Positions 1 through 32,000 of a DNA stretch of 32,000 nucleotides are shown here, in pieces. The DNA lies in contig JAHFQZ010000001.1 in the NCBI GenBank assembly GCA_023259055.1, positions 575,931 through 607,930 of the forward strand, given 5' to 3'. This stretch comes from Nitrosomonadales bacterium (GTDB lineage Bacteria > Pseudomonadota > Gammaproteobacteria > Burkholderiales > Gallionellaceae). The stretch's first letter is position 1; each line of letters opens with the position of its first letter. The notes below the pieces were generated by a model. It was given only the letters and a program-made list of their open reading frames with translations, was not told where the DNA came from and ran no database searches. The position numbers and the translations under genes are program-made.

Positions 1-116
1 CCAAATGTATAGTCATTTTGGACTATATGAACTTTTGTAGAAAGTAGATAAAGTGCGTATTGAGTCTATGGGGTCTGGGTAGTAAACAACCAGACTTTCA
101 TACTCTCCTCCTACTT

Positions 117-144
117 CGGGCGATCACCAGATCGCCCGTTTTTT
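117..144 (+). terminator. Intrinsic-terminator-like hairpin plus T-tract (orphan, + strand)
   Basis: CGGGCGATC (117-125), loop ACCA, GATCGCCCG (130-138): perfect 9-bp stem followed by TTTTTT (139-144). The T-tract is only on the + strand, so it does not serve minus-strand argH, whose stop codon (143-145) overlaps it. Confidence 0.55.
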
Positions 145-1528
145 ATGGTTTTGCGAGACTTGCGCGAGCCCGCGCAATCGCCGCCGCAACCTGATCCGGC
201 GCGGTGCCCCCGATGTGGTTGCGGCTGGCAAGCGAACCTTCCAGCGACAAAACCTGGTACACGTCTTCGCCAATCAATGGAGAGAATTGCTGCAACTCGG
301 CGAGACTGATGTCGCCCAAGTCGCAGCCGCGCTGCTCGGCGAAGCGCACTGCCAGCGCCACCGCTTCATGCGCATCGCGGAACGGAACGCCCTTTTTCAC
401 CAGATAATCGGCCAGGTCGGTCGCGGTGGCATAGCCCTGCAACGCCGCGCTGCGCATGGCTTCCGGCTTGACCTTGATGCCGCCGATCATGTCGGCGTAG
501 ATGCGCAGCGTTTGCGTCAGCGTTTCCACCGTGTCGAACAGCGGCTCCTTGTCTTCCTGATTGTCCTTGTTATAGGCCAGCGGCTGGCCTTTCATCAGCG
601 TGAGCAGCGCGACCAGATGGCCGTTGACGCGCCCGGTCTTGCCGCGCACCAGTTCAGGCACATCGGGATTTTTTTTCTGGGGCATGATGCTTGATCCGGT
701 GCAGAAGCGGTCGGCGATGTCGATGAAGCCGAAGCGCGGGCTCATCCACAGGATCAGTTCTTCGGAAAATCGTGACAGGTGCGTCATGATCAGCGCGGCG
801 CAAGCGGTGAATTCGATGGCGAAGTCGCGGTCCGAAACCGCGTCCAGCGAGTTTTCGCATACGCCGTCAAAACCCAGCAGGTCGGCGACATACTCCCGTT
901 TGATCGGATAGCTGGTCCCAGCAAGCGCCGCCGCGCCCAGCGGTAAACGATTGACGCGCTTGCGGCAATCCAGCAAACGCTCCGCATCACGCTTGAGCAT
1001 CTCGTAATACGCCATCAGGTGATGCGCAAAGCTTACCGGCTGGGCGACCTGCAAATGTGTGAAACCGGGCATGATGGTGTTCGTATTATGTGCGGCAAGG
1101 TCAATGATGGCGGTTTGCAGCTCATGGATCAAGCCGCGCAGTTCATCTATGGAATGGCGCAGGTATAGCCGCACATCCGTTGCCACCTGATCGTTGCGCG
1201 AACGCCCGGTGTGCAAACGCTTACCGGCATCGCCGACCAGCGAGGTAAGGCGCTTCTCAATGTTGAGATGCACGTCCTCCAGATCAATCGACCATTCGAA
1301 TTCGCCGCTGATGATTTCGTTTTCGATTTGCGCCAGGCCGCGCTGAATGTCTTTCACGTCCTGCGCGGTGATAATGTTGCAGGCAGCCAGCATCTGGGCG
1401 TGAGCCAGCGAACCTTGAATATCGAACATAGCCAGCTTGTGGTCGAAGCCAACCGATGCGGTGTAGCGTTTCACCAGCTCTGCCACCGGCTCGCCAAAAC
1501 GTCCAGACCAGGTATCTTTATCTTGCAT
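143..1528 (-). CDS. argH: Argininosuccinate lyase
   Basis: 461 aa from the internal ATG at 1528 (ORF-track start 1618 trimmed). N-terminus [14 protein letters not shown] is typical of ArgH. Fumarate-lyase signature [11 protein letters not shown] present. Confidence 0.93.
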
Positions 1529-1582
1529 CGCTGCCCCCACTTGTACCAGAATGAAGCATGAAAAACGGTAAAATTTCCCGCC

Positions 1583-2626
1583 ATGCATAAGTCGCGCAGT
1601 ATAAAACAAAACGATCATCCTGATGCGTTGCCCAACTTCCGCAACCTCGGCGTCACACTGCGTATTCTGTTGATCAGCAACTGCCTGGCATTATTGCAGG
1701 CGATTTTGATGGCGAGTGCGTGGAATGACGTTCCGCAACGGATGATGGAAATCGTCACGCTGCTTACGCCGATCCTTCTGTCCAGCCTGCTGGTGCTGTG
1801 GGCGGCACAGCCGTGGTTGAGCCGGCTTACCTACCACCACGGAGCGCTGGCGGTAGCCGCGTTGGTGCTGGTTCTGACGCTATCCATCCATTACATCGGC
1901 AGTGGGTTATATCAGCAGATGGGCAGCGGATATCGCTATTTCGATGCTATGCGATATGGATTAATCAGCGTGATAGAGAGTGGCATTCTGCTGCTGTATT
2001 TCCGTCTGCGCTCCCGAACACTGTCGCGCGCTCTGCACGATGCACGCTTGCAGGCACTGCGCGCCCGAATCCGTCCCCATTTTCTGTTCAACAGCATCAA
2101 CGCCGTGCTCGGCATCGTGCGCACCCAACCTAAGCAAGCCGAGGCAGTGCTGGAAGACATGGCGGACTTGTTTCGCATGGCGATGACTGAAGGGGATGAC
2201 CTCGTGCCGCTACGCCAGGAGATTCAACTGTGTAAACAGTATCTCGCTCTGGAGCAATTGCGCTTGGGCGATCGACTCCGCACCGATTGGCAGGTACAAG
2301 AGGTGCCGGACGATGCGCTGATCCCGCCGCTGTTGTTGCAACCGCTGCTGGAAAACGCCGTGTATCATGGTATTGAACCGCTGCCGCAGGGCGGCTGTGT
2401 CGACATCATACTGCGCTGCAGCGGCGATGAATTACATCTCAAGGTAAAGAATCCATGCGCATTGCGCATCGATGAACTACATCCTGGCAACAGGATTGCG
2501 TTGCGCAATATTCGTGAACGGCTGGATCTGTTATTCGACGTTGAGGCACGTTACAAGGCCGAAAGAGGCAAAGACTATTATTGTGTGGAAATCGTCATGC
2601 CCTATGTAAAGGAGAAATCGACATGA
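1583..2626 (+). CDS. algZ: LytS/AlgZ(FimS)-type membrane sensor histidine kinase
   Basis: 347 aa with N-terminal hydrophobic helices. His_kinase-type block [14 protein letters not shown] and ATPase region [16 protein letters not shown]. Divergent from argH; ATGA overlap with the downstream LytTR regulator. Symbol is based on argH-algZ-algR synteny known from Pseudomonas. Confidence 0.78.
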
Positions 2627-3405
2627 GCACCGTTGAATCCGCCCTGCGTGTCTTTATCGTGGACGACGAACCCCCCGCGCGCCATCGGTTGCGCGACCTG
2701 CTGAACGATTGCAACGAGCAGCTGCCGCTGGAAATCACCGGTGAAGCAAGCAACGGCCAGGATGCTTTGAACAAACTGATGGAAATACCCGCCGATGTGG
2801 TGCTGTTGGACATTCGCATGCCGCAAATGGATGGCATCGAGTTCGCACAGCATCTCAGCAAAATGCCCAAGCCTGCACTGAACCTGGCGAAATGGCCGCC
2901 GGTGATTATTTTCACCTCTGCTTACGGCGATTCAGCGATCAAGGCATTCGAGCTGCACGCGGTCGACTACCTGCTCAAACCGATACGTCTGGGACGTTTG
3001 TTCGATGCACTCACCCGCGCGCGTGAAGCCGTGCCGGTGCAAACCGAAGTACTGCGCGACCTGCTACCCGAACCGCGCAAACACCTCTCCATCCACGAAC
3101 GCGGCAAGATTCACCTGATACCCATCGAGCAGGTCCTGTTTCTGCGCGCCGAATTGAAATACATCACGGTGCGCACCGCCGGGCACGAATATCTTCTCGA
3201 GGAATCCCTCTCGGCTCTGGAAAAAGAGTTTGCCACGCGCTTTGTGCGTATCCACCGCAATTGCCTGGTTGCGAAAGAAGCGATAGAGGGCTTCGAGAAA
3301 GGCGCGGATGAAGGCGAAAGCGGATGGATGGTAAAACTGAAAGGCCTGGACGAACGGCTCGCCATCAGCCGTCGGCAGCAGCACATTGTCAAAGAAATTA
3401 CCTGA
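2623..3405 (+). CDS. algR: LytTR-family response regulator (AlgR-like)
   Basis: Start ATG 2623 overlaps the kinase stop (ATGA). Receiver domain (RVFIVDDEPPAR ... VVLLDIRMPQMDG ... DYLLKP). C-terminal LytTR-like DNA-binding region (ELKYITVRTAGHEYLLEESL ... FVRIHRNCLV). Confidence 0.85.
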   Translation: MSTVESALRVFIVDDEPPARHRLRDLLNDCNEQLPLEITGEASNGQDALNKLMEIPADVVLLDIRMPQMDGIEFAQHLSKMPKPALNLAKWPPVIIFTSAYGDSAIKAFELHAVDYLLKPIRLGRLFDALTRAREAVPVQTEVLRDLLPEPRKHLSIHERGKIHLIPIEQVLFLRAELKYITVRTAGHEYLLEESLSALEKEFATRFVRIHRNCLVAKEAIEGFEKGADEGESGWMVKLKGLDERLAISRRQQHIVKEIT

Positions 3406-3511
3406 TCTCCGAGTTGAACGTCACGGAAGCGAGAACAAATAAAACACTGTGCCTGAAATTATTATCAATGGCCGGAGCTTAATCAATCGAACCTGATTCT
3501 CGAGGTAAAAA

Positions 3512-4168
3512 ATGAAGAAAGAATTTTGGCTGGAGCGCTGGGAGCGGGAAGAGATCGGCTTTCACCAGAACGAAATCAATTCATACCTGCGCCAATACTG
3601 GAATGAATTGCACACCGCAAAAAATGCCGAGGTATTCGTGCCGCTATGCGGAAAAAGCAGCGATATGCGTTGGCTGTGCGAGCAGGGACACCGGGTGCTT
3701 GGCGTAGAACTGAGCACTATCGCGGTGCAGGCGTTCTTCAGGGAGAACAGTTACACCCCGCAACACTCTACCGCCGGAAAATTCGACCGCTACGAAGCTG
3801 ATGGCATCCGTATTCTATGCGGCGATTTTTTCGATTTGAATAAAGATGAACTGGCGAATGTTGGCGCGGTGTACGACCGCGCATCGCTGATCGCGCTACC
3901 GCCGGAAATGCGCGAACGCTATGCCCGCCACCTCGTAAGCATCCTGCCGCCCGCCACGCAAATCCTGCTCATCACATACGACTATCCCCAGCACGAAATG
4001 CCGGGGCCGCCATTTGCTGTGTCTAACGGCGAAGTGGAGGCGCTGTACAAAAGATACGCCAACGTTCGCCTGCTGGCGCAACAGGATGCGTTGCCGCAAA
4101 ACCCGCACTTTCAGAATCGCGGCCTGAGCAGGTTGCAGGAAAGCATCTTCCTGCTGAAACTGCACTAG
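3512..4168 (+). CDS. tpm: Thiopurine S-methyltransferase family protein
   Basis: 218 aa. N-terminal FWLERWEREEIGFHQNEIN and SAM-binding VFVPLCGKSSDMRWLCEQGHRVLGVELS are characteristic of the TPMT family. Confidence 0.85.
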   Translation: MKKEFWLERWEREEIGFHQNEINSYLRQYWNELHTAKNAEVFVPLCGKSSDMRWLCEQGHRVLGVELSTIAVQAFFRENSYTPQHSTAGKFDRYEADGIRILCGDFFDLNKDELANVGAVYDRASLIALPPEMRERYARHLVSILPPATQILLITYDYPQHEMPGPPFAVSNGEVEALYKRYANVRLLAQQDALPQNPHFQNRGLSRLQESIFLLKLH

Positions 4169-4242
4169 CTCTAGCAAAAATGTCGTAATGTAAGAATCAG
4201 CCAACCCCGAACTTCATTGAAAGCAGCAACACACTTATCGTC

Positions 4243-4428
4243 ATGAAAACCAGAAAACGCAAGAAGAGCCCGAACTATGTGGTCGTCCAGGAAAACGGTG
4301 TTTTTGTTGCGAAGTGCCCCGATCTTGGTTTGTCTAGTCGCGGTGCAACTGAACAAGAAGCCATAACGAATCTGGAAGAGGCGCTCGCTCTCTACTTCGA
4401 GGATTTGCCCGGGCCTGCCGACGGCTAG
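4243..4428 (+). CDS. HicB-like / UPF0150-family small protein (orphan antitoxin-like)
   Basis: 61 aa. YVVVQENGVFVAKCPDLGLSSRGATEQEAITNLEEALALYFE matches the HicB N-terminal (UPF0150) pattern. No HicA-like ORF on either side. No obvious SD. Confidence 0.55.
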   Translation: MKTRKRKKSPNYVVVQENGVFVAKCPDLGLSSRGATEQEAITNLEEALALYFEDLPGPADG

Positions 4429-4647
4429 TCAAAAAGCGCTGAAGGGCGCATTGCGGCGTTAAAATCGGACTCGGTGTGCTTATTTACCTGTATGTAAACT
4501 GCGCTTCCTCGACCGATTTTGCCTTGCACTGCATCCCTTGATCGCTTTGTGACAGGGACAAATGTGATGGACACTTGGTCTGGTCAAATTCAAAATCGAT
4601 GCTGCCCTCCTGATTACTACTTTACCCATTGCCCTTCCTGACAGCTA

Positions 4648-5553
4648 ATGTCCACACCCAATCCACGCGACCGCTGGCTACTCCCTCTCGGCCTGTTTAT
4701 TCTCTCCGTCACATGGGGATACGCATGGGTACTGTCCAAGCAGGCGCTGGCCTATGCACCACCCTTCGCTTTCGCGGCAGAGCGCAGTCTCGGCGGCGCG
4801 ATGGCCTTGATGCTGGCGCTCAAACTCATGGGCAGGCCGCTCAAGTTGATAGCGCCCGGTGCCACGCTTGTGATCGGTTTGGCGCAGGTGACGTTCTTCA
4901 TGGCGTTATCGACCTGGGCACTGGTGGAAGGCGGCCCCGGCAAAACGGCGGTATTGATCTTTACCATGCCCATCTGGACGCTGCTGCTCGCATGGCCGAT
5001 TCTTGGCGAGCGTATCCGGGGCACGCAGTGGCTGGCCGCTGCGAGCACCCTTACCGGCCTGCTGCTAATCATCGAACCGTGGAACATGCACACCAGCCTG
5101 TTCAGCAAATTCCTTGGCGTCATGGGCGCATTGTGCTGGGCCATCGGTACCGTTCTCGTCAAACGCCTGCGTTCCAGACATCAGGTTGACCTGCTCTCCC
5201 TCACCGCCTGGCAGATGTTGATCGGCGCCGTGCCGCTGGTGCTGCTCGCGGTCGTGATTCCCGAGCGCCCCACCGACTGGTCCGCGACCTACATCGGTAT
5301 ACTTGCCTTCATGTCGGTGATCAGCACAGCGCTGTGCTGGTGGCTGTGGATCATCCTGCTCGACAGAGTGCCCGCATGGGAAGCCAGTCTTTCCGTGCTC
5401 GGCACGCCGGTAGTGGCGATTGTTTCCTCGCGCCTGATGCTGGGGGAAGATTTCAAGTTCGGCGAGGTGACGGGCATACTGCTGATCGGTGCGGGGCTGG
5501 CGCTGCTGTCCTTGATCGGATGGGCTGCCAGCCGCCGTAACGCGATGAAGTGA
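4648..5553 (+). CDS. EamA/DMT-family transporter
   Basis: 301 aa, about 10 hydrophobic helices in two repeated halves, typical length and composition of the EamA (drug/metabolite transporter) family. Confidence 0.8.
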   Translation: MSTPNPRDRWLLPLGLFILSVTWGYAWVLSKQALAYAPPFAFAAERSLGGAMALMLALKLMGRPLKLIAPGATLVIGLAQVTFFMALSTWALVEGGPGKTAVLIFTMPIWTLLLAWPILGERIRGTQWLAAASTLTGLLLIIEPWNMHTSLFSKFLGVMGALCWAIGTVLVKRLRSRHQVDLLSLTAWQMLIGAVPLVLLAVVIPERPTDWSATYIGILAFMSVISTALCWWLWIILLDRVPAWEASLSVLGTPVVAIVSSRLMLGEDFKFGEVTGILLIGAGLALLSLIGWAASRRNAMK

Positions 5554-5809
5554 AGCCGCAGGTTTCCAACTCTTCCGCTTACAGGCAGGGCTGATGCCTG
5601 CCGACTGGAAGCCGATGCTGAATGTCGGCGCAGGCGCTTGTGAGATTCGCGTCCACGCCTTGGGCGAATGGCGTGTCATCTATGTAGCGAAATTCGCCGA
5701 TGCAGTCTATGTGCTGCATGCCTTCCAGAAGAAAACGCAGCAGACGCGCAAGGAGGACATCGCGCTGGCAAGCGCCCGCTACAAGCAACTCAAGGAAAGT
5801 GCGAAATGA
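5549..5809 (+). pseudogene. 5'-truncated HigB/RelE-ParE (Gp49-like) toxin remnant
   Basis: C-terminal two-thirds only: (FRLQAGL)MPADWKPMLNVGAGACEIRVHALGEWRVIYVAKFADAVYVLHAFQKKTQQTRKEDI. Homology runs upstream of the annotated ATG (5594) to within about 20 nt of the eamA stop, where the frame closes (TGA 5546-5548). The roughly 30 N-terminal residues normally present are missing. Confidence 0.7.
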
Positions 5810-6097
5810 AAAAAGAAAAATTCAAAGCCACCGATTCCTGTGGCAACGTATTTATCGACCTCGGCTTCTCGCCGGAAGAAGCCACCATCCTCGCCATGCG
5901 CTCCCAACTGATGGGCGAACTGCGCATCAAGATTCGCGACATGGGATGGACGCAAGCGAAGCCGACCAAGTGCTCGGCATTTCGCAATCGCGCGTCTCCG
6001 ACCTGATACGCGGCAAGTTCGAGAAGTTCAGCCTGGACATGCTGATTACCTTGGCGACCGTGCGGGGAAAAAAGCAGAACTCAAGCTGGCGGCGTGA
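5806..6097 (+). pseudogene. XRE/HTH antitoxin (HigA-like) with two single-nucleotide frameshifts
   Basis: ATG 5806 overlaps the toxin stop (ATGA). Frame 1 reads MKKEKFKATDSCGNVFIDLGFSPEEATILAMRSQLMGELRIKIRDMGWTQA. After a 1-nt loss near 5958 the HTH continues in another frame (EADQVLGISQSRVSDLIRGKFEKFSLDMLITLATVRGKK). A second 1-nt loss in the A6 run at 6068-6073 restores the natural end AELKLAA-stop (TGA 6095-6097). Confidence 0.7.
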
Positions 6098-6156
6098 TTC
6101 TGAAAAATATCCCGAACCCGCTCCCTTCGCCCCCAGCAAGTTCTTTTCAATCAGCA

Positions 6157-6186
6157 TTGACACTACCCGCCAAACTCAAATACAGT
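6157..6186 (+). promoter_or_regulatory. Sigma70-like promoter candidate upstream of the ORF6N array
   Basis: TTGACA (6157-6162), 18-nt spacer, TACAGT (6181-6186), about 125 nt upstream of ORF6N copy 1. Sequence match only. Confidence 0.25.
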
Positions 6187-6309
6187 TCGCCCCACTTGCA
6201 GATCTGCTAAACGCACATCGCACCGCACGCACGGCGCGAGGCTCATGGCAAATTTCCCCAGAACAGGAGCTGGCGCAAGACAAGAACCCGCACAGCGGGC
6301 GGCCAGCAC

Positions 6310-6852
6310 ATGAACCAAGGGGACGCACTGAGCATGATCACATCAGTGGCACAGATCGAATCGAGGATGTTTCTCATCCGCGGGCAGAAGGTCATGCTCA
6401 GCCAACACCTGGCCGAATTGTATGAAGTCGAGCCACGGGCGTTGAATCAAGCGGTCAAACGCAATATCGAGCGCTTCCCGAAAGACTTCATGTTTCAACT
6501 TACGGAAGAAGAGGATGCACTTCTAAGGTCACAAACTGTGATCTTAAAAACAGGGCGGGGGCAACATCGTAAATACCTGCCTTATGCCTTCACCGAACAG
6601 GGTGTCGCCATGCTTTCCAGCGTCCTGCACAGCGAACGCGCCATTCAGGTCAACATCGAGATCATGCGTGCCTTTGTGCGACTGCGGCAGATGCTCGCCA
6701 CCAATGCCGAGCTTTCCCGCAAACTCATCGCCCTTGAAAAGAAATACGACATACGTTTCAAAGCCGTCTTTGAAGCCATCCACGACCTGATGAGCCCGCC
6801 AGAAAACAAAAAGAAACGCCCCATCGGCTTTACATCGTGGGAAAAGAAATGA
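6310..6852 (+). CDS. ORF6N (KilA-N-related) domain protein, copy 1
   Basis: 180 aa. [59 protein letters not shown] and [10 protein letters not shown] match the ORF6N family pattern. Start could also be ATG 6334. Confidence 0.8.
6524..6546. repeat. Coding-embedded inverted repeat, ORF6N copy 1
   Basis: TAAGGTCACA / AAC / TGTGATCTTA: 10-bp arms with one G:T (G.U in RNA) position. Encodes LRSQTVILK. Confidence 0.8.
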
Positions 6853-7211
6853 CACAGCCCGCCGCCAACCCGCTCTCCGCCAGCGAACCTTGGAGCCTCG
6901 TCGCCGACGGCTGCGCCGAATTCTGGGACAACGTGGTCAAGGGCATCCGCCCCGACAGCACACGCACAGCCCGTCGAACCACATTCGAACACCACATGCG
7001 AAGAACTATGGCGCGAGAAAGAACAGCTTGCGCCAGCTTGGCTGAACTTTATGGCGTACCGACCAAGCGTTTCAATGAACAAGTCAGGAGCAATCTGGAA
7101 TGGCTCCCGGAGGAATTTATGTTTCATCTTACCAATCAGGATCTTAACGTCTTGAGGTCACAATTTGTGACCTCAAGTTCGGATGCTTGGTTAGGGGTGG
7201 GGGTTAAATGA
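6849..7211 (+). pseudogene. Chimeric remnant: methyltransferase-like N-terminal fragment fused to an ORF6N core fragment (copy 2)
   Basis: ATG 6849 overlaps the copy 1 stop (ATGA). The first ~60 aa ([26 protein letters not shown]...) resemble the extreme N-terminus of class I methyltransferases (by recollection only). From ~7035, SLAELYGVPTKRFNEQVRSNLEWLPEEFMFHLTNQDLNVLRSQFVTSS is ORF6N. It lacks both the N-terminal IRGQKV block and everything after the palindrome. Confidence 0.6.
7151..7177. repeat. Coding-embedded perfect palindrome, ORF6N copy 2
   Basis: CTTGAGGTCACAA-T-TTGTGACCTCAAG: 13-bp perfect arms. Encodes LRSQFVTSS. ORF6N homology ends immediately 3' of it. Confidence 0.9.
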
Positions 7212-7275
7212 CAATCACAAGAAAACGTGATCTGCCGCCGATTGCCCATAGCTTGCCGGCCCCGGTTTATTTCAA

Positions 7276-7854
7276 ATGAGCGCATCCACTCTGCTTCCGC
7301 TCGAATCCATTACGCACCGCATCCTGATGCTGCGCGGACAAAAGGTTTTGCTGGATAGTGATTTGGCGGCGCTCTACGACGTGCCAACCAAGCGGTTCAA
7401 CGAGCAGGTCAAACGTAACCTGGAGCGATTTCCAGCAGACTTCATGTTCCAGTTAACCGAGGAAGAATGGGAATCTTTAAGGTCGCAAATTGCGACCTTA
7501 AAGCCCGGTCGCGGCCAACACCGGAAATATATGCCTTATGCCTTTACCGAGCACGGAGCAATCATGGCAGCAACGATCCTGAACAGCCCAAGGGCGACCG
7601 AGGTGTCGGTCTACGTGGTGCGCGCCTTCGTGCGCCTGCGCGAAGTGCTGGCATCGAATGCGGAATTGGCAAAGCGTCTGGATGATCTGGAGCGGACAAC
7701 CGAAGCACTGGCGATGCAGCACGACTCCTTTGCACGCAATACGCGCGCTCAACTCAAGCAGGTGTTCGATGCCATCCGGGAGTTGATGACACCGCCCGAG
7801 CCAACGAAGAAACGGCCTATCGGGTTTATCAGCGGCGAGGAGAAACCGAAGTAG
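7276..7854 (+). CDS. ORF6N (KilA-N-related) domain protein, copy 3
   Basis: 192 aa. [61 protein letters not shown]-terminal coiled-coil-like tail ending KKRPIGF, as in copy 1. Confidence 0.8.
   Translation: MSASTLLPLESITHRILMLRGQKVLLDSDLAALYDVPTKRFNEQVKRNLERFPADFMFQLTEEEWESLRSQIATLKPGRGQHRKYMPYAFTEHGAIMAATILNSPRATEVSVYVVRAFVRLREVLASNAELAKRLDDLERTTEALAMQHDSFARNTRAQLKQVFDAIRELMTPPEPTKKRPIGFISGEEKPK
7475..7503. repeat. Coding-embedded perfect palindrome, ORF6N copy 3
   Basis: CTTTAAGGTCGCAA-A-TTGCGACCTTAAAG: 14-bp perfect arms. Encodes LRSQIATLK. Differs from copy 2 by two paired (compensatory) substitutions. Confidence 0.9.
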
Positions 7855-8002
7855 AGACGGTTAAAAACCAATTTACGGGGGCGGCATTACGATAGCTATG
7901 GAGACTGCAAAAATGAAAAACAAAACCGAACCTGACCCTTCATGGCTAAAAAAATGAATAATCTGATTTAGCTAAATTGTTTTACACCAAAGGAATAGCA
8001 AA

Positions 8003-9409
8003 ATGAAAATTACAAAACTTCATGCTGAGAACGTACACGGCTATCTTCCAATTGACGTCACCTTTTTTGACGATCTTACTTTCCTTACTGGCTTAAATGG
8101 CTCGGGTAAAACATCTGCGCTTCGTTTATTAATGGCACTACTCACGCCAAATATAAATGAGCTTGGTGCGATTTCTTTTTCTTTGGCAGAAGTCACAGTT
8201 ATGGACAATGATCGTGAGATTGTTGTTACTGCAAAAAAAAATAACGACGGCATCGAACTTCGAATCAGCACAAATAGCGAGGCACTTACAATTGCTAACT
8301 CAGACCTTGAGCTACTTATGGAATCGAATCGCGGCGAAGAACCTCGATCACAAAAACGGGAAAAATATCAGTCAAGCTCGGTTTTTAACGAAATCTCAAA
8401 AATGTCCACACCAATGTTTTTGGGTCTAGATCGACGTTTCTATGTTCCAGGTTCATTCACTGACGAACATGATGATATACGGCGGCACGAATATATGGCC
8501 AGAAGGTATTGGGCAGATGATTCCTCATCACGCAGTGCAACTCCTATTACAAGCCTAGTTGAGGTGAATTATTTAGTTGTTACTTGTATGCAAAAAATTA
8601 GAGCTTCACAAGAGCAACTCGACGAGCGTCTGCGGGGGCAATTCTTAACAAAAGCTTTTGAATACAAGCCAAGCGATGTTTTTGCTGGGACAGTCAAAAT
8701 CCCATCCCGTACCGAACTGAATCGTTATCGACAACAACTTTCAAAGATTGAGCAAGCTGCGGAAGGTGTAAAAATACCCGTACCTGAAATACAAGCCTCT
8801 CTTGCTCACTTTTTTGAAAGAATGAGCCTCGTAGTAGATTCGTTGGAAAAAAGTGCGAATGCACCTAAACCAAAAAAATCCTCAAAACGTCCAACTGATA
8901 AAACAACGGAAGCTGCGCTTTTTGATAAAGACTATGTTGAATGGATTATTAACAGGCCACAAGCAGATCGAATCCTTGAACACCTTCAGTTGTTAAATGA
9001 ATATATTGAAAACCGCAACGCCCTCAGAGACCCCATCAACAGATTTGGTAAGCTGGTAAATAATTTTTTTGCTCAAACAAAAAAGGAAGTGATTGTTGCA
9101 CCTAACGGTCAACTTTCAGTTGTAGTCGGAGCTCAAAAGCCAAGTTCAATAAATGCGCTATCCTCTGGTGAGAAACAACTACTAGTGATGCTTGCGCATC
9201 TGTCGCTCAATCCAAACTTGGCGGGTAGCGGGGTATTCATCGTTGATGAACCAGAGCTGTCACTTCATCTTGATTGGCAGGAAAAGTTCGTGGATGCAAT
9301 ACGGGAAGCGAATCCAAAAGTTCAACTTATCTTAGCTACTCATTCCCCTGCCATAATTTTAGATCGTACGGAAGCATGCCGAACTTTGAGTGAGGTATCA
9401 CATGCTTAA
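8003..9409 (+). CDS. ABC/SMC-like defence ATPase (AAA_15/AAA_21-type), AriA-like
   Basis: 468 aa. Walker A GLNGSGKTS, long helical insertion, ABC signature LSSGEKQ, Walker B VFIVDEPELSLH, H-loop ATHSP. AAGGAA SD upstream. AT-rich cassette. Confidence 0.75.
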   Translation: MKITKLHAENVHGYLPIDVTFFDDLTFLTGLNGSGKTSALRLLMALLTPNINELGAISFSLAEVTVMDNDREIVVTAKKNNDGIELRISTNSEALTIANSDLELLMESNRGEEPRSQKREKYQSSSVFNEISKMSTPMFLGLDRRFYVPGSFTDEHDDIRRHEYMARRYWADDSSSRSATPITSLVEVNYLVVTCMQKIRASQEQLDERLRGQFLTKAFEYKPSDVFAGTVKIPSRTELNRYRQQLSKIEQAAEGVKIPVPEIQASLAHFFERMSLVVDSLEKSANAPKPKKSSKRPTDKTTEAALFDKDYVEWIINRPQADRILEHLQLLNEYIENRNALRDPINRFGKLVNNFFAQTKKEVIVAPNGQLSVVVGAQKPSSINALSSGEKQLLVMLAHLSLNPNLAGSGVFIVDEPELSLHLDWQEKFVDAIREANPKVQLILATHSPAIILDRTEACRTLSEVSHA

Positions 9410-10265
9410 ATGGCCTGATCGCGCAATATCTGCAATAAGGAAGCTCTTTGAACCCTTGCAAGACATAGATGTATATGTGGAAGATGCCCACGATGAAGCG
9501 TTTTATCGATGCCTACTAAACTCAGCAACAAGAAATAATGATGTGAAGGTGGCTCGAGTTTTTGCTTTGGGAGGTAGGCAACCTGTTATTGATGCCGCAA
9601 AGATTCATGACCAAAAAACTAGACGAGCACTGTTCATTATTGATGGAGATATATCGTGGGTAAAAGGTGAAGCAATTCCATCAATGGTCGGCTTGCATTG
9701 CCATGATGCATATTGCGTTGAAAATCTACTTTTATGTGAAAAGGCACTGACGCTCCTCCTATCACAAGATACCGCAATTACTGAAGACAAAGCCGCCGAT
9801 CGTTTAGCCTATGTCAAATGGATTCAATCTATCGAACTTCATTTGATTGAACTATTTTCAGCTTTTGCCACCGTCCATTATTTTGATCAGACCGTAAAAA
9901 CGGTTGCTCAAGGGGTGGGGGTTATGTGTATCAAACACCGCTCAACGGGCACGACTGAACTTGATCCAAGTAAAGTACGCGCCGCCAAAGATAAAGCTCT
10001 AAAATCGGCTGAGAAAGTAGCAGCCCCAGACGCAATATCAGAAGTTTATGACCGTATGCTCAATCGCATAAAAGGTCTGCATAATCCACTACATGCCGTA
10101 TCCGGCAAAGACTTTCTTATTCCGCTCCTCGATTTTCACTTGCAATCTTTTGGCTGCCGCATCAAACGAAAGGCACTGCGAATTCGATTGGCCAGTGCTG
10201 GCGATCCTATGCGTTTCGAAGCCCTTGCTGATGCTTTGAATCGGGCAGCAAGAGGCTATACCTAG
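9402..10265 (+). CDS. DUF4435/Toprim-like nuclease, AriB-like
   Basis: 287 aa from ATG 9402 (GAGG at 9392-9395; 8-nt overlap with the ATPase stop; the ORF-track GTG 9390 is less likely). VYVEDAHDEAFY (conserved Glu) and FIIDGD (DxD) in Toprim order. Confidence 0.7.
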   Translation: MLKWPDRAISAIRKLFEPLQDIDVYVEDAHDEAFYRCLLNSATRNNDVKVARVFALGGRQPVIDAAKIHDQKTRRALFIIDGDISWVKGEAIPSMVGLHCHDAYCVENLLLCEKALTLLLSQDTAITEDKAADRLAYVKWIQSIELHLIELFSAFATVHYFDQTVKTVAQGVGVMCIKHRSTGTTELDPSKVRAAKDKALKSAEKVAAPDAISEVYDRMLNRIKGLHNPLHAVSGKDFLIPLLDFHLQSFGCRIKRKALRIRLASAGDPMRFEALADALNRAARGYT

Positions 10266-10425
10266 CCGCATATGGATATGGGGCTAACGGGACAGCATCG
10301 ATATACTTTCATGAGCCAAACATATTGAAGTCGAGATGCTTTCAAAGTTGACTGGAATGTTTGAATGAAAATCGACTCCGTACCTTTTTTCTCTTCCTTC
10401 CCCACATAACCACTAACCCCACCCC

Positions 10426-12243
10426 ATGGCCACCCTGATCCCCACCCTCGGCACCGCTCGCTTCGATGCGCGCGGTGAATTACGTCTAGCCGAACGGCTG
10501 AAGGATTGCCTCGAAGACAACGCCTGGGTGTGGCACAACATTCCGGTCGGGCCATTCGGCAGGCATCCCGATTTCGTGGCGCTGCATCCGCAGCAGGGCA
10601 TTGTGGTGTTGGAGGTGAAGGATTGGCGGCTGGATACGATAGGAGATGTAAATAGCAAGCAGGTCGAGTTGATAACTGATCGCGGTAATGTGTGGACTGA
10701 CAACCCCTTCGAGCAGGTGCGCAACTACATGTTCAACGTGGTGGATACGTTGAAGCGCGATCCGCTGCTGGTCAACGATGGTGGTAGCTTCAAGGGTAAG
10801 CCGGTATTTTCTTTTGGGTACGGCGTGGCATTCGCCAACATCACGCGCAAGCAGTTCGAGCAGACCAATTTGCGAGATGTATTCCCGCCGGAGCGCTGCA
10901 TCTTCCGCGACGAGATGGCAGAGAAGGTGGATGCTGATGCGTTTCGCGAGCACGTCTGGCGCATGGCATCGCCGCGCATCGGGCCTGCATTGTCGCTGCC
11001 GCAGATCGACCGGGTGCGCGCGCGGCTGTTCCCGGAGATTCGCGTCACCCAGATTGCGCTGCCGTTTGACGAGCCGCCTTCCGATGCCTCGCCCGCCGAT
11101 GACCGCATGCTGGAGGTGATGGACATGCAGCAGGAGCTGCTGGCGCGCAGCATGGGCGAGGGACACCGTATCGTGCGCGGCGTGGCTGGCTCCGGCAAGA
11201 CGCTGATCTTGGCGTTCCGCGCCGAGCAGATCGCACGCGCGGCGAGTCGCCCGGTGCTGCTGTTGAGTTACGCGAACGGCATCTCGGGTCGGTTGGAGAA
11301 TGCGATGCAGGACAGAGGGGTGGAGGATAAGGTGATCACCTCGACCTTCCATGCCTGGTGCTTCAAGATGCTGCGCGAGTACGACCTACCGCAACCGAGC
11401 GAGAAGGATTTTCCCGACTTTTCGGAGCGGCTCGCCGCCAGCGTGCAGGCCGTGCTCGATGCCGCCGAGCGCGGATTGATCCCGGGCGGGCAGTACGACG
11501 CAGTGCTGATCGACGAGGCGCACGACTTCGAACCGCAATGGCTGGCGCTGGCGGCGAAGATGGTCAACCCGGACACCAAGGCGCTGATGATCGTTTACGA
11601 CGATGCGCAGGCGATTTACAAAGGGCGCAAGCGCCCGGTGTGGAAGCAGCTCGGCATCGAGGCCGCCGGACGCACGACGGTGCTCAAGGTGAATTACCGC
11701 AATACCGCGCAGATATTGCGCTTCGCGCGCAAATTCGCCGCCGATGTGATCGGCGCACCTGGCGTATGCGCCGGTGACGAGAGCGCGATCCTGATGCCGG
11801 AAGACGGCGGGCGCGAAGGCGTGGAGCCAGTGGTGCGCCAGTGCGTGAGCTATGACGGCGAAGCACATGCGATTGCGGAATGGTTGCACGGACGCAAGGC
11901 CGCCGGTTACCAGTGGGGGCAGATGGCGGTGCTGTATCCCCGGCATTTCATCGGCGAGCGCTTCGAGAAAATACTGGCGAAATCCGGCATACCGATTAAC
12001 GTGGCAAAAGATCATGGCAACCGCATACAAACGGAGCGGGACGAGGTGCGCTTCCTCTCCATGCACAACGCCAAAGGACTGGAGTTCCCCTGCGTAGCAA
12101 TAGGCGGATTGGGTGAGCTAAAGAAGGCTGAGGATATAGAAGATGACATACGCCTGACCTACGTCGCCATCACGCGCGCCACGCACGAGGCATTCATCAC
12201 TTACTCGAACATGTCCGAACTTGTGGGGCGGTTGGTGGTGTAG
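10426..12243 (+). CDS. NERD/PD-(D/E)xK nuclease domain fused to SF1 UvrD/Rep-like helicase
   Basis: 605 aa. N-terminal HPDFVALHP...GIVVLEVKDW. Helicase motifs GVAGSGKT, VLIDEAHDF, IVYDDAQAIY, VNYRNT, SMHNAKGLEF, YVAITRATHE. GC-rich. No SD; preceded by a C/T-rich tract. Confidence 0.8.
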   Translation: MATLIPTLGTARFDARGELRLAERLKDCLEDNAWVWHNIPVGPFGRHPDFVALHPQQGIVVLEVKDWRLDTIGDVNSKQVELITDRGNVWTDNPFEQVRNYMFNVVDTLKRDPLLVNDGGSFKGKPVFSFGYGVAFANITRKQFEQTNLRDVFPPERCIFRDEMAEKVDADAFREHVWRMASPRIGPALSLPQIDRVRARLFPEIRVTQIALPFDEPPSDASPADDRMLEVMDMQQELLARSMGEGHRIVRGVAGSGKTLILAFRAEQIARAASRPVLLLSYANGISGRLENAMQDRGVEDKVITSTFHAWCFKMLREYDLPQPSEKDFPDFSERLAASVQAVLDAAERGLIPGGQYDAVLIDEAHDFEPQWLALAAKMVNPDTKALMIVYDDAQAIYKGRKRPVWKQLGIEAAGRTTVLKVNYRNTAQILRFARKFAADVIGAPGVCAGDESAILMPEDGGREGVEPVVRQCVSYDGEAHAIAEWLHGRKAAGYQWGQMAVLYPRHFIGERFEKILAKSGIPINVAKDHGNRIQTERDEVRFLSMHNAKGLEFPCVAIGGLGELKKAEDIEDDIRLTYVAITRATHEAFITYSNMSELVGRLVV

Positions 12244-12416
12244 GTCACGTTTGTGGTCGCGAACTATCAGGGTCGGCATCGAAATACTTCCAATGAAAAA
12301 CTTGGCGATGCCGGGCTTTCTCTTTGCAGCATCTGGCTTGTCCTTTGCGCGCCGTGCCGGGTCAAACCTTGGGTTAAAATTCGTACTGCACCCGCGCAAT
12401 CATTTTCAAACCTACT

Positions 12417-13442
12417 TTGATTCCTGCTTCTCACTCCCCGCTGCGCATCTCCCATCTCCGCCAACGCCTGCGTGACCTCGGCGCCAAGCCGTGCCACGAA
12501 GATCGTCTGCTGCGCGGCTGGAGCCAGGTCTGCTCGTATGACAGAAAGCACAGTCCCGCAGCGACTTTCTTTCCGCTTGCGCTGCGCAACGAGTTGCCCG
12601 CCATCGAGGCGGAGTTGCATGGGCTGGCGCGCCTGCGCAGTGAATATCTCGTCGAAGATGAGGTTGCGCGATTGCTGGTCGAGCTGCATGACGGCCAGAC
12701 GGTGGAGAGCGTGCTGCTGCCGCGTGGCGGCCTGTGCGTATCGACGCAGGTGGGTTGCGCCGTGGCCTGTGTGTTCTGCATGAGCGGACGCAACGGCCTG
12801 CTGCGCCAGCTCGGCAGCGCCGAGATCGTTGCGCAAGTGGTGCTCGCCCGCCGTCGCCGCGCGGTGAGCAAGGTGGTATTCATGGGCATGGGCGAACCGG
12901 CACACAATCTCGACAACGTGCTCGAAGCGATTGAGCTGCTTGGCACACAGGGCAACATCGGCCACAAGAAGCTGGTCTTCTCCACGGTGGGGGATGTGCG
13001 CGTGTTCGAGCGTCTGCTGCTGGAAAAAGTCAAACCGGCGCTCGCCGTTTCACTACACACCACCGATGCGACATTGCGTGCCAGATTGCTGCCTCATGCA
13101 CCGCAGATCGCTATCGAAGAGTTGGTGGAACGCGCCGAAGCGTATGCGCGCGCCACCTCTTATCCGACTCAATATCAATGGACGTTGATCGAGGGCGTTA
13201 ACGACAGCGACGCCGAGCTGGAGCGCATTGCGCAGCTGCTCGCCGGGAAATATGCCGTGATGAATTTCATCCCGTTCAACACAGTGGACGGGCTTGACTA
13301 TCGCCGCCCCTCAGCCGAACGAACCGCGTATATGATGGGGACGCTTAATCAGCAAGGCATCCTCGCCAGATTGCGCGATTCGGCAGGACAGGAGATCGAA
13401 GGGGCGTGCGGGCAGTTAAGGGCGCGGGCGGTGGAAGTATGA
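12417..13442 (+). CDS. RlmN/Cfr-family radical SAM rRNA/tRNA adenine methyltransferase
   Basis: 341 aa. LCVSTQVGCAVACVFC (Cx3Cx2C plus the upstream catalytic Cys), FMGMGEP, C-terminal GACGQL. Only a TTG (12417) is available as start; there is no in-frame ATG/GTG or SD upstream (frame opens at 12378). Confidence 0.8.
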   Translation: MIPASHSPLRISHLRQRLRDLGAKPCHEDRLLRGWSQVCSYDRKHSPAATFFPLALRNELPAIEAELHGLARLRSEYLVEDEVARLLVELHDGQTVESVLLPRGGLCVSTQVGCAVACVFCMSGRNGLLRQLGSAEIVAQVVLARRRRAVSKVVFMGMGEPAHNLDNVLEAIELLGTQGNIGHKKLVFSTVGDVRVFERLLLEKVKPALAVSLHTTDATLRARLLPHAPQIAIEELVERAEAYARATSYPTQYQWTLIEGVNDSDAELERIAQLLAGKYAVMNFIPFNTVDGLDYRRPSAERTAYMMGTLNQQGILARLRDSAGQEIEGACGQLRARAVEV

Positions 13443-13474
13443 GCCACTCAAAGAAAACTATAAAACCCAGTGGT

Positions 13475-13591
13475 CCACGAAAGGCACGAAAAGCACGAAC
13501 AGATGCGAAGATTAGCAGCATCACACGATGGGGGAGTTATAAAATCCAAGTAACAAATTGGTTTATTTCGTGACTTTCGTGCTTTTCGTGG
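13475..13591. repeat. 117-bp element bounded by 25-bp imperfect inverted repeats built from tandem 9-mers
   Basis: Left arm CCACGAAAGGCACGAAAAGCACGAA (13475-13499). Right arm TTCGTGACTTTCGTGCTTTTCGTGG (13567-13591); its reverse complement matches the left arm at 22/25. Each arm is three GCACGAAAR-like 9-mers. 67-bp AT-rich centre. Confidence 0.75.
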
Positions 13592-13613
13592 ATAGAAAGA
13601 TTTTACCCTCCAT

Positions 13614-14255
13614 ATGAAAAAAATCGCCCCAACCAAAGATGAGATCGCGCTGCTTCCGCCATTCGTCGGCCTCACGCTGGAGCGCATCCATGTGCCGACC
13701 AGCACCGCTGAATTTGCGTCCGCCGCCGCCGAGATCAAGGCGGCGGGGATTGTGGGTTTTGATACCGAATCCAAGCCGACGTTTGTGGTGGGCGATGTCA
13801 GCGAGGGGCCGCATGTGGTGCAGTTTGCGCTGCACGACAAGGCCTACCTGTTTCAATTGCATCGGGCGGAAGGCATGCCGTTCCTGCTGGAGCTGCTGCA
13901 ATCGGATGAGCTCATCAAGGTGGGCTTCGGCCTCAAATCGGATCGCGGCAATATCCTCGCGAAACTGGGCGTGCATTTCAACGCAGTGGTCGATCTCAAT
14001 ACGGTGTTCCGCATGGACGGCTACCACAAAGAGATGGGCGTGCGCACGGCGGTGGGCTTGATGTTCAAGCAGCGCTTTGCCAAGGCGAGGCATGTGACCA
14101 CCTCCAACTGGTCGCAGCCGCAACTCACCCCGCAGCAAATGCTCTACGCGGCAAACGATGCCTATGCGGCACTGAAAGTTCTGGAGGCCTTGGACTTGCC
14201 CCGCGAGGATTTGCCGATCATGGGGTTGGCTCCGCGTTCTGAACTCATGAACTAA
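13614..14255 (+). CDS. DEDDy-type 3'-5' exonuclease (RNase D/WRN-exo-like)
   Basis: 213 aa. Exo I VGFDTES, Exo II LIKVGFGLKSD, Exo III YAANDAYAALKV. Confidence 0.8.
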   Translation: MKKIAPTKDEIALLPPFVGLTLERIHVPTSTAEFASAAAEIKAAGIVGFDTESKPTFVVGDVSEGPHVVQFALHDKAYLFQLHRAEGMPFLLELLQSDELIKVGFGLKSDRGNILAKLGVHFNAVVDLNTVFRMDGYHKEMGVRTAVGLMFKQRFAKARHVTTSNWSQPQLTPQQMLYAANDAYAALKVLEALDLPREDLPIMGLAPRSELMN

Positions 14256-14355
14256 TTCCATTTCAAAATTCGGGCTCTGCCCGACAGCTATATCCGGCGG
14301 GTGGAACCCGCACTGCAAAAAAGCAGCAATCCAAACCGTTCGTAGTTAAGTAGTA

Positions 14356-14431
14356 ACTTGGCTCGGGGTTCCGTGCTTAGTCGATACTTGGTTGTTCCAT
14401 CAAGCCAGTCGAACCACAGTTATCTACTTGG
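14356..14431 (+). repeat. Degenerate direct repeats in a 400-bp non-coding gap
   Basis: ACTTGG at 14356, 14386 and 14426. Units 1 and 2 also share GTTCC...AGTCGA. Weak, degenerate. Confidence 0.3.
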
Positions 14432-14657
14432 CCAACTTTTTGCGCGCGGAACTTCGATGATTTCCGGAATCTCACACGGGCCATCGTTCGACTTTTTGAT
14501 TCATGAATGAGTCGGTGTGTGTTTCGCACTATGTTTGCTAGCGCACAGTTAAATCACGTTTGAAAAGTTATGGTGATGTGCCATGACGCTCGCTCCAATT
14601 ATGTGTCATGCACGTTGGTTCTCATTCATCAGTATTTTCACGAAAGGAACATACACC

Positions 14658-14912
14658 ATGTCAAATACCAAAGATGCTAAACACAAAAAACCAGCAGCCG
14701 CTCATAAGGGCGATAAACAGTTATTTGTGGAACGGCGGCCTGATGGTGAATATGCAATCAGGAAAGCTAATTCAGACAGAGCTAGCGATGTTCGGCCCAC
14801 ACAGGCAGAAGCAATAAAACGAGCACGAGAATTGAGCCCTGGCGCATCACCCTTGGTCGAGCGCGTTCGCAGTACCGCAGGAGGGAAACCAGATAAGTGG
14901 CGCAAAGCTTAG
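14658..14912 (+). CDS. DUF2188-like small protein
   Basis: 84 aa from ATG 14658 (AAAGGAA SD at 14643-14649). LFVERRPDGEYAIRKANSDRASDVRPTQAEAIKRAREL fits the DUF2188 pattern (recollection of family consensus). Confidence 0.55.
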   Translation: MSNTKDAKHKKPAAAHKGDKQLFVERRPDGEYAIRKANSDRASDVRPTQAEAIKRARELSPGASPLVERVRSTAGGKPDKWRKA

Positions 14913-14990
14913 CGTCATTCGTTTACTTGATTCCCTCGCCTATTCACGCCGGGGTAATCAGAGCTAAAAAAATCAGCTTAAGTTGCCCTG

Positions 14991-16265
14991 TCAATTAAAC
15001 CCTGCGCCGATTGAGATGGTCACAAAAGTACCCATGAAATTTTTGTTATTGCCCACGACCAGCCCCACACCCGGCAAGTTGATGCGATTGATAAAATAGT
15101 AGGCGCCGACACCGTAAGCGGTGTAGTAATTTCCCGTTCCTGCGAAGAACGGTTTATAGGTTCCGTAGTCCACGAACGGTGCAACAGTGACCGTGCCGTG
15201 CCCCCAATGCGCGATGGGAATCTGATAGTCTATCGACCCAGTTGCCATCTGGCGCGCCCAAAGGCCCGAGGGTTGAATGCCGCGGAACCCCCTGCTTCGT
15301 CCATAAGTGGCCACATCACCGATGCCGACAACCGATGATTGAGACGAGGCCTGCACGCCAAACTGTAGGGCATGCTTTCCGAACATCAGTTGATCCCATT
15401 CAAACCGTGTGGTCGCACTGGAAATCCTGTCCAGGCCATCGGTCCTGTGCACCTGACGGTTCCAGGCAATGTCCGCGGAGAACCCGTTATTGTAGAAGAG
15501 CTTGTAGTCAGAGTTCGAATAGGACAGTCGGGCACCAACGCCCCTGGATGCATAGTCAGCGGGGTGCGGGAAGGCATTTATCTGCAAGTATTGTTTGTTG
15601 GAATAGTTTAGAGATACGGAACAGGTGATGAACGGCGTTACCCGGTACCCCGGCGATAGCTGAACCCCGGTCTCTTTCTTCTCATAGGCATAGATCGTCG
15701 AAGTGCGATTGTAGGCATCAAGTTCAGTCGACGACCGGCTGGCTACTGCACCAAAAGTAAAATCGGTGAACATGACCCAGGGATCGCGATACATCAGCGA
15801 AAAGGTGTTGCCCTCGGTCGACACTGCCCCTCCCACTCCAACTACTTTGCCGATGCCGAGAAAGTTCGACTCAAAGAGAAACACGCCGACCGATCGCTTT
15901 CCGTTGCTTGCATACACCGAGGGCATCGGAATCAGGGTCCAGCGGTCGGACAGTGTTACTTTTATCTCCGGCTGCGTTACCTCAACATCCACGGACTCGA
16001 AAACCCTGGCATTTTTGATACATTGGCCCAAGGCCGCCCGATCTACGGACTCCCACGACCTGTAGTCCCCTTTTTCGAGGCAATATTTGACCAATGATTC
16101 GACATAGCGTGGTTTTGTCCTCTTCGCTCCTTCCAGCGAGACGGTCACTTCGCCCAGATACTTGTTGTTGATCGCGGCGGATGACTCCAGAGGTACGATC
16201 AGCAGGACAGTTATCGCGATCATGAGCAACGCACGACTGACACGAACGAGCAAAGGTTGTTTCAT
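14991..16265 (-). CDS. Omp85/BamA-family outer-membrane beta-barrel with a single POTRA-like domain
   Basis: 424 aa. Signal peptide (LIVPLESSAA). POTRA-like N-domain ending EIKVTLSDRWTL. L6-loop RGF motif (GRSRGFRG). Terminal beta-signal FVTISIGAGFN. Confidence 0.75.
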   Translation of the reverse strand: MKQPLLVRVSRALLMIAITVLLIVPLESSAAINNKYLGEVTVSLEGAKRTKPRYVESLVKYCLEKGDYRSWESVDRAALGQCIKNARVFESVDVEVTQPEIKVTLSDRWTLIPMPSVYASNGKRSVGVFLFESNFLGIGKVVGVGGAVSTEGNTFSLMYRDPWVMFTDFTFGAVASRSSTELDAYNRTSTIYAYEKKETGVQLSPGYRVTPFITCSVSLNYSNKQYLQINAFPHPADYASRGVGARLSYSNSDYKLFYNNGFSADIAWNRQVHRTDGLDRISSATTRFEWDQLMFGKHALQFGVQASSQSSVVGIGDVATYGRSRGFRGIQPSGLWARQMATGSIDYQIPIAHWGHGTVTVAPFVDYGTYKPFFAGTGNYYTAYGVGAYYFINRINLPGVGLVVGNNKNFMGTFVTISIGAGFN

Positions 16266-16286
16266 ACGGCAGTCACACTAATTCAG

Positions 16287-17012
16287 TCAGATGGCTATTT
16301 GTTTCACCAACACGTCGACACGTATTGGCATGTGAAAAGTCGCTCCTTCTTGAGCCATGTACCCGTTGAATTTTGAACGTACTTTTTCGAAAGTCTCAGC
16401 AGATAATTTATGCTCGGTGTGGGTTACTTTAAGCACTTGTTCTTCGAACTGTCCGAAGTTTACAAAGTGCATCGGTTGCAGGAAAAATTTCTGTGTCACA
16501 AGCGCCAATCGTCCCGAAGCAACCGTTCGCTTCTCGGCAGCGAAAGCTGCTTCGCGTACCGCTTTTTCGTCGTGGAATAGCTTCAGGACTTCGTTGAAGT
16601 CTCCTGCATAAACCGGTTCCGAGATATAGGCAACGCCACCCGGTTTCAGAACCCGCTGAATCTCGGAGAAGGCGCTGTCCATCAGTTCAGTCGGCACGTG
16701 ATGCAGGGATTTGAACATCAGGACGATATCGAAATTCGAATCAGTCGCTGGAATCTTTTCTGCTCCGCCATGCGCGAAGCGTACATTGGGCAAATCGGTA
16801 ATGCCGAGGTTCTTCGCGAGCTGTGTTTCATCGACTTCCAGAGCCAGCACCGAGGATGCCTTTTGGGCGACGAGGCGGGTCTTTTCAGCCTTGCCACATC
16901 CCAGTTCCAGTGCCACTGCGCCTTTCAAATGCAAGAGTTCATCAATAATATCCGCCTCGTTCGCCACGAAGTTGGCTTCTGGATTGGATATGCGCATTTC
17001 AGTCATATTCAT
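16287..17012 (-). CDS. Class I SAM-dependent methyltransferase
   Basis: 241 aa from ATG 17012 (ORF-track start 17252 trimmed because the extension overlaps the upstream gene). Motif I ALELGCGKA; post-I/II DIVLMFKSLHHV; LKPGGVAYISE. 21 bp upstream of the Omp85 gene. Confidence 0.75.
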   Translation of the reverse strand: MNMTEMRISNPEANFVANEADIIDELLHLKGAVALELGCGKAEKTRLVAQKASSVLALEVDETQLAKNLGITDLPNVRFAHGGAEKIPATDSNFDIVLMFKSLHHVPTELMDSAFSEIQRVLKPGGVAYISEPVYAGDFNEVLKLFHDEKAVREAAFAAEKRTVASGRLALVTQKFFLQPMHFVNFGQFEEQVLKVTHTEHKLSAETFEKVRSKFNGYMAQEGATFHMPIRVDVLVKQIAI

Positions 17013-17083
17013 TTTGTTCGTTGTTGTTCCAGGCGTATACGTTTTGTAACTGAGCGAGACCCGAGAAAACCTGTTGTTTCGGC

Positions 17084-17104
17084 TGACGTGTGACGTGTGA
17101 CGTA
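17084..17104. repeat. Tandem heptamer TGACGTG x2 + TGACGTA
   Basis: TGACGTGTGACGTGTGACGTA lies 72-92 bp upstream of the methyltransferase start on the minus strand. Possible operator or promoter element. Confidence 0.5.
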
Positions 17105-17156
17105 CACCGGGTTTCAAAGATTGCCGTGGCGACCTCGGCTGCTTATCGGGAAATGG

Positions 17157-17181
17157 GGATGCGCCGTATATCGGCGCATCC
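17157..17181 (-). terminator. Strong hairpin directly after the Ala/Pro-rich gene
   Basis: GGATGCGCCG-TATAT-CGGCGCATCC: perfect 10-bp GC-rich stem, 10 nt after the stop codon (17192-17194). Only a weak U-tract on the transcribed strand (CCCCAUUUCCC). Confidence 0.4.
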
Positions 17182-17191
17182 GGTCTTGGCG

Positions 17192-17707
17192 CTATTTCTT
17201 CATTTTCATCCACAGAAAAGCGCTCGCTGCAATAACTACGCCGAGCAGCCACAGCCAGTATTTTTCCAGGAAGCCAGGTGCGGCTTCTTGTTGAACGGGC
17301 ACGGCGATCTCAGGGGCCGGAGCAGGTTCTGGCGGAGCAGCTGCCGGTGCTGCTTGTTGCACAACCGGAGCTGGCGCTGCTACGGGTTTAGGTGCTGCTA
17401 CGGGTGCCGGCTCCACAACTTTGGGAGCGATCTTGGCTTTTGCAGCTTTCTTCTTGGCCTTTTTGACTGCCAGCTTGGGCGCAGGCTGTTCGGCCATCGC
17501 AACAGGGGCGGAAGCCTGCTGTTCTGCGACTTCAGAGGATGGTGCCGCTGCAGGTGCAGGCTCAGATGTGGTTACCTGTTCGGTAACCGTTGTTGACTGC
17601 GCAGGTTCGGCGACAGGCGCCTCTTTCGGTTTAGACGCGCAAGCCGATAAAACAAGCACTGAAAAAAACAGGACTAGAGATAAAACAAATTTGTTCATTC
17701 TTGCCAT
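17192..17707 (-). CDS. Ala/Pro-rich low-complexity protein with N-terminal lipobox and C-terminal TM anchor
   Basis: 171 aa from ATG 17707 (AAGGAG SD). Signal plus lipobox VLVLSAC. About 120 aa of A/P/E/K-rich sequence including a KKAKKKAAKAK patch. C-terminal YWLWLLGVVIAASAFLWMKMKK. Confidence 0.7.
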   Translation of the reverse strand: MARMNKFVLSLVLFFSVLVLSACASKPKEAPVAEPAQSTTVTEQVTTSEPAPAAAPSSEVAEQQASAPVAMAEQPAPKLAVKKAKKKAAKAKIAPKVVEPAPVAAPKPVAAPAPVVQQAAPAAAPPEPAPAPEIAVPVQQEAAPGFLEKYWLWLLGVVIAASAFLWMKMKK

Positions 17708-17810
17708 GGTGCTCTCCTTGGTGATGGTTGAGGAAATGTGACTCGGGAAGAAAGGTAACATGTTAATGGTATTTCGTTCGCAGTAAAATTTCTGCTTTTA
17801 CAAAATCCCA

Positions 17811-20450
17811 TCATGGTTTGACGGCGACTTCACCGGACGGAAGACTCTCACCCGATACGGTTACCGCTGTCACGACATAGTAGTACCAGATGCCGGTGGT
17901 GAGGGCGAGATGGGTATACGGCGACGTGGCATTGGATATCTTCGTGCTGTTGGCAGTGGTGGAGACTCCGGCTTTGTTCGACCAATAGATGTTGTATGAC
18001 GTGGCGCCGATCACGGCATTCCAGCTGATGGATGCCTGGTTTACTCCTGCAGTGGCTGCAACTCCGCCGGGAACAGGAACATTGGATGTGCTGAAAGCCT
18101 CCACGGTTGTCAGAGAATAACCGCCGTCGTTGGCGTCTAGCCACGCTTGGGTTAATGCTGGCGCGGGCGGCAACCCCGGCGGCGGCGGTGGGCTTGCCGT
18201 AAACTGGCCGTCACGGCTTCCCGCGATGGCGTAGATCACTCCATCTACAACGGAAGCATCAAAGTCATCGCGTATGGTCGGCATCGAGGTTTTCGTCGTC
18301 CAATTATTTTGGACAGGATCGTACGCTTCCACAATGGTGGTGCAACAAGGCGTCCTTGCATAATCATTAAAGCCATTAATGTCGCCGCCGATGGCGTAAA
18401 TAACGCCGTTCACCACGGAAAAACCGAAGTCGTCGCGCGCGGTCGGCATCGGGGCCAGCAGCGCGCCGGCTGTTCCTGCTGCTATCGTGGCGGCGGTTGA
18501 GGGGACTGTTGTCGACCATGTGTTTGACACCGGGTCGTACACCTCCACAACAGAAAGCTCCGGCCATCCGCCCCACCCGCCAATCGCGTAGATCAGGCCA
18601 TTCACCACGGAGACGGTCGACCCCCAGCGCGGAGTCGGCATCGTTGCTTTCGTCGTCCAGGTGTTTGCCACCGGGTCATACGCCTCCACAGTACCGTAGT
18701 AGATATTTTTGCCGGTGCCGTAATAAATATTGTATGAGCCCGCGGTCGCTACCGGCGCCCAGCTTAAGGTCACCTGCCCGCTTCCCCCCGTTATGCTGAC
18801 TCCCGACGGTACGGATGCGGCAGGAGCGGCTTGCGGCGTAACGGACACCTCGTTTGATGCCGCAGTCTCGACTCCACCAACCACCGCGGTGACGATAAAG
18901 TAATACACAGTGGTGTTGGTCAGGCCGGTCACGGTGTTCGTTGTCGTTGGAGCAACGATCCCTGTCGCTTTCGTCGGGCTCGATATCGTTACCCCCGATT
19001 TGGTGCTGTAGTAAATGTTATATGAGGTCGCTCCCGTTACAGCAGTCCAACTAATGGTTGCCTGCCCGTCCCCCGCCGCAGTGCTCAGTCCGGCTGGTAT
19101 CGCTCCCGCCGCATAAGAAGCCTGCGGCGTGGCGGAAACTTCAAACGAATCTGCGCTCTCAATGCCGGTGGTAGCATCAACTGCAGTGACGATGAAGTAA
19201 TAGGTCTTCCCGTTAGCAAGGCCGGTAATGGTCGTGCCGGCTGGAGTGACAACCGGAGCGGTACTTGTCGCACCGGTGATTTTTGTTGTCCAGTCTGCTG
19301 GAGCTTTGGTTATGCCGCCCGGGACACGCACCGCTCCGCCGACGGCATAGATAATCCCGTCGACCAACGCAACATCGAACCCCCAGCGCCCTGTAGGAAA
19401 ATCAGCCAGCGGCACACCAGCCGTTCCCGCTGCCGTTGTAGCGGCAGTCGATGGAACTGTTGATGACCAGATGTTCGTCGTTGGGTTGTATACCGCTATC
19501 GGGTAGATCGGGCCTTGGCCGTTGACTTGGCTGGTGCCACCGATGAGATAGATCACGCCGTTTACTGCCGCAGCGGCCGGTCCATACCGGTAAGCCAGCG
19601 GGGTTACAGCAGGGGGCGTCCATGCCGGCATGGGCGCTTTTGTCGCCCACGAGTCTGTCGCCGGGTCATAGGCCTCCATTGAGTCGAGAACTCCGACGCC
19701 GGCCGGAGCGCCTCCCATGACATAAATAATGCCATTCAACACGGCGTTGGCCGCGTTATCGCGCTGATTCGCCATTGGGGTTTTCGTCGTCCAGACGCCG
19801 GGGGGAACCTGTGGCGTGGCATTCACCTCGCTGGATACCGCGCTTTCGCCTCCCGCATTCACCGCCGTCACCACAAAGTAATACGCCGTCCCATTCGCAA
19901 GACCCGTGATCGGAAAGCCGGAAGCTGCCAAAGATTCTTTCGTTCCATTGACAGCCGTGACACCGGGGGTGGTGCTGTAGTAGACGTTATAGGAAGTCGC
20001 GCCGGAAACAGCCGTCCAGATTACCTTCACCTGCGCATTTCCTGCGGTGGCGCCAACTCCCGTGGGTGCTCCCGCCGCTGGCACCTGCGGCGTCGCGTTT
20101 ACTTCGATGGATATCGCACTCTCACCGCCAGCGTTCACCGCCGTCACGACGAAGTAATATGTCGCCCCGTTTATCAGGCCGATGATTGCACCGCCGGATG
20201 TCGCGCCGGTAATCTTTGTCCCGTTCGCAATCGTAACGCCGGCGGTGGTGCGGTAGTAGACGTTATAGGATGTCGCGCCGGAAACGGCTGCCCAGCTAAG
20301 CTGGATTTGGGTGTCGCCTATTACAGCAGTTACACCAACAGGGGCTGAAGGAGCGGTTGCTGTCGGAGTGCTGGCGGTGTAACCACCGCCTCCGCAGGCG
20401 CTGATAAACAGTGTTGCTACTAAAGCCAATAACAAAATCACTGGTCTCAT
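17811..20450 (-). CDS. Large lipoprotein with interleaved fibronectin type III and Kelch repeats
   Basis: 879 aa from ATG 20450 (ORF-track start 20567 trimmed). Lipobox LFISACGGGG. Repeated FN3 signatures (SW..V.GATSYN[VI]YY ... YYF[VI]VTAV ... ATPQ). Six Kelch blades (NG[IV]IY..GG ... VEAYDP..N.W). Confidence 0.8.
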   Translation of the reverse strand: MRPVILLLALVATLFISACGGGGYTASTPTATAPSAPVGVTAVIGDTQIQLSWAAVSGATSYNVYYRTTAGVTIANGTKITGATSGGAIIGLINGATYYFVVTAVNAGGESAISIEVNATPQVPAAGAPTGVGATAGNAQVKVIWTAVSGATSYNVYYSTTPGVTAVNGTKESLAASGFPITGLANGTAYYFVVTAVNAGGESAVSSEVNATPQVPPGVWTTKTPMANQRDNAANAVLNGIIYVMGGAPAGVGVLDSMEAYDPATDSWATKAPMPAWTPPAVTPLAYRYGPAAAAVNGVIYLIGGTSQVNGQGPIYPIAVYNPTTNIWSSTVPSTAATTAAGTAGVPLADFPTGRWGFDVALVDGIIYAVGGAVRVPGGITKAPADWTTKITGATSTAPVVTPAGTTITGLANGKTYYFIVTAVDATTGIESADSFEVSATPQASYAAGAIPAGLSTAAGDGQATISWTAVTGATSYNIYYSTKSGVTISSPTKATGIVAPTTTNTVTGLTNTTVYYFIVTAVVGGVETAASNEVSVTPQAAPAASVPSGVSITGGSGQVTLSWAPVATAGSYNIYYGTGKNIYYGTVEAYDPVANTWTTKATMPTPRWGSTVSVVNGLIYAIGGWGGWPELSVVEVYDPVSNTWSTTVPSTAATIAAGTAGALLAPMPTARDDFGFSVVNGVIYAIGGDINGFNDYARTPCCTTIVEAYDPVQNNWTTKTSMPTIRDDFDASVVDGVIYAIAGSRDGQFTASPPPPPGLPPAPALTQAWLDANDGGYSLTTVEAFSTSNVPVPGGVAATAGVNQASISWNAVIGATSYNIYWSNKAGVSTTANSTKISNATSPYTHLALTTGIWYYYVVTAVTVSGESLPSGEVAVKP

Positions 20451-20761
20451 TGGCACCACCAGATTTTTGAATTGAGCTTCATTGCTTTCACAGATTCCTG
20501 ACCTGGATGGCAAACCACCAAATAATTTCAACAGTGGCTGTGCCCTTGGGGGCGGTATCGTTAACATTTCCCTATGAGTACTTGCAACGCGGCAGCAAGA
20601 GACGGAGCACTGTCTATGCGAAGTCCGTGCTTACCAGCAGATCAACAGCAACTCCTGAAAGGCTAACTTTTTTTGGAAGAACCGGCATCGCTGACGGTGC
20701 CTGCTCCCACAAGCACAGATGAGCCACAAATTTCAAATCAGGCCTGGTACTTTTCTCTTTC

Positions 20762-20920
20762 TTATTTTTGCTTTGAAACATCAGTTCCCAGCTCACTCTG
20801 TGCTTTTTCAGCGCGGCTTCGTTGCGCATCAGAATTATCACTAGCTACGGGCGCGCTGCCGCAACCTGCAACGCTTGAAATAACTATAGCCGACAACAGC
20901 AAATGGATAAATTTATTCAT
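20762..20920 (-). CDS. Small hypothetical lipoprotein
   Basis: 52 aa from ATG 20920 (AGGAGA SD). MNKFIHLLLSAIVISSVAGCGS lipobox. Charged tail. Confidence 0.5.
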   Translation of the reverse strand: MNKFIHLLLSAIVISSVAGCGSAPVASDNSDAQRSRAEKAQSELGTDVSKQK

Positions 20921-21086
20921 AACATTTTCTCCTGAATTGATAGTGATAACAGCCACAGTGCAACAAGTCCTACCCAAACACAAATCATCTTTAACGATTG
21001 CAGCCCAGACAGAATGCAATCACATCCGGGGCAACCTTCTGAAGATAAACCGATGCCCAGGATGAACTGGTTAAATCGGCGTTTTC

Positions 21087-22376
21087 CTAAGGTGTAGGTG
21101 GCGGCTTATTGTCGCCCGATGCTACAGTTTTGTCGATGCTGTAATAAAGCTTGCGATTGGTGTTGACCGTGGGCAGATAACCCCTGGTTTCTTCGTATGG
21201 AAGCTTTTCGCGCAGCGTCTGAAATACTTGCGCCGGGCTCAGGTTGTTGATTCGCTGAAAACCTTCATCGAAACGCTGCTTGCCTTTGGCGTCGGTAAAG
21301 GCGCGCATCACATTGCTCGGCCCGGTGTTGTAGGCGGAAATAACGCAGTAATCACGCGATGTACGGTCGCCCACTTTATCCAGTTGGTCGAAGGTGAGGA
21401 CGCTCAGATAGGCAGCACCCAGCTCGATGTTGTTTTCCGGATCAAGCAAATAGTTTGTGGAGGGAGCGACATCCTGGTTTTTTGCGCGACGGTATGCTTC
21501 ACGCCCGCCACTGGTGGGAACCAGTTGCATCAGCCCGTAGGCAGGAGCTCCGCTGACCGCATGCGGATTGAAGCTGCTTTCGCTTTTTATGACGCCGAGC
21601 ACCAGGCTGGGGCTGACATTGTATTGCTTGGCATACTTGCGCACATGCTGGAGATATTTTTGCGCCTTTTTATCCTCGAAGTTCGCAACCATCGCGAATG
21701 AGACAAAGCGCACGGGTTTATCGCCGTTTTCGGTCTGGATCGTGCGCGTCTTGGCTGTCGGCAGTATTTTGTCGGCGAAACTGGCGGCCGCATCCTGAGT
21801 TGCAATTTCCTGCCCGGCATCGTTCAAAACCAGGCCCAGTAGAAACGGGGCGCTCTTGCTGTTTGTTTTGACGGCGCTGTCGGAAAATACATCAACCGAA
21901 GCGGGGTCTTCAGGTGTCAGCAGCGTGGAGATGATGGCGTTTTTCAGGCTGGCGTCGGCATTCTCCTCGAGCGTTTCAATGCTGATTTCGCCTTGCTCAA
22001 AATTCACGATAGCGCGGCTTTTGTATTGCTTGGTGTATTTGACGTAGGTTTTGCTCTCCGGCAATCGTATTTCTTTCTTGCCCCATTTCTTTTTCACGTT
22101 ACCGGACAAAGCTTCCTGCAGTTTTTCGTAATCTCGCTTTGCCTCGCGCAGGTCACGGACCAATTGGAGAGGGTCGTCTTTCCAAACTTCACGCTTGGCT
22201 TCGAGCATGGACTTTGCCGTGGCTTTGGCGTCTTTGCTGGTGGCAACCTTGATAAGGTTTTTGCCGCTGCTGCTGTTTGCTACGTTTAACAGGCTATCCA
22301 GCTTTGCATCTCCCTGCGAAGTGCAGGAAGAAAGCAGCAGCAGAAAAGGGATAGCAAATAATATTTTTTTATTCAT
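21087..22376 (-). CDS. Membrane-bound lytic murein transglycosylase (MltC-like lipoprotein, SLT domain)
   Basis: 429 aa from ATG 22376 (GAGGG SD). Lipobox LLLSSCTS. Catalytic block VIKSESSFNPHAVSGAPAYGLMQLVP and AYNTGPSNV. Confidence 0.8.
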   Translation of the reverse strand: MNKKILFAIPFLLLLSSCTSQGDAKLDSLLNVANSSSGKNLIKVATSKDAKATAKSMLEAKREVWKDDPLQLVRDLREAKRDYEKLQEALSGNVKKKWGKKEIRLPESKTYVKYTKQYKSRAIVNFEQGEISIETLEENADASLKNAIISTLLTPEDPASVDVFSDSAVKTNSKSAPFLLGLVLNDAGQEIATQDAAASFADKILPTAKTRTIQTENGDKPVRFVSFAMVANFEDKKAQKYLQHVRKYAKQYNVSPSLVLGVIKSESSFNPHAVSGAPAYGLMQLVPTSGGREAYRRAKNQDVAPSTNYLLDPENNIELGAAYLSVLTFDQLDKVGDRTSRDYCVISAYNTGPSNVMRAFTDAKGKQRFDEGFQRINNLSPAQVFQTLREKLPYEETRGYLPTVNTNRKLYYSIDKTVASGDNKPPPTP

Positions 22377-22445
22377 GGCGCCCTCGTGAATTTTTTGCAT
22401 TTTGCAATACAGCAATTCATCCCAGCTAATTAATTATAAAAACCA

Positions 22446-25229
22446 TTATCCACTGTTGCGCAGTCCGGTGGCAATGCCGTTGATGGTGAGGTGAATTGCT
22501 CGTTTTACGAGCACGTCTTCGTCGCCGGCACGATGGCGTTCCAGCAGGGCAACCTGCAAATGGTTGAGCGGATCGATATACGGAGTGCGCGTCAGGAGGC
22601 TACGCGCAAACGCCGGATTATCCTGTAGCAGAGTGGTTTTACCGGTTACGGCAAAAAGCATTTCCACGGTACTTTCCCATTCGCTGCTGATCATGCCAAA
22701 TATCCGTTCGCGCAGTGGAACGTCTTTCACAAGACCTGCATAGCGCGAAGCAATCCCCATGTCGGTTTTGGACAGCACCATGTCCATGTTGGACATCAGC
22801 CCGCGGAAGAATGCCCAGTTTTTATACATCGACTGCAACTGCGCCAATCCGGCATCGCCCTCGTGTTCTACAAATTGTTTCACCGCACTGCCGAAACCGA
22901 ACCAGCCCGGCAGTAGCGTGCGGTTCAAGCTCCAGCTGAATACCCACGGTATGGCGCGCAAATCCTCAATGCGATCCGATGAAGTGCGTGACGAAGGCCG
23001 GCTGCCGATGTTGAGTTCGGCGATTTCGCGGATCGGCGTGGTAGTGAAAAAATATTCGGTAAACCCGGGCGTTTCATACACCAACTTGCGGTAGGCGACG
23101 AAGGCGTCGCGACTCAAAGCTTCCATGATGCGATGATATTCCGGCATCGTGCTGTCCGCACCGTGGTGATGCAGCAGCGTTGCTTCCATGGTCGCGGCGA
23201 TTAGTGTCTCCAGATTGCGCCTACCGATTTCCGGATTGGAGTATTTGCTGGCGATTACTTCGCCCTGCTCGGTGATGCGTATTTGGCCGTTCACGCTGCC
23301 CGGCGGCTGCGCCAGGATCGCGTCGTAGCTGGGGCCGCCACCGCGCCCGACGGTGCCGCCGCGGCCGTGAAAAAGGCGCAGTTCGATTCCGTGTTTCTCG
23401 AACACTTTCACCAATTCCAGTTCGGCTTTGTACAGCTCCCAGTTTGAGGTGAGGTAGCCGCCATCCTTGTTGCTGTCGGAATAGCCAAGCATCACTTCCT
23501 GCGTGTTGCTCCGGTTGGCGAGCAGCTTGCGGTACCAGGAGATCGAAAAAAGCTCGTCCATGATGACCGCACAACCGCGCAGGTCTTCGATGGTTTCGAA
23601 CAGCGGGACAATATTGATATGCAGGGCCGAATTCTCTCCGCCTTCCAGCAGCCCGACCTGCTGCAGCATCAGGGCGAGTTCCAGCATGTCGCTCACGGCA
23701 TCGGTCTTGGAGATGATGTGGTTGGGTAACGCTTCGCGACCGAAGCGTTGATGGATTTGTGCAGCGGCCTGCATGATGCGCAGCTCGCTTTGCGTTGCAG
23801 CAGAATATTGCCCCATTTTGACGAACAGCGGCTTGCCATCTTGCAGCGCTGCCAGTAACACTTCACGGCGCCCGGCTTCGTCCATGTCTTTATAATTGGC
23901 CTTGCCGCTACTATGAGAGAAAAGCTCGGCAACGGTCTGTTCGTGAATAGCGCTGTGCTGGCGCATGTCCAGCGGCGCGAGATGAAAACCGAACACCTCG
24001 GCGGCGCGGCGCAGGTTGGCGAGCCGCCCGCGCGCGAGATGAACCGCGCCGTGCTTGAACAATGAGTCGATCATAACATCGAGATCATTGATGAATTCCT
24101 GCGGCACTACGTATGGCCGCGCATTCATGTCCACTGGCGGCAGATGCGAGATTTCGTGTCTGAGGTGTCTTGCGGTGGCAGAGAGGCGTGAATAAACCAG
24201 AATAAGCGCGCGACGATAAGGCTCGTCTTCGCGGGCGGCAGATTTGTCAGGAGAATCGTCGGAGAGCTTGCTCAATTCATCGCTGACGTCCACTAGGCGG
24301 TCAGTCAGGCTCAAGCGGTTTCCCAGGAGGTTCGTTTCGCTCAAGTAGTGCTCGAATACCAGCGCTGAGTGTTGCTGCACCGCGTCCAGCATTACGTCGT
24401 GTGTGACAAAAGGATTGCCGTCGCGGTCGCCACCGATCCAGCTACCTACGCGCAATAGCGGCGGTATATGGATGTCTTTGCCGAAGCGTTCCTCCAGTTG
24501 CTTTTCCAGATTGGAATAAATCTTCGGGATTTCGCTGAGGAAGGTATAGCGGTAAAACTCCAGACCGTTCTTGATCTCATCGCGCACGGTCAGTTTGGCG
24601 GTGCGCAGCATCCGCGTCTGCCAGAGCACCAGCACGAAGCGGCGCAGGGCATCTTCGTTCTCGTCCAACTCGTCGGGTGTCATTTCTACGCGGTCGCGGT
24701 CTGACAGCAAACGCGAAATGACCAACTGGCAGTCGAGAATGCTCTTGCGCTGCACTTCGGTAGGATGCGCGGTCAAAACCGGTGAGATCAGCGCGCTTTC
24801 CAGAAAGGTTTGCAGCATCTTTTTGCCGATGCCCCTTTCCTTGATGCGCTCCATCGCCAGCAACAGGCTTCCGTCCTTCGAGGGGGTTCCTGCTTTGAGA
24901 TGGGCACGATGGCGTCGGTTGTGATGCAGGTCTTCGGCGATGTTGGAAAGCTGCGAAAAGTAGCTGAAGGCGCGCACTACCGCCAGCGTTTCGCTCGGTG
25001 AGAGAGCGTCAAGCGTCTGCTCGAGTTGCTCGCGATCGCGTTCATCCTGCGTTTTGCGGAAACGTATCGCGGCGCGACGCACATTCTCGATCAGCGCGTA
25101 GTATTCTTCGCCTTCCTGCTCGCGTAGCGTCTCTCCCAGAATGCGATTTAACAGGCGCACATCATTGCGCAGCGGCAAATCCTTGCTGGAAATATCGGCG
25201 GGAGCGGCAATCAAATTCATCACACTCAT
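22446..25229 (-). CDS. ppc: Phosphoenolpyruvate carboxylase
   Basis: About 927 aa. [35 protein letters not shown] and the C-terminal GLRNSG signatures. Start is ambiguous among 25220, 25229, 25241 (GTG after GAGGAG) and 25253. Confidence 0.92.
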
Positions 25230-25293
25230 ACGAAAAAGCACGATGCTCCTCATGTTAGAATGTACCGCGTATGTTCAATATTCAGGAAATCCG

Positions 25294-26250
25294 ATGAGCA
25301 AAACCCCTTCAACATCACCTTCGCCATTCCCTTCTCGTTTGGTGATCGCTTCGCGCGAAAGCGCATTAGCCATGTGGCAAGCCGAATACATCCGGGACAG
25401 GCTGCGCGAATTATATCCGCAAACCGAAGTTAGCATCCTGGGTATGACCACTCAGGGCGACCAGATCCTCGATGTAACGCTGTCAAAAATCGGCGGCAAG
25501 GGCCTGTTCGTGAAAGAGCTTGAAACCGCTCTGGAAGACGGCCGCGCCGATCTCGCCGTACACTCGCTGAAGGACGTGCCAATGCACCTGCCGGAGGGAT
25601 TTGTCCTTGCCGCAATCGGCGAGCGCGAGGATCCTCACGATGCGTTTGTTTCAAGCCGTTATGAAAATCTGGCCTCATTACCGCCGGGCAGCGTGGTAGG
25701 CACATCCAGCCTGCGCCGCGAGAGCCAGCTGCGTGCACGCTTTCCGCATTTGAAGATCGAGCCGTTGCGCGGCAACGTGCAGACCCGTTTGCGCAAACTG
25801 GACGAAGGGCAATATGCCGCTATCATACTCGCCGCGGCCGGACTGAAACGGCTTGGACTAGGCAGTCGCATTCGCGCGTTGATCACCAGCGAGGACAGCC
25901 TGCCTGCCGTCGGGCAAGGCGCGCTTGGCATCGAATGCCGCGCTGATCGCGCTGATGTAATCGCCTTGCTGCAACCGCTGCATCATCCCGATACCGCCGC
26001 CTGTGTGCTGGCGGAACGCGCCATGAGCCGTGCATTGGCGGGCAGCTGCCAGGTGCCGCTGGGCGGTTTTGCCGAAGTGAGGAACGGCAAGCTGCGAATG
26101 CGCGGTTTTGTCGCCAGCCCGGATGGCAAACGCATGGCACGCGCCGAGTTGATAGGCGACGTCTCCAACCCTGAAGCGTTGGGCAATCAGGTTGCCGATG
26201 CGTTGCGCGCGCAGGGTGCGGAAGAAATTCTCGCGTCGCTGAATGTCTAA
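25294..26250 (+). CDS. hemC: Hydroxymethylbilane synthase (porphobilinogen deaminase)
   Basis: 318 aa from ATG 25294 (AGGAA SD). [44 protein letters not shown]. Divergent from ppc. Confidence 0.92.
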
Positions 26251-26267
26251 AATACCGTTAGCCGGGA

Positions 26268-27032
26268 ATGTCTGAGAAGCCGCTTGCCGGACTGAAAATC
26301 CTGGTTACTCGGCCTCGTGACCAGACTAAGCAGCTGGCGCAGCAAATTCAGCAGGCTGGCGGCATCCCGCTGCTGTTTCCGTTGCTGGAAATCGCGCCTG
26401 TGCAGGACACCAAAACGTTACGCGAGCAGGTATCCCGTCTCACACAATTCAATCTCGCGGTCTTCATCAGCCCGAATGCGGTGACATACGGCATGACGGC
26501 GATACGTGCTGCGGGTGATCTTCCGCCGGCACTGAAGATTGCCACGATCGGGCAAGGCAGCGCGAAAGCTCTGCATGAATTGGGTATCGCCAATGTTATC
26601 GCGCCGACCGAATGTTTCGACAGCGAAGGGCTGCTGGCCATGCCGGAGTTGCAAAACATTGCCGGATGGCGCGTGATGATATTTCGCGGTGATGGCGGGA
26701 GGGAGTTGCTGGGCGATACGCTCAGGTCACGCGGCGCGACGGTGGAATATGCCGCCTGTTACCAACGCAGCAAGCCGCAGTGGGATATTCAAGCATTACT
26801 GGATGCCGCTCCAGATGCAATAACGGTAACGAGCAGCGAGGCCTTGGGGTATCTGTGGCAGATGCTGGGCGCTACGCAAAACGATAATATATCCCGTATA
26901 CCGCTATTTGTGCCGCATAAACGCATTGCCGAGCTGGCGCGCATGCAAGGATGGCAGCGGGTGCAATTAACAGATGCCGGGGATGAAGGTTTGCTTTCGG
27001 CTTTGATAGCATGGAATTCGGAAGACAGATGA
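26268..27032 (+). CDS. hemD: Uroporphyrinogen-III synthase
   Basis: 254 aa. Position between hemC and hemX. HEM4-like pattern (ILVTRP ... AVFISPNAV ... ATIGQGSA). Confidence 0.85.
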   Translation: MSEKPLAGLKILVTRPRDQTKQLAQQIQQAGGIPLLFPLLEIAPVQDTKTLREQVSRLTQFNLAVFISPNAVTYGMTAIRAAGDLPPALKIATIGQGSAKALHELGIANVIAPTECFDSEGLLAMPELQNIAGWRVMIFRGDGGRELLGDTLRSRGATVEYAACYQRSKPQWDIQALLDAAPDAITVTSSEALGYLWQMLGATQNDNISRIPLFVPHKRIAELARMQGWQRVQLTDAGDEGLLSALIAWNSEDR

Positions 27033-27042
27033 AAGGTATTGA

Positions 27043-28176
27043 ATGAGCGAGCAAACTCCACAACCAGAAAACATCGGGCCGAAAACCATTGAACTGGATA
27101 ATGCGGTGCTGCCTGAACAACCAAGCATGGCAAGAAATGCCGGGCTGGTAAATTCATTGTCGCACATTAGCATCACGCAAATGACGCTGGCAATATTGGT
27201 AGTTATTTTTTTGTGGCAATGGCAGGCTGGACACCGCGCCATTAGCGACGTTCAGCAGCAGCTGGCAAGCAAAATCACTGAAATGAATGGTGGCAGCAAG
27301 GCCAATCAGATTTTGCTGGCACAAAGCCAGGAGCAAGTGCGCGATCTGTCCGCCAAGGTTGCGGCGCTCGAATCACGTTATGCAGAGGCTCAAAATCAGC
27401 GTGCGGCGCTTGAAGCTTTATATGCCGACGTGTCGGTTAGCCGAGATGAATCCGCACTGGCAGATGTAGAACAAATGCTGCTAATCGCCGCGCAGCAATT
27501 ACAGTTGTCGTCCAACGTAAAAGTGGCGATGATCGCCATGCAGAGTGCCGATGCGCGTTTGCAGAGCATGAACCGGCCTGCCTTCAATACACTGCGCAAA
27601 ACCATCAGCCAGGATATGGACAAGTTGCGAGCGCTGCCCAACGTGGATATTGCCGGTGCCAGTTATCAACTTGATAATTTGATGGCCTCTGTTGATGAGT
27701 TGCCGTTGGCCTATCATCAACGCGCAGTGACTGAAGTGGTAACGCAAACTGCTTCTCCAAAAGATGAAACGGCTTGGCAAAAGCTGCTGCGCGAAATTGT
27801 GCAAGAGATAAAGCAGCTGGTGCGCATCGAAAACACCGGCAAAGCTGAGATTCCGCTATTGCCGCCCAACCAGGAGTTTTTTCTGCGCGAAAATCTTAAA
27901 CTTCGTTTAATGTCGGCACACCTTGCACTGATGTCGCGTGACGAGGAAAGTTTCAGGCAAGAACTGAAAACAGCGCAGCTTTGGACAGCACGTTATTTCG
28001 ACGGCAAATCGAATGAGAGCATGCGGATGCTGTCCGGATTGAAAAAATTGGCGGCCTCCAGCATCCATATTGAATTGCCTGACATCAGCCTGAGTTTGCA
28101 GGCTGTGCGCAACTATCGTTTAACGCACGAAAACGAGCCAAGAGCGAGCTTCGATTCCCGGACTAAGCCGCGATGA
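27043..28176 (+). CDS. hemX: HemX-family membrane protein (often mis-annotated as uroporphyrinogen-III C-methyltransferase)
   Basis: 377 aa with one N-terminal TM, a long coiled-coil-rich periplasmic part, conserved position in hemCDXY, and an ATGA overlap with hemY. Confidence 0.8.
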   Translation: MSEQTPQPENIGPKTIELDNAVLPEQPSMARNAGLVNSLSHISITQMTLAILVVIFLWQWQAGHRAISDVQQQLASKITEMNGGSKANQILLAQSQEQVRDLSAKVAALESRYAEAQNQRAALEALYADVSVSRDESALADVEQMLLIAAQQLQLSSNVKVAMIAMQSADARLQSMNRPAFNTLRKTISQDMDKLRALPNVDIAGASYQLDNLMASVDELPLAYHQRAVTEVVTQTASPKDETAWQKLLREIVQEIKQLVRIENTGKAEIPLLPPNQEFFLRENLKLRLMSAHLALMSRDEESFRQELKTAQLWTARYFDGKSNESMRMLSGLKKLAASSIHIELPDISLSLQAVRNYRLTHENEPRASFDSRTKPR

Positions 28177-29342
28177 AATATTTGTTCTGGATACTGCTGT
28201 TATTTGGCGCTGCGGTTGCACTGGCCACTGCGTCGCACAATCCTGCTTACGTGTTGTTGGTATATCCGCCGTATCGTATCGAGCTATCGCTTACACTGTT
28301 CGTCGTTTTGTTCATACTCACCTTTATTCTCGCCTATGGGTTGATACGACTTACGCTCGCCGCGATACATCTGCCGTCGTATGTGAGGACGTATCGTTTG
28401 GAGCGCGCACAAAGCAAAGGACGCAAGTTGTTGGACGATGCGCTCATCGCTTTTTTTGAAGGGCGCTATGCTGCGGCGGAAAATGCCTCTGCGCATGCAA
28501 TGGAATTGGGTAGCACTTCCGCACTGCATCCAATCATCGCGGCGCGCGCGGCACACGAATTACGCGAATTTGATAAACGCGATGCCTATCTCGCCGATGC
28601 CAAAAGCAAAACCGTGGGCGAGAATACGATGCGACTGATTGCAAAGACCGAGTTTCAGCTCAGCCAGAAACAACCCCAATCGGCGCTCAACTCGCTGAAG
28701 GAGTTGAGCGACTCGGGCATACGCAGGCATGTCGGCTCGCTTAGTCTGGAACTGAAGGCTCAACAGCAGGCGCGCAACTGGGACGCGGTGCTGGATGTGG
28801 TAACGCAGCTGGAGAAACGCAACGCAATCGACAAGGTGGTCAGCGAACAGCTGCGTCAACAAGCCTGGCTGGAAAAGTTGCGCGGACAAGCACAGGACAT
28901 TGCCGCTTTGCGTGCGCTGTGGAAATCCATCCCCAAGGAATTCAAATATCGCGGAAAGATCGCGGCGGCGGCCGCCCAAGCGTTCTGCAAGCTGGGCGAA
29001 GGCCAAAGTGCTCAGCAACTACTTACCGAAAGTCTTAATGCGCAATGGGACAGCGAGCTGGCCGCATTGTTAGGCGACTGCCATTCCGGAGATGTGGTGG
29101 CGCAGATCGAGCAAGCCGAGCGCTGGCTGAAAGAACATAACGACGATGCCGGGCTGTTGCTTGCGCTCGGAAAGTTATGCCTGCATCAAAAACTGTGGGG
29201 CAAAGCCCAGAACTATCTTGATGCGAGTATCAGCCTGAAACCAGGTCATGCAGCCTATACCGCTCTGGGTCAATTTGCAGAGAAAATGGGCCAACACGAA
29301 CAGGCGCTTGCCTACTTCCAGAAGGCGGCATTGTTTCGCTAG
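28173..29342 (+). CDS. hemY: HemY-family protein (HemY_N plus TPR)
   Basis: 389 aa with two N-terminal TM helices then TPR-like repeats. Last gene of hemCDXY. Confidence 0.8.
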   Translation: MKYLFWILLLFGAAVALATASHNPAYVLLVYPPYRIELSLTLFVVLFILTFILAYGLIRLTLAAIHLPSYVRTYRLERAQSKGRKLLDDALIAFFEGRYAAAENASAHAMELGSTSALHPIIAARAAHELREFDKRDAYLADAKSKTVGENTMRLIAKTEFQLSQKQPQSALNSLKELSDSGIRRHVGSLSLELKAQQQARNWDAVLDVVTQLEKRNAIDKVVSEQLRQQAWLEKLRGQAQDIAALRALWKSIPKEFKYRGKIAAAAAQAFCKLGEGQSAQQLLTESLNAQWDSELAALLGDCHSGDVVAQIEQAERWLKEHNDDAGLLLALGKLCLHQKLWGKAQNYLDASISLKPGHAAYTALGQFAEKMGQHEQALAYFQKAALFR

Positions 29343-29451
29343 AAAGAGAATCGGGGATTGGAAACACTGTAACGGCCTGCGGGCGTATTCCAGACAAATT
29401 ACATCCGGCCCGGAATCCCTGCGCAAAGCTGTTCCATCAAAGATGGCGGGA

Positions 29452-30465
29452 TTATTCTTTCGGCGTAAAGGTAAACATATCCGAAAAAAACGCATCTTCC
29501 GGCAGCCCTCGCTGAACGGTATAGTCTCGACGAGCAGCTTCAACCATTACGGGCGCGCCGCAGGCGTAAACTTCATACTCGGACAGATCGCGAAAATCAT
29601 CCAGAACTGCCTGATGCACCAATCCGATTCTGCCTTGCCAATTGTCGCTAGGCAGCGGTTCCGAAAGTACCGGAGTGAATTTGACACCGCTGCTTTCCCA
29701 TTGCTTAGCCTTTTCCAGCATATAGAAATCTGCCAATTTATGCACGCCCCAATAGAAATGCATCGTCCGTTTTAGATCGATGTGCAAAGCGTGTTCGATG
29801 ATCGCCTTGATCGGGGCAAAACCGGTACCGCTTGCGACGAAAATGACCGGTTTATCCGAATCTTCGCGCAGGAAGAATGTACCGAGCGGTCCCCTGATGC
29901 GCAGGATGTCGCGTTCTTTCATTTCGTTGAATACATGCCCTGTAAACGCACCGCCTGTGATTAAGCGAACATGCAACTCGAGAAATTCGTCGTTGTGCGG
30001 TGCATTGGCCAGCGAAAAGCTGCGCGGTTTTTGATCTTTCAACAAAATGCTGATGTATTGGCCGGCAAGGAATTGCAGCCTTTCATTGGTTGGCAGCCTG
30101 AGCTGCAGCACCATCACATCCTCTGCCAGTTTGTCCATTTTCTGAACGCGGCACGGCATGGTTCTCACCGGAATATCACTGACAGCATTCACTTCGCGAC
30201 ATTCGATTACCAGGTCCGATTGCGGCTTTGCGCAACAGAACAATGCCATACCCGCCGCTTTTTCCACATCCGTCAACGTGCTGGCCAAATACTTGCCGTA
30301 GTCCACCCGCCCTTCTGCAATTTTCCCTTTGCACACGCCACACACTCCATCCCTGCAGTTATACGGCAGGATGTAGCCGTGCTTGATTGCAGCTTCTAGG
30401 ATGGTTTCGTGTTCCTCAATGGGGAAGTTGTGGCCGCTTGGCTGGATAGTAGCTCGAAAGGACAT
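29452..30465 (-). CDS. 2Fe-2S ferredoxin / FAD-NAD(P)H oxidoreductase (CDP-6-deoxy-delta-3,4-glucoseen reductase-like)
   Basis: 337 aa. Plant-type cluster CRDGVCGVC...C, FAD motif RSFSLAN, NAD motif GTGFAP. Confidence 0.8.
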   Translation of the reverse strand: MSFRATIQPSGHNFPIEEHETILEAAIKHGYILPYNCRDGVCGVCKGKIAEGRVDYGKYLASTLTDVEKAAGMALFCCAKPQSDLVIECREVNAVSDIPVRTMPCRVQKMDKLAEDVMVLQLRLPTNERLQFLAGQYISILLKDQKPRSFSLANAPHNDEFLELHVRLITGGAFTGHVFNEMKERDILRIRGPLGTFFLREDSDKPVIFVASGTGFAPIKAIIEHALHIDLKRTMHFYWGVHKLADFYMLEKAKQWESSGVKFTPVLSEPLPSDNWQGRIGLVHQAVLDDFRDLSEYEVYACGAPVMVEAARRDYTVQRGLPEDAFFSDMFTFTPKE

Positions 30466-30517
30466 AATGAATGTTGCCAGTTACGCGCAAACAAGAATTT
30501 TAACGCATAATCAGCGC

Positions 30518-31396
30518 ATGAAACGCTTGCTGATTATCGGTTGCGGAGACGTGGCCAGGCGCACCATTCCTTTGCTGGTACGCCGCTACCGGGTATATGC
30601 TTTGGTGCGCAATACCTCTTACTGCGCGGCTCTACGTGCTTTGGGTGCAATGCCACTATTAGGCGATTTGGATGATCGTACCAGCCTCTCGCGTGTTGCG
30701 GGATTGGCGAATACGGTGCTTCATTTCGCACCTCCGCAGAACAGCAACACGCACGATACTCGTACGCGCCACCTGCTGGCCGCACTGTCTTATGGAGTCT
30801 TGCCAAAGCAACTGGTATACATCAGCACCAGCGGCGTATATGGCGATTGTCGCGGAGCAATCGTGAGCGAAACACATCCGCTCGCTCCGCAAACAGCGCA
30901 TTCGCAACGCCGTGTCGATGCCGAAAAGTTAATTCGTAACTGGGCAAAACGCAATCAGGTAAGGGTCGGCATTTTGCGCGTGCCTGGTATATATGCGGCA
31001 GAGCGCTTGCCGCTAAGCCGTTTGCAACAAGGCACACCTTGCATCATCAGTAGCGAGGACAGCTACACCAATCTTATTCATGCCGATGATCTGGCGCGCA
31101 TCGTCGTAGCGGTTTTGAGAAACGGTTCTGCTTGCCGCGCGTACCACGCAAGCGACGACAGCCAACTGAAGATGGGAGAATACTTCGATGCAGTAGCGAA
31201 TGCATTCGACTTGCCACATCCGCCACGCATTAGCCGCGCCGAGGCTCAACGCGTGTTGCCGGAATCTCTGCTGTCGTTCATGAATGAATCCAAGCGGCTC
31301 GCCAACCAGCGCATGAAGCGTGAGCTGAAGGTTAAATTACTTTATCCTGCGGTAGCTGATTGGCTTGTCACAATCAAGCATTCCAAGGTAGCTTGA
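30518..31396 (+). CDS. NAD(P)-dependent epimerase/SDR-family oxidoreductase
   Basis: 292 aa from ATG 30518 (Rossmann LLIIGCGDVA directly after the start). ORF-track start 30383 would overlap the divergent gene. Confidence 0.7.
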   Translation: MKRLLIIGCGDVARRTIPLLVRRYRVYALVRNTSYCAALRALGAMPLLGDLDDRTSLSRVAGLANTVLHFAPPQNSNTHDTRTRHLLAALSYGVLPKQLVYISTSGVYGDCRGAIVSETHPLAPQTAHSQRRVDAEKLIRNWAKRNQVRVGILRVPGIYAAERLPLSRLQQGTPCIISSEDSYTNLIHADDLARIVVAVLRNGSACRAYHASDDSQLKMGEYFDAVANAFDLPHPPRISRAEAQRVLPESLLSFMNESKRLANQRMKRELKVKLLYPAVADWLVTIKHSKVA

Positions 31397-31455
31397 TGCA
31401 TGTTTCCGCTCTGATTCATATGAGCCTATCAAGTCGTTAAGTCATTTTTTGCGAC

Positions 31456-31491
31456 TGCATCATGTTCACCATTTCGGGTGAACATGATGCA
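31456..31491. repeat. Perfect 15-bp inverted repeat between convergent genes
   Basis: TGCATCATGTTCACC-ATTTCG-GGTGAACATGATGCA. A T6 run lies 5' of it on the + strand; there is no U-tract 3' of the stem on either strand, so it is not a canonical terminator. Confidence 0.7.
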
Positions 31492-31512
31492 ATTCACAAA
31501 CAACTGCTCGTA

Positions 31513-32000
31513 TTAATTATCCCAATCTGGATAATTTGGGATTGATACGGTGTCATTATCGAACACACCCTTATCAGCTTGTGTGTGGCACTTGTTGCAG
31601 TTGCTCAGCGATTTCACATCTTTGTTGCCCTTGACTATTTTCTCCGGAATATCCTTGTGTTTGCGCTTGATATAACGCACCTCAGTGATCCGCAGCGGAG
31701 CCTCACCCTCTGCCGTAGCTAGTGCGATCTTGCGTGAACGCTTGTAAAAGGATTTATCCGCTGCGTTTTCCACCGCGTAATCATGAATTGCCTGCAGCGT
31801 ATCCTTATCAAATTCGGCATTGTCACCAAAGTGATTTTTCAACGCGTCAGCATTCAGCAGTTTCTCCCATGATCTTGCTGGCAGCAAACCCGGTTGATAG
31901 GCAAAGTGGCATTCGCCGCATTCCTTCAGATATCGCTTGTCGGTGACCGGCTTCACTTCTTTGGTGCGATCAAAATTAATCAGCCAGCCCCCAAATGATT
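31513..32000 (-). CDS. Diheme cytochrome c (DHC-like), 5' end beyond the window
   Basis: Two CxxCH motifs (CGECH, CNKCH). The frame stays open upstream of the ORF-track GTG (31956) to the window edge (…SFGGWLINFDRTKEVKPV…), so it is treated as partial. Confidence 0.7.
   Translation of the reverse strand, partial: SFGGWLINFDRTKEVKPVTDKRYLKECGECHFAYQPGLLPARSWEKLLNADALKNHFGDNAEFDKDTLQAIHDYAVENAADKSFYKRSRKIALATAEGEAPLRITEVRYIKRKHKDIPEKIVKGNKDVKSLSNCNKCHTQADKGVFDNDTVSIPNYPDWDN

Follow-up and report, generated by a model that had tools for sequence, protein, structure and literature searches.

The closest described systems are protein-binding sites embedded in coding DNA. In phage lambda, the iterons of ori-lambda are located inside gene O, each of these inverted repeats is bound by a dimer and the coding sequence accommodates the sites. 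Similarly, parS lies inside parB/spo0J, and lacO2 in lacZ and galOI in galE are intragenic auxiliary operators. The putative ORF6N site presented here resembles the lambda O sites in that it is also located within the coding sequence of its own proposed binder (in copy 3 at codons 67-76, in copy 1 at their homologues, see below). However, O initiates replication and its four iterons adjoin an AT-rich unwinding region, whereas there is usually a single site per ORF6N gene, whose codon position is the same throughout a whole branch of the superfamily, in two reading frames. The features of a replication origin, including nearby replication genes, were not found: each gene of the window (the whole 32,000-nt stretch of Nitrosomonadales DNA that was analyzed) has one site, no other is present in the genome, and the neighbours are toxin-antitoxin and defence genes, heterogeneous in homologues. 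Like the putative ORF6N site, parS, lacO2 and galOI are palindromic protein-binding sites in coding DNA, and parS is moreover located in the gene of its own binder. However, ParB acts in partition, spreads in a CTP-dependent manner and has a fold different from that of ORF6N, and lacO2 and galOI are imperfect and belong to structural genes rather than to the gene of the regulator. Unlike ORF6N, none of the three combines helix and site in a family-wide co-evolution within a single reading frame. At the protein level, the closest systems are the phage antirepressors and Rha-like regulators of the KilA-N/Bro-N/APSES superfamily: proteins of the window match PF10543 and the AF2 model matches KilA-N and antirepressor models. 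The papers searched on the KilA-N, Bro-N and ORF6N domains describe neither an embedded palindrome nor a recognition code. Including PDC-S05 in the search yielded no published description of the ORF6N palindrome either, in agreement with an initial sequence-only reading of this DNA, which was not aware of any for the ORF6N family.

That reading counted three ORF6N paralogues. The count stands for copies 1 and 3, which are full-length (Table 1) and whose proteins share 55% identity, consistent with the rough half proposed initially, but not for copy 2, which is an open frame containing a decayed fragment: its similarity is confined to about 7032-7178 (PF10543 profile positions 15-63) and it lacks the family-invariant R47, R51 and F52. 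Copies 1 and 3 and the copy-2 fragment all score above the curated gathering score of PF10543 (27.8 bits). A Foldseek search of the AF2 model of copy 3 (pLDDT 80) against BFVD retrieved phage KilA-N DNA-binding and antirepressor models (E 1e-6 to 8e-4, all of them predicted structures). As modelled, the N-terminal domain of copy 3 belongs to the KilA-N/Bro-N fold superfamily. In the PDB, no sequence match, no significant fold match and no protein-DNA complex of a close relative were found. By its predicted recognition helix, copy 3 belongs to the K-R-E-Q class, associated with GGTCGC half-sites, and copy 1 to the R-A-Q-A class, associated with G(G/A)TCAC half-sites. From the toxin-antitoxin pair to the end of copy 3, the promoter-like site upstream of copy 1 is the sole one on the + strand.

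Table 1. ORF6N copies, predicted helices, promoter-like site and palindromes of the window (all coordinates are those of the window).
Feature	Coordinates	Strand	Sequence	Description
Promoter-like site	6157..6186	+	TTGACA-18-TACAGT	upstream of copy 1; consensus scan only
ORF6N copy 1	6310..6852	+		full-length, 180 aa; PF10543 E=1.5e-33, 115.3 bits; PDC-S05 E=1e-56
Copy-1 predicted recognition helix	6433..6465	+	...R43 A44 L N Q47 A48...	P42-N52; predicted from the copy-3 AF2 model and alignment
Palindrome 1	6524-6546, centre 6535	+	TAAGGTCACA-AAC-TGTGATCTTA	10 pairs, one of them G:T
Copy 2	6837..7211	+		open frame with decayed ORF6N fragment; PF10543 51.7 bits, residues 66-114
Palindrome 2	7151-7177, centre 7164	+	CTTGAGGTCACAA-T-TTGTGACCTCAAG	13 perfect pairs, GGTCAC type
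ORF6N copy 3	7276..7854	+		full-length, 192 aa; PF10543 E=7.6e-34, 116.3 bits; PDC-S05 E=2e-54
Copy-3 predicted recognition helix	7387..7416	+	TKRFNEQVKR	T38-R47; AF2 helix 38-47
Palindrome 3	7475-7503, centre 7489	+	CTTTAAGGTCGCAA-A-TTGCGACCTTAAAG	14 perfect pairs, GGTCGC type

The three copies carry their palindromes at equivalent codons. Re-computation reproduced all the positions and pair counts first reported for these inverted repeats, as well as the double changes from copy 2 to copy 3 (TTG/TCA to TTA/TTA and TCA/GTG to TCG/GCG). The single G:T of palindrome 1, at pair 7, results from GGTCAC in its 5′ arm and GATCAC in its 3′ arm. Chance is excluded since the 19-nt pattern has three matches in the window compared to 0.05 expected from shuffles. 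Odd-centred palindromes whose arms reach 10 bp or more number only 21 in the 2.6-Mb genome; the majority resemble terminators and two are ORF6N sites of the window. Besides the three sites of the window, no ORF6N-type site (with up to two mismatches) was detected in the whole genome, and no promoter-proximal copy except the one in the copy-2 remnant, located 112 nt upstream of the copy-3 ATG. A scan identified no intrinsic terminator at the three palindromes, which are followed by AAAG or AAGT and not by a T-run; since no U-tract is found 3′ of the stem, the palindrome is not a terminator.

The homologous spot was scored for 12 Watson-Crick pairs in 213 distinct ORF6N genes from many phyla. 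At least 10 of these pairs are formed in 204 genes and all 12 in 51%, and mapping the site by homology alone gives the same family-wide result. Overall, 96.1% of the cells are paired compared to 77.2% in shuffles (none of 500 being as high) and 27-45% in slid controls, and double-sided changes are far more numerous than expected (305 versus 57). When set against a codon-aware null, run as synonymous-codon resampling, pairing was in excess: 12.5 of 14 pairs were observed versus 4.95 expected, and all 70 loci examined exceeded expectation. The rare codons AGG, TCA and TTA are imposed at the palindrome, where Arg is encoded by AGR in 57/58 cases (7.1 expected), Ser by TCA in 45/51 (5.9 expected) and Leu by TTA in 15/16 (0.7 expected). 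The core GGTCRCAA-N-TTGYGACC is kept in 29 genes that read it in a second frame (..VVANCDHL..), and the half-site spacing is fixed (5-nt spacer in 174 cases, any other spacing in at most six). The proposal that selection acts on the nucleic-acid site itself, made from the three copies of the window, thus holds across the family: a near-perfect palindrome is kept at one fixed coding spot by selection on nucleotides. Its outer positions p9-p13 (numbered outward from the centre) vary freely yet stay complementary (173/173 for p10), and no protein column was found to covary with them. Mismatches of the G.T and A.C types number 19 versus 46 in genes of the first frame (frame A) and 16 versus two in genes of the second (frame B), with no consistent strand bias. 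The signal looks DNA-type rather than RNA-type, because G.T is no commoner than A.C.

This work also demonstrates a coupling between the bases of the site and the residues of the predicted helix. Mutual information between p5p4 and residues 43, 40 and 44 reaches z = 54, 36 and 27, compared to at most 10 for every other column, and that between p8p7 and residue 39 reaches z = 21.5. R40 is found with G at p4 (84/87 versus 2/105 otherwise), R43 with G at p5 (13/14 versus 1/178) and K39 with G at p7 (133/134), and Val/Ala40 is associated with A:T at p4. Pairing of Arg or Lys with G and of Val or Ala with the methyl group of T are classical major-groove contacts. Residue 43 alone gives the correct p5p4 in 89% of held-out loci (baseline 33%, control residue pairs 35-52%). 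Furthermore, the rule derived from frame-A genes also gives the correct bases for 21 of 24 genes of frame B, where the palindrome codes for other amino acids, which argues against within-protein coevolution; contact of DNA by the palindrome-encoded residues themselves is a matter that covariation cannot address. Phylogenetically independent contrasts on supported branches all go in the same direction and none in the opposite one, at only 5, 3, 2 and 4 pairs (sign test p of about 0.06 at best).

The palindrome is therefore probably a DNA-level cis element, the predicted cognate binding site of the ORF6N protein encoded by the same gene, because helix residues 39, 40, 43 and 44 predict p4, p5 and p7 in both frames. 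The fixed half-site spacing, the bare non-coding copies and the KilA-N/antirepressor fold matches also support this reading. Among the three roles initially considered (operator for the ORF6N domain, mRNA hairpin, recombination or cleavage hotspot), that of operator is the best supported, since residues of the predicted helix predict the bases of the site. We infer binding, dimer geometry and regulatory outcome as follows. The ORF6N protein probably dimerises via its long C-terminal helices, and helix 38-47 (numbering of copy 3) would enter the major groove of each half-site and read positions 4-5 and 7-8: G at p4 would be read by Arg40 (or A:T there by Val/Ala40), G at p5 by Arg43 and G at p7 by Lys39. 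The helix codons precede the site by about 80 bp in a shared frame, so that specificity and target would be co-inherited and co-evolve. In the AF2 model, codons 67-76, which encode palindrome 3, correspond to the end of helix 62-71 and to a low-confidence loop (73-80). The site would thus overlie a helix end and a disordered loop (residues 67-80) that may tolerate amino acids and rare codons dictated by the DNA. The most likely use would be autoregulation, plus cross-regulation among paralogues: copy 3 (K-R-E-Q) should recognise its own GGTCGC site, and copy 1 (R-A-Q-A) its own G(G/A)TCAC site and also the perfect GGTCAC site of the copy-2 remnant. Copy 2 itself breaks the helix/base rule by combining a K-R-E-Q helix with a TCAC-type palindrome; in specificity class, this palindrome agrees with the copy-1 protein and not with its own remnant.

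Besides the sites within genes, 38 extra palindromes were found in non-coding DNA immediately upstream or downstream of ORF6N genes, including three in the promoter region of a single locus (L045). Their centre is A/T in 37 of 38 cases and the AT-rich CAA-W-TTG centre is conserved. Only 18-22 of the 38 match the helix class of an ORF6N gene of the same locus, for a chance level of roughly 40%. The extra sites of one locus have a common core and different outer arms, each of them self-complementary (L217, L193 and L148). One congener (G315) retains an isolated 63-nt piece with a palindrome, homologous to the copy-2 piece, at a place from which the genes are gone. The sole ORF6N gene of this genome has an R-A-Q-A helix, matching the solo palindrome, and the TCAC-type sites of the whole genome are the solo palindrome and the site of this gene, with no others. 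The stretch around the promoter-like site of Table 1 is 95% conserved in this congener, where it is found upstream of the solo palindrome. According to these sequence comparisons, the site outlives the gene, as in the copy-2 remnant with its 13 perfect pairs and in this solo piece.

Natural operators are rarely perfect palindromes, and the perfect complementarity of the outer arms, which has no protein correlate and differs in sequence among sites of the same locus, is more than a plain operator bound by a dimer on duplex DNA requires. An alternative, which we consider unlikely but worth serious attention, is that intrastrand pairing of the arms is selected and that the stem of an extruded DNA hairpin or cruciform, not a pair of duplex half-sites, is the target of the ORF6N helix or of some other factor. 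It would account for a near-perfect complementarity extending over 12-13 pairs, including the freely varying p10 and p13, for the distinct self-complementary outer arms around the common core of same-locus extra sites, and for G.T and A.C being equally rare, as when both strands must fold. An AT-rich centre kept even in non-coding copies would aid extrusion, and the single-stranded DNA hairpins predicted for the window reach -13.8 kcal/mol (palindrome 2) and -15.4 kcal/mol (palindrome 3), that of palindrome 1 being at -5.3 kcal/mol. Baculovirus BRO proteins, which are relatives of Bro-N, reportedly prefer single-stranded DNA, which would also favour this alternative. However, pair 1, which is impossible around a 1-nt loop, is complementary in 64-76% of the sites and CAA is preferred over CAG, both of which better fit dyad symmetry of a duplex. 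For a cruciform to be extruded in vivo, 13-bp arms are short, and the 12 bp that separate the two read segments fit a dimer bound to a single face of B-DNA. Furthermore, template switching at quasi-palindromes could symmetrise the arms without any hairpin function.

Since the outer arms covary with no residue and yet stay complementary, either hairpin/cruciform use or mutational symmetrisation could contribute. We give about even odds to a composite reading, in which ORF6N genes would be self-addressed units whose helix and palindrome, encoded about 80 bp apart in a single frame, co-evolve by a simple and legible code of amino acids and bases, with a hairpin-capable symmetry extending beyond base reading, due either to cruciform or hairpin use or to template-switch symmetrisation. 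As a contributing force only, such symmetrisation is plausible.

An mRNA hairpin, serving for instance to control translation, to be processed by an RNase or to be bound as RNA by the ORF6N protein, is very unlikely. The palindrome is within a transcribed coding region, a stable fold is expected and some extra copies could be in 5′ untranslated regions. However, G.U is not in excess over A.C and there is no consistent strand bias, the Arg-G and Val/Ala-T couplings are typical of major-groove reading of B-DNA, complementarity continues through the would-be loop positions, solo sites remain where the gene is gone and the stem is not followed by a U-tract. In addition, an Rfam search gave no meaningful match, the best one on the site scoring 16 bits for a gathering score of 87. 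This role, also raised by the sequence-only reading, is therefore disfavoured by the absence of G.U excess and by the major-groove type of the coupling.

It appears extremely improbable that ORF6N cassettes are shuffled or mobilised through the palindrome as a site of recombination, integration or cleavage. Tandem ORF6N arrays are common (in the window and at L008, L047, L074 and L078), the gene is found amid unrelated housekeeping neighbours and itself varies between congeners, gene remnants terminate near palindromes (copy 2 and G315) and some genes have palindromes on both flanks (L193 and L148). However, a maximum chi-square breakpoint scan of 18,167 gene pairs located the mosaic junctions where the domain meets the C-terminal tail, about 270-300 nt further downstream, and placed a breakpoint at the palindrome in only two of 152 strong cases, so that the hotspot role suggested at first receives no support from this test. 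Moreover, no recombinase is consistently adjacent and the helix/base coupling would be left unexplained.

A mutational hotspot mechanism established in E. coli is the "correction" of quasi-palindromes by template switching. That the element is a functionless by-product of it, one arm being copied onto the other so that compensatory changes arise without selection, can hardly be credited: this would account for the perfect symmetry at positions that no residue reads and in decayed or non-coding copies, but cannot explain one homologous spot across phyla, in two frames and against codon bias, nor the conserved core with its A/T centre, the fixed half-site spacing and the tight coupling with residues of a helix encoded about 80 bp from the site.

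The neighbours of the ORF6N genes in the window are toxin-antitoxin and defence genes, copies 1 and 3 being part of a defence island, next to an AriA/AriB pair of the PARIS-like type. Both match the PADLOC models of PDC-S05, a candidate single-gene defence system (E of about 1e-55). One PDC-S05 representative conferred about 1000-fold protection against T7 and T5 (preprint 10.1101/2024.09.26.614923); it is described there with a RhuM domain, whereas the genes of the window encode ORF6N, and their role in defence is that of candidates only. No conserved partner gene was found, the upstream and downstream neighbours of 66-69 homologues being heterogeneous. Only seven relatives are carried by viral contigs, which indicates that the subfamily is mainly chromosomal.

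The LRSQxxTS(K/S) "protein motif" found in a very widespread domain would for the most part be a DNA element in translated form, and its conservation in Pfam would have to be re-read. The palindrome clearly illustrates, in natural genes, that selection on nucleotides can override both codon usage and the identity of amino acids. If the proposed reading is true, this would be a rare case in which residue-to-base contacts can be read straight from genomes, and it would provide the KilA-N/Bro-N/ORF6N superfamily, which is poorly understood, with a recognition code that can be tested. It would also mean that candidate defence genes harbour a large natural family of DNA-binding specificities orthogonal to one another, and may offer an entry point to the control or the action of PDC-S05, a common candidate anti-phage gene.

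Three inverted repeats, one in each of three ORF6N (PF10543) reading frames, had been noticed in the window by a sequence-only reading, and their coordinates proved exact (see table). Their placement at the same codon also holds, all three overlying the LRSQ-x-x-T-x-x codons. Among the three presumed paralogues, copies 1 and 3 are full-length and 55% identical, whereas copy 2 is a decayed fragment: its match is confined to profile positions 15-63 and family-invariant residues are lost, despite which its 13-pair palindrome is perfect. A degenerate 19-nt pattern matches the window at these sites only (three matches, 0.05 expected). In the source genome (2.6 Mb), a genome-wide scan for odd-centred palindromes with arms of 10 bp or more retrieved 21, of which most are terminator-like and two belong to the three window sites; no further ORF6N-type site was found elsewhere in this genome at up to two mismatches. 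Its fourth ORF6N locus, on another contig (L003, G000:C3:139863-140102), is diverged and probably truncated, and retains only outer 6-bp arms (TGAAAT...ATTTCA), the central palindrome being lost.

Table. Features of the ORF6N region, in window coordinates.
Feature	Position	Strand	Description
Toxin-antitoxin-like pair	5594-6095		Gp49/HigB-like gene then HTH_37/HTH_3 gene, closely preceding the ORF6N array
Promoter-like element	6157-6186	+	Sole one from the toxin-antitoxin pair to the end of copy 3
Site 1 (in copy 1)	6524-6546	+	Inverted repeat, 10 pairs, one of them G:T
Site 2 (in copy 2)	7151-7177	+	Inverted repeat, 13 pairs
Site 3 (in copy 3)	7475-7503	+	Inverted repeat, 14 pairs
PARIS-like anti-phage pair	8003-10265		AAA_15/AAA_21 ATPase then DUF4435 protein, 20-nt overlap, immediately after the ORF6N genes
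NERD nuclease domain fused to UvrD-type helicase	10426-12243		PADLOC candidate C3a187 (NERD+UvrD), E=1e-129

The family-wide set of ORF6N genes and their nucleotide sequences drew on four sources: genomes taken at one per species, a 300-genome phylum sample, metagenomes and viral contigs. When the site was mapped by protein homology alone, the palindrome was found at the same codon in almost all matches. Among 213 distinct genes, pairs 2-13 (counted outward from the centre) are Watson-Crick at 12/12 in 109 genes, 11/12 in 70 and 10/12 in 25. Farther out, the paired fraction is about 50% at pair 14 and no different from background by pair 16; in this count the centre is the best palindrome within the domain, a choice slightly biased to pairing of which the homology mapping is free. 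In an alignment of 146 sequences, the paired cells amount to 96.1% compared to 77.2% after shuffling (0/500 shuffles as high), double-sided changes number 305 compared to 57 expected, and slid controls give 27-45% pairing; since the sequences share descent, such nominal statistics are overstated. The decisive comparison is the codon-aware null proposed by the sequence-only reading, which here keeps the encoded amino acids and samples synonymous codons from local usage: 12.5 of 14 pairs are observed compared to 4.95 expected, and observed pairing exceeds expectation in 70/70 loci. Rare codons at the palindrome are forced, Arg being AGR in 57/58 cases (7.1 expected under this null), Ser TCA in 45/51 (5.9), Leu TTA in 15/16 (0.7) and Gln CAA in 54/68 (25.8). 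Furthermore, the paired variants at codons 70/73 (TCG/GCG, TCA/GTG, TTG/GCA, TGC/GGC) and 69/74 (AGG/ACC, AGA/ATC, ATG/ACA, AAA/ATT) indicate that the amino acids follow the DNA.

In 29 genes, the core GGTC(G/A)CAA-N-TTG(C/T)GACC lies one base off-frame and reads ..EVVANCDHL.. rather than ..LRSQIATS... A distant ORF6N clade (VIEYRGKRVVTF...; loci L124-L141, from several phylum-sample genomes) carries a different palindrome at the equivalent position, GTCCGAA-T-TTCGGAC or GACGAA-T-TTCGTC. Taken together, the core in two frames and the palindrome of the distant clade indicate that the conserved entity is a nucleic-acid element and not a peptide. The proposal that selection acts on the nucleic-acid site itself is thus borne out, both by the excess over the codon-aware null and by retention of the core in a second reading frame.

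A terminator was ruled out because no T-run follows the stem. The suggested recombination hotspot was abandoned, since the mosaic junctions of homologues lie about 270-300 nt downstream of the palindrome, where they coincide with the border of the domain and the C-terminal tail. An mRNA hairpin had also been envisaged and is disfavoured. Genuine RNA stems are much more tolerant of G.U than of A.C, but G.T mismatches are not commoner than A.C ones: the two number 19 vs 46 and 16 vs 2 in genes that translate the core in frame A and frame B, respectively, and simply mirror coding constraints. An Rfam search returned nothing for the palindrome. Complementarity reaches pair 2, and pair 1 is complementary in 64-76% of sites, so that it runs into the would-be loop, within which pairs 1-2 would fall or which they would close. 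The spacing of the half-sites is fixed (174 cases vs at most six at any other spacing), and the centre base is A or T in 37/38 non-coding copies.

We then asked which protein columns hold information on the variable palindrome bases. At the pair 5-4 dinucleotide, these are residues 43, 40 and 44 (copy-3 numbering; z = 54, 36 and 27; next column 10), and at pairs 8-7, residue 39 (z = 21.5; next column 7). They occupy positions i, i+1, i+4 and i+5 of helix 38-47 (TKRFNEQVKR), as predicted by AF2 for a monomer without DNA. TCGC is associated with K-R..E-Q, TCAC with K-(V/A)..Q-A, TGCC with A..R-A and TTGC with R..Q-Q; at p8-p7, GG is associated with K39 and GA or AA with R39. In 2x2 tables, whose Fisher p-values ignore relatedness, R40 accompanies p4=G (84/87 vs 2/105), R43 accompanies p5=G (13/14 vs 1/178) and K39 accompanies p7=G (133/134). 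With training on a single collection, residue 43 by itself gives the right p5-p4 dinucleotide in 89% of the loci of other collections (baseline 33%, control residue pairs 35-52%). Derived from frame-A genes, the rule correctly predicts 21/24 frame-B genes, whose palindrome encodes different amino acids; therefore, the coupling is to the bases and not to the encoded residues. Independent contrasts on supported branches of a tree built without the coupled columns are few (5, 3, 2 and 4), all in the same direction and none opposite. The distant clade suggests the same principle, its site types pairing with ..ARKRF.. and ..(S/G/K)RNF.. in the presumed helix, effectively one contrast. In B-DNA, contacts of Arg or Lys to G and of Val or Ala to the methyl group of T are classical for the major groove. 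From this coupling, the palindrome is read as most probably the DNA site of the ORF6N protein itself. Binding would be by a dimer sitting on a single face of the duplex, which fits the long C-terminal helices of the AF2 model (105-171) and the 12 bp separating the two read segments.

In the window, copy 3 (helix class K-R-E-Q for residues 39, 40, 43 and 44; site GGTCGC) and copy 1 (R-A-Q-A; GGTCAC/GATCAC) agree with the rule; the copy-2 remnant is an exception (K-R-E-Q helix, GGTCAC site). Site 2 is of the same class as copy 1, lies 112 nt upstream of the copy-3 ATG and may now be a free-standing site. The helix-coding DNA at 7404-7414 and 6450-6460 (..CAG GTC AAA CG..) contains GGTCAAAC, which resembles the half-site GGTCRCAA minus two bases, maybe by coincidence.

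Elsewhere, about 30 loci out of about 215 have additional perfect palindromes of ORF6N type (38 in total), mostly located 60-240 nt 5' of where the domain begins or shortly after the gene ends. Most are bare, a recognisable gene remnant being present on 2-3 of the 38. Three of them (2831-2944; 43-44-nt spacing; cores TCGC, TCAC and TCAC) occupy a 270-bp intergenic promoter region of locus L045, flanked by a methylmalonyl-CoA mutase gene and an ORF6N gene that has TTGC as its internal site. In the homologous locus of the congener G315, the ORF6N genes are deleted; what remains is a stretch of 63 nt containing a perfect GGTCAC palindrome (L237, G315:C6, ~134548-134610; homologous to window 7125-7187), which lies downstream of the conserved promoter-like region and abuts the 3'-terminal 93 nt of a gene resembling copy 3. 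The sole ORF6N gene of G315, on another contig, has an R-A-Q-A helix matching this solo site, and the only two TCAC-type sites of that genome are the internal site of this gene and the solo site. Two loci show repeated motifs: L121 (G114:C285, ~435-520) has the palindrome-encoding motif in tandem within one ORF6N frame (..LKTQSATSNPGLKSQNGTSNPSLRSQ..), and L116 has a second copy 12 nt past the domain.

A simple operator leaves three observations unexplained. The outer positions p9-p13 vary freely yet are always complementary (173/173; at p10, 124 G:C and 47 A:T), without covariation in any protein column; sites of the same locus can share a core and differ in their self-complementary outer arms (L217, L193, L148, L182); and the extra sites match the helix class of the same-locus gene in 18-22/38 cases. 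Binding could involve a hairpin or cruciform; the hairpins predicted for single-stranded DNA are stable (-13.8 and -15.4 kcal/mol). Possibly, template switching at the quasi-palindrome symmetrises the arms, or the palindrome-encoded residues themselves touch the p9-p13 bases, which lies outside the reach of covariation.

The surrounding island is small and comprises, in order, an EamA transporter gene, the toxin and antitoxin genes, the three ORF6N copies, the PARIS-like pair (PADLOC matches to AriA, E=5e-34, for the ATPase and to AriB, E=3e-19, for the DUF4435 protein), the NERD-UvrD helicase and a radical-SAM gene. The EamA flank alone is conserved in place in congeners; in G315, a different toxin-like gene precedes the same conserved intergenic stretch. 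The ORF6N proteins match the PADLOC candidate defence gene PDC-S05, one representative of which, termed RhuM-domain, was reported to give strong protection (preprint 10.1101/2024.09.26.614923). The neighbours of the homologues are heterogeneous and often housekeeping genes; the ORF6N gene is solo and promiscuously placed, and is not part of a fixed operon.

Our literature search likewise retrieved no paper describing the palindrome, which the sequence-only reading had thought undescribed for ORF6N, or the helix/base rule. Origin-type features, as in the lambda O system, were tested for ORF6N and not found. As a putative intragenic operator, the ORF6N palindrome is comparable to lacO2 and galOI. 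The closest known arrangements are the iterons of lambda O and the parS site of parB, where the binding sites lie within the gene of their binder.

Follow-up and report, generated by a model that had tools for sequence, protein, structure and literature searches.

The locus studied here, within a 32,000-nucleotide stretch of DNA (the window), raises the question of whether an ABC-type ATPase gene and the DUF4435/Toprim gene that overlaps its end form a PARIS anti-phage system, and how such a pair would relate to PARIS of E. coli B185 (PDB 8UX9 and 8V45-8V49; Rousset 2022, Burman 2024, Deep 2024, Belukhina 2025), the only PARIS to be biochemically characterised. The two systems differ in their genomic home, which is probably a Gallionellaceae chromosome here and a P4 satellite for B185. 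The host is probably a groundwater bacterium similar to Gallionella; look-ups by exact sequence gave indirect evidence, in that cluster mates with at least 90% identity bear the names Gallionella sp. and Nitrosomonadales bacterium.

The first-pass annotation had described two overlapping ORFs on the plus strand, and both were present as claimed (Table 1), together with the 8-nt overlap between the start of ariB and the TAA stop codon of ariA (9407-9409) and all the motifs that it had quoted from the two proteins. The sequence of the junction is GAGGTATCACATGCTTAA. In a mechanical ORF list the effector ORF begins at GTG 9390. ATG 9402 is taken as the real start of ariB because 28/28 aligned homologues open with M, followed by L or I, then K, R, Q or S, and then W. 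The identical 8-nt overlap was observed in loci L004, L005, L006 and L009, while a gap of 6-9 nt takes its place in L007, L008 and L010. The overlap and the ribosome-binding site suggest co-expression of the two genes only.

Table 1. Positions of the gene pair, its motifs and its surroundings in the window
Feature	Position	Strand	Evidence or remark
Variable slot of defence hotspot, between conserved ORF6N gene and conserved NERD-UvrD gene	6920-10424		Synteny with L023
Transferred cassette, 2,294 bp	7983-10276	+	blastn, 93.5% identity to groundwater contigs L012-L019 in different genomic context
ariA-like gene, putative sensor and scaffold, 468-aa ABC/SMC-type ATPase	8003-9409	+	ORF; Pfam, PADLOC, PDB sequence/profile and structure matches
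Walker A, GLNGSGKT; K36 counterpart of B185 AriA K39	8090-8113	+	Alignment to B185 Walker A
Lys/Arg-rich loop, predicted disordered, residues 283-310 (KSANAPKPKKSSKRPTDKTTEAALFDKD), between two long insertion helices	8849-8932	+	
ABC signature, LSSGEKQ	9158-9178	+	Invariant in family; aligns with B185 AriA within 361-429
Walker B VFIVDEPE, then D-loop LSLH	9233-9268	+	Invariant in family; aligns with B185 AriA within 361-429
H-loop ATHSP (H447)	9335-9349	+	Alignment to B185 AriA; family alignment
Coupling junction: GAGG ribosome-binding site (9392-9395), 6-nt spacer, ATG 9402	9392-9409	+	
ariB-like gene, putative nuclease effector, 287-aa DUF4435/Toprim protein	9402-10265	+	Pfam, PADLOC, model fold
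First Toprim acidic motif, VYVEDAHDE	9471-9497	+	E27 and D31 counterparts of B185 AriB E26 and D30
Toprim DxD, D81-G-D83	9642-9650	+	Invariant; proposed counterparts of B185 D88 and E90
Invariant E107-N108, motif YCxEN	9720-9725	+	Candidate fifth acidic ligand (B185 E122)

The ATPase was found to match two Pfam families over its full length, AAA_21 (82.3 bits, E = 8.7e-23) and AAA_15 (77.1 bits, E = 2.6e-21). Its best PADLOC match is AriA PDLC04164 (4.9e-34), and a second AriA family, PDLC02979, is matched over the full length (2.3e-22). When the single sequence was searched against the PDB, the best match was B185 AriA (8ux9_B, 2.5e-15), and with a profile B185 AriA (2.3e-24) was ranked ahead of PtuA (1e-16). 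The catalytic motifs of the ABC ATPase are intact, where K36, LSSGEKQ, E416 and H447 are invariant in 31 homologues and align to B185 AriA; the catalytic E416 of Walker B corresponds to E393 in that protein. Residues G30, N32, G33, S34, G35, K36 and T37 of Walker A are all invariant in the 31 homologues. The AlphaFold model of the ATPase is of moderate confidence (pLDDT 73.8) and contains long helices at residues 183-219, 236-253, 261-285, 309-341 and 343-359, which are insertions between the halves of the ATPase head. Among PDB structures, the top 15 matches of this model are all AriA chains (E 1e-14 or weaker, TM 0.54-0.70), followed by retron PtuA, SMC and Rad50 at 5e-10 or weaker. Clustering with housekeeping RecF/RecN/SbcC proteins, which had been named at the outset as an outcome that would speak against a PARIS assignment, was tested and the ATPase falls outside the housekeeping types. 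Assignment to RecF or Rad50 was rejected, with 22.1 bits for NCBIfam RecF (cutoff 172) and 20.7 bits for Rad50 (cutoff 1087).

For the effector, the first-pass annotation had likewise held that its assignment would fall if no DUF4435/Toprim profile matched the ORF. The match to Pfam DUF4435 is full length, covering profile positions 2-235 of 238 with 64.8 bits (cutoff 27; E = 1.3e-17), and the only PADLOC match is AriB PDLC02983, also over the full length (2.6e-19); the NCBIfam profile search returned no model covering this protein. Residues E27, D28, D31 and E32 of the first acidic motif are invariant in 29 sequences. Furthermore, E27, D31, D81, D83 and E107 are invariant in the 29 effector homologues and occur in the same order as the acidic residues of B185 AriB, which are E26, D30, D88, E90 and E122 (PMC11464382), where the two proteins were matched residue by residue from the order of the motifs and a weak alignment by hhalign rather than from superposed structures. 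The spacing is shorter than in B185, with 54 against 62 residues from the first glutamate to the DxD and 26 against 34 from the DxD to the last glutamate, and the second motif reads DGD in place of D88-x-E90. The distance of about 75 aa first given between the Glu motif and FIIDGD is wrong and should be about 54 aa (E27 to D81). No mapping of B185 AriB K60 and K64, which hold the anticodon loop, onto the 287-aa effector was obtained.

Searches of the PDB by sequence, with either the single effector sequence or a 29-sequence profile, found nothing relevant. A DUF4435 protein encoded by a P2-like E. coli phage, which belongs to a PARIS-type pair, likewise reaches no PDB AriB by phmmer. With two DUF4435 proteins missing the PDB AriB entries, the AriB clades therefore appear too divergent for pairwise search. 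A non-AriB reading based on the failed sequence search was dropped because the phage protein fails in the same manner, and the fold search decided the matter. In this search (Foldseek), the AlphaFold model of the effector (pLDDT 91.9) has AriB chains 8ux9_A and 8v46_D as its only significant matches in the PDB (4.5e-5 and 1.5e-4, probability 1.00), with modest TM-scores of 0.39-0.47 against PDB AriB. Both proteins are thus members of their PARIS families by profile and by fold.

The combination of an ATPase with a DUF4435 protein presumably corresponds to class 4 among the OLD family nucleases. Compared with B185, the same arrangement of two co-oriented genes was observed, an ABC ATPase (468 aa here and 464 in B185) followed by a DUF4435/Toprim protein (287 aa here and about 290-305), with the same ATPase motifs, Toprim acidic residues in the same order and a location in a defence hotspot. 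For both proteins the best fold match is to B185 PARIS, as is the best match of the ATPase by sequence. However, the identity to the B185 proteins is only 13-18% and the effector is missed by pairwise and family-profile sequence searches, and the caution given with the first-pass annotation that the pair may be a distant subtype was therefore right. The published detection rule for PARIS asks for adjacent genes with AAA_15 of at least 32 bits or AAA_21 of at least 27 bits, together with DUF4435 of at least 27 bits (PMC9122126); the pair lies above all three thresholds, with 77.1, 82.3 and 64.8 bits respectively.

Related pairs are also carried by phages, namely AUSSIE_2/3 of Sinorhizobium phage Aussie and URC10464/URC10465 of the E. 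coli P2-like phage vB_EcoM-813R9. They share the architecture, an overlapping or abutting junction and the same Pfam matches, but they lie in phage genomes, one beside the c repressor and the other in the P2 tail-gene hotspot. The Aussie pair aligns over the full length, with 31% identity for the ATPase and 29% for the effector, whereas the effector of vB_EcoM-813R9 aligns over the Toprim core only. VYVEDAHDE of the effector aligns to VYVEGPDD in the P2-like phage DUF4435 protein. These phage genes are annotated merely as hypothetical proteins or ATPase. A motif-pattern search of IMG/VR viral contigs did not find relatives.

An AriA homologue was observed directly upstream of the effector gene in all seven related genome loci (7/7) with upstream DNA. 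The identity to the window genes drops broadly in step for the two proteins, from 65% (ATPase) and 45% (effector) in L007 to 45% and 36% in L010. An all-against-all comparison of flanking ORFs found no third conserved gene within 3.5 kb across 10 loci, and the pair is therefore self-sufficient. The sole gene common to the flanks encodes a YhcG/DUF1016 nuclease, which was seen in two loci, on a different side of the pair in each. The pairing of the two genes is conserved, with translational coupling, and they co-evolve and are passed on jointly, as a single unit that also moves by horizontal transfer; the transferred block consists of the pair alone.

This mobility is seen directly at the locus itself, where the cassette shared with the groundwater contigs extends from 20 nt upstream of the ariA start codon to 11 nt past the ariB stop codon. 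The cassette has a GC content of 42.6% and its two flanks have 55.4% and 54.7%, and the low-GC tract spans about 7890 to 10400. The earlier spot GC counts were reproduced exactly (38.3%, 43.3% and 66.7%), and the proposal built on them that the cassette was imported is upheld by its GC content of 42.6% against about 55%, by the 93.5% identical copy in another context and by its absence from the site in a sister genome. Synteny with the sister contig L023 stops at window position 6919 and restarts at 10425, and the slot of the sister contig holds a mad2-like methyltransferase, PsyrT (3.4e-278) and PsyrA (4.9e-139). The PARIS pair is thus an AT-rich cassette that was imported into a hotspot of defence genes. 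No tRNA gene or Rfam family was found, no convincing direct or inverted repeats were found in the flanks, and scanning for promoters and terminators gave no better result than shuffled sequence did.

The start of the NERD-UvrD helicase gene (10426-12243) lies 161 nt downstream of ariB in the same orientation, and one could read the three genes as a Gabija-like system where a split GajA-type ATPase and Toprim protein would act on DNA with the helicase as the GajB-like partner. Gabija joins an ABC ATPase, a Toprim domain and a UvrD helicase (PMC11464382) and the helicase here does have weak matches to GajB profiles (4e-21), but its best PADLOC match is a separate family, C3a187 NERD+UvrD (9.7e-130). 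Its GC content is 61% against 41-44% for the ATPase/effector pair, it is kept at 92% identity in the sister genome that has no PARIS, it is missing beside the pair in all other loci, and the shared cassette stops at 10276, short of it. GajA and P2 Old resemble the pair in combining an ABC ATPase with a Toprim nuclease. However, the two domains are fused there in one protein with a Toprim of the Toprim_Old type, whereas separate genes and a DUF4435 protein are found here, and the fold of the effector matches GajA and OLD structures without significance (E > 0.5). GajA was not among the best 25 PADLOC matches, out of 130 families matched. The pair has no ATPase-Toprim fusion, by which Gabija membership was judged, and the helicase is inherited apart from it. 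The GC content, the independent conservation of the helicase and the borders of the cassette led us to reject the three-gene reading, which is highly improbable; the helicase adjoins the pair by chance, as an independent resident of the locus.

A PARIS-like architecture could also serve another mode of action in an OLD/Septu-like ATPase and nuclease defence pair, as an example if the effector cuts DNA or other RNAs, or if the ATPase senses something other than an anti-restriction protein. PtuA of Septu and retron type I-A has a related AAA_15/AAA_21 ATPase head and forms the second-best group by profile and fold, and its PADLOC profiles almost match those of AriA on the ATPase (4.1e-26 against 4.9e-34). 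The low identity to B185 also favours this reading, as do the pore-loop equivalents of B185, which are not basic here while the clade conserves a different basic loop (residues 283-310). Pore residues vary among PARIS clades and are thought to determine trigger specificity (PMC11464382). Against it, PtuA is paired with an HNH nuclease, PtuB, to which a retron may be added. No such gene is present here, where the partner is a DUF4435 protein with AriB as its only significant fold and PADLOC matches. NCBIfam PtuA gives 72.6 bits against a cutoff of 500, and PADLOC PtuA is weaker than AriA. In published trees, diverse pairs of an ATPase and a DUF4435 protein all fall into one PARIS family, whose 11 clades co-evolve (PMC11464382). 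We consider this other mode improbable. The chain name given by the PDB depositors, 'AriA antitoxin', would fit a selfish addiction pair in which AriB as toxin and AriA as antitoxin stabilise the island without phage sensing; toxin-antitoxin-like genes surround the cassette, among them one that resembles Gp49/HigB (5594-5809), and the slot of the sister genome holds PsyrTA, a PsyrT/PsyrA pair listed by PADLOC. However, characterised members of the family protect against phage and require a phage trigger (PMC11464382; PMC9122126), and the conserved catalytic residues of the ATPase indicate an active sensing cycle and not simple neutralisation, such that an addiction pair is hardly to be expected.

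The PARIS-type AriA/AriB assignment of the first-pass annotation was borne out by the profiles, the fold, the invariant motifs, the conserved pairing and the mobility, and by the PADLOC run that it had proposed, in which the ATPase was called AriA and the effector AriB. The pair is a previously uncharacterised but ordinary member of the known PARIS anti-phage system, and it very probably constitutes a two-gene system (AriA and AriB) from a clade remote from that of B185.

In B185, an AriA6:AriB3 complex sequesters AriB and binding of the trigger leads to its ATP-dependent release. Cleavage of particular host tRNAs by the freed AriB dimer, in E. coli those for Lys, Thr and Asn, is known only for B185. 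By analogy, the AriA ABC ATPase of this pair would build a higher-order scaffold through its helical insertion, and the scaffold would bind the Toprim nuclease AriB and hold it inactive. [quoted passage not shown] Free AriB would dimerise, with a putative two-metal Toprim site formed by E27, D31, D81, D83 and E107, and the dimer would introduce nicks into the anticodon stem-loop of specific host tRNAs. Translation would then halt and the infection would abort. We infer the identity of the trigger, the RNA target, the assembly and stoichiometry of the complex and the abortive outcome from the B185 work. A role against phage has indirect support from the sister genome, in which PsyrTA occupies this chromosomal slot.

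One feature of the ATPase bears on trigger recognition. B185 AriA has basic pore loops at residues 113-124 and 161-174, whereas their counterparts here are approximately neutral, and the trigger-binding surface may therefore differ. Unlike B185 AriA, this clade conserves a Lys-rich disordered loop at residues 283-310, separate from the pore loops, with pLDDT below 50 at residues 291-307 of the model. The net charge of this loop is +2 to +8 in all 31 family members (31/31), while its sequence varies. With its conserved charge and variable sequence, the loop is a candidate for trigger recognition. It is conceivable, but in our judgement unlikely, that the clade is a functionally distinct PARIS subtype, in which AriA would sense its trigger through loop 283-310, the effector (13-14% identity to B185 AriB) would cut a different set of RNAs, and the pair would spread as a promoterless 2.3-kb unit into pre-existing defence hotspots.

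Standard defence-system finders would call this pair PARIS, and the result chiefly confirms existing knowledge. The locus is also a clean natural case of defence-cassette exchange, where two Gallionella-like genomes hold different systems, PARIS and PsyrTA, in the same slot, and where the PARIS pair recurs elsewhere with homology that stops within 20 nt of the coding sequences. The clade to which the pair belongs is a large environmental one, with 1,025 clusters (50% identity) found at E ≤ 0.001, and its effector lies beyond pairwise sequence detection from the only characterised system. With this clade one could usefully probe whether the whole PARIS family targets tRNA and senses DNA-mimic proteins.

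The two genes of the pair were found to belong to the PARIS family, and together they very likely constitute a PARIS system that standard tools should pick up automatically. The founding paper defines PARIS by an AAA_15 match of at least 32 bits or an AAA_21 match of at least 27 bits, together with an adjacent DUF4435 match of at least 27 bits (PMC9122126). In the window, the ATPase scored 82.3 bits to AAA_21 and 77.1 bits to AAA_15 (full length), and the effector scored 64.8 bits to DUF4435 over profile positions 2-235 of 238. The top PADLOC match of the ATPase was an AriA model (4.9e-34); another AriA model aligned end to end (2.3e-22), and PtuA models ranked after AriA (4.1e-26), while the effector matched a single PADLOC model, AriB, over its full length (2.6e-19). 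The PARIS-type reading of the first-pass annotation was thus right in substance. No NCBIfam model was found for the effector, and the NCBIfam matches of the ATPase all lie below cutoff, namely PtuA (72.6 bits, cutoff 500), RecF (22.1, cutoff 172) and Rad50 (20.7, cutoff 1087). A housekeeping RecF/Rad50-type ATPase was rejected on these scores.

The two overlapping ORFs and the GAGG described earlier were all borne out. In the junction, GAGGTATCACATGCTTAA, 6 nt separate the GAGG ribosome-binding site from ATG 9402, and the effector ORF overlaps the TAA stop of ariA by 8 nt, signals of coupled expression. A mechanical ORF list begins the effector at GTG 9390. However, the N-terminus M-L/I-K/R/Q/S-W was observed in 28/28 aligned homologues and therefore ATG 9402 is the true start.

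The catalytic sites of both proteins are intact. Among 31 ATPase homologues (56-95% identity), invariance extends over G30 and N32-T37 of Walker A, L386-S-S-G-E390 and Q392 of the signature, F412-I-V-D-E-P-E418 of Walker B, H422, and A445-T-H-S-P449 of the H-loop. In the effector, E27, D28, D31, E32, D81-G-D83, E107-N108 and S234-G-K236 were invariant across 29 homologues (50-96% identity). The two-metal Toprim site of AriB from E. coli B185, the characterised PARIS, consists of E26, D30, D88, E90 and E122, and an E26A mutant is dead (PMC11464382); the order of the acidic residues is the same in the window effector. A weak profile alignment (probability 22%) with the DUF4435 protein of a P2-like E. 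coli phage PARIS-type pair places VYVED against VYVEG, IDGD against cDaD and YCVEN against hsIEN. Every motif quoted earlier was recovered by translation of the exact coordinates, but the distance from the glutamate to DGD, given as about 75 aa, is 54 residues (E27 to D81).

Comparison with solved structures supports the same assignment. The best PDB sequence match of the ATPase is B185 AriA, at 2.5e-15 for the sequence alone and 2.3e-24 for a profile of 31 sequences; PtuA reached ~1e-16. In a fold search with its AlphaFold model (pLDDT 73.8), the top 15 matches were all AriA chains (1e-14, TM 0.54-0.70, 16-19% identity), followed by retron PtuA, SMC and Rad50 heads. The effector model (pLDDT 91.9) gave only two significant fold matches, both AriB chains (8ux9_A, 4.5e-5; 8v46_D, 1.5e-4; probability 1.00 for both, 13-14% identity, TM 0.39-0.47), and GajA and OLD were far from significance. 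By sequence, the effector found no PDB match either singly or as a 29-sequence profile. Since a phmmer search with the P2-like phage DUF4435 protein also reaches no AriB in the PDB, this reflects a general divergence of AriB clades and is no evidence against AriB membership. The earlier suggestion of a distant subtype agrees with the 13-18% identity to the B185 proteins, and the pair belongs to a clade remote from that characterised example.

The pair is inherited as a two-gene unit. A scan of species-representative genomes found eight loci with an effector relative at 36-57% identity, in Lysobacterales, Syntrophales, Rhodocyclales, Nitrospiraceae, Bryobacteraceae, Pseudanabaena and unclassified beta- and deltaproteobacterial MAGs. 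All seven loci with upstream DNA have an AriA homologue (45-65% identity) immediately 5' of the effector gene, with either the identical 8-nt overlap or a gap of 6-9 nt; in the eighth, which ends at a contig edge, part of the 3' end of ariA is still detectable. The ORF6N genes and the NERD-UvrD helicase do not accompany the pair in these related loci, and no third conserved gene was found within 3.5 kb in ten loci compared. The effector profile retrieved 1,025 clusters (50% identity) at E <=0.001 and 318 at E <=1e-30, and therefore the clade is large; full-length matches among those listed are ~280-300 aa. A YhcG/DUF1016 PDDEXK nuclease gene was observed near the pair in two unrelated genomes (L004, 9101-10093; L008, 3619-4458; 58% identical), on opposite sides of it, consistent with defence-island neighbourhoods. 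In two Logan homologue entries apparently from one contig (P0122 and P0002, longest 2,524 nt for both), the ATPase is 88% and the effector 72% identical to the window, a hint that the effector evolves faster or has recombined. A PARIS-type pair labelled 'hypothetical protein' (AUSSIE_2/3) is also carried by the temperate Sinorhizobium phage Aussie (OR786373.1; L020, 566-2775) at the left end of its genome, adjoining the c repressor and ner genes, with 31% and 29% identity to the window pair.

The proposal of an imported AT-rich cassette was supported. The spot GC values were reproduced as 38.3%, 43.3% and 66.7%, and a low-GC tract extends from ~7890 to 10400 (100-nt steps). On groundwater metagenome contigs, close relatives of the effector (96% identity) and the ATPase (95%) lie between ftsE/ftsX and ftsY, a context wholly unlike that of the window. 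The DNA homology (93.5%) is confined to 7983-10276, beginning 20 nt 5' of the ariA ATG and stopping 11 nt 3' of the ariB stop. This block has 42.6% GC, compared with ~55% for the remainder of the window and 61% for the neighbouring helicase. Searches for tRNA genes, Rfam families, flanking repeats and recombinase genes found none that account for the mobility of the pair. In the groundwater contigs (L012, 3559-8585, and L014-L019), the pair is flanked by a 58-aa SRP54-like fragment on one side and full-length ftsY on the other; this ftsY fragment suggests insertion at the ftsY end with partial duplication. Before the pair there is a 49-aa fragment similar to an HI1420-type antidote protein; 16-79 nt after the pair comes a gene of 309 or 330 aa for which neither Pfam nor PADLOC gave a match.

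A sister contig (L023) shows the same gene order, with identities of 88% (ORF6N), 92% (NERD-UvrD), 87% (radical-SAM gene) and 89.5% (3'-5' exonuclease gene), and differs between window positions 6919 and 10425. Its slot (2748-7000) holds a mad2-like methyltransferase, PsyrT (3.4e-278) and PsyrA (4.9e-139), whereas that of the window (6920-10424) is filled by PARIS and two additional ORF6N copies. This makes the pair cargo of a variable defence hotspot. Proteins clustering at 90% identity or above with housekeeping proteins encoded nearby bear the names Gallionella sp. and Nitrosomonadales bacterium, which points to a probable Gallionellaceae host. The helicase, which has 107 members in its 90%-identity cluster, seems to be a permanent occupant that bounds the hotspot, since the sister genome, which lacks PARIS, retains it with 92% identical DNA. 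Both full-length ORF6N copies match the PADLOC candidate system PDC-S05 (~1e-54 to 1e-57), and a 22-nt repeat family (D1) inside the ORF6N genes appears to mirror their common coding sequence. An exact 14-nt G-rich repeat, AGGGGTGGGGGTTA, was noticed at 7193-7206, where the truncated ORF6N gene ends, and at 9911-9924 inside ariB, with an imperfect inverted copy (10403-10435) just before the start of the helicase gene, where the slot has its right border; the chance of a 14-mer match in 7 kb is roughly 0.1-0.2. The Gp49/HigB-like gene and the overlapping 66-aa ORF, for which no Pfam or PADLOC match was found, are probably a toxin-antitoxin pair that marks the left end of the island. A Gp49-like gene also lies directly 3' of the PARIS pair in the related locus L008.

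Features of the PARIS pair and its surroundings in the window
Feature	Coordinates	Strand	Length	Remarks
Gp49/HigB-like toxin gene	5594-5809			Pfam 2.1e-19
66-aa ORF	5806-6006		66 aa	overlaps the Gp49/HigB-like gene by 4 nt
ORF6N-domain paralogue, first of three in tandem	6310-6852
ORF6N-domain paralogue, middle	6849-7211		120 aa	truncated; Pfam positions 15-63 of 86
ORF6N-domain paralogue, third	7276-7854
ariA-like ORF	8003-9409	+	468 aa
ariB-like ORF	9402-10265	+	287 aa	counted from ATG 9402
NERD + UvrD-type helicase	10426-12243		605 aa	PADLOC candidate C3a187, full length, 9.7e-130

The adjacency of this helicase raises the question of a Gabija-like trio formed with the pair, which is highly improbable as the helicase differs in GC (61% against 42.6%), is inherited independently and begins at 10426, beyond the end of the shared cassette at 10276. 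A pure toxin-antitoxin addiction role is just as hard to credit, being disfavoured by family knowledge and by the conserved ATPase site. The low identity to the B185 proteins leaves somewhat more room for a PARIS architecture with another mechanism, such as a DNA target or different sensing, although this too is unlikely.

The published PARIS mechanism is the best-supported explanation for the pair, and from it we infer assembly, trigger, target and phenotype. [quoted passage not shown] The freed AriB would then dimerise and, with its two-metal Toprim site, nick the anticodon stem-loop of specific tRNAs to give 3'-OH and 5'-phosphate ends, and translation would halt. The pore loops of B185 AriA (113-124 and 161-174) are basic, whereas their counterparts in the window clade (~105-123 and ~148-182) have a roughly neutral net charge. 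A loop predicted to be disordered (283-310) is variable in sequence and carries a net charge of +2 to +8 in 31/31 sequences; because it is placed between two long insertion helices, we speculate that it may be a candidate trigger-binding element of AriA. The tight borders of the cassette and the exchange of the slot with PsyrTA are the most instructive by-products of this analysis.
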